Assembly (NCBI GenBank): GCA_964586975.1 | Contig: CAZPJV010000001.1 | Span: forward strand, 36,372 to 79,332 | Length of the DNA stretch: 42,961 bases | Reading direction: 5' to 3' | DNA from: an uncultured Candidatus Saccharibacteria bacterium | Lineage (GTDB): Bacteria > Patescibacteriota > Minisyncoccia > Phycocordibacterales > UBA9973 | Shown: one piece after another, positions 1 through 42,961 of the stretch | Layout: each line of letters begins with the position of its first letter | Position numbering within the stretch: the stretch's first letter is position 1 | Translations under genes and position numbers: made by a program | The notes under the pieces: generated by a model | The model's input: the letters and a program-made list of their open reading frames with translations, nothing else | The model's database searches: none | What the model was told of the DNA's origin: nothing

Positions 1-960
1 AAGCTTGGCAGTATGGAGGCGCAAGGTGCGGTGGCGACGGTTTTCGGCGAGGCCTTCGCGAATTTTTTGGAAGAAAACCCAGACGACGCCAGAGCGATAA
101 TCAACAAATCTGTTCTGGCCCTTAAAGCTCGCAAAGCCGCCAAGGCGGCCAAGGATTCTGTGCTGCGCAAAGGCGCGCTAGAAGGCATGACTCTGCCCGG
201 CAAGCTGGCGGATTGCCAAAGCCGGGACGCTTCCGAGTCGGAACTGTTCATTGTAGAAGGAGATTCTGCGGGGGGTTCGGCCAAGCAGGGCAGAGACAGG
301 CGTACCCAAGCGATTTTACCTTTGCGCGGAAAAATTTTGAACGTGGAGCGCGCGCGCATAGACAAAATGCTCGCGTCCAAGGAAGTGAAATCTCTAGTGA
401 TTGCCCTAGGGACTTCCATCGGGGACACTTTTGACATTGGAAAAATTCGTTATCATAAAATAATCATTGCCACGGATGCGGACGTGGACGGTTCGCACAT
501 TCGGACGCTTCTCCTAACATTGTTTTATAGATATTTTCGACAAATCATAGACGCCGGTTATATTTATATCGCCCAGCCGCCGCTTTATAAAATAAAAAAA
601 GGCAAAGAAATTGCTTATGCTTATACCGACGAGGAGAAAATGAAAATAATCGGCAAGGATGGGAATGTAAGCGAAATCAATGAAATTGAGCGCGATGAAT
701 CTGAGCCCGAGCTAGAGCCCAGTGCCCAGAGCCTAAAGCCCAACAAAATTCACATCCAGCGCTTCAAAGGTCTGGGCGAAATGAACCCGGAAGAACTCTG
801 GGAAACCACCATGGACCCCGCCAATCGGGTATTAAAACGCGTGGACATTGAGGATGCCGAAGAGGCCAATAAAATTTTTGATATCCTCATGGGCTCCGAA
901 GTCCCACCCCGAAAATCTTTCATTCAGTCTAATGCTAAGTTAGCAGAGATAGATATCTAA
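1..960 (+). CDS. gyrB: DNA gyrase subunit B, C-terminal part (5' end lies upstream of the window)
   Basis: The frame is open from nt 1. TOPRIM/C-terminal motifs are present: [52 protein letters not shown] and [21 protein letters not shown]. Confidence 0.95.
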
Positions 961-966
961 TCATCT

Positions 967-1080
967 TTATCTAAACAATACCCAATTCAGTGGAGAAAAA
1001 GGGCTAAATAGGGCACCAACAATCATTAAAATAAGTATTATGAGTGCAATCCAAGTTGCTTCATTTATAAATTTTTTCAT
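967..1080 (-). CDS. Hypothetical 37-aa single-TM peptide (MKKFINEATWIALIILILMIVGALFSPFSPLNWVLFR)
   Basis: Hand-translated. Its ATG overlaps the thrS stop as TAATG (shared A at 1080). It has a hydrophobic core and no recognisable homology. Confidence 0.3.
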   Translation of the reverse strand: MKKFINEATWIALIILILMIVGALFSPFSPLNWVLFR

Positions 1081-2846
1081 TATTTTTTGTTTTTTATTTC
1101 TCCCATCAGTTTTTCCAGAAGCTCTTCCGGAGAAATTTGGCCGATGGTGCCTGAGTCTCGGGATTCTAAAGTTACTTTTTTAGCCTCTATTTCTTTATCG
1201 CCGATGACGAGCCAGTAGGGGAGCTTGTTATTTTTTGCATCGCGGACTTTGCCTCCCAGATTTGTGTCCTCATCGTCCAGCTCTGCGCGGATACCGTTTT
1301 CTTTAAGCATTTCAAAAATTTTTTGCGCGTATTCGTTGTGGCTCGTGCGGACGGGAATAACTTTCACTTGCACCGGCGCGAGCCAGAGGGGGAACGCACC
1401 CGCATAATGTTCTATCAGAATACCTATAAACCTTTCAAGAGAACCATAGATAACACGGTGTATAGCCACGGGGCGTTTTCTTTTTCCATCCCTGTCGGTA
1501 TATTCCAGTTCAAAACGTTCCGGTTGCTGGAAGTCCAATTGCATTGTGCCCATTTGCCAGTCTCGTCCGATAGCATCCTTCATAATTATATCTATTTTGG
1601 GTCCATAAAATGCGCCATCGCTTTCTGCTATAGAGTATTTCTTGCCAGATTTTTCCAATACGTTTTTCAATGCTTTTTCTGCTTTATCCCATGTTTCTAT
1701 ATTGCCCATAAAGCTTTCCGGACGAGTTCCCAGCCTGAAACTATATTCCAGTTTAAAAATCCCATAAAACTCCCTGCAGATTTCCATAATAGAGCGGTAT
1801 TCTTCTTCAATCATATCTTCGCTTACATAATTGTGTGAATCATCCTGTTGGAAAGAACGACAACGTAAGAGGGCATTTAAAACTCCAGAACGTTCATAAC
1901 GATGGAGTCTGTCCGTGTCAGACAGGCGGAGAGGCAAATCTTTATAACTAACCTGCATAGATTTAAAAACAATCATCGTGTTCGGGCAGTTCATTGGCTT
2001 TATTCCATAAACTTCATTTTCTCCCATATCGGCGATGAACATATCTTCTTTATAATGTTCCCAATGACCAGAAATTTTCCATAATTCTGCTTTGTTTACC
2101 AATGGGCTGGAAATTTCTAAGTACCCTAAGGCTGCGTGTTTTTTCCGCCAGTAATTCTCAAGCTCTTTATATAAGATAAGCCCTTTTGGTAGCCAATATG
2201 GCATTCCAGGCGCTGTCTCGTGGAACATAAAAAGCCCAAGCTCACGACCCAGCTTCTTATGGTCTCTTTTTTCGGCTTCCTCTCTCTGGATTAAATAGGC
2301 AGCTAATTCCTTTTTAGATTCAAAAGCCAAGCCGTAAATACGGGTCAGCATTTTGTTTTTTTCATCGCCGCGCCAGTAAGCGCCCGCCACTCTATCCAGT
2401 TTCCAGCTGTCAAGGGGCACCCTTGACATATCATTAAAGTGCCCGCCGCGGCAGAGGTCGGTAAAATTACCGCAGGTGTAGAAAGTTATCTTTTCCTTGT
2501 CCGCCAAAGCCTTGGCGTCGGCGGGTCGCCTTCCAATAATTTCTTCCAGAAGTTCGAGTTTGTATACGTTGCCTGCCAGTTCCTTTTTCGCCTCTGCGTA
2601 GGTTTTTTCCGCGCTGGAAAATTTTGTCCAGGTTTTTAGAGTTTTCCGCATTTCTTTTTCTATTTTCGGCAGGTCCTTGTCCGAAACAGGGGCAGAGAAT
2701 TCAAAATCGTAATAAAAGCCGTTATCAATCGCGGGACCGATGGTTCTTTTGGCGTCTGGGTAAAGTTCCATCACTGCCGCCGCCAAGAGGTGCGCCAAGG
2801 AATGTCTTAAGCCCGCTATCTTATCCGCTTTTTCCATATTCACCAT
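1080..2846 (-). CDS. thrS: Threonyl-tRNA synthetase lacking the N-terminal TGS domain
   Basis: Editing-domain motif RHSLAHLL..GPAIDNGFYYDF, class II core (HRDHKKLGRELGLF, GIKPMNCP) and a C-terminal anticodon-binding domain. The likely true start is the second ATG at 2837 (MEKADK), because the first ATG lies inside a putative -10 box. Confidence 0.95.
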   Translation of the reverse strand: MVNMEKADKIAGLRHSLAHLLAAAVMELYPDAKRTIGPAIDNGFYYDFEFSAPVSDKDLPKIEKEMRKTLKTWTKFSSAEKTYAEAKKELAGNVYKLELLEEIIGRRPADAKALADKEKITFYTCGNFTDLCRGGHFNDMSRVPLDSWKLDRVAGAYWRGDEKNKMLTRIYGLAFESKKELAAYLIQREEAEKRDHKKLGRELGLFMFHETAPGMPYWLPKGLILYKELENYWRKKHAALGYLEISSPLVNKAELWKISGHWEHYKEDMFIADMGENEVYGIKPMNCPNTMIVFKSMQVSYKDLPLRLSDTDRLHRYERSGVLNALLRCRSFQQDDSHNYVSEDMIEEEYRSIMEICREFYGIFKLEYSFRLGTRPESFMGNIETWDKAEKALKNVLEKSGKKYSIAESDGAFYGPKIDIIMKDAIGRDWQMGTMQLDFQQPERFELEYTDRDGKRKRPVAIHRVIYGSLERFIGILIEHYAGAFPLWLAPVQVKVIPVRTSHNEYAQKIFEMLKENGIRAELDDEDTNLGGKVRDAKNNKLPYWLVIGDKEIEAKKVTLESRDSGTIGQISPEELLEKLMGEIKNKK

Positions 2847-2853
2847 AATATCA
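2845..2853 (-). promoter_or_regulatory. Putative extended -10 (TGaTATTAT) for thrS, 7 nt upstream of ATG 2837
   Basis: The minus strand reads TGATATTAT-GGTGAAT-ATG. The same geometry is seen at several other genes in the window. Confidence 0.4.
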
Positions 2854-2890
2854 CACTTTTTTATATTTTAAAATTGCATTTCGGCCGTAA

Positions 2891-2901
2891 TATGCTAGTA
2901 T
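2891..2901 (+). promoter_or_regulatory. Putative extended -10 (TATGCTAGTAT) for rpmF; a TTGCAT -35 lies 16 nt upstream at 2874-2879
   Basis: TTGCAT-16 nt-TAGTAT, then 7 nt to ATG 2909. Confidence 0.45.
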
Positions 2902-2908
2902 AGCCAGC

Positions 2909-3133
2909 ATGGTTGTCCGAATGAGGAGCACAAAATCGCATACTGGGAACCGGCGCTCGCACCACGCGCTCCGGAACCGGCGTTTGGTCGCGTGCGACAA
3001 TTGCAAAGTGCCTAAGATGGGACACGCGGTCTGTCTGTCCTGCGGCTACTATCGGGGCAAAAAAGTTTTGGATTTGATAAAGAAGATGGAGAAGAAGCAG
3101 AAAAAGGCTAAAGCAAAAGCAAGCGTGAAATAA
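2909..3133 (+). CDS. rpmF: 50S ribosomal protein L32
   Basis: MRSTKSHTGNRRSHHAL plus the zinc-ribbon pattern CDNC..CLSCG, typical of L32. Confidence 0.9.
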   Translation: MVVRMRSTKSHTGNRRSHHALRNRRLVACDNCKVPKMGHAVCLSCGYYRGKKVLDLIKKMEKKQKKAKAKASVK

Positions 3134-3150
3134 TTTTCGGCCTCCCGAAC

Positions 3151-3167
3151 AAAAGCCTCCGGCTTTT
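3151..3167 (+). terminator. Hairpin AAAAGCC-tcc-GGCTTTT after rpmF
   Basis: Perfect 7-bp inverted repeat ending in a T-run, 18 nt after the rpmF stop. Confidence 0.4.
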
Positions 3168-3209
3168 AACGGGATGCTCATAAATTATACTCACTTCGTT
3201 CGTTAATTT

Positions 3210-4130
3210 ATGGCAAATCGGCACCTTTCCAGGTCAATAGTTCTCCAGACGCTTTTTGAATGGGATTTTCTGTCTGCGGAAGAAAAAGAGAAATTACCTC
3301 CCGAGGGCCTTAAAGAAATACTCCAAAGGAATTTGGCGGAATTCGCTCCCGGTTTTGAGAATGATTCTTTCGCCGCCGCGCTTTTGGAACGGACACTCCA
3401 AAAGGGCCCGGCCGTAGACGCAATCATAGAGAAAGCCGCGCCGGACTGGCCGATTGATAAAATCTCAGTCATTGACCGGAATATTTTGCGTCTGGGCCTG
3501 ACCGAGCTTCTTTTCGGCGACCGGGACGAAGTGCCGCCCAAGGTTGCAATTAACGAAGCCATTGAGCTGGCGAAAACTTTCGGCGGAGAGAACTCCGGCA
3601 AATTTGTGAATGGTGTCTTGGGCGCGGTCTACAAAGAAATCGGCGAGCCGGGCAAGGAACAAACCAGCAAACACAAAAAAAAAGACGAGCCGGTGGATGT
3701 TTCCAAACTGCCGGTGGAGAAGAAAGGCGGGGCGCTGGTGTATGCCCAAAAGGACGGCGGTATTATGTTCGCATTGGTGCACGATGTTTTCGGCTATTGG
3801 ACCATCTCCAAAGGGAGCATTGAAGAAGGAGAAAATGAAGAAGAGGCAACGGTACGAGAAATAAAAGAAGAAATCGGCCTGGATATTGAGATAGAAGAAA
3901 AACTGGGAGAAAATGAATATGTGGCTACGCACCCGGAAAAGGGCAAGAGCCTGAAGCGGGTGGTTTACTTTCTAGCCAAGAGCGAATACCGGGAATTGGT
4001 TCTGGAAAAATCCACCGGCCTGGACGGGGCCCGATGGTTTCCGGTTTCTGCCATTCCAGAATTACGAATTTACAATGACATAATCCCCCTTATCGGCAAA
4101 GCGGTGGAAATAATTAGTAGTAAAAAGTAA
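3210..4130 (+). CDS. nusB: NusB antitermination factor fused to a C-terminal Nudix hydrolase domain
   Basis: The N-terminal half carries NusB motifs ([53 protein letters not shown]). A K-rich linker follows, then the Nudix box [23 protein letters not shown] at 3813-3881. Confidence 0.85.
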
Positions 4131-4156
4131 AAAGTTTATAAAGTATAAAGAAAAAA

Positions 4157-4852
4157 ATGGAAAAATTTTCAGCTTTTGAGAAAAAAATAAAAATTAATTT
4201 TAAAAACAAAAACTTGCTCAAGCAGGCCTTTGTGCACCGCTCTTATATAAATGAAAACGGCGGTCTGGCAATCTCGCACAACGAACGCTTGGAATTTTTG
4301 GGCGACGCGGTGTTGGAACTTACGGTGACCGATTTTCTTTATCAGAAGTATCCCGACTACACCGAAGGCGAACTGACCGCGCTCCGCTCGGCGCTGGTGA
4401 ACGCGGTCATAATTTCTTCGGTAGCGGAGAGTCTCGGCATGAACGACTACTTGCTTTTATCCAAGGGCGAAACCAAAGACCGCGGCAAGGCGCGGCAATA
4501 CATTCTGGCCAACACCTACGAGGCGCTGATCGGCGCGGTTTACATGGACCAGGGCTACGCAGCGGCGGATAAATTTATAGCCCAGACTCTTTTACCTAAA
4601 ACCGAGGAGATAGTAAATAAAAAACTTTGGCGCGATGCCAAATCGCTAGTGCAGGAGAAGGCCCAGGAATTTGTGCAATGCACTCCGATGTATAAAGTTC
4701 TCCAGGAGTCGGGTCCGGACCACGACAAGCACTTCACCGTGGGCATATATTTCAACAAAGACCTGATTGCGGAAGGCAAGGGCAAGTCCAAGCAGGAAGC
4801 GGAGCAGAAAGCAGCCGAAGCGGCATTAAAAATAAAAAACTGGACGGATTAA
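4157..4852 (+). CDS. rnc: Ribonuclease III
   Basis: Signature ERLEFLGDAVLEL, catalytic-region NTYEALIGAVY, and a C-terminal dsRBD (GPDHDKHFTV..GKGKSKQEAEQKAA). Confidence 0.95.
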   Translation: MEKFSAFEKKIKINFKNKNLLKQAFVHRSYINENGGLAISHNERLEFLGDAVLELTVTDFLYQKYPDYTEGELTALRSALVNAVIISSVAESLGMNDYLLLSKGETKDRGKARQYILANTYEALIGAVYMDQGYAAADKFIAQTLLPKTEEIVNKKLWRDAKSLVQEKAQEFVQCTPMYKVLQESGPDHDKHFTVGIYFNKDLIAEGKGKSKQEAEQKAAEAALKIKNWTD

Positions 4853-4867
4853 CCAAGGAAATATACG

Positions 4868-6997
4868 ATGCAGCTCAAAACACTTTATCTCCACAGCTTC
4901 AAATCGTTTGCCCATAAAACTGTTTTGGAATTTGAGAGCCCGATTGTGGCCATTGTCGGTCCCAACGGCTCGGGCAAGTCCAATGTGGTGGAGGCGGTGC
5001 GTTTCGTGCTGGGCGAGCAGTCCATGAAATCTATGCGCGGTAAGGGCGGTTCCGACCTAATCTGGAAAGGGTCCAAAAACTTGCCGAAAAGCTCGCGCGC
5101 GTCGGCGACCGTGTATTTTGACAACCAGGAAAAAATTTTCAAACTTACCAACGACGCGGGCGAAGATATAAATTTAAACTACGACACCATCTCCATTTCG
5201 CGCGAAGTCTATCCGGATGGGGTTAATAAATACATTTTGAACGGTTCGGAAGTCCGGCTCAAGGACATTCACCAGATGCTCTCCTCGGTCCACATTGGCT
5301 CGTCGGGGCACCACATTATTTCGCAGGGCGAAGCCGACCGGATACTTTCCGCTTCGGCGCGGGACCGCAAAGAAATGGTGGAAGACGCCCTCGGTCTGCG
5401 CATTTACCAATACAAAATCAAAGAAAGCGAACGCAAATTGGAACGCACAACCGAAAATATGAAAGAAGTCGGCCTGTTGCGCCGGGAGAACGCGCCGCAC
5501 CTGAAGTTTTTGGAGAAGCAAGTAGAAAAATTTGAAAAAGCGCGGGAGATGAAAACCGAGCTCGCGGGTCTCTACGCCGAGTATTTGAAAAAAGAAGAAA
5601 TTTTTTTGGAGAGTGAGAAAAAAAATCTGGTGCAGGAACATAGCCGGCTCGGCCAGGAACTGGCGGCAGTTAGCGCGAAAATTAAAACCAGCGAAGGGCG
5701 AGACCACCAGCGGGGCGGCCAGAAAATAGAAGAGTTGCGGGCGATAGAACAGAAAATAAATTCCGTCCGGGCGGCCAAGAACGAACTGGAGCGCCAACTC
5801 GGTCGGATTGAAGGCAGAATTGAAGCCGGGGAGCGGAAAGTCAGAATTTCCGGCCGCTGTCCCATGTGCGGCAGTGTCATCGCCGATACGGATCCGGAAC
5901 AGCTGGAAAAACGGCAGTACGAGGCGGCCGAACTGAAAGAGCTGAAAAAAACGCAGGCGGAAACTTCGGCGGAAATCCGGCGCGTTGAAAACGAGGAAAA
6001 AGAAAGCACCGCGCTCGCGGATAAATTGAAGCAGGAAATCAGCCGGGAAATGGAAGACCTGCGCGACTTGGAGCGGGAAAAATTTGCCTGGAAGGTCAAG
6101 GAGCAGGAACTGACTTCGGCCCTGGAGCTTTTAAAAATTAAGGAAGAGAATCTTAAAAACCGCCGAGAGTTGTTTGAAAACGAACTCAAAGAAGGCGGGG
6201 TGCTTTTGGGTGCGGAAATCGAAAGCTACAAAAATTATAAACCAGAATGCAAAGAAGAAACTTTAACCCAAGAGGAGCTCAAGAAAAAAATTGAGCGCAT
6301 AAAAATCAAATTGGAAGATACCGGCCTCGGTTCCGGCATGGAAGTTATGCAAGAATATCAAACCGTGACCGAACGCGACCAGTTTCTGGCGCGGGAGTTG
6401 GAAGACCTGGCTAAGAGCATAGAAGCGCTGGAAAAACTTATTGCCGAACTTAAAGAAAAAATTGATGTGGAGTTCAAAGAAGGCGTGAAAAAAATAAACA
6501 AAGAATTCCAGGAATTTTTCTCTGTTCTTTTTGGCGGCGGGCATGCCTCCCTATCCGTGGTGACGGAAATAAAACGTAAGCGCAACATTGATTTGGATGA
6601 GGACGAGCCCTCCGTCGCTGAAGCTTTGGAGAGTGAACCGGAGCAGGGTATAGAAATAAACGCGTCTCTGCCGCATAAAAAAGTGAAAGACCTCCACGCC
6701 TTCTCTGGCGGCGAGCGCTCGCTGACTTCCATCGCCCTATTGTTCGCGATGTCGCAAGTAAATCCGCCGCCCTTCTTGATTCTGGACGAGACCGACGCGG
6801 CGCTGGACGAAGCCAATTCCCGTAAATACGGCGATATGCTGGAAAAACTTTCTCAAGCTTCCCAGCTCATCGTGGTTACTCACAATCGCGAGACCATGTC
6901 CCGCGCCGGCGTGCTCTACGGCGTGACCATCGGCTCCGACGGCGCCTCCAAACTTCTCTCGGTTAAATTCGAAGAAGCCACCCAGATTGCTAAGTAA
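4868..6997 (+). CDS. smc: SMC-family chromosome partition ATPase, short (709 aa), no recognisable hinge, central CPMC motif
   Basis: SMC-type head: FKSFA..IVGPNGSGKSNVVEAVRFVLGEQSMKSMRG at the N-terminus, FSGGERSLTSIALLFAM and FLILDETDAALDE at the C-terminus. E/K/L-rich coiled coil lies between them. The rnc-smc synteny is conserved. Confidence 0.85.
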   Translation: MQLKTLYLHSFKSFAHKTVLEFESPIVAIVGPNGSGKSNVVEAVRFVLGEQSMKSMRGKGGSDLIWKGSKNLPKSSRASATVYFDNQEKIFKLTNDAGEDINLNYDTISISREVYPDGVNKYILNGSEVRLKDIHQMLSSVHIGSSGHHIISQGEADRILSASARDRKEMVEDALGLRIYQYKIKESERKLERTTENMKEVGLLRRENAPHLKFLEKQVEKFEKAREMKTELAGLYAEYLKKEEIFLESEKKNLVQEHSRLGQELAAVSAKIKTSEGRDHQRGGQKIEELRAIEQKINSVRAAKNELERQLGRIEGRIEAGERKVRISGRCPMCGSVIADTDPEQLEKRQYEAAELKELKKTQAETSAEIRRVENEEKESTALADKLKQEISREMEDLRDLEREKFAWKVKEQELTSALELLKIKEENLKNRRELFENELKEGGVLLGAEIESYKNYKPECKEETLTQEELKKKIERIKIKLEDTGLGSGMEVMQEYQTVTERDQFLARELEDLAKSIEALEKLIAELKEKIDVEFKEGVKKINKEFQEFFSVLFGGGHASLSVVTEIKRKRNIDLDEDEPSVAEALESEPEQGIEINASLPHKKVKDLHAFSGGERSLTSIALLFAMSQVNPPPFLILDETDAALDEANSRKYGDMLEKLSQASQLIVVTHNRETMSRAGVLYGVTIGSDGASKLLSVKFEEATQIAK

Positions 6998-7037
6998 TGT
7001 TATCAATTCTGACGGCCGGACAAAAGTGATAACATTA
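6995..7037. terminator. Inverted repeat TAATGTTATCA / TGATAACATTA between the convergent smc and dac-capA genes
   Basis: 11-bp perfect arms with a 21-nt loop. Each arm contains the stop codon of one of the convergent genes. Confidence 0.35.
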
Positions 7038-8930
7038 GTTTTGGACAGCTGGGAATTTTATTTTTTCCTCTTTGCCTTCCACGATGCGGTCTAGTTGGAA
7101 GACAGAGTTTAGGTAAGTGGTATTTTTTTTGATATCCATCGCGCCATCTTTCCAGAGTTTGACTTGCAACAGGAGGCCTTGCATGGTGGGCTTGCTCCAG
7201 GATTGGTCAAAGATGAAGTTGCCGAGCGAGTAAGCGATGTAGCTGTTTTTATAAACTTCCGTGTCCTGCGTCACATGCGGATGATGGCCGATGACGAGTT
7301 TGGCGCCCGCATCTACCGCGCGGTGCGCCAGATATTCCTGGCGGATGTTGTGCTTATCTTTATACTCGTCGCCCCAATGAAAAGACACGACGAGGAAGTT
7401 CACTTGGCTGGCGGCGTTTTGAATTATCTCATCAAACCGCGGGTCGCTCGCCAACAAGAGCCCGGCGGTGTCGGTTTTTGCTTCCAGCCAGTTGGGCCCC
7501 ACATCCGAAAAGCCCAGGAACCCGATTTTCATACCGTACTTTTCAATGATGGCCGGCGCTTCGGCTTCCACTTCGCTCAGGCCGCCGCCGGTATAACGAA
7601 TTTCGTTTTCCTTCAGGCGAGCCAGAGTGTCAATGTAAGCCGGACGGCCCCAGTCGCCGACATGGTTGTTGGCCAGCGACAGGACATCCAAGCCCGCACC
7701 GGCCAGCGCGGGGATGATGCCCGGGTCCATCCGGAAGGAATACAGATTTTTCTGGTCCAGGCCCTGGTCGGAGGCGGCGCCCTCCAAGTTGGCGAAGGCG
7801 ATATCGGAATTTTTCAAAAGCTTGGCCGGGATTTTTTCAAACAGCGCGGAATAATCGTTGCCGAAATTTTTTATGACCGAACTTTCCACGCCGCGGTCCA
7901 GCATCAAGTCGCCCATAAAGGCAAGAGTCACGAAACTGGGTTCGTAAATCGGCGGCAGGCCGACTTTTTCCTTGACCCAGGCGGTGGCGGCGTCTATCTG
8001 GCCGCCGTAGTAAACATATTTCTCCAAATATTTCAAAATATTTTCCACGTCCCGCTGGCGATCCCGGCTTTTTAAGAGCGTAATGGCGATGGGGCGAGTG
8101 CCCGATTTTGTCAACGGCAGGTCAAAGATGGCGATGCCTGTCTCCAGGGCGGCATTAGTGAATCCGCTCTTGCCGCCGGCGTAGCCCGGTTTGCCCAGGA
8201 AGCGGCTGATGTTGGACCAGTTATGCCTGCCGGATTTGAAACTGCGCTTGGTTGAGATTCCGAACAATTCCCCGTATTGCTCGCGAATGTAGCCCGCCAG
8301 CTTGAAAAGGTCGGCCGGAGTGGAAACATTTTTTGCGGATAGCCCGCTCGGGTCCTCGTAAACGGTTGAGACCATTAAAAGCTGTTCCGCCTGCAGGTTC
8401 ATCTGGGCCAGGAAGTTTTCGCGGCCGAAGCGCTCCGCCAGCGCCTCCGCCGCGTCGTTGCTTGATTCCAAAAGTAGGGGATAGAGCAGGTCGGTCGCTT
8501 TTATTTTTTCTCCGGCGCGCAGTCCGCCGTTCTGGCCGGAGGTGGCCACCGCTTTCTTGCTGACTGTCACCAAATCTTCCGGTGCCGCGAGCTTGCTGGC
8601 GACGAGCGCGGTCATTAATTTGGATACGGAGGCGATTGGAAGTTTTTTCTCTTGATTTTTTGCCAGGATTACTTCGCCGGTGTTAAGATCGCCCACCAGA
8701 TAGGCTTCGGCCGTGACCTTAGGCTGTGCGCCCTCGCTCTTGTTGATGTAAAAATATTGCGGTTGCGCGGGCTGGGTCGTCAATAGCTCCGCGAACATTA
8801 TTTTTTTCTTGGGCGCCGCCGCGTCGCCGGTTTTGAGAAACGACAGCAAAAAAGACGCCACGAGTACGCCACAAAGCACCGGCAAGGCGGTCCAGAAAAT
8901 AAGCCCTTTATTTTTTCTCACGAATTGCAT
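7035..8930 (-). CDS. Fusion protein: D-alanyl-D-alanine carboxypeptidase (peptidase S11) N-terminal domain plus CapA/PGA_cap-type metallophosphatase C-terminal domain
   Basis: N-terminal TM. S11 motifs are SVSK (SxxK), SSND (SxN) and KSG. CapA-like motifs are FMGDLMLDRG, ANLEGA, LANNHVGDWG, SFHWGDEY, IGHHPHV and YSLGNFIFDQ. Confidence 0.8.
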   Translation of the reverse strand: MQFVRKNKGLIFWTALPVLCGVLVASFLLSFLKTGDAAAPKKKIMFAELLTTQPAQPQYFYINKSEGAQPKVTAEAYLVGDLNTGEVILAKNQEKKLPIASVSKLMTALVASKLAAPEDLVTVSKKAVATSGQNGGLRAGEKIKATDLLYPLLLESSNDAAEALAERFGRENFLAQMNLQAEQLLMVSTVYEDPSGLSAKNVSTPADLFKLAGYIREQYGELFGISTKRSFKSGRHNWSNISRFLGKPGYAGGKSGFTNAALETGIAIFDLPLTKSGTRPIAITLLKSRDRQRDVENILKYLEKYVYYGGQIDAATAWVKEKVGLPPIYEPSFVTLAFMGDLMLDRGVESSVIKNFGNDYSALFEKIPAKLLKNSDIAFANLEGAASDQGLDQKNLYSFRMDPGIIPALAGAGLDVLSLANNHVGDWGRPAYIDTLARLKENEIRYTGGGLSEVEAEAPAIIEKYGMKIGFLGFSDVGPNWLEAKTDTAGLLLASDPRFDEIIQNAASQVNFLVVSFHWGDEYKDKHNIRQEYLAHRAVDAGAKLVIGHHPHVTQDTEVYKNSYIAYSLGNFIFDQSWSKPTMQGLLLQVKLWKDGAMDIKKNTTYLNSVFQLDRIVEGKEEKIKFPAVQN

Positions 8931-8939
8931 CTTTCTAAT

Positions 8940-10934
8940 TTATATCAAGGCGTAATCAATTGTTTTTCTCTCCAAATCCGCCGCCTGCACTTTTATTCTA
9001 ACACGGTCGCCCAAGCGGTAGGACTTCTTGGTTTTTTGTCCGCAAAACGAAAGTTTCTTTTCATCAAAAACATAAAAATCGTCCTGCATATCCCGCACCC
9101 GCACCAGTCCTTCGCACTTGGTTTCAATTTCCTCCACATACAGGCCCCATTCCGTGATGCCGCTGACGACGCCGTCAAACCGCTGCCCCTTTCTGACCGA
9201 CATATATTCCACCTGTTTGTATTTAATGGAAGCCCGTTCCGCGTCGGCGGCGCGCTTCTCCTGCTCGCTGGCGACCAGGGACATTTTTTCGTAATCCATT
9301 AATTTGTCGGCGGGGATTTTTTTGTCGGCTAGGCGGTTTTCCAGCAACCGGTGCACCAGGATGTCCGGGTAGCGACGGATAGGGGAAGTGAAGTGAGTGT
9401 AATATTCAAAGGCCAGACCGTAGTGCCCGATGTTCTTGGTGGAGTAGACGGCTTTGGCCATGGAGCGAATGACCGCGCGGTGCACGGTGTCTGCCATGGT
9501 GTCTTCTTTCCTCTTCAACTCCCGCAACAGCCTGTTGATTTCTCGGCTTGGGATAATTCCGGCCACTAGCGGGACTCGCAATCCCAAACTCTGGAGAAAT
9601 AGCGCCAAGTCGGCCATTTTTTCTTTGCTGGGAAAATCATGCACGCGGTAGATGGCGATGTTCTCGGGCAGGCCTTTTCTTTTTTCGGACGAAAGCGCCC
9701 GCGCGACTTTTTTGTTGGCCAAGAGCATGAATTCCTCAATCAGGCGATTGGAATCTCCGCGCTCTTTTATTTCCACTTTTAGCGGCTGGCCGTCTTTGTC
9801 CAGCACAAACCGGACTTCATCCTGGTCCAGCGAAATCGCGCCCTGGGCGAATCTTTCCTTGGCTAATTTTTTCGCCAAATTATTCAAGATAGCAAGTTCT
9901 GCATGCAACGGCGCCGCAGGTTCCCGAATTGATTTCTCCGCTTCGGCATAGGTGAATCTTTTTTGGGAACGGATGACCGCGCGGCCGAACCATTCGCTTT
10001 TCACGCCGGCGTTTTTGTCCATTGTAAAAATGGCGCTCATGGTCAGGCGGTCTTGATTGGGAACCAGAGAGCACAAATCGTTGGACAATATTTCCGGCAG
10101 CATCGGTATGGTGCGGTCCACTAGGTAAACAGAAGTGCCCCGGTTGCGGGCCTCCTCGTCCAACAGGCTACCGGGCCGGACGTAATGCGACACGTCCGCG
10201 ATGTGGATACCGATTTCATATAAGGGGTAATTAGACCCCCTCGCCCTGACCTGGGTCGGGGCACTCCCCCTTGGCAGGGGGAGAACACGAAAGGAAATTG
10301 CGTCGTCGAAATCTTTTGCGTCGCTTGGGTCAATGGTGAAAGTCAAAACTTTTCTGAAATCTCGGCGTCCCAGATAATCGCTTTCTTTTATCCCGCTAGT
10401 TTTTATTTTTTTTGCTTCCTCTTCAACTTTATTTGGCAGTTCGGAGTCAAAACCCTTTTCCATGGCGATGGAATGCATTTCCGTGTCATTGTCGCCTGGC
10501 CAGCCAAGAACTTTGATTATTTTACCTTCCGGGGCCTTGCGCGGGTCGCTCCAAGAGACTATTTCCGCGAAAACTTTCTGACCGGATTTTGCGCCGCCGA
10601 GCATTGTCGGCGGTATCAGAATATCCGTATACATTTTCGTATCATCCGGCTTCAAAAAGAATATATCTTTTTCTTTTTCTAAAACTCCGGCGAAACGCAC
10701 TTTCGCGCGGGCAATTATTTTTGACACCTCGGCGGTTTGCCGGCCTCGGCCTTTGGGATGCAGGATGATTTCCACCAAGTCTCCGTGCAGAGCGGTGTTT
10801 AAGTGCCGGAAATCAATCTCCGGGTCCTGCCCCTTGTTTTTTTCAGCCCCCACTGCGACATAACCGGTGCCCTTGGAGGAGATGGAAACAACTCCTTCCA
10901 GCCTATGAGGTCCTCTGAGTTTTTTCTTTTTCAC
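8940..10934 (-). CDS. rnr: Ribonuclease R (GTG start)
   Basis: RNB domain motifs FTIDPSDAKDFDDAISF, HIADVSHYV, YRVHD and HYGLAFEYYTHFTSPIRRYPD, plus a C-terminal S1 domain. It contains an in-frame GC-rich palindromic insert (listed as a separate feature). Confidence 0.9.
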   Translation of the reverse strand: MKKKKLRGPHRLEGVVSISSKGTGYVAVGAEKNKGQDPEIDFRHLNTALHGDLVEIILHPKGRGRQTAEVSKIIARAKVRFAGVLEKEKDIFFLKPDDTKMYTDILIPPTMLGGAKSGQKVFAEIVSWSDPRKAPEGKIIKVLGWPGDNDTEMHSIAMEKGFDSELPNKVEEEAKKIKTSGIKESDYLGRRDFRKVLTFTIDPSDAKDFDDAISFRVLPLPRGSAPTQVRARGSNYPLYEIGIHIADVSHYVRPGSLLDEEARNRGTSVYLVDRTIPMLPEILSNDLCSLVPNQDRLTMSAIFTMDKNAGVKSEWFGRAVIRSQKRFTYAEAEKSIREPAAPLHAELAILNNLAKKLAKERFAQGAISLDQDEVRFVLDKDGQPLKVEIKERGDSNRLIEEFMLLANKKVARALSSEKRKGLPENIAIYRVHDFPSKEKMADLALFLQSLGLRVPLVAGIIPSREINRLLRELKRKEDTMADTVHRAVIRSMAKAVYSTKNIGHYGLAFEYYTHFTSPIRRYPDILVHRLLENRLADKKIPADKLMDYEKMSLVASEQEKRAADAERASIKYKQVEYMSVRKGQRFDGVVSGITEWGLYVEEIETKCEGLVRVRDMQDDFYVFDEKKLSFCGQKTKKSYRLGDRVRIKVQAADLERKTIDYALI
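10223..10283. repeat. GC-rich triple-hairpin element embedded in frame in rnr
   Basis: Three hairpins: AGGGG..CCCCT, GCCCTGAC-ctgg-GTCGGGGC and CTCCCCC-ttggca-GGGGGAG. It encodes LPLPRGSAPTQVRARGSN between the DFDDA and HIADVS motifs. Confidence 0.6.
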
Positions 10935-10940
10935 CTTCCC

Positions 10941-10949
10941 AATATATCA
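10941..10949 (-). promoter_or_regulatory. Putative extended -10 (TGaTATATT) for rnr, 6 nt upstream of GTG 10934
   Basis: The minus strand reads TGATATATT-GGGAAG-GTG. Confidence 0.35.
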
Positions 10950-10968
10950 CAAAAAATTACATTACGTA

Positions 10969-10996
10969 TTGCTTTTTAAAGTTTTTATGCTAGACT
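10969..10996 (+). promoter_or_regulatory. Putative promoter for rpsP: TTGCTT-16 nt-TATGC TAGACT
   Basis: The -10 ends 6 nt before ATG 11003, and no SD is possible in the gap. Confidence 0.45.
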
Positions 10997-11002
10997 CAAA
11001 AA

Positions 11003-11317
11003 ATGCTAAAAATAAGATTTCAAAGAATCGGCCGGAAAAACGACCCTTCCTTCCGGGCGGTCTTGACCGACTCCAAGAACAGCACCAAGAGCGGAAAATT
11101 TTTGGAGATTCTGGGCACCTATAATCCTAGCGCCAAAGAGGCCAAGAGAAATCTGAATGCCGAGCGGATAAAATACTGGTTGGGCCAAGGCGCCCAGCCG
11201 TCCGATACGATGCACAATTTCCTGGTGCACGACCAAGTTATCCCGGGCAAAAAAATCAATGTTTTGCCGAAAAAGAAGCCGACCGGCAAGAGGAGGGAGT
11301 TGAAGGCTAAAAAATAG
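11003..11317 (+). CDS. rpsP: 30S ribosomal protein S16
   Basis: MLKIRFQRIGRKNDPSFRAVLTDS..LGTYNP..ERIKYWLGQGAQPS. Confidence 0.95.
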   Translation: MLKIRFQRIGRKNDPSFRAVLTDSKNSTKSGKFLEILGTYNPSAKEAKRNLNAERIKYWLGQGAQPSDTMHNFLVHDQVIPGKKINVLPKKKPTGKRRELKAKK

Positions 11318-11392
11318 TATTCTATAATTATCAGTATCGCAGTTTACGGTCGTAATACTGCAAAGATTACAAAGTATAAATTCTGCAACACT

Positions 11393-11737
11393 ATGGAAGA
11401 AGCAGACAAGGTGTTTCTGGAGTATGTGGTCAAGGCGCTGGTGGATAATCCGAACGATGTGAAAATCGAACGGACCGTGGATGAAATGGGCGTGCTGATT
11501 ACCCTGACGGTCAATCCCGCCGATATGGGTAAAATTATTGGACGCATGGGCAATACCGCCAAGGCGATTCGCACTCTGCTCCGCATCATCGGCATGAAGA
11601 ACAACGCCCGGGTGAACTTAAAAATCAACGAGCCGGTCGGAGGCATGCGCGAAGGAAGTCACATGGGCGGCGGCATGTCTCAAGGCCCGACCCTCAAGAC
11701 CGTGGACCAGGCGATGGAAGATTTGAAAGGCATATAA
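11393..11737 (+). CDS. KH-domain RNA-binding protein (YlqC/KhpA-like) with a G/M-rich C-terminal tail
   Basis: KALVDNPNDVKIE and the GxxG-type motif GKIIGRMGNTAKAIRTLL. It sits in the conserved rpsP-KH-trmD context. Confidence 0.8.
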   Translation: MEEADKVFLEYVVKALVDNPNDVKIERTVDEMGVLITLTVNPADMGKIIGRMGNTAKAIRTLLRIIGMKNNARVNLKINEPVGGMREGSHMGGGMSQGPTLKTVDQAMEDLKGI

Positions 11738-11764
11738 AAAAATCCCCCGAAAGGGGGATTTTTG
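11736..11764 (+). terminator. Intrinsic terminator AAAAAATCCCCC-gaaa-GGGGGATTTTT
   Basis: Perfect GC stem with a GAAA tetraloop and flanking A/T runs, directly after the KH-protein stop. Confidence 0.8.
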
Positions 11765-11771
11765 CTATAAT
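11761..11771 (+). promoter_or_regulatory. Putative extended -10 (TTTGCTATAAT) for trmD, 7 nt upstream of ATG 11779
   Basis: TGC-TATAAT overlaps the first in-frame ATG (11770). The second ATG gives the canonical TrmD N-terminus MRFHVITIFPEMF. Confidence 0.5.
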
Positions 11772-11778
11772 GCATTTT

Positions 11779-12465
11779 ATGCGTTTTCATGTAATTACAA
11801 TTTTTCCGGAAATGTTTTATTCTTATTTAAAAGAGTCCATTATCGGCCGGGCGGTGAAGGCGAAAAAGATTTCCATCAAATTTTATAATCCTTGGGATTT
11901 TTGCCCCAAGCAGGAGCGGGTGGATGCTCGGCCCTATGGCGGCGGTCCCGGCATGGTGTTGCGACCGGAATTTATAATCAAAGCTATAGTGAAAGCTTTG
12001 AAGAATGCTAACTCCTCCCAAACCCTCCCCTTACGTAAGGGGAGGGCAAAGGGTGGGGTTATGATAATCAATTTTGTGCCCAGCGCCGAAAAATTCAATA
12101 CGGCGTTTGCCAAAAAATTTGCAAAAAAATACCGAGATATCATTTTAATTGCCGGCCGGTATGAAGGCATTGATGCCCGGGTAGATAAAATTTTCAAAAC
12201 TAAAAAAATATCCGTAGGGGATTATGTCCTTACCGGCGGGGAACTGCCGGCGATGATTTTAATTGATTGTATTGCCCGCCAAGTGCCGGGAGTTCTGGGC
12301 AAGCATGAATCTTTAGAAGAAGAGAGGGTCTCAAGCAGCGAAGTTTACACTCGCCCGGAAGTTCTAAAATATCGCGGGAAAAATTATCGCGTGCCTAACG
12401 TGCTCCTTTCCGGTAACCATGCTAAAATTAATGCATGGAAGCAAAACAAACAAAAATCAGGATAG
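11779..12465 (+). CDS. trmD: tRNA (guanine37-N1)-methyltransferase
   Basis: VITIFPEMF, DARPYGGGPGMVL, AGRYEGIDARV, GDYVLTGGELPAM and LLSGNHAKI. It contains a 51-nt in-frame palindromic insert. Confidence 0.95.
   Translation: MRFHVITIFPEMFYSYLKESIIGRAVKAKKISIKFYNPWDFCPKQERVDARPYGGGPGMVLRPEFIIKAIVKALKNANSSQTLPLRKGRAKGGVMIINFVPSAEKFNTAFAKKFAKKYRDIILIAGRYEGIDARVDKIFKTKKISVGDYVLTGGELPAMILIDCIARQVPGVLGKHESLEEERVSSSEVYTRPEVLKYRGKNYRVPNVLLSGNHAKINAWKQNKQKSG
12010..12060. repeat. 51-nt GC-rich palindromic element embedded in frame in trmD
   Basis: Perfect 24-nt palindrome CCCTCCCCTTAC|GTAAGGGGAGGG at 12023-12046, with imperfectly complementary flanks. It encodes NSSQTLPLRKGRAKGGV. Confidence 0.7.
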
Positions 12466-13220
12466 ATTTTATCGTAGTTATCTTGATGGTGATTGTAACT
12501 ATACCCCTTGTTCTTTTGTTTCAAGTCCGGTTTTTAACCTCTACGCTGTTGTTTTTTGGTGTGCCCGCCCTTTATCTATTTTTAAGAAAGCCCAAGCAGA
12601 CAAATAGATTAGCGCATACTCTTTTGGGTGGAATGATAGCCTCTTTTGTTCTAGATTTTTTTGCCGAAATCAATGGGGCTTGGTCTTGGGCGCCGGAAGG
12701 GCAGTTGTTTTTTCCCAACAAACTTTTTGACCTTGTGCCTATAGACGTGCTTATTTGGTATTTTTTTTGGATTTTATTCACCGTTATATATTATGAACAT
12801 TTTTTCGAAAATGAACGTTCGGAAAAGATTTCCCCATTATTTAATTATGCTTTCCTATCTATCTTTTCAATTGCTGTTCTAATGATAGTGGTGTTCTATG
12901 CAAATCAGGATCTTTTAATATTTCCTTACGCATATTTATATTTGATGTTATTTTTTTCATACCCCTTCTTTATTCTCATTTTCAAAAAACCTCATCTGAT
13001 AGACAAACTCATGAAAGCTTCGATATTCAACATCCTTCTCTTTTTAAGCTTTGAACTTACGGCTCTACATCTTGACCAATGGAGATTTCCCGGACAGTAC
13101 ATAGGTTATGTGCAACTTTTTGGCCTTCAATTTCCTTTTGAGGAGTTTGTTTTTTGGATAGTATTAGGAACACCAATTTTTCTATCTTATTACGAAATAT
13201 GTGTCGATGATGGCAAGTAG
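12435..13220 (+). CDS. Polytopic membrane protein, possibly lycopene-cyclase-domain (CrtYc/d-like) family
   Basis: About 7 hydrophobic segments. Two PxE/D-type motifs are present (VPIDVLIWYFFW and FPFEEFVFWIV). It overlaps the trmD 3' end by 31 nt; an alternative start is ATG 12486. Confidence 0.45.
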   Translation: MEAKQTKIRIDFIVVILMVIVTIPLVLLFQVRFLTSTLLFFGVPALYLFLRKPKQTNRLAHTLLGGMIASFVLDFFAEINGAWSWAPEGQLFFPNKLFDLVPIDVLIWYFFWILFTVIYYEHFFENERSEKISPLFNYAFLSIFSIAVLMIVVFYANQDLLIFPYAYLYLMLFFSYPFFILIFKKPHLIDKLMKASIFNILLFLSFELTALHLDQWRFPGQYIGYVQLFGLQFPFEEFVFWIVLGTPIFLSYYEICVDDGK

Positions 13221-13267
13221 ATAAAAAATGCATCGATAATTTATAAGATAAAGTAGATAATTAATGG

Positions 13268-13305
13268 TTGTGTATAAATCCAGCATATGCTAAAATATTA
13301 CACAA
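13268..13305 (+). promoter_or_regulatory. Palindromic box 1 (TTGTGTA-N-CAGCATATGCTA-N-TACACAA) containing a full promoter (TTGTGT-17 nt-TAAAAT)
   Basis: 38-nt near-palindrome immediately upstream of ATG 13310. It is 31/38 identical to box 2. Confidence 0.55.
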
Positions 13306-13309
13306 CCCA

Positions 13310-13912
13310 ATGGAAAATAGATACCTTTCGCAGTTAAGAGACTTTCTGGATTCAGGCACAACCAACGCAAAGATTGCCAAGGTTTCTTTGTGCGTATTGG
13401 CCGTTGCCTCCATGCCGGTATTGGCATTTGTTGCCGCGGCTATGGGCAATACCGTCCAAGTTTTCAGGCAATTTGAAACATCCAAGCGTTTCAACAAGGA
13501 ACAAATAAGAAATTCCATAAGTTCTCTCCGCAAACAAAAATTAATTGAGTACATTGAATACAAAAACAGCAAAACTATTGTAAAAATTACCAAAAAGGGC
13601 GAATCCAAATTGCGTGCCTTCGCGATTGATCTCCTGAAAATAAAAAAGCCTAAAAAATGGGATAAAAAATGGCGGCTGGCAATGTTTGATATACCCATGC
13701 GATTTACCAGGGGCAGAGAAGCATTCAGATATCATTTGAAAGAGTTAGGATTTTACCAGTTTCAAAAATCTGCGTGGATTTATCCATATCCGTGCGAAGA
13801 TGAAATTATATTTATTGCCGATTTCTTTGGGGTAAGCAAGTTTATGGAAGTTCTAACTGTGGAACGGATTCTAAGAGACGAGCACCTAAAAAAACATTTT
13901 CATCTGACTTGA
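13310..13912 (+). CDS. Winged-helix / PaaX-like (Cas2-fold C-terminal domain) putative regulator
   Basis: N-terminal hydrophobic segment, then a wHTH-like stretch ISSLRKQKLIEYIEYK..ITKKGESKL, then WDKKWRLAMFDIPMRFTRGREAFRYHLKELGFYQFQKSAWIYP, which resembles the PaaX/Cas2-like ferredoxin-fold motif. Confidence 0.5.
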   Translation: MENRYLSQLRDFLDSGTTNAKIAKVSLCVLAVASMPVLAFVAAAMGNTVQVFRQFETSKRFNKEQIRNSISSLRKQKLIEYIEYKNSKTIVKITKKGESKLRAFAIDLLKIKKPKKWDKKWRLAMFDIPMRFTRGREAFRYHLKELGFYQFQKSAWIYPYPCEDEIIFIADFFGVSKFMEVLTVERILRDEHLKKHFHLT

Positions 13913-13916
13913 TGAA

Positions 13917-13954
13917 TTGTGTAAGATTTCAGCATATGCTAGAATTATACACAA
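13917..13954 (+). promoter_or_regulatory. Palindromic box 2, a second copy of box 1 with -10 TATGCTAGAAT
   Basis: TTGTGTAAGATTTCAGCATATGCTAGAATTATACACAA, 5 nt after the wHTH gene stop and upstream of rpoB. Confidence 0.5.
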
Positions 13955-13986
13955 TTTAAATCATTATAAAATATCCCCAGATCGGT

Positions 13987-14014
13987 TTGACAAAGATTTG
14001 GAAATCCGTATACT
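13987..14014 (+). promoter_or_regulatory. Putative sigma-70 promoter for rpoBC: TTGACA-16 nt-TATACT
   Basis: Consensus -35 and a near-consensus -10, giving a 78-nt leader to ATG 14092. Confidence 0.45.
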
Positions 14015-14091
14015 TGCACTAACTGATTGAGTACCGGATGCATCTCTTATTATAAGAAGGCTTTAAAAGCCCTATTTTGCTTTGATTTAAT

Positions 14092-17000
14092 ATGCTCAAA
14101 GACAAAGCGCGTCCGAAGAAGTACTTTTCTCGCTACAAAAAGCCCCTGGCTCCGTTTCCCAACCTAATCCAAGCCCAACTCAAAAGCTTCCAATGGCTGG
14201 TGGCGGAAGGCATCGGGGAAGTGTTCAAAGAGTTCTCGCCGATTGCCGATTATTCCGGCAAGAAATTTGTGCTGGAGTTTTCCTCCTTCTCTCTGTCCGA
14301 ATCCAAAACCGATGAAAACGATTCCAAAATCAACAAGCTCTCCTATCAAGGATTGCTGAAGGCGCGGGTCAAGCTAACCAACAAAGTTTTGGGCACCGTC
14401 AAAGAGCAGGAAATTTTTATGTCCGAGCTGCCGCTGATGACATCGCACGGCACTTTCATCATCAACGGCGTGGAGCGGGTTATCGTGCCGCAATTGGCGC
14501 GCTCCTTCGGCGTGTTTTTCACCGAGTCGGAAAATAAGGGCCAGAAATATTTCGGCGCGAAAATAATTCCGGCGCGCGGCGTTTGGATAGAGATAGAGTC
14601 TGAAGCGGATGGCGCGATTTATATGCGTATCGACAAGAAGAGAAAGTTTCCCGCCACGGCTCTTTTAAGAACTCTGGGTTATCATACCGACGAAGCTATT
14701 CTCAAAGCCTTCGACGGTGTGTTGAACGCGGAAACAGCGCTCAAGAATTCCTTTGGCAAAGAAGGGACCAAAAATTTGGACGATGCTTATGTGGAAATAT
14801 ACAAACGCCTGCGGGACGGTGATATGGCCACGGCGGAGAACGCCAAAGAGTTCATTCATTCCTTGTTTACGCCGGAGCGCTACGATTTATCGCCGGTGGG
14901 ACGATTCCGGTTTAATCAGCGTTTCAACAAGCCGACGAACGAAGCCGAGCTGGCGCGCCGAGTAATTTCCAAAGAAGATTTAGTGACTGTTATTTCCAAT
15001 ATAATCGCCCTGAACAACACTCCGGACGCGGAAGCGGATGACATTGACCACTTAGGGCAGAGACGCGTGCGGTTTGTCGGAGAAATTCTCCAGCAAAAAG
15101 TGCGCACCGGCATGATGCAGATTAAGCGTAACATTCAAGACCGCATGTCCATTATTGATGTGGATACGGCCATGCCCATCCAGATAATTAACCAGCGCCC
15201 GCTGCAGGCTCGCATCAAGGAATTTTTTACCACCAACCAGCTTTCGCAATTTATGGCGCAGGAGAATGTGCTTTACGAAATGGAGCATCTGCGCACGCTT
15301 TCGGCGCTCGGTCCCGGTGGCCTGACCCGCGAGCGGGCCGGCTTGGAAGTGCGCGATGTGCACCCTTCGCACTACGGCCGGGTTTGCCCGATTCACACGC
15401 CGGAAGGCCCGAATATCGGGTTGATTCTGCACCTTTCCACTTACGCGAAAATTAACGATTTCGGAATCATTGAAACTCCGTACGTCAAAGTAAAAAATGC
15501 TAAAATTACCGGCGAGATTGTTTATTTGAATGCACTGGAAGAAGAAAAATACAACATCGCTCACGCCGGCATTCCTTATGACCAGGACGGCAAAATCACC
15601 AAGGAAAAAGTTGAGGCCAGAATTAAAACCGAGCCGGGCATGGTCGCCCGCGAAGAAGTGGATTTCATAGATGTGGCGCCGAATCAGGCGTTTTCCATCG
15701 CCACTTCCATGATTCCGTTTTTGGAACACAACAACGCCAACCGCGCGCTCATGGGCAGCAACATGCAAAAACAGGCGGTGCCCTGCGTCTTGCCGGAAAT
15801 GCCGCTAGTGGCTACCGGCGTGGAAGAGCTGGCGTCTCGGGATTCCGGCCGGTTGGTCATCGCGGCCGAGGATGGAGTCGTCAAATATTTAGATGCGAAG
15901 AAAATAGTCGTCAAAGGAAAAAAGGAAATGACTTATCCGCTTGTCAATTTTCTGCGCAACAACAATTTCGCCGTGTTCCACCAGCGTCCGGTGGTGAGCG
16001 TGGGAGACAAAGTGAAAAAGGGCGACATTCTGGCCGACACCGCCAGCACCGTGAACGGGCAAATCTCACTCGGGCAGAACATTTTTGTCGCTTTTCTGTC
16101 ATGGTCCGGCGCCACTTATGAAGATGCCATCATTATCTCCGAGCGGCTGGTAAAAAACAGCAAGTTTACCAGCGTTTATGTGGAAGAATTTACCTGCGTG
16201 GTGCGCGACACCAAGCTGGGTCCCGAAATCACTACCCGCGACATACCGAACGTGGGCGAACTGAAGCTCAAAGATTTGGATGAAGACGGCATTGTCCGCA
16301 TCGGCGCGGAAGTGAGAGAAAACGACATCTTGGTGGGAAAGATTACGCCCAAAGGGGAAACCGAATTGACGCCGGAGGAGCGACTTTTACGCTCCATCTT
16401 TGCCGAAAAGGCCCGCGACGTGAAAGACACTTCGCTGCGCATGGAGCACGGTAAGCGCGGGCGCATCATCGGCGTGAAAATTTTCTCCCGCGAGCTGGGA
16501 CATGCGCTGGAAGCGGGCATCATCAAAAAAATTGTGATTGAGGTTGCGCAAATCCGCAACATTTCCGTGGGCGACAAGCTTTCCGGGCGCCACGGCAACA
16601 AAGGAGTTATCTCCACTATTCTGCCGGAGGAAGATATGCCTTATACCGCAGACGGCACGCCGGTAGACATAATTCTGTCCCCTTTGGGCGTGCCTTCCCG
16701 CATGAACCTGGGGCAAATTTTAGAAATGCATCTCGGCATGGCGGCGAATACTTTGGGCTATCAGGCCATCGTGCCGCCGTTCCTGGGAGCTAAAAACGAA
16801 GAGATACGGGAAGAGTTGCAAAAAGCCGGATTCCCCGAGAGCGGCAAGATGGAACTTTTTGACGGCCGGACCGGCGAGGCCTTTAAGCAGGATGTGGCGG
16901 TGGGCTATATGTATATGTTGAAGCTGCATCACATGGTGGAAGACAAGATTCATATGCGTTCCATCGGTCCTTACTCGCTGATTACCCAGCAACCGCTTGG

Positions 17001-17253
17001 CGGCAAGGCGCAGGGCGGCGGCCAGCGGTTCGGAGAAATGGAAGTCTGGGCCCTGGAAGGCTACGGCGCGGCTTACACTCTGCGCGAAATGCTGACCATC
17101 AAGTCGGACGATATTTTGGGACGGTCGGCAACCTTTGACGCGATTATCAAAAACGAGCCGATCCGGCCGCCCAATTCCCCGGCTTCCTTTAACGTGCTCT
17201 TAAATTATTTGCGGGGTCTGGCGCTGGACGTGGATTTGAAAAAATCCAAATAA
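14092..17253 (+). CDS. rpoB: DNA-directed RNA polymerase subunit beta
   Basis: Hallmark blocks FMAQENVLYEMEHLRTLSALGPGGL, NMQKQAVP, GRHGNKGVIS, PSRMNLGQILE and QRFGEMEVWALEGYGAAYTL. Confidence 0.97.
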   Translation: MLKDKARPKKYFSRYKKPLAPFPNLIQAQLKSFQWLVAEGIGEVFKEFSPIADYSGKKFVLEFSSFSLSESKTDENDSKINKLSYQGLLKARVKLTNKVLGTVKEQEIFMSELPLMTSHGTFIINGVERVIVPQLARSFGVFFTESENKGQKYFGAKIIPARGVWIEIESEADGAIYMRIDKKRKFPATALLRTLGYHTDEAILKAFDGVLNAETALKNSFGKEGTKNLDDAYVEIYKRLRDGDMATAENAKEFIHSLFTPERYDLSPVGRFRFNQRFNKPTNEAELARRVISKEDLVTVISNIIALNNTPDAEADDIDHLGQRRVRFVGEILQQKVRTGMMQIKRNIQDRMSIIDVDTAMPIQIINQRPLQARIKEFFTTNQLSQFMAQENVLYEMEHLRTLSALGPGGLTRERAGLEVRDVHPSHYGRVCPIHTPEGPNIGLILHLSTYAKINDFGIIETPYVKVKNAKITGEIVYLNALEEEKYNIAHAGIPYDQDGKITKEKVEARIKTEPGMVAREEVDFIDVAPNQAFSIATSMIPFLEHNNANRALMGSNMQKQAVPCVLPEMPLVATGVEELASRDSGRLVIAAEDGVVKYLDAKKIVVKGKKEMTYPLVNFLRNNNFAVFHQRPVVSVGDKVKKGDILADTASTVNGQISLGQNIFVAFLSWSGATYEDAIIISERLVKNSKFTSVYVEEFTCVVRDTKLGPEITTRDIPNVGELKLKDLDEDGIVRIGAEVRENDILVGKITPKGETELTPEERLLRSIFAEKARDVKDTSLRMEHGKRGRIIGVKIFSRELGHALEAGIIKKIVIEVAQIRNISVGDKLSGRHGNKGVISTILPEEDMPYTADGTPVDIILSPLGVPSRMNLGQILEMHLGMAANTLGYQAIVPPFLGAKNEEIREELQKAGFPESGKMELFDGRTGEAFKQDVAVGYMYMLKLHHMVEDKIHMRSIGPYSLITQQPLGGKAQGGGQRFGEMEVWALEGYGAAYTLREMLTIKSDDILGRSATFDAIIKNEPIRPPNSPASFNVLLNYLRGLALDVDLKKSK

Positions 17254-17258
17254 AAAAT

Positions 17259-20858
<3,600 letters not shown>

Positions 20859-20863
20859 AAAAC

Positions 20864-20885
20864 GAAACCCCCTTTCGGGGGTTTC
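20864..20885 (+). terminator. Hairpin GAAACCCCC-tttc-GGGGGTTTC after rpoC
   Basis: 9-bp perfect stem 6 nt after the rpoC stop. A second small hairpin, CTCGG-agg-CCGAG, follows it. Confidence 0.6.
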
Positions 20886-20905
20886 TCGGAGGCCGAGGCC
20901 ATTGT

Positions 20906-20937
20906 TAATAAAGCATAGCAAATGTAAATCGCATGTC
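20906..20937 (+). repeat. Left copy of an imperfect direct repeat flanking the PemK-like gene
   Basis: TAATAAAGCATAGCAAATGTAAATCGCATGTC compared with TAATTAAAGTATAGCAAATACAAACAATATGTC at 21377-21409. I count 25 of 33 aligned positions matching. Both copies end in ATGTC. Confidence 0.4.
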
Positions 20938-21331
20938 TATTGTAAAAAAATTTCTTGAGTGGATAAAACTTAAGGAGAAATTACATAACAACAAGCACAT
21001 GCCACCATTATTTAAAGAAGGAGAAATTTGGTGGTGCAGTATAGGTGAAAATATTGGTAGTGAAATAAACGGCAAGAGCGGATTGTTTTCTCGTCCAGTA
21101 CTAATTTTCAGGAAACTTTCCAAATCTACTTTTATGGGCATACCTACTTCTTCTCAAGACCGAAAAGGTAGTTGGTACGTTCAAATAACCTTAGGTAATA
21201 TAAAAAGTGTAGTAATATTAAGCCAAGCGAGGTTATTAGATTATAAAAGATTATCTTCCAAAATCGGAGAACTTGATGTGGTTGAAATGAATAAAGTGAA
21301 AGAGAAATTTAGGAGTTTATATTGTCCTTAA
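20933..21331 (+). CDS. PemK/MazF-family toxin-like protein; no adjacent antitoxin ORF seen
   Basis: EGEIWWCSIGENIGSEINGKSGLFSRPVLIF..GIPTSS..VVILSQARLLDYKRL matches the MazF/PemK SH3-like barrel pattern. Confidence 0.65.
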   Translation: MSIVKKFLEWIKLKEKLHNNKHMPPLFKEGEIWWCSIGENIGSEINGKSGLFSRPVLIFRKLSKSTFMGIPTSSQDRKGSWYVQITLGNIKSVVILSQARLLDYKRLSSKIGELDVVEMNKVKEKFRSLYCP

Positions 21332-21336
21332 ACAAA

Positions 21337-21371
21337 AATTCCCCTCTTGCGAGGGGCCGTGGGAAATTCCC
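21337..21371. repeat. REP-like hairpin module AATTCCCCTC-ttgc-GAGGGG..GGGAAATTCCC
   Basis: Variant of the ATTCCCCTCTTGAGGGG module found at 24809-24827 and, inverted, at 24357-24374 and 24396-24414. Confidence 0.55.
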
Positions 21372-21376
21372 AAAAG

Positions 21377-21409
21377 TAATTAAAGTATAGCAAATACAAA
21401 CAATATGTC
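21377..21409 (+). repeat. Right copy of the imperfect direct repeat flanking the PemK-like gene (dnaG leader)
   Basis: See 20906-20937. Confidence 0.4.
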
Positions 21410-21427
21410 AAGTGAAAAAACACAAAT

Positions 21428-23143
21428 ATGATTATGGATTCACCCGTCGCTAAAATTAAAGAAAGGTTGGGGATAGAAGAAATTGCCTCGTCTTACATCA
21501 AGCTCACCCGGGCCGGCGCGAACCTGAAAGCCAAGTGTCCTTTTCACAACGAAAAGACGCCGTCCTTTTTCGTGTCGCCGGAGCGGGGCACCTATTATTG
21601 TTTTGGTTGCGGAGCCTCCGGCGACATTTTTACTTTTGTGGAAGAATTTGAGGGCCTGGATTTCAAGGGTGCGCTGAAGTTGTTGGCGGACCGGGCCGGC
21701 GTGCAGCTGCCGCGTTTTAATCCGAAAGAGGAAAGCGAAAAAGAAAAATTATATCAGGCAATGGAAGAAGCCGCTTTGTATTTTGAAAATAATTTAAAAA
21801 ACAACAGCAAGGTACAAGAATATCTAAAATCTCGCGGTTTAAACGAGCAAAGCATCAAGGATTTCAAAATTGGTTTCGCGGAGCCAGACTGGCGACTTCT
21901 GTATTCACACTTGAAAACCAAAGGTTTTTCCGATACGGAGATAGAGCGAGCAGGCTTGGCAAAAAAATCAGAAAAAGGCTATTATGACAGATTTCGCGGG
22001 AGAGTTATCTTTCCGATAACGGATTCCAGCGGGAGAGTTATCGCTTTCTCCGGCAGAATATTCGGCGAGGGCGAGCCGAAATATCTGAATAGCCCCGAGA
22101 CTCCCATTTTTTCCAAAAGCGCCGCGCTTTACGGCATAGATAAGGCGAAGGGTCATATTCGCAAAAACAACTTTTCTATTTTGGTTGAGGGCCAGATGGA
22201 TTTAATAATGTCGCATCAAGCGGGCTATCGGAACACAGTAGCCGCTTCCGGCACCGCTCTCTCAGATGCGGTGCTCTCCCAGGAAAATGTGGTGTCCAAT
22301 TTGGGCTTGGTGCGCCGGCTTGCCTCCAACATCGTGCTGGCGCTGGACGCCGACCCGGCCGGAGAAAAAGCGGCGGAGCGCGCGGGCCGGATTGCGCTCT
22401 CTCTGGGTATGGATGTGAAAGTGGCCAGTCTGTCCGCGGGCGCCGACCCGGCCGAACTTATCGCTAAGCAAGGCGCGGAGGCGTGGCGCGAAGCCATAAA
22501 AAATTCCAAACATATCGTGGAATTCGCGCTGGCTAAAATTTTAGAGAAGCACCAGAGTGACTCGCGCAAGGCCGGCCGGGAAATAAAAGAAAAAGTTCTG
22601 CCGTTCGTGGCCGCCCTGCCGAGCTCCATTGAGCGGGCGCATTTTTTGAAAAAAATCAGCGACCAATCCGGCATTCCGGAGAGCGCCCTGGAAGAAGATT
22701 TTAAAAAAGTGGACCAAGCGCAAGGCAGTGAAAGAATTGAGTTGGCAGAAACGGAAGCGGCGCTGGACACTCTGCGCCGCCGGGATTATATTGAGCGCAA
22801 GCTTCTGGGCATCGCTTTCTGGCAGGCATCGCTCTCAAAACCCACGCTGGATTTCAAAGCGATTTTTGAAAAATTGGCAAAGGAGCGCAAAAAATACGAG
22901 GATATCAAAAGCGACCTGATTTTTGAAGCGGAAATATTTTACAAAGATAGTGAAAATTTGGAAAAAAGCGTGCAGGAAATGTTCTTGAATCTGGAGGAAG
23001 AAAATATTAATGAAACGCTCAATCAGAAAATGCTCGCCCTGCGACGGGCACCGGACGAGAAATCCGGCCAGGAAATTTTGAAAGAAATTGACGAATTAAA
23101 TAAGAGTAAAGAAAAAATTAAGAGTGGTCGCGTAAAAAAATAA
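21428..23143 (+). CDS. dnaG: DNA primase
   Basis: Zinc-binding [30 protein letters not shown] and the TOPRIM motifs EGQMDLI and [13 protein letters not shown]. Confidence 0.93.
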
Positions 23144-23148
23144 ATTAT

Positions 23149-24309
23149 ATGGCCCAAAAATCAAAAAAGAAAAAAATAAATAAAAAAAGAAAAATTATAA
23201 AAAGGGCGAAAAAGTCCCGACACCCGAAATTTGCCCGTTCCAGAAAAGCGGAGACCTGGGGCCTTTTGGCGGACGGGCTGACGGAAAAGGGCAAGAAACG
23301 GGGTTTTATTACCTATGATGAAATTCTGAAAACTTTTCCGGATATTGAGAACAATATTTTGTTTCTGGATGAGCTGTATGAAAGATTTTCCGTAGCCGGA
23401 GTAGATGTTCTGGAAGGCGGCAACTTGCTTAACTTAGATTTGGATATTTCCGACAAAGAGCTCGGCAAGGAAGGCCTGCACGATTCCATTCAAATGTATC
23501 TCAAAGAAATCGGGCAGTACCCGTTGATTCACGCCGGCGATGAGCGGGAGCTGGCCAAGCGTATTGAAAAGGGCGACCTGGAAGCGAAAAATCTCCTGGC
23601 CCGCGCCAACCTGCGCTTGGTGGTTTCTATCGCCAAAAAATACGTGGGCCGTTCCGCGAACCTGACCCTGCTGGATTTAATTCAAGAAGGCAACCTCGGC
23701 CTTTTCAAGGCGGTGGAAAAATTTGACTGGACCAAGGGCTATAAATTTTCCACCTACGCGACTTGGTGGATTCGCCAGTCCATCACCCGCGCCCTGGCGG
23801 ACCAGTCCCGGACCATCCGCATTCCGGTGCACATGGTGGAAACCATTTCCAAATACAAACAAACGCATCGCCGGCTCTCGCAGGATTTGGGCCGGGAGCC
23901 GCTGGCGGAAGAAATCGCCACGGAGATGGGCATACCGGTGGAAAAAATTCATGTGATTGAAAATATTTCCCAAGATACCGTTTCGCTGGAACAGCCGGTG
24001 GGGGATGACGACGACAAATCCACCTTGGAGAATTTTATTCCGGACGACAAAATATTGCGCCCCGACCAGGAAGCTTCCCGCCGGATTCTCTCCGACCAAA
24101 TCCGCGAAGTCTTAAACGAACTCAACCCCAAGGAGCGTAAGATTCTGGAAATGCGCTACGGCCTGCTGGACGGCATTCAGCATACCCTGGAACGAGTGGG
24201 GGAAGAGTTCGGCGTCACTCGCGAGCGCATCCGCCAAATTGAAGCCAAAGTGCACGAAAAACTCCGCCAGCACGACAAAATTTCCCGGCTGAAAAATTAC
24301 TTCGACTAG
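23149..24309 (+). CDS. rpoD: RNA polymerase sigma-70 factor
   Basis: Region 2 ([33 protein letters not shown]), region 3, and region 4 ([20 protein letters not shown]). The dnaG-rpoD synteny is conserved. Confidence 0.95.
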
Positions 24310-24311
24310 AA

Positions 24312-24821
24312 ATGCACAAGAAAGACTCTTCCACCCCGTCTCGACTAAAGTCGAGCCACCCCTCAAGAGGGGAACATCCACCCCGGCGCAAGCGTCACCC
24401 CTCAAGAGGGGAATTATGGAATCCAAAATCTTTATATCCCTATTGGGAAATTCCTAAAAATAAACTTTTGATTGAAAGAGCAAAAGAATTAAGAAGAGCC
24501 GGAAATCTATCAGAAGTAATTTTTTGGCAAACCTTCAAAGATAAAAACAAGTTCGGTTTTGATATTGATCGGCAAGTTATTGTAGGCAATTACATCGTAG
24601 ACTTTTTTATTCCGGAACTAGGTTTGGTTTTTGAGATAGATGGCTCAAGTCATGGCGATAAAATAGAGTACGATGCAGAACGAGACGCTTTTATGACAGA
24701 TTTAAATTTGCGCGTAATTAGAATTCCCGATGTTGATATCAAGAAAAACATAGGTGGTGTCTATAATTTTGTTCTGGAAACTGTAGAAAAAAGAAAGAAC
24801 GCATTAAGATTCCCCTCTTGA
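24312..24821 (+). CDS. DUF559 (Vsr/restriction-endonuclease-like fold) protein; true start uncertain
   Basis: Core motif GNYIVDFFIPELGLVFEIDGSSHGDKIEYDAERDAFMTDLNLRVIRIP. The first ~35 codons and the TGA stop lie inside REP-like modules. No internal ATG precedes the conserved core. Confidence 0.65.
   Translation: MHKKDSSTPSRLKSSHPSRGEHPPRRKRHPSRGELWNPKSLYPYWEIPKNKLLIERAKELRRAGNLSEVIFWQTFKDKNKFGFDIDRQVIVGNYIVDFFIPELGLVFEIDGSSHGDKIEYDAERDAFMTDLNLRVIRIPDVDIKKNIGGVYNFVLETVEKRKNALRFPS
24330..24414 (+). repeat. Two tandem REP-like modules: TCCACCCCG + variable hairpin + CACCCCTCAAGAGGGGAA
   Basis: Module 1 (24330-24374) has the variable hairpin CTCGAC-taaa-GTCGAG. Module 2 (24378-24414) has GCGCAAGCG. 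The 18-nt terminal hairpin is identical in both. Confidence 0.75.
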
Positions 24822-24852
24822 GGGGTGCCCCCGTCTGACGGGGGCGGGGTGG
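24809..24852 (-). repeat. Inverted third copy of the REP-like module; probably also a bidirectional terminator
   Basis: The reverse complement reads CCACCCCG + CCCCCG-tcaga-CGGGGG + CACCCCTCAAGAGGGGAAT. A 19-nt stretch is identical to 24396-24414. It lies between the stops of the DUF559 gene and the dsbA-like gene. Confidence 0.75.
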
Positions 24853-24853
24853 A

Positions 24854-25537
24854 CTATTTTATCGCGTCCAGTTTCTGCATCACCGCTTCATAGGGCAGGG
24901 CGCCGGGGATGGTGCCGACCAGTTTGCCGTTTTTTAGGATAAAGGAAGATGGCGTGCCGCTGACTCCCGCCCGCGTGCCGTCCGCTGTATCCGCGTCAAT
25001 TTTATCTTTGAATTTTCCGCTGGCTAGGCATTCATTAAACCGAGCGACATCCAGTCCCACATATTCCGCAATCTTCGGCAATTCGCTTGCCTCCAGGCCG
25101 TTATTGGCCGGAGTGATTTCAAAAACCCGGTCCGTGTATTTCCAGAAAGCATCGTTGCCGCCCTGTTCCCAGGCGCATTCCGTCGCTTCCGCTTCTTTGG
25201 GCGCTTTGGGATGCAGACCGACGATAGGGTAGTGCCGGTAAACCCAAGCGACGTTACCATTATTATCTTCAACTACTTGGTGCATGACGCCGTGAAATCT
25301 TTGGCAGAAGGGACACTCCAAGTCGGAATATTCCACAATCATTATTTTCGCGTTCGGGTTGCCCAGAATATGTTCATTTTTTTCAACCGGCCTTATTTGA
25401 GAAACGAGATTGCCACTGCTGTCCAGCGACACCGGGGTTCCGGTTGCGGGGACACTGCCTCTCAAAAGAATTGCTCCGGCGACCAGGGCTCCGGCTAAAA
25501 TTATGGCGCCGACTATTGGCTTTTGGTTGTTTTGCAT
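24854..25537 (-). CDS. DsbA-family thioredoxin-fold oxidoreductase, membrane-anchored
   Basis: N-terminal TM, active-site context YSDLECPFCQRFH, and GVSGTPSFIL-type motif (GVSGTPSSFILKNG). Confidence 0.85.
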   Translation of the reverse strand: MQNNQKPIVGAIILAGALVAGAILLRGSVPATGTPVSLDSSGNLVSQIRPVEKNEHILGNPNAKIMIVEYSDLECPFCQRFHGVMHQVVEDNNGNVAWVYRHYPIVGLHPKAPKEAEATECAWEQGGNDAFWKYTDRVFEITPANNGLEASELPKIAEYVGLDVARFNECLASGKFKDKIDADTADGTRAGVSGTPSSFILKNGKLVGTIPGALPYEAVMQKLDAIK

Positions 25538-25567
25538 ATAGTTTGCTCTTTAAATTTTAATCTACCC

Positions 25568-25578
25568 ATTGTAGCATA
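25568..25578 (-). promoter_or_regulatory. Putative extended -10 (TATGCTACAAT) for the dsbA-like gene
   Basis: The minus strand reads TATGCTACAAT, 30 nt upstream of ATG 25537. Confidence 0.4.
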
Positions 25579-25591
25579 TTTGCGCTGGATG

Positions 25592-25602
25592 TGTGCTATA
25601 AT
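25592..25602 (+). promoter_or_regulatory. Putative extended -10 (TGTGCTATAAT) for the DUF378/GT2 operon
   Basis: Consensus TATAAT with an upstream TG, 46 nt upstream of ATG 25649. Confidence 0.4.
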
Positions 25603-25648
25603 ACAGATACTTAAAGGTCCTTTATTAACAATAACTTTTATAAAGTAT

Positions 25649-25933
25649 ATGTGCATGGGAAAAGGTCACTGGGGAGGTTGCGGTGTGCACAAGACGGTTA
25701 TGGTCTTGTTGCTCGTCGGCGGTTTGAATTGGGGCTTGGTCGGTCTGGGTATGCTCCTGGGCAGCGACTGGAACGTGGTCGGTATGCTCTTGGGCGGTTG
25801 GCCTACGGTTTTGGCGATTGTTTATCTCTTGGTCGGAGTTGCCGCGGTTATGAGTCTCTTCGGCTGCAAGTGCAAGAAGTGCATGGCGGCCTGCGCCGAA
25901 TGCGGCGGCCACGACATGGGCCAGAAGATGTAA
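25649..25933 (+). CDS. DUF378-family small membrane protein with Cys-rich termini
   Basis: Core LLLVGGLNWGLVGL..VGMLLGGWPTVLAIVYLLVGVAAV is typical of DUF378. The C-terminal tail is GCKCKKCMAACAECGGH. Confidence 0.65.
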   Translation: MCMGKGHWGGCGVHKTVMVLLLVGGLNWGLVGLGMLLGSDWNVVGMLLGGWPTVLAIVYLLVGVAAVMSLFGCKCKKCMAACAECGGHDMGQKM

Positions 25934-25958
25934 TTGACATTTCCAAGAGCGGGAGCTT

Positions 25959-27203
25959 ATGGCCGGAATAGGGGATATCATCCTTAATATTTTGCTTTTT
26001 TTGTCTGTCTACGTGCAGGTATTTTTTCTGGTTACTTTTATTGAAAATAGAAAAAAGATAACCATTCGCACAGGCGAAATAAAACTTGCGCGCTACCCCG
26101 CGGTGACCATAACCGTGCCCTGCTGGAACGAGGAGCAAACAGTCTACAAAACGGTGCGCTCTCTCTTAAATTTAAATTACCCGCAAGACAAAATAAAGAT
26201 TTTTCTGGTGGACGACGGTTCCACCGACGGCACCCGCGGCATCATCCGAAAATTCGCGCGTTATAAAAATGTGAAAGTTTTTCACAAGGCCAACGGCGGC
26301 AAGCATACCGCGCTGAATCTGGGGCTGGAGCATGCGGCGACGGAATTCGTGGGTTGCCTGGATGCGGATTCCATAGCTCATCCGGAGGCCCTGGCGCGCC
26401 TGATGAGTTATTTTGAAAAAGACCCGGCAGTGATGGCGGTGGCGCCGTCGGTGCTGGCGGCCGGCGCGGAAAATGCCGTGCAGTCGGCGCAACGGCCCGA
26501 ATATTATGTCGGCGCTTTCATTAAAAAAGTGCTAAGTTTGCTGGGAGGCATGTATGTCGTGCCCGGCCCCCTGACCGTCTTTAAAAAAGAAGTTTTTGAT
26601 AAACTGGGCCCGTATCGGCACGCTTATAATACCGAAGACCTGGAGATTACCTACCGGATGCAGAAAAATAAATATAAGATAGAGCAATGCCACGATGCTT
26701 ATGTCTATACGGCCACCCCGCCGACCCTCGGCCAGCTGTATCGCCAGCGAATTCGCTGGATTTACGGCTCCATCAATAATCTGATTGACTACCGCGGATT
26801 ATTGTTTAAAAAACAGCACGGCAATTTTTCTTTTTTTACCTTACCCTCGGTAGTGGTTGCGATTTTGACTATCAGCTACATTTTCGGCCGCATTATTTAT
26901 AACTTGGGTGATTACTTGTATGCCAAATTCTTGCAGGTCAAAATAACCGGCTTTTATTTTACCTCCAGCCCCAATTTTTTTGACCCTTTCTTTATTGATA
27001 TGCAGGCCGTCTTTTTCATCGGAGTGTTGTCTTATCTCTTTACCGTTTTCGCTGTAGTGGTGGGTAAAAAAATGGTGGAAGGCCGGTGGCGCTTCTCGGC
27101 GGATATGTTGTATTTTTTCGCCCTCTTCGGTATTTTTGTTCCGATTTGGTTCGCCCAGGCGATTTTTAATACGCTGGTTTCCCGGAAGCCCTCCTGGAGA
27201 TGA
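25959..27203 (+). CDS. Family 2 glycosyltransferase, processive synthase type (PgaC/IcaA/cellulose-synthase-like)
   Basis: N- and C-terminal TM segments, with VPCWNEE, VDDGSTDGT, LDADS, TEDLE and the QRIRW (QxxRW) motif. Confidence 0.85.
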   Translation: MAGIGDIILNILLFLSVYVQVFFLVTFIENRKKITIRTGEIKLARYPAVTITVPCWNEEQTVYKTVRSLLNLNYPQDKIKIFLVDDGSTDGTRGIIRKFARYKNVKVFHKANGGKHTALNLGLEHAATEFVGCLDADSIAHPEALARLMSYFEKDPAVMAVAPSVLAAGAENAVQSAQRPEYYVGAFIKKVLSLLGGMYVVPGPLTVFKKEVFDKLGPYRHAYNTEDLEITYRMQKNKYKIEQCHDAYVYTATPPTLGQLYRQRIRWIYGSINNLIDYRGLLFKKQHGNFSFFTLPSVVVAILTISYIFGRIIYNLGDYLYAKFLQVKITGFYFTSSPNFFDPFFIDMQAVFFIGVLSYLFTVFAVVVGKKMVEGRWRFSADMLYFFALFGIFVPIWFAQAIFNTLVSRKPSWR

Positions 27204-27209
27204 GAAACT

Positions 27210-27866
27210 ATGATTGATTGGAAAAAATATCTGATTGTGTTTCTGATTACCGCCGGGCTGTTTTTGACCGCCAGTTATTTGAGCAACTATTTCGGCGGCA
27301 AGAAAGTTGCGGAACTGAAAACTGTTCAGGACCAGATTGCCATTGACATCCTGTCTTCCGAAACCCAGTTCTCCCTGCTGTCCGAACTTTCCTGCAAAAA
27401 TATTTCCGGTTCCCTGCTGGCCGGCGAACTAGCGGAGTTGGGGCGGAAACTGGAGTGGGGCGAAAAAAATTTAAGCGATGACGCGACCCTGCTTTCTTTG
27501 AAGAGATATTACTTCCTGCTGGAAATCAAAGACTATCTCCTGTCCAAGAAAATTGCCGAGCGTTGCGGCAAAAAATCGGCCTTCATCCTGTATTTTTACG
27601 CCGCCGCGGCAGATTGCGACTTATGCGAGCAGGAAGGTTTGGTGCTGACGGCCTTGCGCGAAAAATATCCGGAACTGCGCGTTTATTCTTTTGATTACGG
27701 TGCCGACCTTTCGGCGGTCAAGGCGATGATTCAAATTTACAAAATCAAGGACACCGCACTGCCGGCGCTGGTGATTGACGACGACTTGCTGACCGGCTTC
27801 CGCGACCTTGAAGAACTCTCCGAGCTGATAGAAAAATCCTTCAAACTGCAGGGGGCAGAGGAATAG
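27210..27866 (+). CDS. Membrane-anchored protein with a C-terminal thioredoxin-fold-like CxxC domain
   Basis: N-terminal TM. The C-terminal part has AFILYFYAAAADCDLCEQ..LRVYSFD..ALPALVIDD, the pattern of a Trx/Grx fold with a CxxC motif and cis-Pro. Confidence 0.45.
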   Translation: MIDWKKYLIVFLITAGLFLTASYLSNYFGGKKVAELKTVQDQIAIDILSSETQFSLLSELSCKNISGSLLAGELAELGRKLEWGEKNLSDDATLLSLKRYYFLLEIKDYLLSKKIAERCGKKSAFILYFYAAAADCDLCEQEGLVLTALREKYPELRVYSFDYGADLSAVKAMIQIYKIKDTALPALVIDDDLLTGFRDLEELSELIEKSFKLQGAEE

Positions 27867-27955
27867 AAATCACAGCGTTTTTTCACCATTTTGCGGTTTT
27901 CCCCTGTAGTAATTAGAGCAGAACTGTTATAATTGTAGGTGTCTCTACTAACTCT

Positions 27956-29185
27956 ATGAGAAGGCTAAAAATAACGGTGGGTGCGCACCAATATTTAATA
28001 TCCCTCCGGGTGGTTAGTGTTTTGTTTTTTATCTTTATATTTTTAGGTTCTTATTCGTTCTATCGTTCCAATCAAGTAAGTGCGCAAACGGTCGTGTTTT
28101 ATTCTACTAGTTGCCTAGGGGGATGGAAGAACGTGGAAAAGGCGATGGGCATGCCGGAGGTGGAGAACGGGATGGTGGCCGAATACAACGACAGCAATTC
28201 CGCCTCTCTTTCAAACACCACTTCGCAAATTTTTTGCGGGGGATTCAAAGGGGAAATTCCGAAAGATGCGCTCCAGAAAAAAATAGTTGTTAAATTTTCC
28301 TGGGCCGAAAAAAATACCAATAGCTCTCAAAATGAGCCGGACACTAACTCTGAGAGCGAGACTATTCCCTTAGAAGGGGAAGTGTTGTCCGGTGAAGTTG
28401 AACCTGAACCTGAAGTTTTGCCAGCAGAAGATGTCCCTCAAGAAATTTTACCAGAAGAAGAAGATTCAGGCACCGAGCTGGTGGAGCCAGAACCAGAAGC
28501 ATCCGAACCAACGGAACCAGAACCAACTATACTAAATTTAATAACCAAAACCGCGCACGCGGAAACCCTATATTTGGACGGCGATGTCCCAGATGGGCGG
28601 CTGGAAGTGTTTTACACCATTGACGGAGAAAATTGGCAGTCCTTAGGTTTTGTACCAGATGTTAATAATGGAGTATCTTTTGAAATGCCGACCGGTATAT
28701 TTACAACTGTGGAGGATTTGGAAAAAGTTCAGATTGCTATACATACAATGCCGACTTTTGACAATATTCATACCATATATTTGGACTCTGTTTGGCTGGA
28801 AGTGGAATATGAAAATCTGAATGCAGAGTCAGCAAAAGGAATCACTAGTTTCAAAATATTCGTTCTGCCTCAGGATAGGCTGGAAAAAGAAGTAAATGAG
28901 TGGCTGTCTCTGCAGAAAAACATAGAAGTGGATGATATCAAAGTGGAAGATTATGGCGGCGGCGGTTATTTGATAGTAATAAGCTATCACTCCGGCGGAA
29001 TCCTCGGCAACTCAACGGCGCGGCTTAAGGTTGTGGTAGGAGAAAATCCGGAAGCTGATGCTCAAACATTTTTATCAACCCTTCTGCCGGCACAAGTCGT
29101 GCACTCAATTACAGCCACCGCCGGCTCATTCTCCAGCCAACAAACGACTATTACCGTGCCAATAATTTTTATCGTTTACGAATAG
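27956..29185 (+). CDS. Hypothetical secreted/anchored protein with an acidic P/E-rich linker
   Basis: Signal-anchor segment and a low-complexity EPEPEVLPAEDVPQEILPEEEDSGTELVEPEPEASEPTEPEP linker. No family recognised. Confidence 0.45.
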   Translation: MRRLKITVGAHQYLISLRVVSVLFFIFIFLGSYSFYRSNQVSAQTVVFYSTSCLGGWKNVEKAMGMPEVENGMVAEYNDSNSASLSNTTSQIFCGGFKGEIPKDALQKKIVVKFSWAEKNTNSSQNEPDTNSESETIPLEGEVLSGEVEPEPEVLPAEDVPQEILPEEEDSGTELVEPEPEASEPTEPEPTILNLITKTAHAETLYLDGDVPDGRLEVFYTIDGENWQSLGFVPDVNNGVSFEMPTGIFTTVEDLEKVQIAIHTMPTFDNIHTIYLDSVWLEVEYENLNAESAKGITSFKIFVLPQDRLEKEVNEWLSLQKNIEVDDIKVEDYGGGGYLIVISYHSGGILGNSTARLKVVVGENPEADAQTFLSTLLPAQVVHSITATAGSFSSQQTTITVPIIFIVYE

Positions 29186-29189
29186 GCAT

Positions 29190-30149
29190 ATGGAATTTTC
29201 CAACCGAACATGGATAAAAATCGCATTGGTTTTGGTGATTGTGGATTTAAATCTTGTTTTAATAGGCTGGCCGTCATTTAAGCTTTATTTTTCAAAAGGA
29301 ATATCTAGTCCGTCTTATCCGCTTATTGACCAGTCCAGAGGTTTTATAGACCAAGAGCATTTTGTTGTCAACTTTCAGCCCTTGCGGGAAGACCTACGCG
29401 AGCTGGTGGCTAAAAAGGGGCTTAATTCAATAACTCTTTATTTTGAATTTTTAAACACGGGCGCGAATATATCAATCAATCCGGACCTAAAAATTTGGCC
29501 CGCCAGCCTAGCCAAACTGCCTCTCGCTATGGCGGCAATAAAAAAGGTGGAAAATGGAATCTGGAGTCTAAATACCCCCTTGGTAATGAACGAAGAAGAT
29601 AAAAGCATCCTATCTGGCACCCTTTTTGCTTACCAAGCCGGCACCTCGTTTGCGGTAGAAAATCTTATAGAAGAAATGCTTGTTCATTCAGATAACACCG
29701 CGTATACAATTTTATCCCGAAATATGACAGACCTGGAGCGCCGCACAATAATAGATGAGACGGGGCTGGAAGAGCTTTTTGACGAGGAAGGAAAAATAAG
29801 TAGTAAGGAATATTCACGTCTTTTTCGTTCTTTATATACTTCAAGTTTTTTACAGCGCGAAAACTCCTCAAAAATTCTATTATGGCTTTCAAAATCTGAC
29901 TTCAGCCAGTATTTATCACAGGGGATTGGCGAAGACATAGTATTTGCCAATAAATATGGCAAGAATTATCAATTCTATGTATATGCAAACTCGGGCATTG
30001 TGTATGTGCCAAACCGTCCCTTTATTATAACGGTTATAATCAAAGGCGATTCTACAAAGGACGAGGAAGAAGAAGAGAAAAAAGCGCAGGCCATCATGGC
30101 GGAAATTTCAGCCAAAGCCTACAAGTATGTGGTTAATTATAAAAAGTAA
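29190..30149 (+). CDS. Serine hydrolase, class A beta-lactamase / PBP-like fold
   Basis: N-terminal TM, SLAK (SxxK) and HSDNTAY (SDN). The third motif is degenerate (KYG). Confidence 0.6.
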   Translation: MEFSNRTWIKIALVLVIVDLNLVLIGWPSFKLYFSKGISSPSYPLIDQSRGFIDQEHFVVNFQPLREDLRELVAKKGLNSITLYFEFLNTGANISINPDLKIWPASLAKLPLAMAAIKKVENGIWSLNTPLVMNEEDKSILSGTLFAYQAGTSFAVENLIEEMLVHSDNTAYTILSRNMTDLERRTIIDETGLEELFDEEGKISSKEYSRLFRSLYTSSFLQRENSSKILLWLSKSDFSQYLSQGIGEDIVFANKYGKNYQFYVYANSGIVYVPNRPFIITVIIKGDSTKDEEEEEKKAQAIMAEISAKAYKYVVNYKK

Positions 30150-30163
30150 GATATAATTAAATC

Positions 30164-31261
30164 ATGGAAGGCTCCGGTTATAAAGGCGGTTTTAATAAAT
30201 TTCTAAGCATAATTTTGCTTTTAGGAATTTGTTTTACTTTTGTAAATATTTTATACGCCACAGCTCCGAATCCGGGACATGATTTTACCTCTGCTTCCGG
30301 CGGCGTGGTGCAAGGAGATGTCTTATATGGGTCTGCCGCGGACACCCTTTCAGCTCTAGCTAAAAATGCTTCTGCTACCAGATATATTGCTAATACCGGC
30401 ACTTCCAACAATCCCGCTTGGGCGCAGATTGATTTAACAAACGGAGTTACCGGAATTCTCACATCAGTAAATGGAGGCACCGGCAACGGCTTTACGAAAT
30501 TTAGCGGACCGGCGACTTCTGAAAAAACTTTCACTCTGCCAGATGCAAGCGCGACTGTTTTGACAAGCAACGCGGCAGTTACTGTCGCTCAAGGGGGCAC
30601 GGGAGCAACCACCTTGGGAGACGCCGGGGTTTTAATAGGCAATGCTACAGGCGCTGTGCAAGTAACCAGCGCCGGAACTTCCGGACAAGTGCTGACTTCC
30701 AACGGTGCTGGCGTTGACCCTACATTTCAGACTGCGGCTGGAGGAGATGATGGGCGTATTATATTTGATGCGTTGACAACAGGAGAGCAGTTTGACACCA
30801 CTGCAAACAGCACGTCAATGACGGAAGCGACCAACCTTTCCCAGACGCTAGCAGCCGGTACTTATGTCTTTCGCTATAATATTATTTACCGCACCAACGA
30901 CGCCGCAGACGGTATAAGATTTGGGGTGAATTTTACCGGTACCAGCGGCGCTTTTGTCTGGCACTGGTATGTGGTAAACACCGTGGCAACTGCTTCTAAT
31001 GCCGCCGCGGACCAGAACTCAGTTCTTTCAACAGCAACACTGCCTGGTTATTATGCTGCGCGAGTAAAGGCAACCAGCGGAGTGGGGACAACTGTTTCTG
31101 CAGATACAGTAAACGCTGACGTGCAGGCTATTATTGAAGGCGTATTTGTGGCGACTGGCTCGGGCGACCTGGAGCTTTGGGCGGGGAATGAGGCAGCCGG
31201 CACTGGGGACTTCAATTCTCTTATGATTGGCACAAGCGTGATGATATTTAAGACAAAATAA
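30164..31261 (+). CDS. Hypothetical surface protein with G/T/S-rich tail-fibre-like segments
   Basis: N-terminal TM. Repeated short motifs VNGGTGNG, AQGGTGATTLG and GQVLTSNGAGVDPTFQ resemble those seen in phage tail-fibre N-termini. Confidence 0.5.
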   Translation: MEGSGYKGGFNKFLSIILLLGICFTFVNILYATAPNPGHDFTSASGGVVQGDVLYGSAADTLSALAKNASATRYIANTGTSNNPAWAQIDLTNGVTGILTSVNGGTGNGFTKFSGPATSEKTFTLPDASATVLTSNAAVTVAQGGTGATTLGDAGVLIGNATGAVQVTSAGTSGQVLTSNGAGVDPTFQTAAGGDDGRIIFDALTTGEQFDTTANSTSMTEATNLSQTLAAGTYVFRYNIIYRTNDAADGIRFGVNFTGTSGAFVWHWYVVNTVATASNAAADQNSVLSTATLPGYYAARVKATSGVGTTVSADTVNADVQAIIEGVFVATGSGDLELWAGNEAAGTGDFNSLMIGTSVMIFKTK

Positions 31262-31264
31262 CTT

Positions 31265-32227
31265 GTGAATTTTCAATCAATAAAATTCTCTGCACTTATC
31301 CTCCTGATTATTGTTTACCCGACTACTGTTATAGCTGGCACGCTTACCTGCACCGTTGATACGAGTTGTGCGTCAGGGAGTATAATTTTCCGAATGTCCG
31401 CAACTTCCAATGCCCACTCCGAACTTACAAGCCAGTCAAATTATTCCCAAGTAGTCTGTTGCAGTGGAGTTACCAGCCTCGGCAATTCTTGTTCCGGAAC
31501 TTTTGCAACAGCTCTAAAACTTTCTGCTTCAACGAATGCGCACGCCGAACAGAATGATCAGGCAAATTATGCCAACAGCTCCTGTATCTCGGTGCCCTCC
31601 GGAGGTTCTGTCTCCGTGGCATATCAGGCGAGCAATTGCACCGGTTATGATACTACTGTCGCGTCTATCTCCGGTACCACTAATGCGCATGTGGGAGACA
31701 GTACCGCTTATACCACTAAAGTGTGCGCAACGGCGGTAGGAGGAAGCCAGTCGTTGACTTTCAGTATCTCCGACAATTCCATCGGCTTCGGCACGCTAAG
31801 TTCCGCAGATGATTTTTTTGCTAACGGCGCCGGTACCGGTTCGGCCACGGAAGTTGAAGCGCATACCATTACCGCTTCTACCAATGCTACGAGTGGCTAT
31901 ATAATAACCATTAATGGCGCGACGCTGGCTTCCGGCGGAAATACAATTACGGCAATTGGAGGAACCAATACTACTTCATCGGCTGGCTCCGAACAATTTG
32001 GTTTACGCATGACGGCCACGGGGGGTAATGGCGCGGTATCTGCTCCCTATGCGGCGGCAGGTTTTGCCTTAGACACAGCAAACTTTCCCGACCAAGTAGC
32101 TTCCGATGCCGACGGCGACGATGTAACAACCACGTATTCTGTCCGTTATCTAGGAAATATATCCAGTACGACAGAGGCGGGGAGCTATAGCGCGACTTTG
32201 ACCTATGTAATTACCGCCTCTTTTTAG
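31265..32227 (+). CDS. Secreted protein: Cys-rich three-repeat N-domain plus a shared beta-sandwich-like C-domain (paralogue A; GTG start)
   Basis: Signal peptide and three NAH-containing repeats. The C-domain (31751-32224) closely matches that of the next ORF. Confidence 0.6.
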   Translation: MNFQSIKFSALILLIIVYPTTVIAGTLTCTVDTSCASGSIIFRMSATSNAHSELTSQSNYSQVVCCSGVTSLGNSCSGTFATALKLSASTNAHAEQNDQANYANSSCISVPSGGSVSVAYQASNCTGYDTTVASISGTTNAHVGDSTAYTTKVCATAVGGSQSLTFSISDNSIGFGTLSSADDFFANGAGTGSATEVEAHTITASTNATSGYIITINGATLASGGNTITAIGGTNTTSSAGSEQFGLRMTATGGNGAVSAPYAAAGFALDTANFPDQVASDADGDDVTTTYSVRYLGNISSTTEAGSYSATLTYVITASF

Positions 32228-32326
32228 AGCAAAGTTATCCACAGGGGAGATAGTAATTGTTTTGTAGCTTTAATATAATAATGTATATATATTGGTATTA
32301 TAAAATACTGTGACAAAAAATTTTTT

Positions 32327-33361
32327 ATGCTTAATAAATTAACCGGTGCCGTGCTGGTGGTGTTGCTGGTGGCAGCTTGGCCCGCCCAAACCGCTCGCGC
32401 CGCGGCGTTGACCAGCAAATCAGATACACTTTCAAGTCAGAAAATAAGCACTCTCTCCAGCCATACGATTAAGTTTACCACCCCAACTGGAGCAGGCGAC
32501 TCAACCGACACCATTATTATTACTTTTCCCTCGGACTTTAACTTCACCTCAAAAGCAATAAGCACGGTGACTTTTACCCACGGCGCCACGACCGGCGCTG
32601 AAAGCACCGAAACTCTTGCCGCAAGTCCGAGCGCGACAGCCTGGGGCGCTGTTTTCTCCGGCACCCAAAATCGAATTCTCACGCTCACCGCGCCGACGGA
32701 CGGTGTAGGTGCCGCGGCTGTTGCGGCGAGCGACAAAATCATTCTTACGTATGACAGCACCAACTCCACCAATGCGACTTCAGCAGCATCATATACCATT
32801 GCCATTTCGGGCACCTTCGGTGATACGGGAGATATTGTCATCAACATCCTCGCTGACGACCAAGTTGCCGTGACGGCGACCGTGGATGAATCGTTGACCT
32901 TTACTATTTCCGACAATACTACTGAATTTGGCACTCTGACTTCCGCCGACGATTTCTTTGCCGATGATTCCGGTGGCAATGCTACCGAAGTGGAAGCGCA
33001 TACACTGGTAGTGGGCACGAACGCCACTAATGGTTATACGATGACGGTTAACGGCGCGACGCTAACTTCCGGAGCCAATACTATTACCGCCATTGGTTCC
33101 TCCAACACCGCTTCGTCTGCCGGTACGGAACAATTCGGTTTGCGCATGACCGCTACGGGCGGCTCCGGCACGGTGACTGCGCCTTATGCCGCCGCTGGTT
33201 TTGCGTTTGATACGGCGGCCTTTCCAGACCAAGTGGCATCGGCCTCCGGTGCTTCGGCCAACACCACTTATTCGGTAAGATATCTTGGCAACATCACTTC
33301 TTCCACTGAAGCCGGTGCCTATACCGCGACCCTGACCTATGTAGTTGCGGCCAACTTCTAA
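32327..33361 (+). CDS. Secreted T/S/A-rich protein with the shared C-domain (paralogue B)
   Basis: Signal peptide MLNKLTGAVLVVLLVAAWPAQTARA. The C-domain (32891-33358) shares long identical runs with paralogue A. Confidence 0.65.
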   Translation: MLNKLTGAVLVVLLVAAWPAQTARAAALTSKSDTLSSQKISTLSSHTIKFTTPTGAGDSTDTIIITFPSDFNFTSKAISTVTFTHGATTGAESTETLAASPSATAWGAVFSGTQNRILTLTAPTDGVGAAAVAASDKIILTYDSTNSTNATSAASYTIAISGTFGDTGDIVINILADDQVAVTATVDESLTFTISDNTTEFGTLTSADDFFADDSGGNATEVEAHTLVVGTNATNGYTMTVNGATLTSGANTITAIGSSNTASSAGTEQFGLRMTATGGSGTVTAPYAAAGFAFDTAAFPDQVASASGASANTTYSVRYLGNITSSTEAGAYTATLTYVVAANF

Positions 33362-33407
33362 TCCAGAATGTCAGAGAGAGGGGGGAGGGGTTACACACAT
33401 ATTTTTT

Positions 33408-34376
33408 ATGCGAAACTATATTTTCTTCATAACCTTGTTTCTTCTTGCCGGCGGGGTGGCGGTTCCGGCCGAAGCGCTTACCGTTTCTCCCGCCAAAGTT
33501 GAGATTCAGGCCGACCCCGGGCAGACGGTGCACAGCGAAATTGAGCTTTTTAACGAGCAGTCGGACACCAGAATTTTCTTTACCTCTTTTGAAAACTTTG
33601 AATCGCGGGGCGACTCCGGCGCGCCATATTTCACGGGTGCCAAGAGCGGTTTGGCTACTTGGCTTTCCGCGGCGCCGGAGATAAGCATTGCGACCGGGGA
33701 ACGCATTAAGATTCCATACACTATTAGTATCCCGGCTAGTGCCAAACCCGGCGGCTATTTTGCCGCGGTCTTTTTTGGTAGCCAGCCGCCCCAAAGCACT
33801 GTGGGGGGCGAAGTGTCTATCGGCGGCAAAATTGGCGTGTTGATTTTGCTTCGGGTGAACGGCGAGGTGGAGGAATCCGCCGGCTTAGTGGATTTTGGCG
33901 CGAAAGACGGCCGGCGCTTTTTTGTGTCCTTGCCGGTTCCGTTTGAATACGGCTTTAACAATACCGGCGGCGATCGAGTAGTGCCTCAGGGCGAGCTTGT
34001 TATCCGAAATACCTTTAGATTAAAATCAGCGACGCTTTTGGCTAATGAGCGCGAAGGTAGTGTCCTGCCCAACAGCACCCGTAGATTTGAAACATTGTGG
34101 GGTGAAGCGCCCGCCCGAAACGAGGCTAATGAAGAAATCCAATTAGGATTTTTCCGGACAGCTTTTGCGCAGGTGAAAAATTTCCACTTCGGCTGGTATA
34201 CGGCAAAACTTAATTTATCCTGGGGCGCGAGCGCTCAGACCGCTAACGCTTCATACAATTTCTTTATTATACCGTGGCAACTTCTCCTCATTTTCCTCGT
34301 CCTACTTTTTATTTTTTGGTTTCTGCTCAAAAGATACAATCGCTACATCATCGCTCGCGCGACGCGACAACAATAA
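33408..34376 (+). CDS. DUF916/DUF3324-like cell-surface protein with a C-terminal TM anchor
   Basis: Signal peptide, LTVSPAKVEIQADPGQTVHSEIELFN, IPASAKPGGYFAAVFFG, VLPNSTRRFETLW and the C-terminal TM LLLIFLVLLFIFWFLL. The pattern resembles CscA-type proteins of Firmicutes WxL loci (from memory). Confidence 0.55.
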   Translation: MRNYIFFITLFLLAGGVAVPAEALTVSPAKVEIQADPGQTVHSEIELFNEQSDTRIFFTSFENFESRGDSGAPYFTGAKSGLATWLSAAPEISIATGERIKIPYTISIPASAKPGGYFAAVFFGSQPPQSTVGGEVSIGGKIGVLILLRVNGEVEESAGLVDFGAKDGRRFFVSLPVPFEYGFNNTGGDRVVPQGELVIRNTFRLKSATLLANEREGSVLPNSTRRFETLWGEAPARNEANEEIQLGFFRTAFAQVKNFHFGWYTAKLNLSWGASAQTANASYNFFIIPWQLLLIFLVLLFIFWFLLKRYNRYIIARATRQQ

Positions 34377-34379
34377 TGA

Positions 34380-35420
34380 ATGAGTTTAAAATTACACTTT
34401 CTTTTTTTTATTTTCTGCTTGTTTCTGCTGTCGGCTGGCGCGGCGCGGGCAATTACCGTTGAAATTACGGCAACTGTCGCGGGTTGTGGCGATGGAGTAA
34501 TAGGATCCGGCGAACAATGCGACGGGTCCGATTTAGGCGGGGCGACCTGCTCTTCGCAGGGATTTTCCGGCGGCACTTTATCGTGCTCTTCTGCCTGCAC
34601 TTTTAACACTTCGCAATGTACTTCCGGTGGCGGTGGCGGTGGTGGTGGTGGCGGCGGCGGGGGAGGTTACAGTAGTACCTCGATTACAACCATTCCCAAT
34701 ACCAATGTGGTGTTTACCGGCCGAGCATATCCCCGAAGCACGGTGACTTTACTTAAAGACGCTCAAATTGTTGCCACTACTATTGCGAGCGCAGATGCAA
34801 ATTTCCAAGTTACTATTTCCAACATTTCCGGCGGGAATTATTTGTTTAGCGTTTACTCCGAGGACAATAAAGGCAATCGCTCGTCCTTGCTGACCTTCCC
34901 GGTGGGTATTACTGCTGGAGTAACCACAAAGGTGAGTGATATTTTCATAGCTCCTTCCTTGGCGGTGGATAAAAGCGAAGTCAGAAAAGGAGATACGATT
35001 TCAATATTTGGCCAAAGCGTTCCCACAGCGGCTGTTACCATTACCATTGGCTCGGACCAAGACTTTTTCGTGCAAGGAAGCGCGGACTCAAGCGGAATTT
35101 ATTTATTAAATTTTGATACCACTCCACTGGAAATGGGTCAGCATACTGCAAAATCAAAATCCTCTTTTAAGGGTGAGATAAGCCCTTTTTCTAAAGTGAC
35201 CAGTTTTATTGTAGGGACACAGAATATTTTAGCGCAAGCCCCAACGCAGTCTTCCCTAAAAGGCGACACAAATAGTGATAGCCGAGTCAATCTGGTTGAT
35301 TTTTCTGTTGCCGCATATTGGTATAAGCGCCCCAGCCCACCAGCAACAGCTGATCTAAATGGCGATAAGAAAGTCGATCTAGTGGATTTCAGTATTATGG
35401 CTTATTATTGGACCGGGTAG
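34380..35420 (+). CDS. Secreted protein: Cys-rich CGDG repeat, poly-Gly linker, Ig-like region and C-terminal dockerin
   Basis: Signal peptide and CGDGVIGSGEQCDGSDLGGATC. Two Ca-loop/helix dockerin segments are present: DTNSDSRVNLVDFSVAAYWY and DLNGDKKVDLVDFSIMAYYW. Confidence 0.7.
   Translation: MSLKLHFLFFIFCLFLLSAGAARAITVEITATVAGCGDGVIGSGEQCDGSDLGGATCSSQGFSGGTLSCSSACTFNTSQCTSGGGGGGGGGGGGGGYSSTSITTIPNTNVVFTGRAYPRSTVTLLKDAQIVATTIASADANFQVTISNISGGNYLFSVYSEDNKGNRSSLLTFPVGITAGVTTKVSDIFIAPSLAVDKSEVRKGDTISIFGQSVPTAAVTITIGSDQDFFVQGSADSSGIYLLNFDTTPLEMGQHTAKSKSSFKGEISPFSKVTSFIVGTQNILAQAPTQSSLKGDTNSDSRVNLVDFSVAAYWYKRPSPPATADLNGDKKVDLVDFSIMAYYWTG
34626..34667 (+). repeat. (GGN)14 simple repeat encoding 14 consecutive glycines
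   Basis: ggtggcggtggcggtggtggtggtggcggcggcgggggaggt. Confidence 0.9.
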
Positions 35421-35488
35421 TGAATTTTGGTGCTGTGCATAGCACGTACGAAACTGCGTTTCGTACAGCACCAAAATCTACTACCCGG
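35413..35488 (+). other. 76-nt multi-stem inverted-repeat structure spanning the dockerin gene stop codon
   Basis: P1 is CCGGGTAGT/ACTACCCGG (9 bp) and P2 is TTTTGGTGCT/AGCACCAAAA (10 bp). The mini-hairpin is GTGC-ata-GCAC. P4 is GTACGAAAC-tgc-GTTTCGTAC (9 bp). No T-tract follows. Confidence 0.55.
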
Positions 35489-35510
35489 GGACCGAGATAA
35501 AGTAGATAAC

Positions 35511-35777
35511 ATGTTTTATTACACTTATGTGCTTCAAAGAAAACAGAATGATGATTTGTATATCGGATATACGACCGATCTACGTCGCAGGATTTCAGAG
35601 CACAACAGTGGAAAGAATTTTTCCACAAAAAACAAAGGACTATGGCAGGTCATATTTTACGAAGCGTACCTTGATGCTGATGATGCAATGCGGCGAGAAA
35701 AGTATCTTAAATCAAGCCAGGGTTCGCGATTACTTAAACGTATGCTGAAAGAATATTTCTATAAAAGAAGAATATGA
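35511..35777 (+). CDS. Small GIY-YIG nuclease-domain protein (COG2827/UPF0213-like), copy 1
   Basis: YYTYVLQ..DLYIGYTTDLRRRISEHN..R(R)EKYLK. The stop overlaps the next gene's start (ATGA). Confidence 0.75.
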   Translation: MFYYTYVLQRKQNDDLYIGYTTDLRRRISEHNSGKNFSTKNKGLWQVIFYEAYLDADDAMRREKYLKSSQGSRLLKRMLKEYFYKRRI

Positions 35778-36646
35778 ACATTGTAACCAAAACCAAAATA
35801 ATCATTCCAATTCTTTCGCTCGCTTTGTGCGTGCCCCTACTAGCGCTTGCGGCGGAGCTTCGTTTGGATCCCCACAAAGTCGCGGTTGGCTTACGGGAGC
35901 AATTTATCGTGGATGTCGTTGTCAATTCCGCCGACTCGCTCAATGCGGTTCAGGGCCAACTGGTCTTTTCAGCGGAACAATTGACGCCGGTAAACATCTT
36001 GGACGGCAACACAGTTATTAATTTTTGGGTGGAAAAACCCAATAGTCCGGAGCCCGGAATAATTGCCTTTTCCGGCATTACTCCCGGCGGGTTCAGCGGA
36101 CCCACTAATCTCCTTTTCTCCGTGGTTTTTGAAGCGAAAAATACCGGCCCGGCTAACATTGCATTTCAAGAGATAAAAGTTTTGCTGAATGACGGACAGG
36201 GTACCGAGGCCGCCTTTTCGACCCGCAACACTACGATTCTCGTCAAACCCGGGGACAGCAATGTCCGTCGGGAAACATTCTCGGACACCGAACCGCCGGA
36301 AGATTTTACGCCGCTCATCGCCCGCGACCCGAATATTTTTGACGGCAAATATTTTTTGGTATTTTCCACTCAAGATAAAAAATCTGGTATAAACCGTTAT
36401 GAAGTACGGGAAGGCAAGTGGAGTTGGTTCCACGAAGCAGAAAGCCCTTATCTTTTGAGGGATCAAAATTTACGGAGTAAAATATACATAAAAGCGATAG
36501 ACCAGAACGACAACGAGCGACTGGTAATCGTAGCGTCGCGCAATCTCGCGCCCTGGTGGCAAGATAGCAATTGGATTGTTATAATACTAGGAGCATTGCT
36601 TGCCGGAATTTTAGCGAAAAAACTATGGCCAAACTCTACAAAATAA
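35774..36646 (+). CDS. Cohesin-like domain protein with a C-terminal TM anchor
   Basis: Signal peptide. The cohesin-like pattern is FIVDVVVNSADSLNAVQGQLVFSAEQL..GIIAFSGITPGG..LLFSVVFEAKNTGPANIAF. The C-terminal TM is WIVIILGALLAGILA. Confidence 0.6.
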   Translation: MNIVTKTKIIIPILSLALCVPLLALAAELRLDPHKVAVGLREQFIVDVVVNSADSLNAVQGQLVFSAEQLTPVNILDGNTVINFWVEKPNSPEPGIIAFSGITPGGFSGPTNLLFSVVFEAKNTGPANIAFQEIKVLLNDGQGTEAAFSTRNTTILVKPGDSNVRRETFSDTEPPEDFTPLIARDPNIFDGKYFLVFSTQDKKSGINRYEVREGKWSWFHEAESPYLLRDQNLRSKIYIKAIDQNDNERLVIVASRNLAPWWQDSNWIVIILGALLAGILAKKLWPNSTK

Positions 36647-38313
36647 TTTTTATTCTAGTGTTGGGGTTTTTGCCTTATTTAGCGTCTGCCGCGTCTCTTT
36701 CTTTTTCCTCAAGCAGCTCTCCGGCGGTCGGCAGCACCTTTACGGTAAATGTTTTGGTTTCAAGCTTGGATCAATCCATGAACGCGGCGTCGGGAATCGT
36801 TGCCTTTCCCTGGGATAAATTGGAAGTGGTTTCGGTATCAAAACAGGGCTCAATATTTTCCCTGTGGGCGGAAGAGCCGGCTTTTTCCAACAGCGCAGGC
36901 ACAGTGAGTTTTGAAGGTATTGTTTTAAATCCCGGCTTTAAAGGCGCTAATGGAAAAATTTTAACAATAAATTTTAGAGCCAAGCGGGAGGGCCAGGCCA
37001 ACTTGAGTTTTTCTTCCGGTTCGGTTTTAGCCAACGACGGTTCCGGCACAAACATTCTGTCCGATTTGCGGGTTGCGGTCGTAGTTATCGGTTCTTCTCC
37101 AACGCCAGTACCCGATGTTATAGCGGCCGAGGGAGCTCCGCTTATAACTTCTACAACCCATCCCAATAGCTCACTGTGGTATGCCAACAAAAATCCCGAG
37201 TTTGCGTGGAAACTACCCGCCGGAGCTATCGCTGTCCGCACATCTATCAGTAAATCTGCTGGCGCCGAGCCGTCGGTCCTGTATGAACCGCCGATTTCCA
37301 AAAAGAAAGTGGACAATTTGTCGGATGGCACGCACTATTTTGCGCTGCAAATCAGGGACGCTACTGGTTGGGGTAAAATCGGACGGTATAAAATAAATAT
37401 TGACACCATTCCACCCGAACCGTTTGCTATTACCTTTCCTCATGGCAATTCCACGCTGGAACCCCAGCCAGTGATACTTTTTAATACCAAGGACACAGCA
37501 TCGGGCGTGAGCCACTATGACATCAGAATCAACGACGGCGGCCCCGACCGCAAAGTACCCCAGACGGATTCCAATCCATACCCCCTGCCGCCTCAAAAGC
37601 CCGGCAATTATATTGTCAAAATAACCGCCTTTGACCGCGCCGGCAATGCGACCAATACGTCTGAAAAATTTACCATTGAAGCCATCCGCGCGCCGACCAT
37701 TACCTACTATCCAACGGAAATAGAGTCGGGAGATTTGCCCAGGATTAGAGGCAATACTTACGAAGATGCCGATGTTACTATTAAGGTCTGGGAGAGCGGC
37801 GAGGAAATATCCCAAGAGTATGTCCGAAGTAATTCCAGTGGCGATTTTAATGCCTTAGTAACCAAGCGCCTTTCGCCAGGCACCTACACTTTCACTGTTT
37901 ACGTGACCGATGCCCGAGGCGCGAGCAGTAATGAAACAGAACCGCTCCAAATTCACGTAGAATCCCGCTTTATTAAAGACATTACCGATATCTTTCTAGA
38001 CTATTTTGGCAGAGCGATGACCATTGCATTCTTGCTCTTGGGCGCCGGAGTGGGCCTGTGGTATTTCTATGCAAAGACGATAAAAAAATTGCAGTATTTG
38101 CACCGGCGGGAAAAAGAAGCCGAGAAAACTACCGTAAAATCTTTCGAGCTTTTGCGCAAAGACATAGATGCTCATATCGCGCGCCTCAAAAAAGCGCAAA
38201 CCAGACGCAAGCTCACCGATGAGGAAGTGCAGTTTCTGGAGCAATTTGAAGAAACTTTAGCGGAAGCCGAAGGCATCATTGAGAAAGAAATACGCGGCAT
38301 TGCCGAGTCCTAA
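36625..38313 (+). CDS. Large cohesin-like domain surface protein with Ig-like repeats, a TM segment and a cytoplasmic coiled-coil tail
   Basis: Start chosen at MAKLYK (signal peptide). The cohesin-like pattern is FTVNVLVSSLDQSMNAASGIVAFPWDKLEVVSV..GTVSFEGIVLNPGF..ILTINFRAKREGQANLSF. The TM is MTIAFLLLGAGVGLWYFYA. Confidence 0.6.
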   Translation: MAKLYKIIFILVLGFLPYLASAASLSFSSSSSPAVGSTFTVNVLVSSLDQSMNAASGIVAFPWDKLEVVSVSKQGSIFSLWAEEPAFSNSAGTVSFEGIVLNPGFKGANGKILTINFRAKREGQANLSFSSGSVLANDGSGTNILSDLRVAVVVIGSSPTPVPDVIAAEGAPLITSTTHPNSSLWYANKNPEFAWKLPAGAIAVRTSISKSAGAEPSVLYEPPISKKKVDNLSDGTHYFALQIRDATGWGKIGRYKINIDTIPPEPFAITFPHGNSTLEPQPVILFNTKDTASGVSHYDIRINDGGPDRKVPQTDSNPYPLPPQKPGNYIVKITAFDRAGNATNTSEKFTIEAIRAPTITYYPTEIESGDLPRIRGNTYEDADVTIKVWESGEEISQEYVRSNSSGDFNALVTKRLSPGTYTFTVYVTDARGASSNETEPLQIHVESRFIKDITDIFLDYFGRAMTIAFLLLGAGVGLWYFYAKTIKKLQYLHRREKEAEKTTVKSFELLRKDIDAHIARLKKAQTRRKLTDEEVQFLEQFEETLAEAEGIIEKEIRGIAES

Positions 38314-38324
38314 AATACATGCGG

Positions 38325-38424
38325 AGCCGGAAGAGGGATTCGAACCCTCGACCTTCGCTTTACAAAAGCGTTGCTCCCCGCCCGCAACGCTCTCGCTTGC
38401 GAGGCGGGCGGGTACCAACTGAGC
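38325..38424 (-). pseudogene. tRNA-Thr(UGU)-like 3' portion: D-arm with a 36-nt hairpin insert, anticodon arm, T-arm and acceptor 3' strand TTCCGGC; the acceptor 5' strand is missing
   Basis: The minus strand reads GCTCAGTTGGTA[CCCGCCCGCCTCGCAAGCGAGAGCGTTGCGGGCGGG]GAGCAACGCTTTTGTAAAGCGAAGGTCGAGGGTTCGAATCCCTCTTCCGGCT. Confidence 0.55.
38371..38424. repeat. 54-bp direct repeat, left copy (identical to 38742-38795)
   Basis: ttgctccccgcccgcaacgctctcgcttgcgaggcgggcgggtaccaactgagc occurs twice, 371 bp apart. Confidence 0.9.
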
Positions 38425-38494
38425 CGGTGGGGGGATTCGAACCCTCGACCTTCGCTTTACAAAAGCGTTGCTCTGCCAACTGAGCTACACCGGC
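38422..38494 (-). tRNA. tRNA-Thr (anticodon UGU), canonical 73 nt, no encoded CCA
   Basis: Hand-folded. The acceptor is GCCGGTG/CACCGGC and the D-arm is GCTC-AGTTGGCA-GAGC. The anticodon arm is ACGCT-TTTGTAA-AGCGA. The variable loop is AGGTC and the T-arm is GAGGG-TTCGAAT-CCCCC (one A:C mismatch). Confidence 0.85.
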
Positions 38495-38495
38495 T

Positions 38496-38732
38496 TCATA
38501 TTCTGCTCTTTAAAAATCTTCTACCGTATCCTGTTTTAAAGTATCTTTCTCTCTTTATAGCATTTTCCTTACTCGTACACGCTTCATAGTACACTAATTT
38601 TAGAGGTCTTCTATTTTTAGTAGCGGCTACTTTACCTCTATTATGATCCAATATACGTAACTTTAGATTATTAGTCCAGCCTATATACAATTTATAATCT
38701 ATATTGCTTTGTAGAACATAAGTGTAGTTCAT
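38496..38732 (-). CDS. Small GIY-YIG nuclease-domain protein (COG2827/UPF0213-like), copy 2
   Basis: MNYTYVLQS..KLYIGWTNNLKLRILDHN..RERYFK, a paralogue of the 35511-35777 product. The stop lies 1 nt before the tRNA-Thr 5' end, and the start lies 10 nt after the 54-bp repeat. Confidence 0.7.
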   Translation of the reverse strand: MNYTYVLQSNIDYKLYIGWTNNLKLRILDHNRGKVAATKNRRPLKLVYYEACTSKENAIKRERYFKTGYGRRFLKSRI

Positions 38733-38741
38733 ATTATAATT

Positions 38742-38795
38742 TTGCTCCCCGCCCGCAACGCTCTCGCTTGCGAGGCGGGCGGGTACCAACTGAGC
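38742..38795. repeat. 54-bp direct repeat, right copy
   Basis: Identical to 38371-38424. Confidence 0.9.
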
Positions 38796-38804
38796 TATTC
38801 CGGC
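38742..38804 (-). pseudogene. tRNA 5' portion: acceptor 5' strand GCCGGAA, D-arm with the same 36-nt hairpin insert
   Basis: The minus strand reads GCCGGAATAGCTCAGTTGGTA[36-nt hairpin]GAGCAA. GCCGGAA is exactly complementary to TTCCGGC at 38326-38332. Confidence 0.55.
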
Positions 38805-38823
38805 ATTGATTTTTGGTATTTTA

Positions 38824-39246
38824 TCACACTTGAGAATTTGTTTCTTCTTCTTTGATTTCTTCTTTAATCCGGCCGAGCTTGCGTTTGTATTCGGCGATTG
38901 CTTTTAGGAACTTACTCGGCTGTTTAACCGAGGGTTCCGATGCCAGCCCGGCTGTTTTCTGGAATTTGGCTTTTAGTTCCGCCCAGCATTTTTTACATGC
39001 CTCCGCAAGCCGGACATAGATTCGGATAATTTCCATCAAAAGAAAATAGCCCAGCCTTCTGGTTATTTTAAAAATAAACTCCTTGGTTTTCTCAAAGCGG
39101 AACGAGGGCGAAGAAACATGTTCCACCGGGAGAGTTTGCCCGTTGGCCAGCGCCCGCAACTTGCGGCCGACCATAAAAATGATTCCGAACAGCGAGGCAA
39201 AAAATAAAATTAGAAAAAAATACATCTTATTTTTGCGGAAGTTCAA
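38824..39246 (-). CDS. Hypothetical membrane protein
   Basis: N-terminal TM (YFFLILFFASLFGIIFMV) and a charged C-terminus. An alternative start at 39225 would remove the overlap with tsf. Confidence 0.4.
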   Translation of the reverse strand: MNFRKNKMYFFLILFFASLFGIIFMVGRKLRALANGQTLPVEHVSSPSFRFEKTKEFIFKITRRLGYFLLMEIIRIYVRLAEACKKCWAELKAKFQKTAGLASEPSVKQPSKFLKAIAEYKRKLGRIKEEIKEEETNSQV

Positions 39247-39694
39247 AACGAGCCAAGCGCCCGATTTTTATCCGTTCCCCCGTTTTTTGGATGACTTCTT
39301 CAATCAGCTGGGCGACCGTGGCTTCGGGATTCTTAATGGAAGGCTCTGACAACAGAGTTGCTTCATCCGCCGGCGCGGTGGCGGCCACCTGCAGGGCAAT
39401 TTCCTTGGCCAAGGTTCTGAAAATTTTGTTTTTGGCGACGAAATCGGTTTCGCACTGCAATTCAATCATCGCGCCGATTCTGCCTTCGCCGTGAACGTAA
39501 GCCTCAATATAACCCGACCCCAAAACCCGGTCGGCTTTTTTCCGCGCCAATTCCGAGCCGGTTTTTTTCAAAATCGCCAGCGCTTTTGCTTGGTCGCCGC
39601 CCGCCGCCTCCAGGGCTTGGCGGCACTGCATCACGGAGATGCCAGTGCTATCTCTGAGCTCCTTGACCTGTTTCGTTGTGATTGGTATTGACAT
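39227..39694 (-). CDS. tsf: Elongation factor Ts, minimal 155-aa form
   Basis: UBA-like N-terminus KELRDSTGISVMQCRQALEAAGGDQAKALAILKK, followed by GRIGAMIELQCETDFVAKN. Confidence 0.85.
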   Translation of the reverse strand: MSIPITTKQVKELRDSTGISVMQCRQALEAAGGDQAKALAILKKTGSELARKKADRVLGSGYIEAYVHGEGRIGAMIELQCETDFVAKNKIFRTLAKEIALQVAATAPADEATLLSEPSIKNPEATVAQLIEEVIQKTGERIKIGRLARFELPQK

Positions 39695-40391
39695 TTTTTT
39701 TAAACGCTTCGGCTACGGCTTGGGTAAAAAATTTAATGGAGGGAATGCCGGCGTCGTTGGCGATAATGGGACATTCTATTTTCTTGATGTTGGTGTCGGA
39801 ATTTACCAAGGCCATGACCGGCACGCCGGACTTGCTCGCCTCCGTGGCCGCGATGTGCTCCGCCCGCGCGTCCACAATGAACAGCGCGTCCGGAATTTTT
39901 TTCAGTCCCAGCAGGCCGGTGTAAAAGCGGGCGAGCTTTTCCATTTTTTTGGCTAAAACCACCCGCTCCTTCTTGGTGTATTTATCCAATCCGCCCTGCG
40001 CGCTCTCTTTATGGTAATTTTCCAGCTCGGCGATGCGTTTTTTTATTTCCGAAAAGTTGGAAAGCGTGCCGCCGATCCAGCGTTCCGTCACATACGGCAT
40101 CCCCAAGGATTCCGCCGCCGCCTTGACAGCCTGCTTGGCTTCCGGCTTGCTGCCCACGAAAAGCAGAACCTTGCCTTTACTGCCGAGCTCGCCTGCGTAT
40201 TTTTTCGCCTCCTCCAGCTGGGCGCTCGTCTTTTCCAAGTTAATTATGTCGCTCTTATTTTTGGTTGCGTAGATATATGGCGAAACCGAGGGATGCCGGC
40301 GGGTCTTGGAATAGCCATAATGCGCCCCCGCCTGAAACATCTGCTCCACCGCCGAATCGTCGCTTATCTTTGCGCTTTTTGCTTTGAGCAT
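39648..40391 (-). CDS. rpsB: 30S ribosomal protein S2
   Basis: Start chosen at MLKAKS. Motifs present: MFQAGAHYGYSKTRRHP, LFVGSKPEA, YVTERWIGGTLSNF and DALFIVD. The 3' end overlaps tsf by 47 nt. Confidence 0.92.
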   Translation of the reverse strand: MLKAKSAKISDDSAVEQMFQAGAHYGYSKTRRHPSVSPYIYATKNKSDIINLEKTSAQLEEAKKYAGELGSKGKVLLFVGSKPEAKQAVKAAAESLGMPYVTERWIGGTLSNFSEIKKRIAELENYHKESAQGGLDKYTKKERVVLAKKMEKLARFYTGLLGLKKIPDALFIVDARAEHIAATEASKSGVPVMALVNSDTNIKKIECPIIANDAGIPSIKFFTQAVAEAFKKNVNTNHNETGQGAQR

Positions 40392-40441
40392 ACTCCCCAA
40401 TCTAGCAGAAATGTTCGCTTTTTGCAAATTTTTTTTCCGCT

Positions 40442-40470
40442 TTGACCAAAAGGATTTTTTCGGGTAAGAT
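40442..40470 (+). promoter_or_regulatory. Putative promoter for proS: TTGACC-17 nt-TAAGAT, 6 nt before the ATG
   Basis: The spacing places the expected TSS at or next to the A of ATG 40477. Confidence 0.5.
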
Positions 40471-40476
40471 GGCTGT

Positions 40477-41742
40477 ATGCATACCAGCGTCAGGCAATCC
40501 GAGCTTTTTACCAGGACCCAAAAAGAGGCACCGACGGACGAAATTTCCAAGAACGCCGAGCTCCTCATCCGCGGTGGATTTATCCACAAGGAAATGGCCG
40601 GCGTTTATTCCTATCTGCCGCTCGGACTGAAAGTCTTGCGAAAAATTGAAGACATTGTGCGCGAGGAAATGAATCAAGCGGGCGGGCAGGAAATATTGAT
40701 GTCCGCCCTGCAACCGAAAGAAAATTGGGAAAAGACCGGTCGCTGGAACGACTTGGAGGTGCTGTATAAAGTCGCCGACTCCGCGGGGCGGGAAGTGGCG
40801 CTCGGCCCGACCCACGAAGAAATCATAGTGCCGATTTTGAAAAATTACATTACTTCTTACAAGGACCTGCCGCTGGCGGTTTATCAGATTCAGGACAAAT
40901 TCCGAATGGAGCTCCGTCCCAAATCGGGAATCCTGCGGGGCCGGGAATTTATGATGAAAGATATGTATTCTTTCCACACTACCCAGCGAGACCTTGAGGA
41001 ATTTTATGAAAAAATGAAGGGTGTTTACCAATCTGTGTTTGAGCGAGTCGGCATCGGGCATCTGACTTACCTGACTTTTGCCTCCGGCGGGACCTTTGCT
41101 AAATATTCCCACGAATTCCAAACCCTGGCTCCGGCCGGCGAAGACACTATATATGTGGATGAAGCCAAGGGCCTGGCGGTCAACAAAGAAGTTTTGAACG
41201 ATGAGATTCTGGCGTCCCTGCAATTAAACAAAGAAAAGTTAGGGGAGCATCGGGCGATTGAAGTCGGCAACATTTTTGACTTAAAAACGAAATATTCCGC
41301 GCCCTTTGACTTGGCTTTTACCGACGAGAAGGGTAACCAGCACCCCGTGCTGATGGGTTGCTACGGCCTCGGTATCGGGCGGCTGATGGGCGCGGTGGTG
41401 GAAGCGCTCTCGGACGATAAGGGCATCATCTGGCCGGAAGCCATCGCGCCGTTTAGGGTGCACCTGCTGGCCCTCGGTAAAGAGAAGGCGGTCATGCTGG
41501 CGGCTGAAAAAGCCTACACCACTTTATCTCAAGCGGGAGTGGAAGTTTTGTTTGACGACCGCGCCGAGGTCTCCGCCGGCGAAAAATTCGCAGATGCTGA
41601 CTTGCTGGGCATACCTTGGCGGGCGGTGGTGTCCGAGCGAAGCGTCAAAGAGGGCGGTCTGGAATTGAAAAAGCGCACGGAAGCAAAAGGCCGAATTGTT
41701 TCATTGGATGAGTTATTAAATTTGCTAAAGCCTAGCGCCTAG
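40477..41742 (+). CDS. proS: Prolyl-tRNA synthetase, short bacterial-type form without the INS editing domain
   Basis: LIRGGFIHKEMAGVYSYLPLGLKVLRKIE, YQIQDKFRMELRPKSGILRGREFMMKDMYSF, GCYGLGIGRL and a C-terminal anticodon-binding domain. Confidence 0.93.
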   Translation: MHTSVRQSELFTRTQKEAPTDEISKNAELLIRGGFIHKEMAGVYSYLPLGLKVLRKIEDIVREEMNQAGGQEILMSALQPKENWEKTGRWNDLEVLYKVADSAGREVALGPTHEEIIVPILKNYITSYKDLPLAVYQIQDKFRMELRPKSGILRGREFMMKDMYSFHTTQRDLEEFYEKMKGVYQSVFERVGIGHLTYLTFASGGTFAKYSHEFQTLAPAGEDTIYVDEAKGLAVNKEVLNDEILASLQLNKEKLGEHRAIEVGNIFDLKTKYSAPFDLAFTDEKGNQHPVLMGCYGLGIGRLMGAVVEALSDDKGIIWPEAIAPFRVHLLALGKEKAVMLAAEKAYTTLSQAGVEVLFDDRAEVSAGEKFADADLLGIPWRAVVSERSVKEGGLELKKRTEAKGRIVSLDELLNLLKPSA

Positions 41743-41762
41743 TTGCCTAGTGCCTATTTAAA

Positions 41763-42809
41763 ATGCTAGAAAAATTTTACAAATTAATTTCCAACGACAT
41801 CGGCATTGACCTGGGCACTTCCAACACCCTGGTGTATCTCAAAGGGCACGGCATTGTCCTTAACGAACCTTCCGTGGTCGCGGTCAATATTAAGACCAGT
41901 CAGATTCTGGCGGTGGGCGCCAAAGCCAAAGAAATGCTCGGGCGCACCCCGGGACATATCAAGGCGGTGCGGCCGCTGGTGGACGGAGTCATTTCCGATT
42001 TTGAGGTAACCGAGGAAATGCTGTCTTATCTCATTAATCAAGCGGATAAAATTTCCCCGAAATTCGCGCGCCCGCGGGTGCTCATCGGCGTGCCGACCGG
42101 CACGACCAACGTGGAAACCCGCGCGGTCTATGACGCGGCGCGCAGCGCCGGCGGGCGGGAAGTGCATCTGGTGGAGGAGCCGATGGCAGCGGCCATCGGC
42201 ATCCGCCTGCCCATCCGCGACCCGGTAGGCACGATGATAATTGATGTCGGCGGCGGCACCACGGACATCGCGGTCATTTCGCTGGGCGGCATCGTCAAAT
42301 CCAAAAATTTGAAAATTGCCGGCGACCGCCTGAACAACGACATAATTTCTTATATGCGCGACGAATTTAAAATTCTCATCGGCGAGCGAACGGCGGAAAT
42401 GGTAAAAATAGAAATTGGTTCCGCCATTCCCGGCAACTATATGGAGACGGAAGTCCACGGCCGCGACCTTTTGACCGGCCTGCCGCGGGAAGTGGTGGTG
42501 ACGGACTCGGACATTCGCGAGGCGCTCGCGGCTTCGGTGCGCGGGTTAGTGGACGGAGTCAAGGACATGCTGGAATCCACCCCGCCAGAAATTTTGTCCG
42601 ACATCATGCACCGGGGCATCACCCTGACCGGCGGCGGCGCGCTTCTGCCTGGGCTGTCCGAGCTTCTGCAGAACGCGCTTAAAATTTCGGTCTACGTGGT
42701 GGAAGACCCGTTGTCGGCGGTAGCGCGCGGCACCGGAGTGATTTTAGACGATTTGCCGTTCTATCAGGATGTTTTGATTGGGCACCAAGATGAGCTACCT
42801 CCGAGATAA
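41763..42809 (+). CDS. mreB: Rod-shape-determining protein MreB
   Basis: IGIDLGTSNTLVY, actin-fold phosphate motifs DVGGGTTDIAV and GITLTGGGALL. Confidence 0.95.
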   Translation: MLEKFYKLISNDIGIDLGTSNTLVYLKGHGIVLNEPSVVAVNIKTSQILAVGAKAKEMLGRTPGHIKAVRPLVDGVISDFEVTEEMLSYLINQADKISPKFARPRVLIGVPTGTTNVETRAVYDAARSAGGREVHLVEEPMAAAIGIRLPIRDPVGTMIIDVGGGTTDIAVISLGGIVKSKNLKIAGDRLNNDIISYMRDEFKILIGERTAEMVKIEIGSAIPGNYMETEVHGRDLLTGLPREVVVTDSDIREALAASVRGLVDGVKDMLESTPPEILSDIMHRGITLTGGGALLPGLSELLQNALKISVYVVEDPLSAVARGTGVILDDLPFYQDVLIGHQDELPPR

Positions 42810-42961
42810 GAAAATCAAAAGAGAAAAAATTCTGAAACTTGCGGGCGGCGTGTTCCTTTTGCTGATTTTATTTTATTTCCGGGCTGGCCTTTGGCGCGGG
42901 CTTTCTTTCGCCGCCCAGGGACTTTTTCGCCCCATTTTGCTTGTCGGCAACCGCGCGGGCG
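42790..42961 (+). CDS. mreC: Probable MreC, 5' fragment (runs off the window)
   Basis: Hand-translated as MSYLRDKKIKREKILKLAGGVFLLLILFYF.., open to the window end. It has a basic N-terminus plus a TM and lies directly after mreB. Confidence 0.45.
   Translation, partial: MSYLRDKKIKREKILKLAGGVFLLLILFYFRAGLWRGLSFAAQGLFRPILLVGNRAG

What the first reader, a model, noticed from the sequence alone, without database searches (positions are those of the whole stretch)
12010..12060. A 51-nt GC-rich palindrome inserted in frame in trmD
Positions 12023-12046 form a perfect 24-nt palindrome (CCCTCCCCTTAC|GTAAGGGGAGGG). Its flanks pair imperfectly (CCC/GGG, CC/GG, AA/TT). The element is exactly 17 codons long and encodes NSSQTLPLRKGRAKGGV.

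It falls where E. coli TrmD, as I recall the sequence, has only a short connection (..AAKAAAGEGAKVIYLSPQG..). This resembles Rickettsia palindromic elements, which are known to insert in frame into housekeeping genes and are tolerated in surface loops. Nothing of the kind is expected in a conserved SPOUT methyltransferase.
Basis: partly seen in the sequence, partly recalled or inferred. Interest (0 to 1): 0.62.

Follow-up and report, generated by a model that had tools for sequence, protein, structure and literature searches.

The report
Triplex-type DNA repeat translated inside trmD
A 51-base GC-rich repeat of the long-known but unexplained BoxC / "triplex-motif" kind sits in frame in a surface loop of the essential tRNA methyltransferase gene trmD of an ultra-small groundwater bacterium (Paceibacterota), and that loop has been occupied again and again by different hairpin repeats in related species.

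Summary
A perfect 24-nt palindrome lies at 12023-12046 inside a 51-nt, 17-codon segment (12010-12060) of trmD. It is unique in the window and never arose in shuffles.

The flanks are not sloppy hairpin arms. They are mirror repeats of the stem. The architecture is a two-sided G/C-rich intrastrand triplex motif (BoxC/PIT/TMECO class): C2-C1-loop-G1-G2.

The four closest TrmD relatives (78-86% identical) lack the segment. Three TrmDs about 70% identical carry 75-92% identical 51-nt copies at the same codon, while the rest of the gene is 67-69% identical. On a TrmD tree the carriers are not one clade (AU p = 0.0007).

About half of 118 Paceibacterota TrmDs carry one of at least 10 unrelated inserts in this loop. 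Most of those whose DNA I read form hairpins.

The same motif lies in frame in RuvB, UvrB, RF2, MnmA, Fmt, XseA, GatC and PheT of other genomes. It also brackets DUF559 nuclease genes, including one in this window. RNase R here carries a second in-frame copy.

Verdict: an RPE-like, translated selfish repeat, not an RPE. How it moves is unknown. I found in-frame residence of this repeat class nowhere in the literature searched. Earlier agents of this scan have already reported it in other genomes.

The parts
11779..12465 (+). trmD (tRNA m1G37 methyltransferase), 228 aa. The start is taken at the ATG that gives MRFH..., as in the homologues.
   Evidence: PF01746 at E = 2.8e-34. PDB TrmD at E = 5.6e-42. 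Alignment A1. AF2 model matches TrmD structures at TM 0.63.
12010..12060 (+). The 51-nt in-frame element (17 codons, NSSQTLPLRKGRAKGGV, residues 78-94). It is a solo, two-sided G/C-rich triplex-motif repeat.
   Evidence: Absent in L003 and L162. Copies 75-92% identical in L001, L004 and L163.
12012..12019 (+). C2 block CTCCTCCC. On the bottom strand it reads GGGAGGAG, the mirror third block of that strand's motif (7 of 8).
   Evidence: minus-strand motif 12011-12046, 1 mismatch.
12023..12030 (+). C1 block CCCTCCCC, the pyrimidine arm of the central hairpin.
12031..12038 (+). Loop region TTACGTAA. Its outer TTA/TAA also pair, which makes the 24-nt perfect palindrome.
12039..12046 (+). G1 block GGGGAGGG, the purine arm of the central hairpin.
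12051..12058 (+). G2 block GGGTGGGG, the mirror repeat of G1 with T opposite A. It is the candidate third strand of a purine-motif triplex (8 of 8).
10235..10283 (-). Related copy: a one-sided triplex motif with a nested hairpin in its second loop. It lies in frame in RNase R (peptide ..LPLPRGSAPTQVRARGS..).
   Evidence: 14-residue gap in B. subtilis RNase R (8cdu) at this place.
24312..24821 (+). DUF559 (Vsr-like nuclease fold) gene, bracketed by triplex-motif units of another variant.
   Evidence: PF04480 at E = 5e-21..
24332..24411 (-). Two triplex-motif units (24332-24372 and 24379-24411) at the 5' side of the DUF559 gene, in inverted orientation to the 3' unit and translated as its N-terminus.
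24812..24851 (+). Triplex-motif unit at the 3' end of the DUF559 gene: CCCCTC TT GAGGGG, a nested hairpin, then GGGGTG.

Best explanation
The 51 nt are a solo, cargo-less copy of a G/C-rich intrastrand triplex-motif repeat (BoxC/PIT/TMECO class). The repeat is a pyrimidine-arm/purine-arm hairpin with a mirror-repeat third block on each side. It was written into the helix-to-strand surface loop of TrmD in this lineage after it split from its closest sampled relatives.

It is simply translated. It persists for four reasons:
- Its all-pyrimidine and all-purine arms cannot contain stop codons; only one frame of the loop has TAA.
- Its length is a multiple of three.
- The frame used gives a flexible basic peptide rich in Pro, Gly, Lys and Arg.
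- The loop lies at the opposite end of the beta-strand from the AdoMet-binding knot.

The element acts at the DNA level as a selfish or structural repeat, not as a functional protein module.

Shown here: identity, architecture, presence and absence among relatives, recurrence in other genes, and association with DUF559 genes.

Inferred: the mode of arrival. It could be a fresh insertion, or a copy-over of an older hairpin in the same slot. That DUF559 nucleases, whose genes these repeats bracket, are the mobilising enzyme is also inferred, and I give that link only about 0.3.
For: - The closest TrmDs (P0003, P0006, P0002, P0004; 78-86% identical) lack the segment. DNA of L162 and L003 shows an 18-nt Lys-rich loop instead.
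- Copies at the same codon in L001, L163 and L004 are 92%, 78% and 75% identical over 51 nt. The rest of trmD is 67-69% identical, and third codon positions 42-48%. Similarity stops at the element's ends.
- On a tree of 118 TrmDs built without the loop, the four carriers need 4 changes. The AU test rejects one clade at p = 0.0007.
- 101 of 127 sites with this hairpin core in public genomes have a third block matching the mirror rule at 7 of 8 or better, against 0.7% of random positions.
- A generic triplex-motif finder returns exactly five sites in the window and none in 20 shuffles.
- The same core lies in frame in RuvB, Fmt, XseA, RF2, MnmA, UvrB (twice), GatC and PheT of other genomes. The insertions are confirmed against solved structures for RuvB and RF2.
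- DUF559 genes lie within 250 nt of the element in 4 of the 5 loci that hold both (L017, L054, L076, L110). The DUF559 gene in this window is bracketed likewise.
- In the AF2 model residues 77-93 are coil between helix 63-76 and strand 94-105, with pLDDT below 50 at 86-91.
- Four sequencing runs carry the insert and no contig shows an empty site.
Against: - No second copy of this exact variant is in the 43-kb window. Only one other related contig turned up in four whole metagenomes, so high copy number in this genome is not shown.
- There is no target-site duplication. The net gain is 39 nt, not 51, which does not fit a simple cut-and-paste insertion.
- The strict TMECO consensus is not matched.
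- The four family-A copies share exact boundaries and orientation. That would also fit one old insertion kept or overwritten.
- The AU test does not reject the window and P0005 as sisters (p = 0.109).
- Translation of the segment is not shown: no RNA or protein data were available (one search returned DNA runs only).
- The DUF559 cassette in this window uses a different motif variant, so it is not the direct parent of the trmD copy.
Confidence: 0.7

Rival explanations
1. Old hairpin slot, repeatedly overwritten. The TrmD loop acquired a hairpin repeat once, early in Paceibacterota. Since then its content has been replaced by gene conversion or templated patch repair from whichever repeat families each genome holds, and sometimes deleted. 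The 51 nt here would then be a converted tract, not a new insertion.
For: - All insert families share the same boundaries, just after the 14-residue helix and just before the (I/V)I(N/L)F strand.
- Near-identical TrmD pairs (92-96% identical) differ by replacement of the loop, not by clean insertion.
- The net gain here is 39 nt for a 51-nt element, and there is no target duplication.
- Every insert family is scattered on the tree.
- Earlier scan notes e1-3304738 and e1-1128422 describe the same pattern elsewhere (AI notes, not independent evidence).
Against: - The four closest relatives have short Lys-rich loops with no trace of a hairpin. The window's lineage therefore most simply gained the element.
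- No donor copy of this variant was found in the window or, above 80% likeness, in the source metagenomes, apart from one contig whose depth ratio to the window's contig varies between runs.
Confidence: 0.25
2. Adaptive protein feature. The extra basic loop (RKGRAK) is selected at the protein level, for example for tRNA backbone contacts. The palindrome is incidental.
For: - The loop is Lys/Arg-rich in relatives with and without inserts.
- The frame used yields four basic residues.
Against: - Conservation is at the nucleotide level, including synonymous sites: 92% against 48% at third positions elsewhere.
- The closest relatives do without it.
- The same DNA occurs in other reading frames, in other proteins and between genes.
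- The model gives the loop no defined structure.
Confidence: 0.04
3. The segment is not in the mature protein. It is removed from the mRNA or bypassed by the ribosome, as with the T4 gene 60 hop or the mitochondrial 'byp' elements.
For: A -34.6 kcal/mol hairpin inside a coding region. Bypass elements are about this size (from my own knowledge).
Against: - The frame stays open through the element here and in every in-gene copy examined. Lengths are multiples of three. That constraint would not exist if the segment were skipped.
- There is no in-frame stop and no matching take-off and landing codons.
Confidence: 0.02
4. Assembly or chimera artefact.
For: Palindromes can cause misassembly.
Against: - Identical sequence in contigs of four runs at depths of 10-82x, with no alternative form.
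- Near-identical elements at the same site in independent assemblies from other samples (L001 and L002 from two ENA samples, L004, L163).
Confidence: 0.01

Closest known systems
BoxC / PIT elements / TMECO: G/C-rich intrastrand triplex motifs (Holder et al. 2015, NAR 43:10126, PMC4666352)
   Same: - Three-block architecture: a C-rich stem, a Watson-Crick G-rich stem, and a second G-rich block that is the mirror of the first (class II purine motif).
- Short loops.
- Some copies are 'palindromic', with a motif on both strands.
- Widely spread and abundant in Cyanobacteria and Proteobacteria, as in my scan.
- No transposase association known.
   Different: - The strict TMECO consensus (CCCTCNCCC N3-6 GGGNGAGGG N3 GGGNGAGGG) is not matched. 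The stems here are 8-9 nt with one A/T interruption and a TTAnTAA loop.
- TMECO is 'always located intergenically' in E. coli (PMC4666352, section 18). This copy is translated inside an essential gene.
- The host is a Paceibacterota genome.
- Triplex formation by this sequence is untested.
Rickettsia palindromic elements (RPE; Ogata et al. 2000, as summarised in PMC10969869)
   Same: Palindromic repeats that insert in frame into housekeeping genes. They keep the ORF open and add a peptide that is tolerated in a surface region.
   Different: RPEs are about 100-150 bp and confined to Rickettsia (my own knowledge). They have no triplex-type mirror blocks. I did not test sequence similarity to RPE consensus sequences.
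REP / REPIN elements with RAYT transposases (Bertels & Rainey 2011, PMC3116915)
   Same: Short GC-rich hairpin repeats, often as inverted doublets. They are non-autonomous and associated with a single dedicated enzyme gene that the repeats flank.
   Different: - No Y1/RAYT transposase among the window's ORFs that I scanned.
- The gene bracketed by these repeats is a DUF559 PD-(D/E)XK-type nuclease.
- REPs are extragenic by definition.

Membership tests
G/C-rich intrastrand triplex motif repeats (BoxC/PIT/TMECO class, PMC4666352) | Three consecutive blocks: a pyrimidine stem, a complementary purine stem, and a second purine block that is the mirror of the first (G*G:C, A*A:T or T*A:T), with short loops. 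| tested here: met
   The plus strand matches 8 of 8 (9 of 9 with the extended stem) and the minus strand 7 of 8. No such motif appeared in 20 shuffled windows.
G/C-rich intrastrand triplex motif repeats (BoxC/PIT/TMECO class, PMC4666352) | Strict TMECO consensus CCCTCNCCC N3-6 GGGNGAGGG N3 GGGNGAGGG. | tested here: not met
   A regex on both strands of the window and of all loci gave 0 matches. The element is therefore a relative by architecture, not TMECO proper.
G/C-rich intrastrand triplex motif repeats (BoxC/PIT/TMECO class, PMC4666352) | Repeated and conserved within and across genomes. | tested here: inconclusive
Within this genome I found five motif sites in 43 kb, but of different variants.
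G/C-rich intrastrand triplex motif repeats (BoxC/PIT/TMECO class, PMC4666352) | Intergenic location (in E. coli, always). | tested here: not met
   This copy lies in frame inside trmD, and a second lies inside rnr. This is the respect in which the case departs from the described family.
G/C-rich intrastrand triplex motif repeats (BoxC/PIT/TMECO class, PMC4666352) | Forms an intrastrand triplex in vitro (CD, NMR, footprinting). | not testable with these tools
   Only the sequence rule could be checked.
Rickettsia palindromic elements (RPE) | In-frame insertion into conserved genes with the ORF preserved. | tested here: met
Rickettsia palindromic elements (RPE) | Size about 100-150 bp, RPE family consensus, Rickettsia host. 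| tested here: not met
   The element is 51 nt. The host is Paceibacterota, judged from the names of its closest homologues. Comparison with RPE consensus sequences was not run.
REP/REPIN-RAYT | A RAYT (Y1 transposase) gene flanked by the repeats. | tested here: inconclusive
   No Y1_Tnp hit among about 25 window ORFs scanned against Pfam. The rest of the genome could not be searched.
DUF559-bracketing repeat cassette (proposed in earlier scan notes, not a published family) | The repeat forms the ends of a DUF559 nuclease gene. | tested here: met
   For the family: L017, L054, L076, L110 and the window's own DUF559 gene. The trmD copy itself is solo and carries no cargo.
DUF559-bracketing repeat cassette (proposed in earlier scan notes, not a published family) | The DUF559 protein cuts or moves the repeat. 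| not testable with these tools
   No biochemical data. This is inference only.

The most novel reading that the evidence does not exclude
Triplex-motif repeats and DUF559 nucleases together form an unrecognised, phylum-spanning class of selfish element. Its cargo-less derivatives are written, by structure-directed cutting and templated repair, into A-rich, Lys-coding surface loops of essential genes. The TrmD helix-to-strand loop would be a recurrent landing pad that at least 10 hairpin families have hit or overwritten independently. That would make protein-loop turnover in ultra-small bacteria largely a by-product of DNA-level parasites.
Probability: 0.2. Interest if true: 0.8.

Novelty: new variant of a known kind. 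Interest (0 to 1): 0.55.

Why it matters
BoxC/PIT/triplex-motif repeats have been known since the 1990s without an origin, a partner enzyme or a function, and they are described as intergenic. Here one is read through inside an essential, deeply conserved SPOUT methyltransferase.

The same loop of that enzyme carries different hairpin repeats in a pattern that vertical descent cannot explain. This gives:
- a clean natural system for asking how such repeats move: one short gene, one loop, and many independent events;
- a candidate enzyme to test (DUF559);
- a caution for annotation and phylogenetics of Patescibacteria proteins, whose 'lineage-specific insertions' may be DNA parasites and not adaptations.

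This single copy adds one more instance to a pattern that earlier agents of this scan have already reported in other genomes. What is new here is the hot-spot and homoplasy evidence in TrmD.

Tried and rejected
- The genome search and the fetch from genomes were closed, so I could make no census of the window's own genome.
- The search of earlier findings by sequence found nothing.
- These literature searches gave nothing relevant: palindromic / in-frame / CPR; Patescibacteria palindromic repeats in coding sequence; the literal motif strings (only human G-rich promoters); DUF559 + repeat.
- Laying the 56-nt element alone on four metagenome contig sets, to fish for other copies, gave one related contig only. 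Its depth ratio to the window's contig varies between runs, so it is probably another organism. The method is insensitive to diverged short copies.
- No RNA runs hold the stretch, so transcription and translation were not tested.
- A viral-contig scan found only 12 stretches in 2.9 million contigs, so there is no sign of phage enrichment.
- Strict TMECO regex: no match.
- I considered that the right half of the palindrome is an inverted copy of the host's own left flank, an idea from note e1-1034323. The reverse complement of the empty-site sequence does not resemble the right half, and the whole element matches copies in unrelated genes. Rejected for this case.
- Patch transfer from another trmD is rejected, because similarity to L001 ends within 2 nt of the element.

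Full report
**1. The observation**

The window reads ...AATGCT AACTCCTCCCAAACCCTCCCCTTACGTAAGGGGAGGGCAAAGGGTGGGGTT ATGATA... at 12004-12066. The 24-nt perfect palindrome is at 12023-12046. It is the only match in the window at up to 3 mismatches, and none arose in 100 dinucleotide shuffles. It is the longest perfect GC-rich hairpin stem in the window. As RNA, 12000-12070 folds to -34.6 kcal/mol (z = -4.8; 0 of 200 shuffles as stable).

The host ORF (11779-12465) is TrmD: Pfam PF01746 at E = 2.8e-34 and solved TrmD structures at E about 1e-42. It lies in the usual rpsP / KH-protein / trmD order. The block is 17 codons, residues 78-94. Names attached to the closest homologues place the organism in Paceibacterota/Minisyncoccia. 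The sequencing runs that hold the stretch are groundwater metagenomes.

**2. It is extra DNA**

The H. influenzae TrmD alignment needs 13 gap positions here. Among the best 120 homologues, the four closest (P0003, P0006, P0002, P0004; 78-86% identical) lack the segment. Their DNA (L162, L003) has an 18-nt Lys-rich loop, TCCAAAACCAAACCGCTT. The net difference is 39 nt, so the 51-nt element stands where about 12 native bases used to be. There is no target-site duplication.

Contigs of four runs carry the insert at 10-82x, and no contig joins the flanks.

An AlphaFold2 model (mean pLDDT 72.6) matches TrmD structures at TM 0.63. It shows helix 63-76, coil 77-93 and strand 94-105, with pLDDT below 50 at 86-91. 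The strand runs into the FVPSAE loop. That loop aligns with YLSPQG of H. influenzae TrmD, which I recall as part of the AdoMet pocket. The insert is therefore at the far end of that strand.

**3. Copies at the same place in distant trmD genes**

P0005 (L001 and L002, two samples), P0030 (L163) and P0013 (L004) carry 51-nt elements at exactly the same codon. Identity to the window's element is 92%, 78% and 75%. The rest of trmD is 67%, 69% and 68% identical, and third codon positions 42-48%. Similarity ends within 2 nt of the element, so this is not a transferred patch of trmD.

A maximum-likelihood tree of 118 TrmDs was built with the loop removed. It puts the window with its four insert-less relatives (support 90) and the other carriers in three other places. 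Four changes are needed, at least three of them forced by well-supported branches. The AU test rejects one clade (p = 0.0007). The pair window + P0005 alone is not rejected (p = 0.109; P0005 is a long branch).

**4. The loop is a hot spot**

Of 118 TrmDs, 56 have a short Lys-rich loop. The rest carry one of at least 10 unrelated inserts of 10-30 residues. Every family is scattered on the tree: 49 changes where 10 would do. TrmD pairs 92-96% identical differ by replacement of the loop.

At the DNA level the inserts I could read are as follows:

| Family | Locus | What the DNA is |
|---|---|---|
| E | L166 | BoxC-like CCTCACCCC..CCCCTCTCC..GGAGAGGGG..GGGGTGAGGGG, -47.5 kcal/mol |
| B | L164 | long hairpin, -38 kcal/mol |
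| unclassed | L134 | two GC-rich hairpins |
| G | L128 | hairpin unit (see section 7) |
| C | L132 | hairpin |
| H | L129, L130 | heptamer tandem repeat |
| D | L165 | no significant structure |
| F | L167 | weak structure |

**5. What kind of element**

The hits come from Cyanobacteria (many copies per genome in Microcoleus and Tychonema), Geobacter and relatives, Nitrospirota, several CPR lineages and others.

In 101 of 127 sites the hairpin is followed, on at least one side, by a block that is the mirror image of the purine arm, with A or T opposite A (7 of 8 or better). Only 0.7% of random positions reach that score.

This is the rule of a purine-motif intrastrand triplex. The architecture is that of BoxC / PIT / TMECO repeats (PMC4666352). 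I was led to that paper by earlier notes of this scan and then tested the rule myself.

The trmD element is two-sided: 8 of 8 on the top strand and 7 of 8 on the bottom. This explains why its outer 'arms' pair badly as Watson-Crick partners. It does not match the strict TMECO consensus.

A generic finder returns exactly five such motifs in the window and none in 20 shuffles:
- trmD
- RNase R
- three around a DUF559 gene

**6. In-frame copies elsewhere**

In other genomes the same core lies inside long ORFs:
- RuvB (L010)
- Fmt (L046, three elements)
- XseA (L048)
- RF2 (L068)
- MnmA (L101)
- UvrB (L070 and L074 at one site, L123 at another)
- GatC (L113)
- PheT B5 domain (L019)
- a MacB-like transporter linker (L028)

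Alignment to solved structures shows about +29 residues in RuvB and about +17 in RF2. The UvrB alignment was only partial. In this window RNase R has a 14-residue insertion that is a one-sided motif with a nested hairpin.

**7. Link to DUF559**

An iterated profile search (jackhmmer) of all loci found DUF559 in five loci that also hold the core. In four of them (L017, L054, L076, L110) the gene lies within 250 nt of the element, bracketed by copies.

The window's own DUF559 gene (24312-24821; PF04480 at E = 5e-21) has two motif units at its 5' side and one, inverted, at its 3' end. Its left unit is nearly the same sequence as the 'family G' TrmD insert of other genomes (L128).

Recombination between the hairpins of such inverted ends would leave a two-sided solo unit like the one in trmD. 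That is inference. No Y1/RAYT transposase was found among the window ORFs I scanned.

**8. Mechanism and limits**

Shown:
- The element is a triplex-motif-class repeat.
- It is extra relative to the nearest relatives.
- It recurs homoplastically at this loop.
- It is read through by an intact ORF.

Inferred:
- It is translated. The constant multiple-of-three length and open frame in all in-gene copies argue for this. There are no RNA or protein data.
- How it arrived. Fresh insertion and copy-over of an older hairpin both fit. The shared boundaries, the replacement pattern in close pairs and the 39-nt net gain lean towards a templated overwrite. The hairpin-free loops of the four nearest relatives lean towards a gain.
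- DUF559 as the mover. This rests on association only.

Only one other related contig was seen in the source metagenomes, so multi-copy status of this variant in this genome is unproven.

Earlier notes on the same genome report further in-frame palindromes in leuS, lepA and tsaD. I could not check them.

**9. Novelty**

I found in-frame residence of BoxC-type motifs nowhere in the literature searched. Holder et al. state that TMECO is always intergenic in E. coli. Earlier agents of this scan have reported the same phenomenon in other genomes, so this copy is a further instance. The TrmD hot-spot and homoplasy analysis is the new part.

Noticed in passing
window 10235-10283 (- strand), inside RNase R 8940-10934: Second in-frame triplex-motif unit: CTCCCCC TGCCAA GGGGGAG, a nested hairpin, then GAGGGGG. 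It adds about 14 residues (..APTQVRARGSNYPL..) between the DDAI and IADVSHY motifs, compared with B. subtilis RNase R.
   Followed up: partly
window 24312-24851: DUF559 (Vsr-like) gene directly after rpoD. It is bracketed by three triplex-motif units with nested hairpins. The two 5' units are translated as its N-terminus (HPSRGE..HPSRGE).
   Followed up: partly
window 38325-38804 (- strand): A tRNA-Thr gene carries a 36-nt GC palindrome in its D-loop. It is split by a unit of about 370 nt holding a small GIY-YIG-like ORF and an intact tRNA-Thr(TGT). 54-nt direct repeats bound the unit. Scan note e1-4333026 already covers it.
   Followed up: no
TrmD helix-to-strand loop in P0001-P0120; loci L125-L167: One protein loop carries at least 10 unrelated insert families, each polyphyletic on the TrmD tree. 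Most of those read at the DNA level form hairpins. Near-identical proteins differ by wholesale loop replacement.
   Followed up: yes
L129 and L130 (TrmD loop): In AT-rich relatives the same loop holds a tandem heptamer, (ACGAATT)x3, encoding NYELRI, instead of a GC hairpin.
   Followed up: no
window 13268-13954: 38-nt inverted repeats (89% complementary) at 13268-13305 and 13917-13954 enclose a PaaX_M (Cas2-like domain) ORF. The surrounding 12-14 kb stretch is unusually AT-rich: 37.5% GC against about 48-50% elsewhere.
   Followed up: no
window 3210-4130 and 7035-8930: Two unusual domain fusions: NusB + Nudix, and D-Ala-D-Ala carboxypeptidase (S11) + PGA_cap.
   Followed up: no
L046 (Doudnabacteria fmt), L019 (pheT): Single genes hold two or three in-frame triplex-motif or hairpin units side by side, for example PPLSLRGGVPPLNLRGGEGEL in Fmt.
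   Followed up: partly
L017 (Geobacter): A repeat of about 230 nt, made of a triplex motif plus a second hairpin, occurs three times in direct orientation around a DUF559 gene.
   Followed up: no

Follow-up and report, generated by a model that had tools for sequence, protein, structure and literature searches.

A conserved dockerin and two-cohesin module at the apparent 3' end of a Pam-type pilus operon in Patescibacteria may tether a pilus or adhesin to the cell

Much of bacterial diversity lies in the Patescibacteria, which live attached to hosts, and little is known of how they build and hold their surface structures. The 42,961-nucleotide stretch of DNA analysed here (the window) raises the question of what is held at the cell surface by a secreted protein with a C-terminal dockerin (protein A) and two membrane-anchored proteins with cohesin domains (proteins B and C) that are encoded next to it. 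Our analyses indicated that the three genes are a conserved surface module of ultra-small Patescibacteria, which may tether a Pam pilus or an adhesin to the cell. The features of the locus are listed in Table 1, and the coordinates that a prior sequence-only reading had given were correct. Homolog alignments placed the start of protein C at the ATG at 36625, so that its gene has a 22-nt overlap with that of B. A GIY-YIG gene (35511-35777) sits between the A and B genes in the window.

Table 1. Features of the dockerin-cohesin locus and the genes upstream of it (nucleotide positions are those of the window; residues are those of each protein).
Feature	Position (nt)	Strand	Description
Context gene	30164..31261	+	365 aa; N-terminal TM segment, Gly/Thr-rich repeats; candidate "tail fibre-like" protein
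Pam-type pilin 1	31265..32227	+	320 aa; signal peptide, Cys-rich N-terminal domain (8 Cys), C-terminal Pam pilin domain; NF058581
Pam-type pilin 2	32327..33361	+	344 aa; two beta-sandwich domains, linker QVAVTATV; NF058581
Candidate PamC/PamD-like chaperone	33405..34376	+	~323 aa; signal peptide, ~255-aa extracellular region, C-terminal TM helix
Protein A gene	34380..35420	+	346 aa; secreted dockerin carrier; Big_6 and Dockerin_1 above Pfam cutoff
Mature N-terminal strand of A, ITVEITATV	34452..34478	+	residues 25-33; pilin-linker-like; proposed donor strand
Cys-rich head of A and linker	34485..34667	+	C36-C80, six invariant Cys; 14-Gly run, residues 83-96
Dockerin module of A	35259..35417	+	residues 294-346; two Ca-loop and helix repeats
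Protein B gene	35774..36646	+	290 aa; cohesin (by model), FN3/Ig-like, TM helix
B domains		+	signal peptide; cohesin ~27-160 (nt 35852-36253); FN3/Ig-like ~170-255; TM 266-286 (nt 36569-36631); short basic tail
Protein C gene	36625..38313	+	562 aa; cohesin, Ig-like domains, TM helix, cytoplasmic tail
C domains		+	signal peptide; cohesin ~22-155 (nt 36688-37089); conserved THPDxxxWY domain; Ig-like (Big_13)
C membrane part		+	TM helix 464-483 (nt 38014-38073); conserved 79-aa charged cytoplasmic tail (nt 38074-38310)

From its N-terminus onwards, protein A has a signal peptide, a beta-strand, a head rich in disulfides, a poly-Gly linker, Ig-like domains and, as its last module, a type-I-like dockerin. 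Pfam Dockerin_1 (PF00404) matched residues 294-341 with 25.6 bits against a cutoff of 22.9, the spacing of the two loops is 29 residues, and all six matches (6/6) of the A family profile to PDB sequences were dockerins. More than 2000 homologs of A were found, and among the best 120 of these (58-98% identical, about 340-370 aa) the ligand residues D1, N3, D5, N/D9 and D12 were kept in both 12-residue, EF-hand-like Ca2+ loops in 103. The dockerin helix positions were near-invariant across classes, as expected of a conserved protein interface. The six Cys of the head are invariant alignment columns, and DUF4215 gave only a faint match to this region (E 0.09). No catalytic domain was identified in A by Pfam or NCBIfam, the only matches being Big_6, an Ig-like domain, and Dockerin_1. 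The sequence-only reading had described two canonical dockerin Ca-loop and helix segments at the end of A, preceded by a Cys-rich region, a 14-Gly linker and Ig-like modules, and our findings upheld that description.

Cohesins are beta-sandwiches of nine strands and about 140 aa. Pfam Cohesin (PF00963) matched protein C with 28.5 bits, above the cutoff of 24.1, and protein B with 19.7 bits, below it. Despite this sub-threshold score, B is counted as a cohesin protein because its AlphaFold model (pLDDT 83.5) matches cohesins and because B and C are, judged by their family alignments, clear paralogs (hhalign of the two families, 99.9% probability, E 3.6e-36). Cohesins made up nearly all of the 50 PDB matches that Foldseek listed for the B model, the best with a target-normalised TM-score of 0.81, and the exception, at rank 47, was the cohesin-like CLIPPER domain (9ifr). 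Cohesin residues that are invariant within each family and similar between the two (NAxxG, W, F.GI..PG and NDG.GT) map to strands 3, 5, 6 and 8, as numbered by DSSP strand order in the B model rather than by superposition. The cohesin sheet of strands 3, 5, 6 and 8 is the dockerin-binding sheet in solved complexes. The signal peptides and C-terminal TM helices of both proteins were supported by hydropathy, and B and C are predicted to be type I membrane proteins, each with a single membrane-distal cohesin. Charged residues make up 44% of the cytoplasmic tail of C, whose hydrophobic residues have the heptad-like spacing of a possible coiled coil. Cohesin-type domains opening both proteins, TM anchors at their ends and a cytoplasmic tail on the larger one had all been proposed earlier, and all were supported.

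The trio is widespread, with relatives of C encoded in at least 432 species genomes, and in the 80 loci kept for comparison every taxon-specific record title named a Patescibacteria lineage. Among species-level loci with enough upstream DNA (n = 60), the order A-B-C (dockerin, cohesin, cohesin) was kept in 57. In every locus, the region searched (10 kb to either side) contained at most one dockerin ORF, and exactly two cohesin ORFs were present in 71 of 84 loci; the numbers in the window are likewise one and two. The gap between A and B is typically less than 10 nt in related loci, and the overlap of the B and C genes was seen in many. Two of the checks suggested with the sequence-only reading, one of the folds by HMM or structure and one of the co-occurrence of the trio in related genomes, came out in its favor, the folds by Pfam for A and C and by the model for B, and the co-occurrence by the conserved gene order.

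The genes upstream of A gave a context for the module. Both pilin genes matched the NCBIfam model NF058581 (CPR_Pam_pilin_C) well above its cutoff of 55 bits, pilin 1 with 81.8 bits and pilin 2 with 79.1 bits. The AlphaFold model of pilin 2 (pLDDT 94.3) has two domains with residues 176-189 outside any strand, and within this segment the linker (residues 182-189) joins the two beta-sandwiches. The C-terminal domain of pilin 2 also ends proteins of up to 2889 aa. The next gene, separated from that of A by 3 nt in the window, encodes a protein with a TM helix at residues 282-312 that had no NCBIfam match; weak matches to Pfam WxLIP_PGBD were obtained in 16 of 27 of its orthologs (best E 7.4e-5) and none in the window copy. 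A two-Ig-domain layout was read from its sequence and its resemblance to WxLIP, making it a candidate PamC/PamD-like chaperone. PamC and PamD are membrane-anchored chaperones of two domains that resemble PapD and FimC, and the extracellular region of the protein here is of a suitable size. A tail fibre-like protein has been reported to be co-localised with pam operons (bioRxiv 10.64898/2026.03.03.709456). The 365-aa protein encoded ahead of the pilins, which had no Pfam or NCBIfam match and whose orthologs were found by BLAST upstream of pilins in 10 loci, is by its composition and position a candidate for such a protein.

Since two upstream genes match the Pam pilin domain and are followed by a membrane-anchored chaperone-like gene, the trio appears to form the 3' end of a donor-strand pilus operon of the Pam type, with the order pilins, membrane-anchored chaperone-like protein, A, B and C. 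Such neighbours suggest that the trio works with a pilus and is not a scaffold standing alone. The sequence-only reading had suggested a possible surface scaffold, perhaps for contact with a host cell, and had missed this context; surface attachment is retained, with the trio as the last part of a larger conserved operon with Pam pilins. Proteins A, B and C had no match to the Pam models in NCBIfam and, judged by those models and the preprint text, are not among the described Pam components PamA-E, PamT and PamR. The preprint mentions neither cohesin nor dockerin and gives the terminator role to another, TM-anchored protein, PamR (bioRxiv 10.64898/2026.03.03.709456), which speaks against such a role for A.

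A likeness to the pilins was observed at the N-terminus of mature A, whose strand resembles the pilin linker. Of 120 A homologs, 46 carry the motif V.[IV][TS][AG].V at this position, and 30 of 114 pilin representatives have it in their linker, far above its background of 0.0175 per 1000 aa. An alternating hydrophobic pattern at the N-terminus of A was retained in 108 of the 120 homologs. The motif is short and Thr/Val/Ala-rich, and its strict form is found in less than half of the A homologs. The strand could simply belong to the Cys-rich domain.

After export by its signal peptide, A would plug its dockerin into the cohesin of B and/or C in a Ca2+-dependent manner, and this plug would hold A on the cell surface. 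Because the trio ends a Pam-type operon and the N-terminus of A resembles the pilin linker, we propose that A is a soluble terminator or adaptor. With its N-terminal strand it would complete the last pilin at the C-terminal domain, while its dockerin would couple the base of the filament to the membrane through B/C. We lean, by a little, towards the general proposition that A is joined to B/C by dockerin-cohesin pairing, the binding being predicted, and so links the membrane to the base of a pilus or the head of an adhesin. A more specific version is offered tentatively and may well prove wrong: that monoderm Patescibacteria have taken over a plug and socket of the cellulosome type to couple a donor-strand-exchange pilus to the cytoplasmic membrane, with A as the last filament subunit, its strand inserted in the final pilin, and two TM cohesin receptors holding it, one of them relaying to the conserved cytoplasmic tail. 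If this were true, the pilus would be attached non-covalently, with a dependence on Ca2+, and could potentially be released, in keeping with Pam filaments that cryo-ET has shown to be easily shed.

Other roles for the trio were considered. Cohesins and dockerins are hallmark modules of cellulosomes, in which a scaffoldin with several cohesins brings together many carbohydrate-active enzymes that bear dockerins, and one CPR study took such domains as evidence of cellulosomes (bioRxiv 10.1101/2021.08.21.457207). However, B and C have one cohesin each, the only dockerin of the locus belongs to an Ig-domain protein that is not catalytic, the anchor is a TM helix and not SLH repeats or sortase, and no glycoside hydrolase or CBM was identified in A, B or C by Pfam or NCBIfam. 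We therefore consider it highly improbable that the locus encodes a minimal cellulosome-like system displaying polysaccharide-degrading enzymes, and a cellulosome was rejected because each locus has one dockerin, two single cohesins and no carbohydrate-active enzyme. The earlier proposal of a non-cellulosomal surface attachment was a fair reading, as neither a glycoside hydrolase nor a multi-cohesin scaffoldin is present.

It is also conceivable, if on balance unlikely, that A docked on B/C is an adhesin in its own right, with its Cys-rich head as a tip for a host or substrate ligand, and that the pilus genes belong to a mere island of surface-protein genes with the filament unlinked to the trio. 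In the distant lineages L058, L064, L074 and L083 no pilin or chaperone-like gene was detected adjoining the trio, indicating that the trio can exist without adjacent pilus genes, and the conservation of the disulfide-rich head on a flexible 14-Gly linker would suit such a role. In cultivated Saccharibacteria, moreover, other envelope proteins with dockerins are essential, and host glycans were suggested as their targets (PMC10633639). Against this, the order chaperone-like protein, A, B and C is near-universal and tight, with gaps of a few nt, in 37 of 51 loci an HMM placed the chaperone-like gene directly before the dockerin gene, and the N-terminus of A is like the pilin linker. Less probable again is that the folds are real and the proteins are not partners, such that the cohesins of B/C bind pilin subunits, as an assembly platform replacing the usher, or peptidoglycan or glycans, and the dockerin is a Ca2+-stabilised structural or carbohydrate-binding end module. 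The unusually invariant loop motifs of the B/C cohesins (GITPGG and NDGxGT), which are absent from classical scaffoldin cohesins, and the existence of cohesin-like folds with other functions, such as the CLIPPER domain, are consistent with this idea. The strict 1:2 co-occurrence, in which the only dockerin of each locus adjoins its only cohesins, and the nearly invariant dockerin helix positions argue instead for a pairing of A with B/C.

The Pam pilus was described only in 2026 (bioRxiv 10.64898/2026.03.03.709456), and the account of how its filament is anchored in a cell that has neither usher nor outer membrane comes from a model predicted for one organism. A syntenic dockerin and two-cohesin module in hundreds of species provides a concrete, testable mechanism of anchoring or adhesion. 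If correct, it would extend cohesin-dockerin biology from enzyme display to the attachment of filaments or adhesins, and the module would be a source of naturally orthogonal cohesin-dockerin pairs for protein engineering.

Among known systems, the predicted pairing resembles that of OlpA and OlpC of Clostridium thermocellum with type I dockerins, in that a single cell-bound cohesin captures one dockerin-bearing secreted protein. The B model had target-normalised TM-scores of 0.77 (3ul4) and 0.70 (4dh2) to single-cohesin anchors of this type, and the dockerin of A, like those of the OlpA/OlpC partners, has two near-symmetrical Ca-loop and helix repeats. In contrast to OlpA and OlpC, the anchor here is a C-terminal TM helix and not SLH repeats, the Cys-rich/Ig protein that would be the cargo is not an enzyme, there are two paralogous putative receptors per dockerin, and the lineage is Patescibacteria; no genes for cellulolysis were seen in the window. 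Systems other than cellulosomes also make use of cohesin-dockerin pairing (Peer et al. 2009). The best structural matches of B were of this kind, namely the cohesin-FN3 pair of Clostridium perfringens GH84C (2w1n; E 1e-11 over both domains) and the non-cellulosomal cohesin of Archaeoglobus fulgidus (2xdh; target-normalised TM-score 0.81). Unlike the module described here, those systems link enzymes or toxins, or have partners that are unknown, and none has paralogous, TM-anchored cohesins in a conserved operon or is linked to a pilus operon.

The WxL clusters of Firmicutes, which have two WxL proteins and a TM-anchored WxL-interacting protein (PMC10599100), are similar in that the trio is preceded by two secreted proteins with a common C-terminal domain, known in small and giant versions, and then by a protein with a TM anchor that resembles WxLIP in size and layout. 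However, the WxLIP_PGBD matches here were sub-threshold, and WxL clusters are without cohesin or dockerin genes. Pfam WxL had no match in the window proteins or in 25 family members, in which W-x-L motifs were also absent, and the C-terminal motif of the upstream secreted proteins is TLTYVxxANF; identity as a WxL cluster was rejected on the lack of both the Pfam match and dual Trp-x-Leu motifs.

PamR, the proposed terminator and membrane anchor of the Pam pilus in Ca. Mycosynbacter amalyticus, is described as a beta-strand at the N-terminus followed by two beta-sandwich domains and a TM helix at the C-terminus; it would tether the filament by giving its strand to the last pilin (bioRxiv 10.64898/2026.03.03.709456). 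PamR is described as RbmA-like (2 x FnIII) and not as a cohesin. In the same type of operon, A, with its N-terminal strand, and B/C, with their beta-sandwich domains and TM helices, together hold the same parts, whereas here these parts are split between soluble and membrane proteins with a proposed dockerin-cohesin joint. By comparison with the description of PamR, we hypothesize that A together with B/C may be its equivalent.

A secreted dockerin protein (A) was found to co-occur with two transmembrane (TM)-anchored proteins, paralogous by profile comparison, that each carry a single cohesin (B, the shorter, and C, the longer); we refer to their three co-directional genes as the trio. The signal peptide of A is followed by the mature start ITVEITATV. 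The protein then has a Cys-rich segment (C36–C80) whose six Cys are invariant across homologs and a run of 14 Gly (residues 83–96). Ig-like domains follow (Pfam Big_6, 40.6 bits), and the C-terminus is a dockerin that scores 25.6 bits on Pfam Dockerin_1 (cutoff 22.9). Both 12-residue dockerin loops keep D1, N3, D5, N/D9 and D12 in 103 of 120 A homologs, and the helix start behind them, D-F-S, is invariant. Counted along the sequence of A, loop positions 1 and 12 are D296/D307 in the first loop and D325/D336 in the second, whereas the alignment summary gives residue 329 for position 1 of the second loop. The helix positions hardly vary, and the repeats form a near-symmetrical pair. When the A family profile was compared with all PDB sequences, all six matches were dockerins. 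The family profiles of B and C gave weak matches to PDB sequences, and searches of PDB sequences with the single A, B and C sequences returned linker or Ig noise only.

C opens with a cohesin that scores 28.5 bits against the Pfam cutoff of 24.1, and B scores 19.7 bits on Pfam Cohesin, below that cutoff. Of the 50 PDB matches that Foldseek listed for the B AlphaFold model (pLDDT 83.5), nearly all were cohesins; the lone exception, at rank 47, was a cohesin-like CLIPPER domain. Over a domain pair, the model was matched best by 2w1n, a double module of cohesin and FN3; the best match to a single domain was the non-cellulosomal Archaeoglobus cohesin 2xdh (target-normalised TM-score 0.81). Profile-profile comparison joined B and C at 99.9% probability (E 3.6e-36) across the cohesin and the membrane-proximal Ig-like domain; at this level of comparison they are paralogs. 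Hydropathy analysis placed a C-terminal TM helix followed by basic residues in each, so the cohesins would lie outside the cell, distal to the membrane. Together, these data bear out what the sequence-only reading had claimed of the three proteins: a dockerin at the end of A (Pfam score, conserved loop ligands and PDB profile matches), cohesin domains in C (Pfam) and B (model matches and paralogy with C), and a terminal TM anchor in both. Residues that do not vary within either cohesin family and are alike in both (NAxxG; W; F.GI..PG; NDG.GT) map, by strand order in the B model and without superposition, to strands 3, 5, 6 and 8. The 8-3-6-5 sheet of cohesins is the dockerin-binding face in solved complexes.

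Two further regions of C were conserved. The 79-residue cytoplasmic tail is 44% charged and strongly conserved across classes (RKLTxEExxFLExFE), with R528, L530, T531, E533, E534, F537, F541 and L545 near-invariant. Its only family matches were weak and BAR-like, and its conservation suggests a specific cytoplasmic partner. A strongly conserved domain between the cohesin and Ig-like domains (ITSxTHPDQxKWYxNNxPEFSW...DGTYYF...GWG...NIDTTPP) matched nothing in Pfam or NCBIfam and does not occur in B.

Coordinates of the trio, the pilus genes and neighboring features
Feature	Position	Strand	Remarks
DUF559 gene	24312-24821	+	Vsr-like endonuclease fold
DsbA-like thioredoxin, GT2 and 218-aa membrane protein genes (listed jointly)	24854-25537 (-), 27210-27866 (+), 25959-27203 (+)		operon flanks
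Beta-lactamase-like gene and 409-aa protein gene	29190-30149 and 27956-29185	+	
Pilin genes	31265-32227 and 32327-33361		NF058581
Chaperone-like gene	33405-34376	+	signal peptide, ~255-aa extracellular region, C-terminal TM helix
A, dockerin carrier	34380-35420	+	346 aa
GIY-YIG nuclease-family gene	35511-35777	+	between A and B
B, short cohesin protein	35774-36646	+	290 aa
C, long cohesin protein	true start ATG 36625	+	562 aa
Conserved C domain	37132-37410		residues ~170-262
C tail	38074-38310		residues 484-562
Partial tRNA copy	within 38316-38494	-	directly after tRNA-Thr(UGU)
tRNA-Thr(UGU)	38421-38494	-	
Second GIY-YIG gene	38496-38789	-	just downstream of operon

Each of A, B and C had hundreds to thousands of relatives at 40–70% identity. 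Where these carried organism-specific names, almost all were Patescibacteria (Nomura-, Kaiser-, Taylor-, Wolfe-, Campbellbacteria and others), and occasional labels such as Spirochaeota are probably mis-binned. An alignment-based scan of one genome per GTDB species identified a relative of C in at least 432 genomes; a scan of the genome collection with the single C protein as query gave no matches. Among the 80 loci that were kept are ones from Paceibacteria orders, ABY1 lineages (Magasanik-, Uhr- and Falkowbacteria) and a Microgenomates genome, and some of the automated titles (Saccharibacteria, Gammaproteobacteria) look unreliable. Based on family HMMs, the gene order dockerin, short cohesin, long cohesin was present in 57 of the 60 non-redundant loci with enough upstream DNA, the exceptions having an extra cohesin gene, an apparently fused cohesin gene, or C alone. 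Within 10 kb on either side there was never more than one dockerin ORF per locus and, in most loci, exactly two cohesin ORFs; in many, the B and C genes overlapped by ~20 nt. Since order, ORF counts and overlap recur across loci, the trio proved to be co-conserved, the test that the earlier reading had named.

The GIY-YIG gene between A and B has a stop codon that overlaps the B ATG (ATGA), and the second GIY-YIG gene is 45% identical to it. Small ORFs in the A-B gap elsewhere (L012:4391-4774, L036:2100-2573, L069:1195-1650 and L073:8219-8656, in other genomes) differ by genome and are, by eye, PD-(D/E)XK 'GxxExxY'-like or 23S-rRNA-IVS four-helix-bundle-like. Domains of this kind are fused to B itself in two homologs (PF13366; PF05635). 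Small selfish genes seem to have entered this gap repeatedly, as at an insertion hot spot. The DUF559 gene also belongs to the small nuclease-type genes near the operon; its product has an unusual N-terminal extension that is basic and rich in Pro, Ser and Arg. The partial tRNA copy has a D-arm, an anticodon arm, a T-arm and a different 3' acceptor strand; it lacks the 5' acceptor strand, holds a ~36-nt GC-rich palindromic insert in its D-loop and scores 28.3 bits on Rfam tRNA, narrowly missing the gathering score (29). The copy could have been left behind by an integration event, as a scar, or be a tRNA that was interrupted.

Judged from gene content and order, the conserved operon extends well beyond the trio, which makes up its 3' end. 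The two upstream pilin genes matched the NCBIfam family 'Pam pilus system pilin subunit' (81.8 and 79.1 bits, cutoff 55; release of June 2026). A preprint of 2026 on Ca. Mycosynbacter amalyticus introduced the Pam system, reported it mainly from Saccharimonadia and Microgenomatia, and mentions neither cohesin nor dockerin (bioRxiv 10.64898/2026.03.03.709456). Its components include PapD-like, membrane-anchored chaperones (PamC/D), PamT as tip pilin and PamR as an RbmA-like, TM-anchored terminator; a tail fibre-like protein is co-localised. The pam operon proteins of M. amalyticus have the accessions WP_260763277-289, PamR being WP_260763282.1. In its AlphaFold model (pLDDT 94.3), the 344-aa pilin folds into two beta-sandwich domains, with residues 176–189 as an unpaired linker, and Foldseek matches of the model were generic two-Ig adhesins only. 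The pilin-type C-terminal domain also ends proteins of up to 2889 aa. Pfam WxLIP_PGBD was matched weakly by 16 of 27 orthologs of the chaperone-like protein, and in 37 of 51 loci its HMM detects a copy immediately 5' of the dockerin gene. In distant lineages the upstream proteins end in a similar ...G.Y.G...T... motif, and pilin-like proteins from the more distant loci gave only sub-threshold NCBIfam matches; a few loci had no visible pilus-like gene next to the trio. Promoter and terminator scans were at or below shuffle expectation.

A further clue tying the trio to the pilus is the mature N-terminus of A (consensus xTVEITAxV), which resembles the inter-domain linker QVAVTATV of the 344-aa-type pilin. 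At exactly this place, 46 of 120 A homologs carry the motif V.[IV][TS][AG].V, as do 30 of 114 pilin representatives in the linker, against a background of 0.0175 per 1000 residues of other ORFs, and the alternating hydrophobic pattern is kept in 108 of the 120.

Upstream of the pilin genes, here and in several related loci, lie the genes for a membrane-anchored serine hydrolase that resembles class-A beta-lactamases (Pfam Beta-lactamase2, 121.7 bits) and for the 409-aa protein, whose acidic linker is rich in Pro and Glu. The flanking genes encode a secreted DsbA-like thioredoxin, a chitin-synthase-like GT2 glycosyltransferase and a membrane protein of 218 aa whose thioredoxin-like matches are faint; the last two also adjoin the trio in a Kaiserbacteria genome (L001). 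Possible roles of these three are to form disulfides in the Cys-rich surface proteins or to glycosylate them.

Most simply, the dockerin and the cohesins would work as plug and socket, and their predicted Ca2+-dependent binding would retain A on the cell surface. Cohesin-dockerin modules outside cellulosomes are known across life. A cellulosome, the classic setting for such modules, is excluded here by architecture: there is one cohesin per protein, the single dockerin carrier is non-catalytic, and anchoring is by a TM helix, not an SLH anchor. The architecture is in keeping with the earlier view of a non-cellulosomal attachment apparatus. Alternatively, A could be a stand-alone adhesin with its Cys-rich head as the tip, or the folds could be real without being partners, in which case the cohesin-like domains would bind a ligand or provide a platform for assembly.

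Some trio proteins already have the NCBI names 'dockerin type I repeat-containing' or 'cohesin domain-containing', and our literature search found no paper on the conserved trio or its pilus operon link. An essential dockerin-bearing envelope protein, SEML1_0315, is known from cultivated Saccharibacteria (PMC10633639); we rejected it as an ortholog of A because it is 927 aa long and lies in an unrelated locus.

The upstream genes also resemble Firmicutes WxL clusters; a WxL-cluster reading was partly dropped when NCBIfam identified Pam pilins. The pilus part (31265-34376) mirrors the layout of two WxL proteins plus WxLIP: two secreted proteins with a common C-terminal domain that exists in small and giant versions, and a TM-anchored protein with a WxLIP-like layout. 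This likeness, with the weak WxLIP_PGBD matches of the chaperone-like orthologs, hints at a possible evolutionary relationship between the two, WxL clusters and Pam pili, as donor-strand systems. The terminator of the Pam model supplies an N-terminal strand to the final pilin and anchors the filament (bioRxiv 10.64898/2026.03.03.709456). A and B/C hold the same parts, split into a soluble subunit and membrane receptors, and on the basis of these common parts we propose that they may be equivalent to the Pam terminator. To the question of how a monoderm CPR cell keeps hold of Pam-type filaments or adhesins, the trio suggests a specific answer that can be tested.

Follow-up and report, generated by a model that had tools for sequence, protein, structure and literature searches.

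Why does a tRNA gene hold a nuclease gene and a second tRNA of its own kind? In the window, the whole stretch of 42,961 nucleotides that we analysed, a resident tRNA-Thr(UGU) gene read on the minus strand from 38804 to 38325 is interrupted by a 371-bp unit. This unit contains a 78-aa GIY-YIG open reading frame (ORF) and a complete second tRNA-Thr(UGU), and exact 54-bp direct repeats lie on either side, both with the same 36-nt GC-rich palindrome ('H') inside. We conclude with high confidence that a tiny selfish element invaded the D-loop of the resident tRNA-Thr(UGU) of a Parcubacteria-type CPR bacterium, and that it consists of copies of H, a gene for a 78-aa Slx1/UPF0213-type GIY-YIG protein and its own tRNA-Thr(UGU), termed B. 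Comparison loci and contigs carry L numbers, L001 being the second species. The parts of the locus are as follows.

38818..38826, minus strand: putative extended -10 element TGATAAAAT of the resident tRNA gene (picked out by eye only)
38784..38804, minus strand: A, 5' fragment of the outer tRNA-Thr(UGU), GCCGGAA-TA-GCTC-AGTTGGTA, that is, acceptor 5' strand GCCGGAA, TA, D-stem 5' strand GCTC and D-loop AGTTGGTA (sequence)
38425..38795, minus strand: one 371-bp repeat period with H, GAGCAA, spacer, ORF and tRNA B (repeat spacing)
38742..38795, minus strand: 54-bp direct repeat, copy 1, made up of D-stem 5' strand, D-loop, H and GAGCAA (repeat search)
38748..38783, minus strand: H copy 1, the 36-nt palindrome CCCGCCCGCCTCGCAAGCGAGAGCGTTGCGGGCGGG, inserted 3' of GGTA in the D-loop
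38742..38747, minus strand: GAGCAA, tRNA-derived (sequence)
38733..38741, minus strand: 9-nt spacer AATTATAAT from GAGCAA to ATG, identical in the second species
38496..38732, minus strand: 78-aa GIY-YIG nuclease gene, stop codon included (Pfam PF01541)
38495, minus strand: single nucleotide A between ORF and inner tRNA (sequence)
38422..38494, minus strand: B, complete inner tRNA-Thr(UGU), 73 nt (Rfam RF00005, 66.2 bits; ARAGORN)
38371..38424, minus strand: 54-bp direct repeat, copy 2, which shares its first 3 nt with the 3' end of tRNA B
38377..38412, minus strand: H copy 2 (repeat search)
38325..38421, minus strand: C, 3' part of the outer tRNA-Thr, in the order D-loop, H, GAGC, anticodon arm (UGU), T arm, TTCCGGC and discriminator, with no adjoining 5' acceptor strand (sequence; partial Rfam match)

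A repeat search returned the two 54-bp copies as family D1, 100% identical at a spacing of 371 bp, and an exact repeat of this length within 43 kb is far beyond chance. The split tRNA-Thr had been described in a sequence-only reading of this DNA; all of its elements were found at the positions it had given, and the identity of the 54-bp repeats and of 42 nt between the two tRNAs held up. No tyrosine or serine recombinase gene lies in the 371-bp unit, which comprises solely the 78-aa ORF and the tRNA. Upstream, the candidate -10 element overlaps the stop codon of the preceding gene, and a similar TGTAAAAT stands before an intact tRNA in L127. A scan for promoter and terminator consensus sequences gave nothing above shuffle expectation, missing TGATAAAAT because it has no -35 match.

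Could two strain variants have been concatenated through the repeat during assembly? The window resembles a metagenome-derived contig, judging by its CPR-type gene content, and contigs frequently end at H (L124, L132, L133 and L136), which would both suit such an artefact. However, in the second species the whole architecture was assembled independently on at least eight contigs, which stem from various samples and assemblers; k=141 contigs among them read through both 54-bp copies into unique flanks. Unrelated MAGs show the same architecture with other types of tRNA, and for the window's own species an independent run (L124) yielded the A-H junction again. We exclude an assembly artefact and give concatenation next to no probability.

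The sequence-only reading had proposed looking in relatives for empty sites, and these exist. In a syntenic relative (L127) the tRNA-Thr(UGU) at this locus is intact and has the acceptor stem of the outer tRNA. A presence/absence polymorphism was found as well: occupied alleles (L128-L134) occur in the same samples as empty alleles (L137-L142), which are 95.1% identical to the L128 type over 2.9 kb upstream and have an uninterrupted tRNA with the same leader and acceptor as the occupied type. These alleles show the 371-bp unit to be an insertion.

The insert also appears in a different species. H and the ORF are 99% identical between the window and the second species, whereas identity between these genomes is just 74% for rpsB and 83% for tsf. 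The 99% identity breaks off within the 3' end of the ORF and returns in C. The C module of the second species carries the window-type T-stem strand GAGGG, unable to pair with its own CCGAG, and the A boundary is polymorphic, reading GCTCAG or GCTTAG, with GCTTAG as the native allele. By these three signs (T stem, A boundary and the break in identity within the ORF), flanking markers were co-converted with the element. Three different sequences stand on the left-hand side of TCAGTTGGTA-H, each joined to it at GGC-TCAG.

We examined the two tRNAs separately. Inner tRNA B scored 66.2 bits against the Rfam RF00005 gathering threshold of 29 and was also called by ARAGORN. The 3' part of the outer tRNA (38325-38381) reached 28.3 bits in a permissive scan, just under gathering, and was found by ARAGORN solely at a lowered threshold. 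GCCGGAA of A is perfectly complementary to TTCCGGC at 38332-38326; B has its own acceptor stem, GCCGGTG/CACCGGC, so that two compensatory acceptor base pairs distinguish it from the outer tRNA, and one A-C mismatch in its T stem. Compensatory acceptor-pair differences between B and A/C were seen in the window, L001 and L045, and L007 combines a window-type A fragment with an L001-type B. Deleting one repeat unit in silico had been said to rebuild a contiguous tRNA-Thr. With H left in the product ARAGORN called no tRNA; once H was removed too, it called a fully Watson-Crick tRNA-Thr(UGU). With high confidence, A and C are two dead halves of the resident gene and B was imported from a related lineage; B is, at the same confidence, a candidate functional replacement copy.

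A different solution would lie at the RNA level, with the outer tRNA working as a split or permuted tRNA, or with H as a D-loop intron, and with both tRNA-Thr genes functional. The perfect complementarity of the outer strands speaks for this, RNA with H in place still folds acceptor, anticodon and T arms, and split and permuted tRNAs are known in archaea and algae (PMC3218864, PMC3978253). However, the outer T stem of the second species is unpairable and holds a second palindrome, the 3' part is decayed or absent in older loci, and H-bearing tRNA pieces are always fragments beside a complete tRNA or, in L049, a second ORF unit. We know of no bulge-helix-bulge splicing endonuclease in bacteria. 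In protein genes H is part of the reading frame and is translated, so it has no need of excision. We consider an RNA-level solution highly improbable. ARAGORN's intron options, applied to the deletion product, gave just a spurious 'tRNA-Arg with intron' and did not recognise H as an intron, and a permissive Rfam scan of 38250-38900 showed no group I intron; the insertion sits in the D-loop and not in the anticodon loop. In L013, by contrast, a group I intron (79 bits) is present in tRNA-Asn.

What, then, is H? It has 9-bp arms (CCCGCCCGC and GCGGGCGGG) and a folding energy of -26.4 kcal/mol (z = -4.0). The exact 36-mer was found on 37 metagenome contigs, where its contexts number over 20, are unrelated and share no flank homology; both orientations occur. 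At 12 codons it is stop-free in all six frames, which is why many copies can lie in frame inside essential protein genes; xth, tsaD and dnaE hold copies of H in L091, L122 and L117. H itself is a mobile palindrome, and the 36-nt hairpin first taken for a feature of the tRNA D-loop is one copy of it. Its loop sizes form a series (36, 38, 40-47, 52-66, 79-81 and ~300 nt), and at six loci (L025, L059, L064, L066, L068 and L069) the GIY-YIG ORF lies inside a split H, between H-left and H-right. The position of the ORF relative to H varies between downstream, upstream and within. No target-site duplication is visible around H at D-loop sites, which read GGTA-H-GAGC or GG-H-TAGAGC. We rejected a rule that would put H 3' of TA in every case, its orientation fixing the position, given counter-examples in L012, L052 and L058 and copies of H in D stem, acceptor stem and T-loop. 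Rfam scans at gathering and permissive thresholds returned no family for H or the spacer; weak HDV-like and other matches were attributable to chance.

The 78-aa ORF matched the GIY-YIG family (Pfam PF01541) over residues 1-71 with 59.1 bits (cut-off 22.6, E = 5.6e-16). Y5, Y16, G18, R26, H30, E50 and E62 are invariant across 27 diverse relatives, including the catalytic Y, Y, R, H and E. Profile searches of the PDB ranked 1zg2 (E = 1.2e-8) and 1ywl (3.4e-6), both UPF0213, before an SLX1 homolog (3.8e-3) and I-TevI (0.92). The protein is a minimal, single-domain nuclease of the Slx1/UPF0213 type: its 78 residues hold no other Pfam domain and no separate DNA-binding or recognition domain as in I-TevI or Seg. 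Searches of NCBIfam, PHROGs and PADLOC assigned it to neither a named family nor a phage family nor a defence system, and exact-protein look-ups (the ORF in 78-aa and 97-aa forms, and EF-Ts), in an index that lacks the window's genome, gave no match. The ORF has a GC content of 30% compared with 48% for the window. Across the family, dN/dS is ~0.14 and 87 of 88 ORFs are intact; the nuclease family is under purifying selection. The low dN/dS, the intact ORFs and the invariant catalytic residues together predict an active nuclease. Among 2.9 million IMG/VR contigs we found a single relative, so phages are not the usual carrier.

To place the locus in its family, we took a census of 80 species-representative genomes that encode the nuclease. 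In 60 of 80 loci a complete tRNA on the same strand lies within 130 nt downstream of the ORF stop codon (0.5 expected), and these partners cover 19 anticodon types; protein-gene and DGR contexts also occur. H lies within 130 nt in 71 of 80 loci against a background of 0.016 per kb, and 5' tRNA fragments terminate exactly at H. In 26 of 51 loci the upstream fragment contains the exact 5' acceptor strand of the downstream tRNA, in several with the leader too. Most tRNA loci have a single H and an ORF beyond its bounds, the two being kept apart by target-derived nucleotides 21-27; where loci are older, the 3' tRNA part is decayed or absent. The same unit had also been proposed as something to seek in other tRNA genes, and the split-outer-tRNA form was indeed found for tRNA-Ile (L045) and tRNA-Gln (L086). 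The nearest relative of an ORF shares its target in 24 of 74 cases (4.5 after shuffling). The family to which the locus belongs runs to thousands of members; ~3,600 protein clusters (50% identity) match the nuclease at E <= 1e-10.

An ordinary host operon might also place a GIY-YIG gene next to a tRNA gene: the nuclease would be a housekeeping factor for tRNA or repair, co-transcribed with the tRNA, and the fragments would be debris of local duplication, with nothing mobile. Its position immediately upstream of a same-strand tRNA in 60 of 80 genomes and the strong purifying selection fit this. However, presence/absence polymorphism contradicts it, with empty sites in a sister population that is ~95% identical over 2.9 kb upstream. 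Nor does it sit with the 99% identity of ORF and H across species whose core genes are at 74-83%, with tRNA partners of 19 anticodon types plus protein-gene and DGR contexts, or with an ORF GC content foreign to the window. We regard a host operon as very unlikely. As a mode of expression, a tRNA-punctuated operon is compatible with the data. Of the interpretations put forward in the sequence-only reading, the small tRNA-targeting mobile unit is strongly supported by the empty sites, the 99% cross-species copies, the linkage to 19 anticodons and the compensatory pairs. Its recombination-switchable locus is supported solely by the natural recombinants between the repeats (L006, L130, L105 and L128); nothing suggests a regulated switch.

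We lean, by a modest degree, towards a selfish element akin to a homing gene, one that both splits the resident tRNA and brings its replacement, by a mechanism that we infer as follows. The whole locus would be transcribed from the resident tRNA promoter, and RNase P, cleaving where B begins, would free both the nuclease mRNA and the tRNA. The insertion would be harmless to the host because B supplies the tRNA function, and B is tightly linked to the nuclease gene because it sits 1 nt past the stop codon. The nuclease, of the structure-specific Slx1 branch and without a DNA-binding domain, may break DNA at or near H or the D-loop region. Homologous recombination with an element-bearing copy would repair the break, using the conserved tRNA sequence and H as homology. 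The recipient would thereby acquire H, the ORF and tRNA B, while its flanks would be co-converted to a variable extent. Different repair registers could give the full architecture, the commoner form of 5' fragment, H, ORF and tRNA, or a lone H; further recombination between 54-bp repeats could give tandem or circular forms. Recombinants of the repeats were seen as a 370-nt cycle in L006, as 97-nt tandem units in L130 and as variant junctions in L105, L128 and L003. The right-hand junction may have formed at a GCTCAG microhomology between the tRNA 3' end with its trailer (GGC-TCAG) and the D stem (AGC-TCAG).

The D-arm of B bears on the target. It is intact, and in L045 it is identical to the D-arm of A/C, so a nuclease that recognised the D-arm would cut its own rescue copy, which favours H or a DNA structure as the target. 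Immunity through a changed D-loop in B (GGCA, compared with GGTA in the outer tRNA) was considered and rejected on account of the identical D-arms of B and A/C in L045.

Homology-driven homing does not explain the duplications of leader and 5' part at first entry into a new tRNA type. A rival account is passive recombination by the host. Here the unit would excise and reintegrate as a small circle in Campbell fashion, or be taken up as DNA, solely by the action of RecA on the 54-bp homology of D-arm and H, and the nuclease would have its role elsewhere, for example in host repair. Campbell-type integration of a circle with a tRNA 5' segment reproduces the common architecture, duplicated leader included. 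The 370-nt unit of the second species closes on itself as a cycle (L006, from ERZ27254846), and tandem arrays occur in L015, L035, L049, L081 and L130. On the other hand, 54 bp is a poor RecA substrate without a break, and passive recombination leaves unaccounted for both the linkage of this nuclease family to a tRNA 5' region and H in ~90% of loci and the strong purifying selection on an ORF in a selfish context. We hold this account to be distinctly improbable.

H is also frequent at sites with no nearby ORF and no obvious target homology, so it must move in a homology-independent manner as well. Another rival is a composite transposon, with H as terminal repeat and the GIY-YIG protein as transposase. 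Two copies of H flanking GAGCAA-ORF-tRNA-TCAGTTGGTA would have moved together into GGTA^GAGC, by cut-and-paste or copy-and-paste, and the 54-bp repeat would be a by-product in which the old D-arm flanks of H happened to match the new target. The six split-H loci resemble an autonomous element of which a lone H is the internally deleted derivative, and the graded loop sizes from 36 to ~300 nt, the identical copies at more than 20 unrelated sites without shared flank homology and the presence of both orientations all agree with it. Yet the tRNA sites (GGTA-H-GAGC) show no visible target-site duplication, and at most tRNA loci a single H stands apart from an outside ORF, with target-derived nucleotides 21-27 between them. 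Related ORFs keep their target type and flanks are co-converted, both of which are expected for homing, and to our knowledge no GIY-YIG transposase has been described. We judge a composite transposon unlikely.

Beyond the homing-like element itself, we tentatively suggest a broader proposition that we hold to be possible but doubtful. H and the Slx1-like GIY-YIG protein would form an unrecognised class of prokaryotic transposable element, whose ~0.3-kb autonomous form (H-left, ORF, H-right) would be among the smallest known and whose 36-47-nt lone-H derivatives would colonise the tRNA genes of CPR bacteria and, with the reading frame kept, their essential protein genes. The tRNA forms would act as 'disrupt-and-rescue' drives that split an essential single-copy tRNA gene and bring a linked substitute for it, and mobility would come from a structure-specific nuclease acting on a palindrome; recombinases, HUH transposases and homing enzymes that read sequence would play no part in it.

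We found no description of the element in open-access full text or bioRxiv preprints on GIY-YIG with tRNA or CPR, UPF0213, CPR palindromes or split tRNAs. If our reading is right, the seemingly streamlined genomes of CPR/Patescibacteria hold a large population of ultra-small selfish elements, which reshape tRNA genes and add stretches of 12 residues to essential proteins. The widespread minimal Slx1/UPF0213 GIY-YIG proteins of bacteria would gain a concrete candidate role. Fragments of tRNA, 'extra' tRNA genes and N-terminally extended GIY-YIG calls in CPR MAGs would be explained, and contig breaks at H may partly stem from these elements. Natural disruption and replacement of an essential RNA gene within 371 bp would also be relevant to gene drives and genome engineering.

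Several known systems resemble the element in part. SegB, a GIY-YIG homing endonuclease of phage T4, is free-standing and encoded within the phage's tRNA gene cluster (PMC2330249). Both are GIY-YIG genes that lie among tRNA genes and are not intronic, and in both flanking tRNA sequence is co-converted; SegB spreads by cleaving an allele that lacks it, as the present element would. SegB is, however, a full-size I-TevI-type enzyme with a DNA-binding region in a phage, whereas our protein, encoded in a cellular genome, amounts to a catalytic domain of 78 aa from the Slx1/UPF0213 branch, and its element lies inside one tRNA gene, comes with an entire tRNA as replacement and is associated with a palindrome.

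When integrative elements enter tRNA genes and restore them, they leave a comparable order of 5' tRNA fragment, element and complete downstream tRNA, and their loci too are heterogeneous in natural populations; in Caldiarchaeum, the 5' fragment that a pNOB8-type element left of a tRNA-Thr lies 1.8 kb upstream of the tRNA itself (PMC3293823). Such elements are kilobases long, encode an integrase or recombinase and duplicate the att core only. The present unit, in contrast, spans 371 bp without a recombinase and brings a complete foreign tRNA, whose acceptor stem has compensatory changes.

Synthetic 'cleave and rescue' gene drives, and natural toxin-antidote logic, offer a further parallel: an essential gene is disrupted and a linked working copy stands beside the nuclease gene. 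The likeness to our locus is an analogy only, and implies neither an attack on the resident gene by the nuclease nor lethality on loss of the element.

The Rickettsia palindromic elements (RPEs) and the REP and MITE-type palindromes are short and multicopy, and insert in frame into protein genes without breaking them. H is likewise short, palindromic, multicopy and in frame in protein genes; it differs in being 36-47 nt long, GC-rich, stop-free in six frames, resident in CPR bacteria and linked to a candidate nuclease gene. We know of no enzyme associated with RPEs, and REPs are associated with HUH-type RAYT transposases.

The prokaryotic Slx1-like and UPF0213 proteins (1zg2 and 1ywl) are the best match to our nuclease in sequence, single-domain size and catalytic residues. 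This group has been regarded as vertically inherited repair proteins of unassigned function (PMC1564403), whereas the subfamily described here behaves as part of a mobile element.

Read on the minus strand from 38804 to 38325, the split tRNA-Thr locus showed exactly the order of parts that the sequence-only reading had proposed, as confirmed by sequence, Rfam, ARAGORN and Pfam. We refer to its 36-nt GC-rich palindrome as H, to the 5' and 3' parts of the resident (outer) tRNA-Thr(UGU) as A and C, and to the complete inner tRNA-Thr(UGU) as B.

Parts of the split tRNA-Thr locus in the window, with the basis of each call in brackets
38804-38784, minus: A, GCCGGAA-TA-GCTC-AGTTGGTA (sequence)
38783-38748, minus: H copy 1, 36-nt palindrome CCCGCCCGCCTCGCAAGCGAGAGCGTTGCGGGCGGG (sequence)
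Between H copy 1 and the ORF, minus: GAGCAA, then a 9-nt spacer (sequence)
38732-38496, minus: GIY-YIG ORF, 78 aa (Pfam E = 5.6e-16)
Between the ORF and tRNA B, minus: a single nucleotide (sequence)
38494-38422, minus: B, canonical tRNA-Thr(UGU) (Rfam 66.2 bits; ARAGORN)
38424-38371, minus: second exact 54-bp copy, GCTCAGTTGGTA-H-GAGCAA (sequence)
Ending at 38325, minus: anticodon arm, T arm and TTCCGGC (sequence)

The two 54-bp copies are 100% identical at a spacing of 371 bp, bearing out the proposed direct repeats and 371-bp unit. The idea that deleting the unit rebuilds a tRNA-Thr held once H was also removed in silico, when ARAGORN called a tRNA-Thr(UGU) with all stems Watson-Crick, but not with H retained, when it called no outer tRNA; in a permissive Rfam scan, the 3' two-thirds of the outer tRNA scored 28.3 bits against a threshold of 29. 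The H hairpin is stable (-26.4 kcal/mol, z = -4.0) and within the window is confined to two positions, both at this locus.

The split-tRNA architecture is real. An assembly artefact, which the sequence-only reading had considered, is contradicted by its recurrence in independently assembled contigs of a second species. There the complete architecture, with acceptor stems different from those of the window, follows the same order (5' fragment, H, ORF, complete tRNA, D-arm plus H, remaining tRNA) and comes from separate assemblies of several samples, recorded at ENA and JGI (L001-L005, L128-L134); some of these contigs, built by MEGAHIT at k=141, span both repeat copies into unique flanks. Contig L124, from independent run SRR12113430, matches the window across the upstream gene, leader and 5' fragment and ends within H. 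The window's own proteins had no identical entries in the exact-match protein index.

The unit is an insertion in a resident tRNA-Thr gene. Upstream of it are rpsB, tsf and a 130-140-aa gene, a synteny kept in relatives, and two sets of relatives carry the empty site that had been envisaged. L127, with an upstream protein at 52% identity, has at the corresponding position a tRNA-Thr(UGU) without interruption, whose acceptor is that of the window's outer tRNA (GCCGGAA/TTCCGGC). L137-L142, a co-occurring sister population of the second species with 95.1% identity across 2.9 kb upstream, share with the second species the leader and the acceptor stem GCCGCCT/AGGCGGC; their tRNA is intact, and the site has neither H nor ORF. 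It follows that the two outer halves belong to the resident gene, to which H, ORF and inner tRNA were added.

Between species the unit is almost unchanged and carries a foreign, functional-looking tRNA. Over the ~290 nt that start at the D-arm, include H and end 12 nt short of the ORF stop, the window and L001 (second species) differ by 2 mismatches, compared with 74% identity in rpsB and 83% in tsf; the ORF has 30% GC versus 48% for the window.

Acceptor stems of inner and resident (outer) tRNAs
Window: inner GCCGGTG/CACCGGC; resident GCCGGAA/TTCCGGC
L001: inner GCCACCT/AGGTGGC; resident GCCGCCT/AGGCGGC
L045 (tRNA-Ile): inner GCGCGTG/CACGCGC; resident GCATCCG/CGGATGC

The acceptor-stem changes are compensatory in all three loci, and the inner and outer tRNAs appear to be distinct functional alleles rather than decaying duplicates.

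In L007 a 5' fragment of the window type is paired with an inner tRNA of the L001 type. The flanks of the unit are conversion-like mosaics. The downstream module of L001 has a window-type T-stem strand, GAGGG, unpairable with its own CCGAG; exactly at the end of the imported sequence, in the T-loop of the disrupted outer tRNA, sits a second palindrome of another subtype (CCTGCCCGCAATGC...GGCAGGCGGG, 38 nt; L001 676-713), also present in L004, L005, L129 and L134. The left boundary is polymorphic, GCTCAG or GCTTAG (the latter in the native allele), and together with the L001 T-stem mosaic resembles variable conversion tracts. At the right junction, GGC joined to TCAGTTGGTA-H, three different left-hand partners occur. 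Because the corresponding tRNA 3' end in L128 and L003 runs on into the native trailer TCAGATTTT, this junction appears to have formed at the microhomology GCTCAG, common to the tRNA 3' end plus trailer and to the D stem. Some second-species strains (L003 1400-2745; L128) also contain a 1.4-kb segment with an FAD-binding monooxygenase gene, flanked by two H-containing partial tRNA modules and joined at a GGCTCAG microhomology, as though a host gene had hitch-hiked with the element.

The unit belongs to a very large family: relatives were found in many other tRNA genes, as the sequence-only reading had suggested looking for. A word-indexed search gave 251 ORF relatives at E <= 1e-5, mostly of 78 aa, and in a profile search 3,618 of 1.84 billion cluster representatives matched at E <= 1e-10. 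From 591 encoding stretches in a one-genome-per-species scan, we took the best 80 for locus analysis; their labels are mainly Patescibacteria/CPR MAGs (Zambryskibacteria, Taylorbacteria, Doudnabacteria, Gottesmanbacteria and others), and many bins are labelled otherwise (uncultured Gammaproteobacteria, Bdellovibrionales, Methanosarcinaceae). Among these best 80 of 591, a complete same-strand tRNA starts within 130 nt of the ORF stop at 60 loci and within 20 nt at 41, against a chance expectation of ~0.5 loci from tRNA density in the flanks. These tRNAs represent 19 anticodon types, and 71 of the 80 loci have an H-type palindrome within 130 nt (background 0.016 per kb).

The commonest layout among the 80 (46 loci, plus 5 with H on both sides) starts with a tRNA leader and 5' part to the D-loop or D stem, then H, and continues with the next 5-10 tRNA nt, 5-10 nt, the ORF and a complete tRNA. 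In 26 of the 51, the 5' fragment includes a perfect copy of the downstream tRNA's 5' acceptor strand, and in the other 25 it is different or H-split; about a dozen loci have 3' tRNA remnants downstream of the complete tRNA. The window-type layout, with outer halves still complementary, recurs in L045, a tRNA-Ile(UAU) locus, and a decayed version occupies a tRNA-Gln in L086. Given this recurrence and the decayed forms, the window locus seems to be a young example of a common arrangement. In an alternative layout of ORF, spacer, GGG-H and tRNA (L017, L022, L033, L042, L083, L143), the terminal GGG of H restores the tRNA 5' end; L015, L035, L049 and L081 hold tandem units. Target choice tends to be shared by close ORF relatives: the nearest-neighbour ORF has a matching target in 24 of 74 cases versus 4.5 after shuffling, and targets switch at ~75% protein identity between ORFs. 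At L013 3265-3499, the tRNA-Asn downstream of the GIY-YIG ORF has a group I intron in its anticodon loop (Rfam 79 bits), so one tRNA gene can host two different selfish elements; L083 may resemble this case, with no Rfam match there.

The hairpin that the sequence-only reading placed in the D-loop is present at 36 nt, but we now read it as a separate element: judged by its sequence contexts, H is probably a mobile palindrome in its own right. In a metagenome scan the exact 36-mer occurred on 37 contigs with >20 different flanks, and Rfam had no family for it in gathering or permissive scans. H amounts to 12 codons, stop-free in 6/6 frames. At least 17 distinct cases place it within a long ORF, where the commonest reading is PARLASESVAGG.

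Genes hosting H in metagenome contigs L089-L123, assigned by flanking motifs
Exonuclease III, two different sites
TsaD-like protein
DNA polymerase III alpha subunit (DnaE)
MiaB-like radical-SAM enzyme
UvrC-like protein
Glycosyltransferases

L090, L095 and L109 have H in a tRNA-Trp 5' fragment adjoining a full tRNA-Trp, with the ORF absent, and H variants form a loop-length series from 36 to ~81 nt. At six loci the GIY-YIG ORF lies within a split H (H-left, ORF, H-right), either at the codons for the Rossmann motif GGAGF^IGS in NAD-dependent epimerase genes (L025, L068, L069) or in small AbrB-like genes (L059, L064, L066); L080 has lone H plus ORF at the epimerase site. All four epimerase loci (~2900-3300 each) have a short 5' epimerase fragment upstream and a complete gene just downstream, the same logic of fragment, element and intact copy as at tRNA genes. 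In L076, L079 and L085, ORF and H lie between an Avd-like four-helix-bundle gene and a putative DGR template repeat; the putative diversity-generating retroelement side also has a reverse transcriptase.

The window contains a second small GIY-YIG gene (35511-35777, plus; 88 aa, 45% identical to the 78-aa ORF) between a dockerin-domain and a cohesin-domain gene, its stop codon overlapping the ATG of the next gene. The palindrome before it (24-bp arms at 35413-35436 and 35465-35488, plus; 92% complementary) is longer than and different from H, and 35413-35777 (plus) looks like a related palindrome-plus-nuclease element in a non-tRNA context. Three neighbouring secreted-protein genes here (34380-35420 and 35774-38313, plus), the first with a 14-glycine run, have Ig-like, dockerin and cohesin domains and together resemble a surface assembly of the cellulosome type, here in a CPR genome. 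Elsewhere, 12000-14000, with a multi-pass membrane protein and a small gene without assigned function, and 21000-22000 are low in GC (36-41% versus a mean of 48%).

The closest solved structures to the 78-aa protein are the bacterial UPF0213 proteins 1zg2 and 1ywl, then SLX1; I-TevI was not significant among structure-database matches. NCBIfam, PHROGs and PADLOC gave no match, and IMG/VR just one relative. The ORF is under purifying selection (dN/dS ~0.14; pN 0.22 versus pS 0.78), intact in 87 of 88 copies and invariant in its catalytic residues. The published classification treats Slx1-like proteins of prokaryotes as the minimal domain form, without auxiliary domains, and notes one fusion to a TrmH-type tRNA G18 methyltransferase (PMC1564403). 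As 78 aa leave no space for a sequence-reading domain, it is more plausible that the nuclease recognises DNA structure, for example an extruded palindrome, than sequence.

Recombination between the repeats occurs in natural populations. Contig L006 closes on itself as a 370-nt cycle, its ends overlapping by exactly k=141; L130 contains tandem modules of 97 nt, and variant junctions are present in L105 and L128. Integration of small circles driven simply by RecA is a serious rival to homing. Under homing, the resident tRNA promoter would transcribe the whole locus and RNase P would free mRNA and tRNA; the nuclease would break DNA at or near H or the D-loop, and repair from an element-bearing copy would proceed via homology in tRNA and H. 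With a window-type donor, a left end on A would give the full unit when the right end is on C and the common layout when it is on B, and a left end on the inner D-arm copy (5' end, repeat copy 2) with the right on C would give lone H; these three registers would yield the three main layouts seen. Homing leaves unexplained B's escape from cleavage, H at sites without shared homology, and the colonisation of new tRNA types with their own leader duplicated, for which homology-based repair does not account. For these reasons, a mechanism of the transposition type, for H and for composites bounded by it, is a serious rival too. That H and the nuclease form a new class of transposable element is less likely than not, but a real possibility. 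The first proposal of the sequence-only reading, a small tRNA-targeting mobile unit, is supported by the insertion, its near-identity across species, the foreign tRNA and the family-wide linkage to tRNA genes of 19 anticodon types.

The palindromic elements of Rickettsia enter protein genes in frame, and H is stop-free in six frames in a similar manner; in REP/RAYT systems a transposase accompanies a palindromic repeat. Integrase-bearing elements resemble the window element in that the tRNA they rebuild has a 5' tRNA fragment left upstream of it (PMC3293823), and T4 SegB in being a GIY-YIG homing enzyme among tRNA genes (PMC2330249). Each of these closest known systems shares some features with the window element, of which we found no description in open-access papers and preprints. 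A domain-only Slx1-type nuclease, a coding-compatible palindrome and a complete replacement tRNA do not occur together in <400 bp in any of the compared systems. The kind itself, homing or selfish elements in tRNA genes, is already known, and we read the window element as a variant of it.
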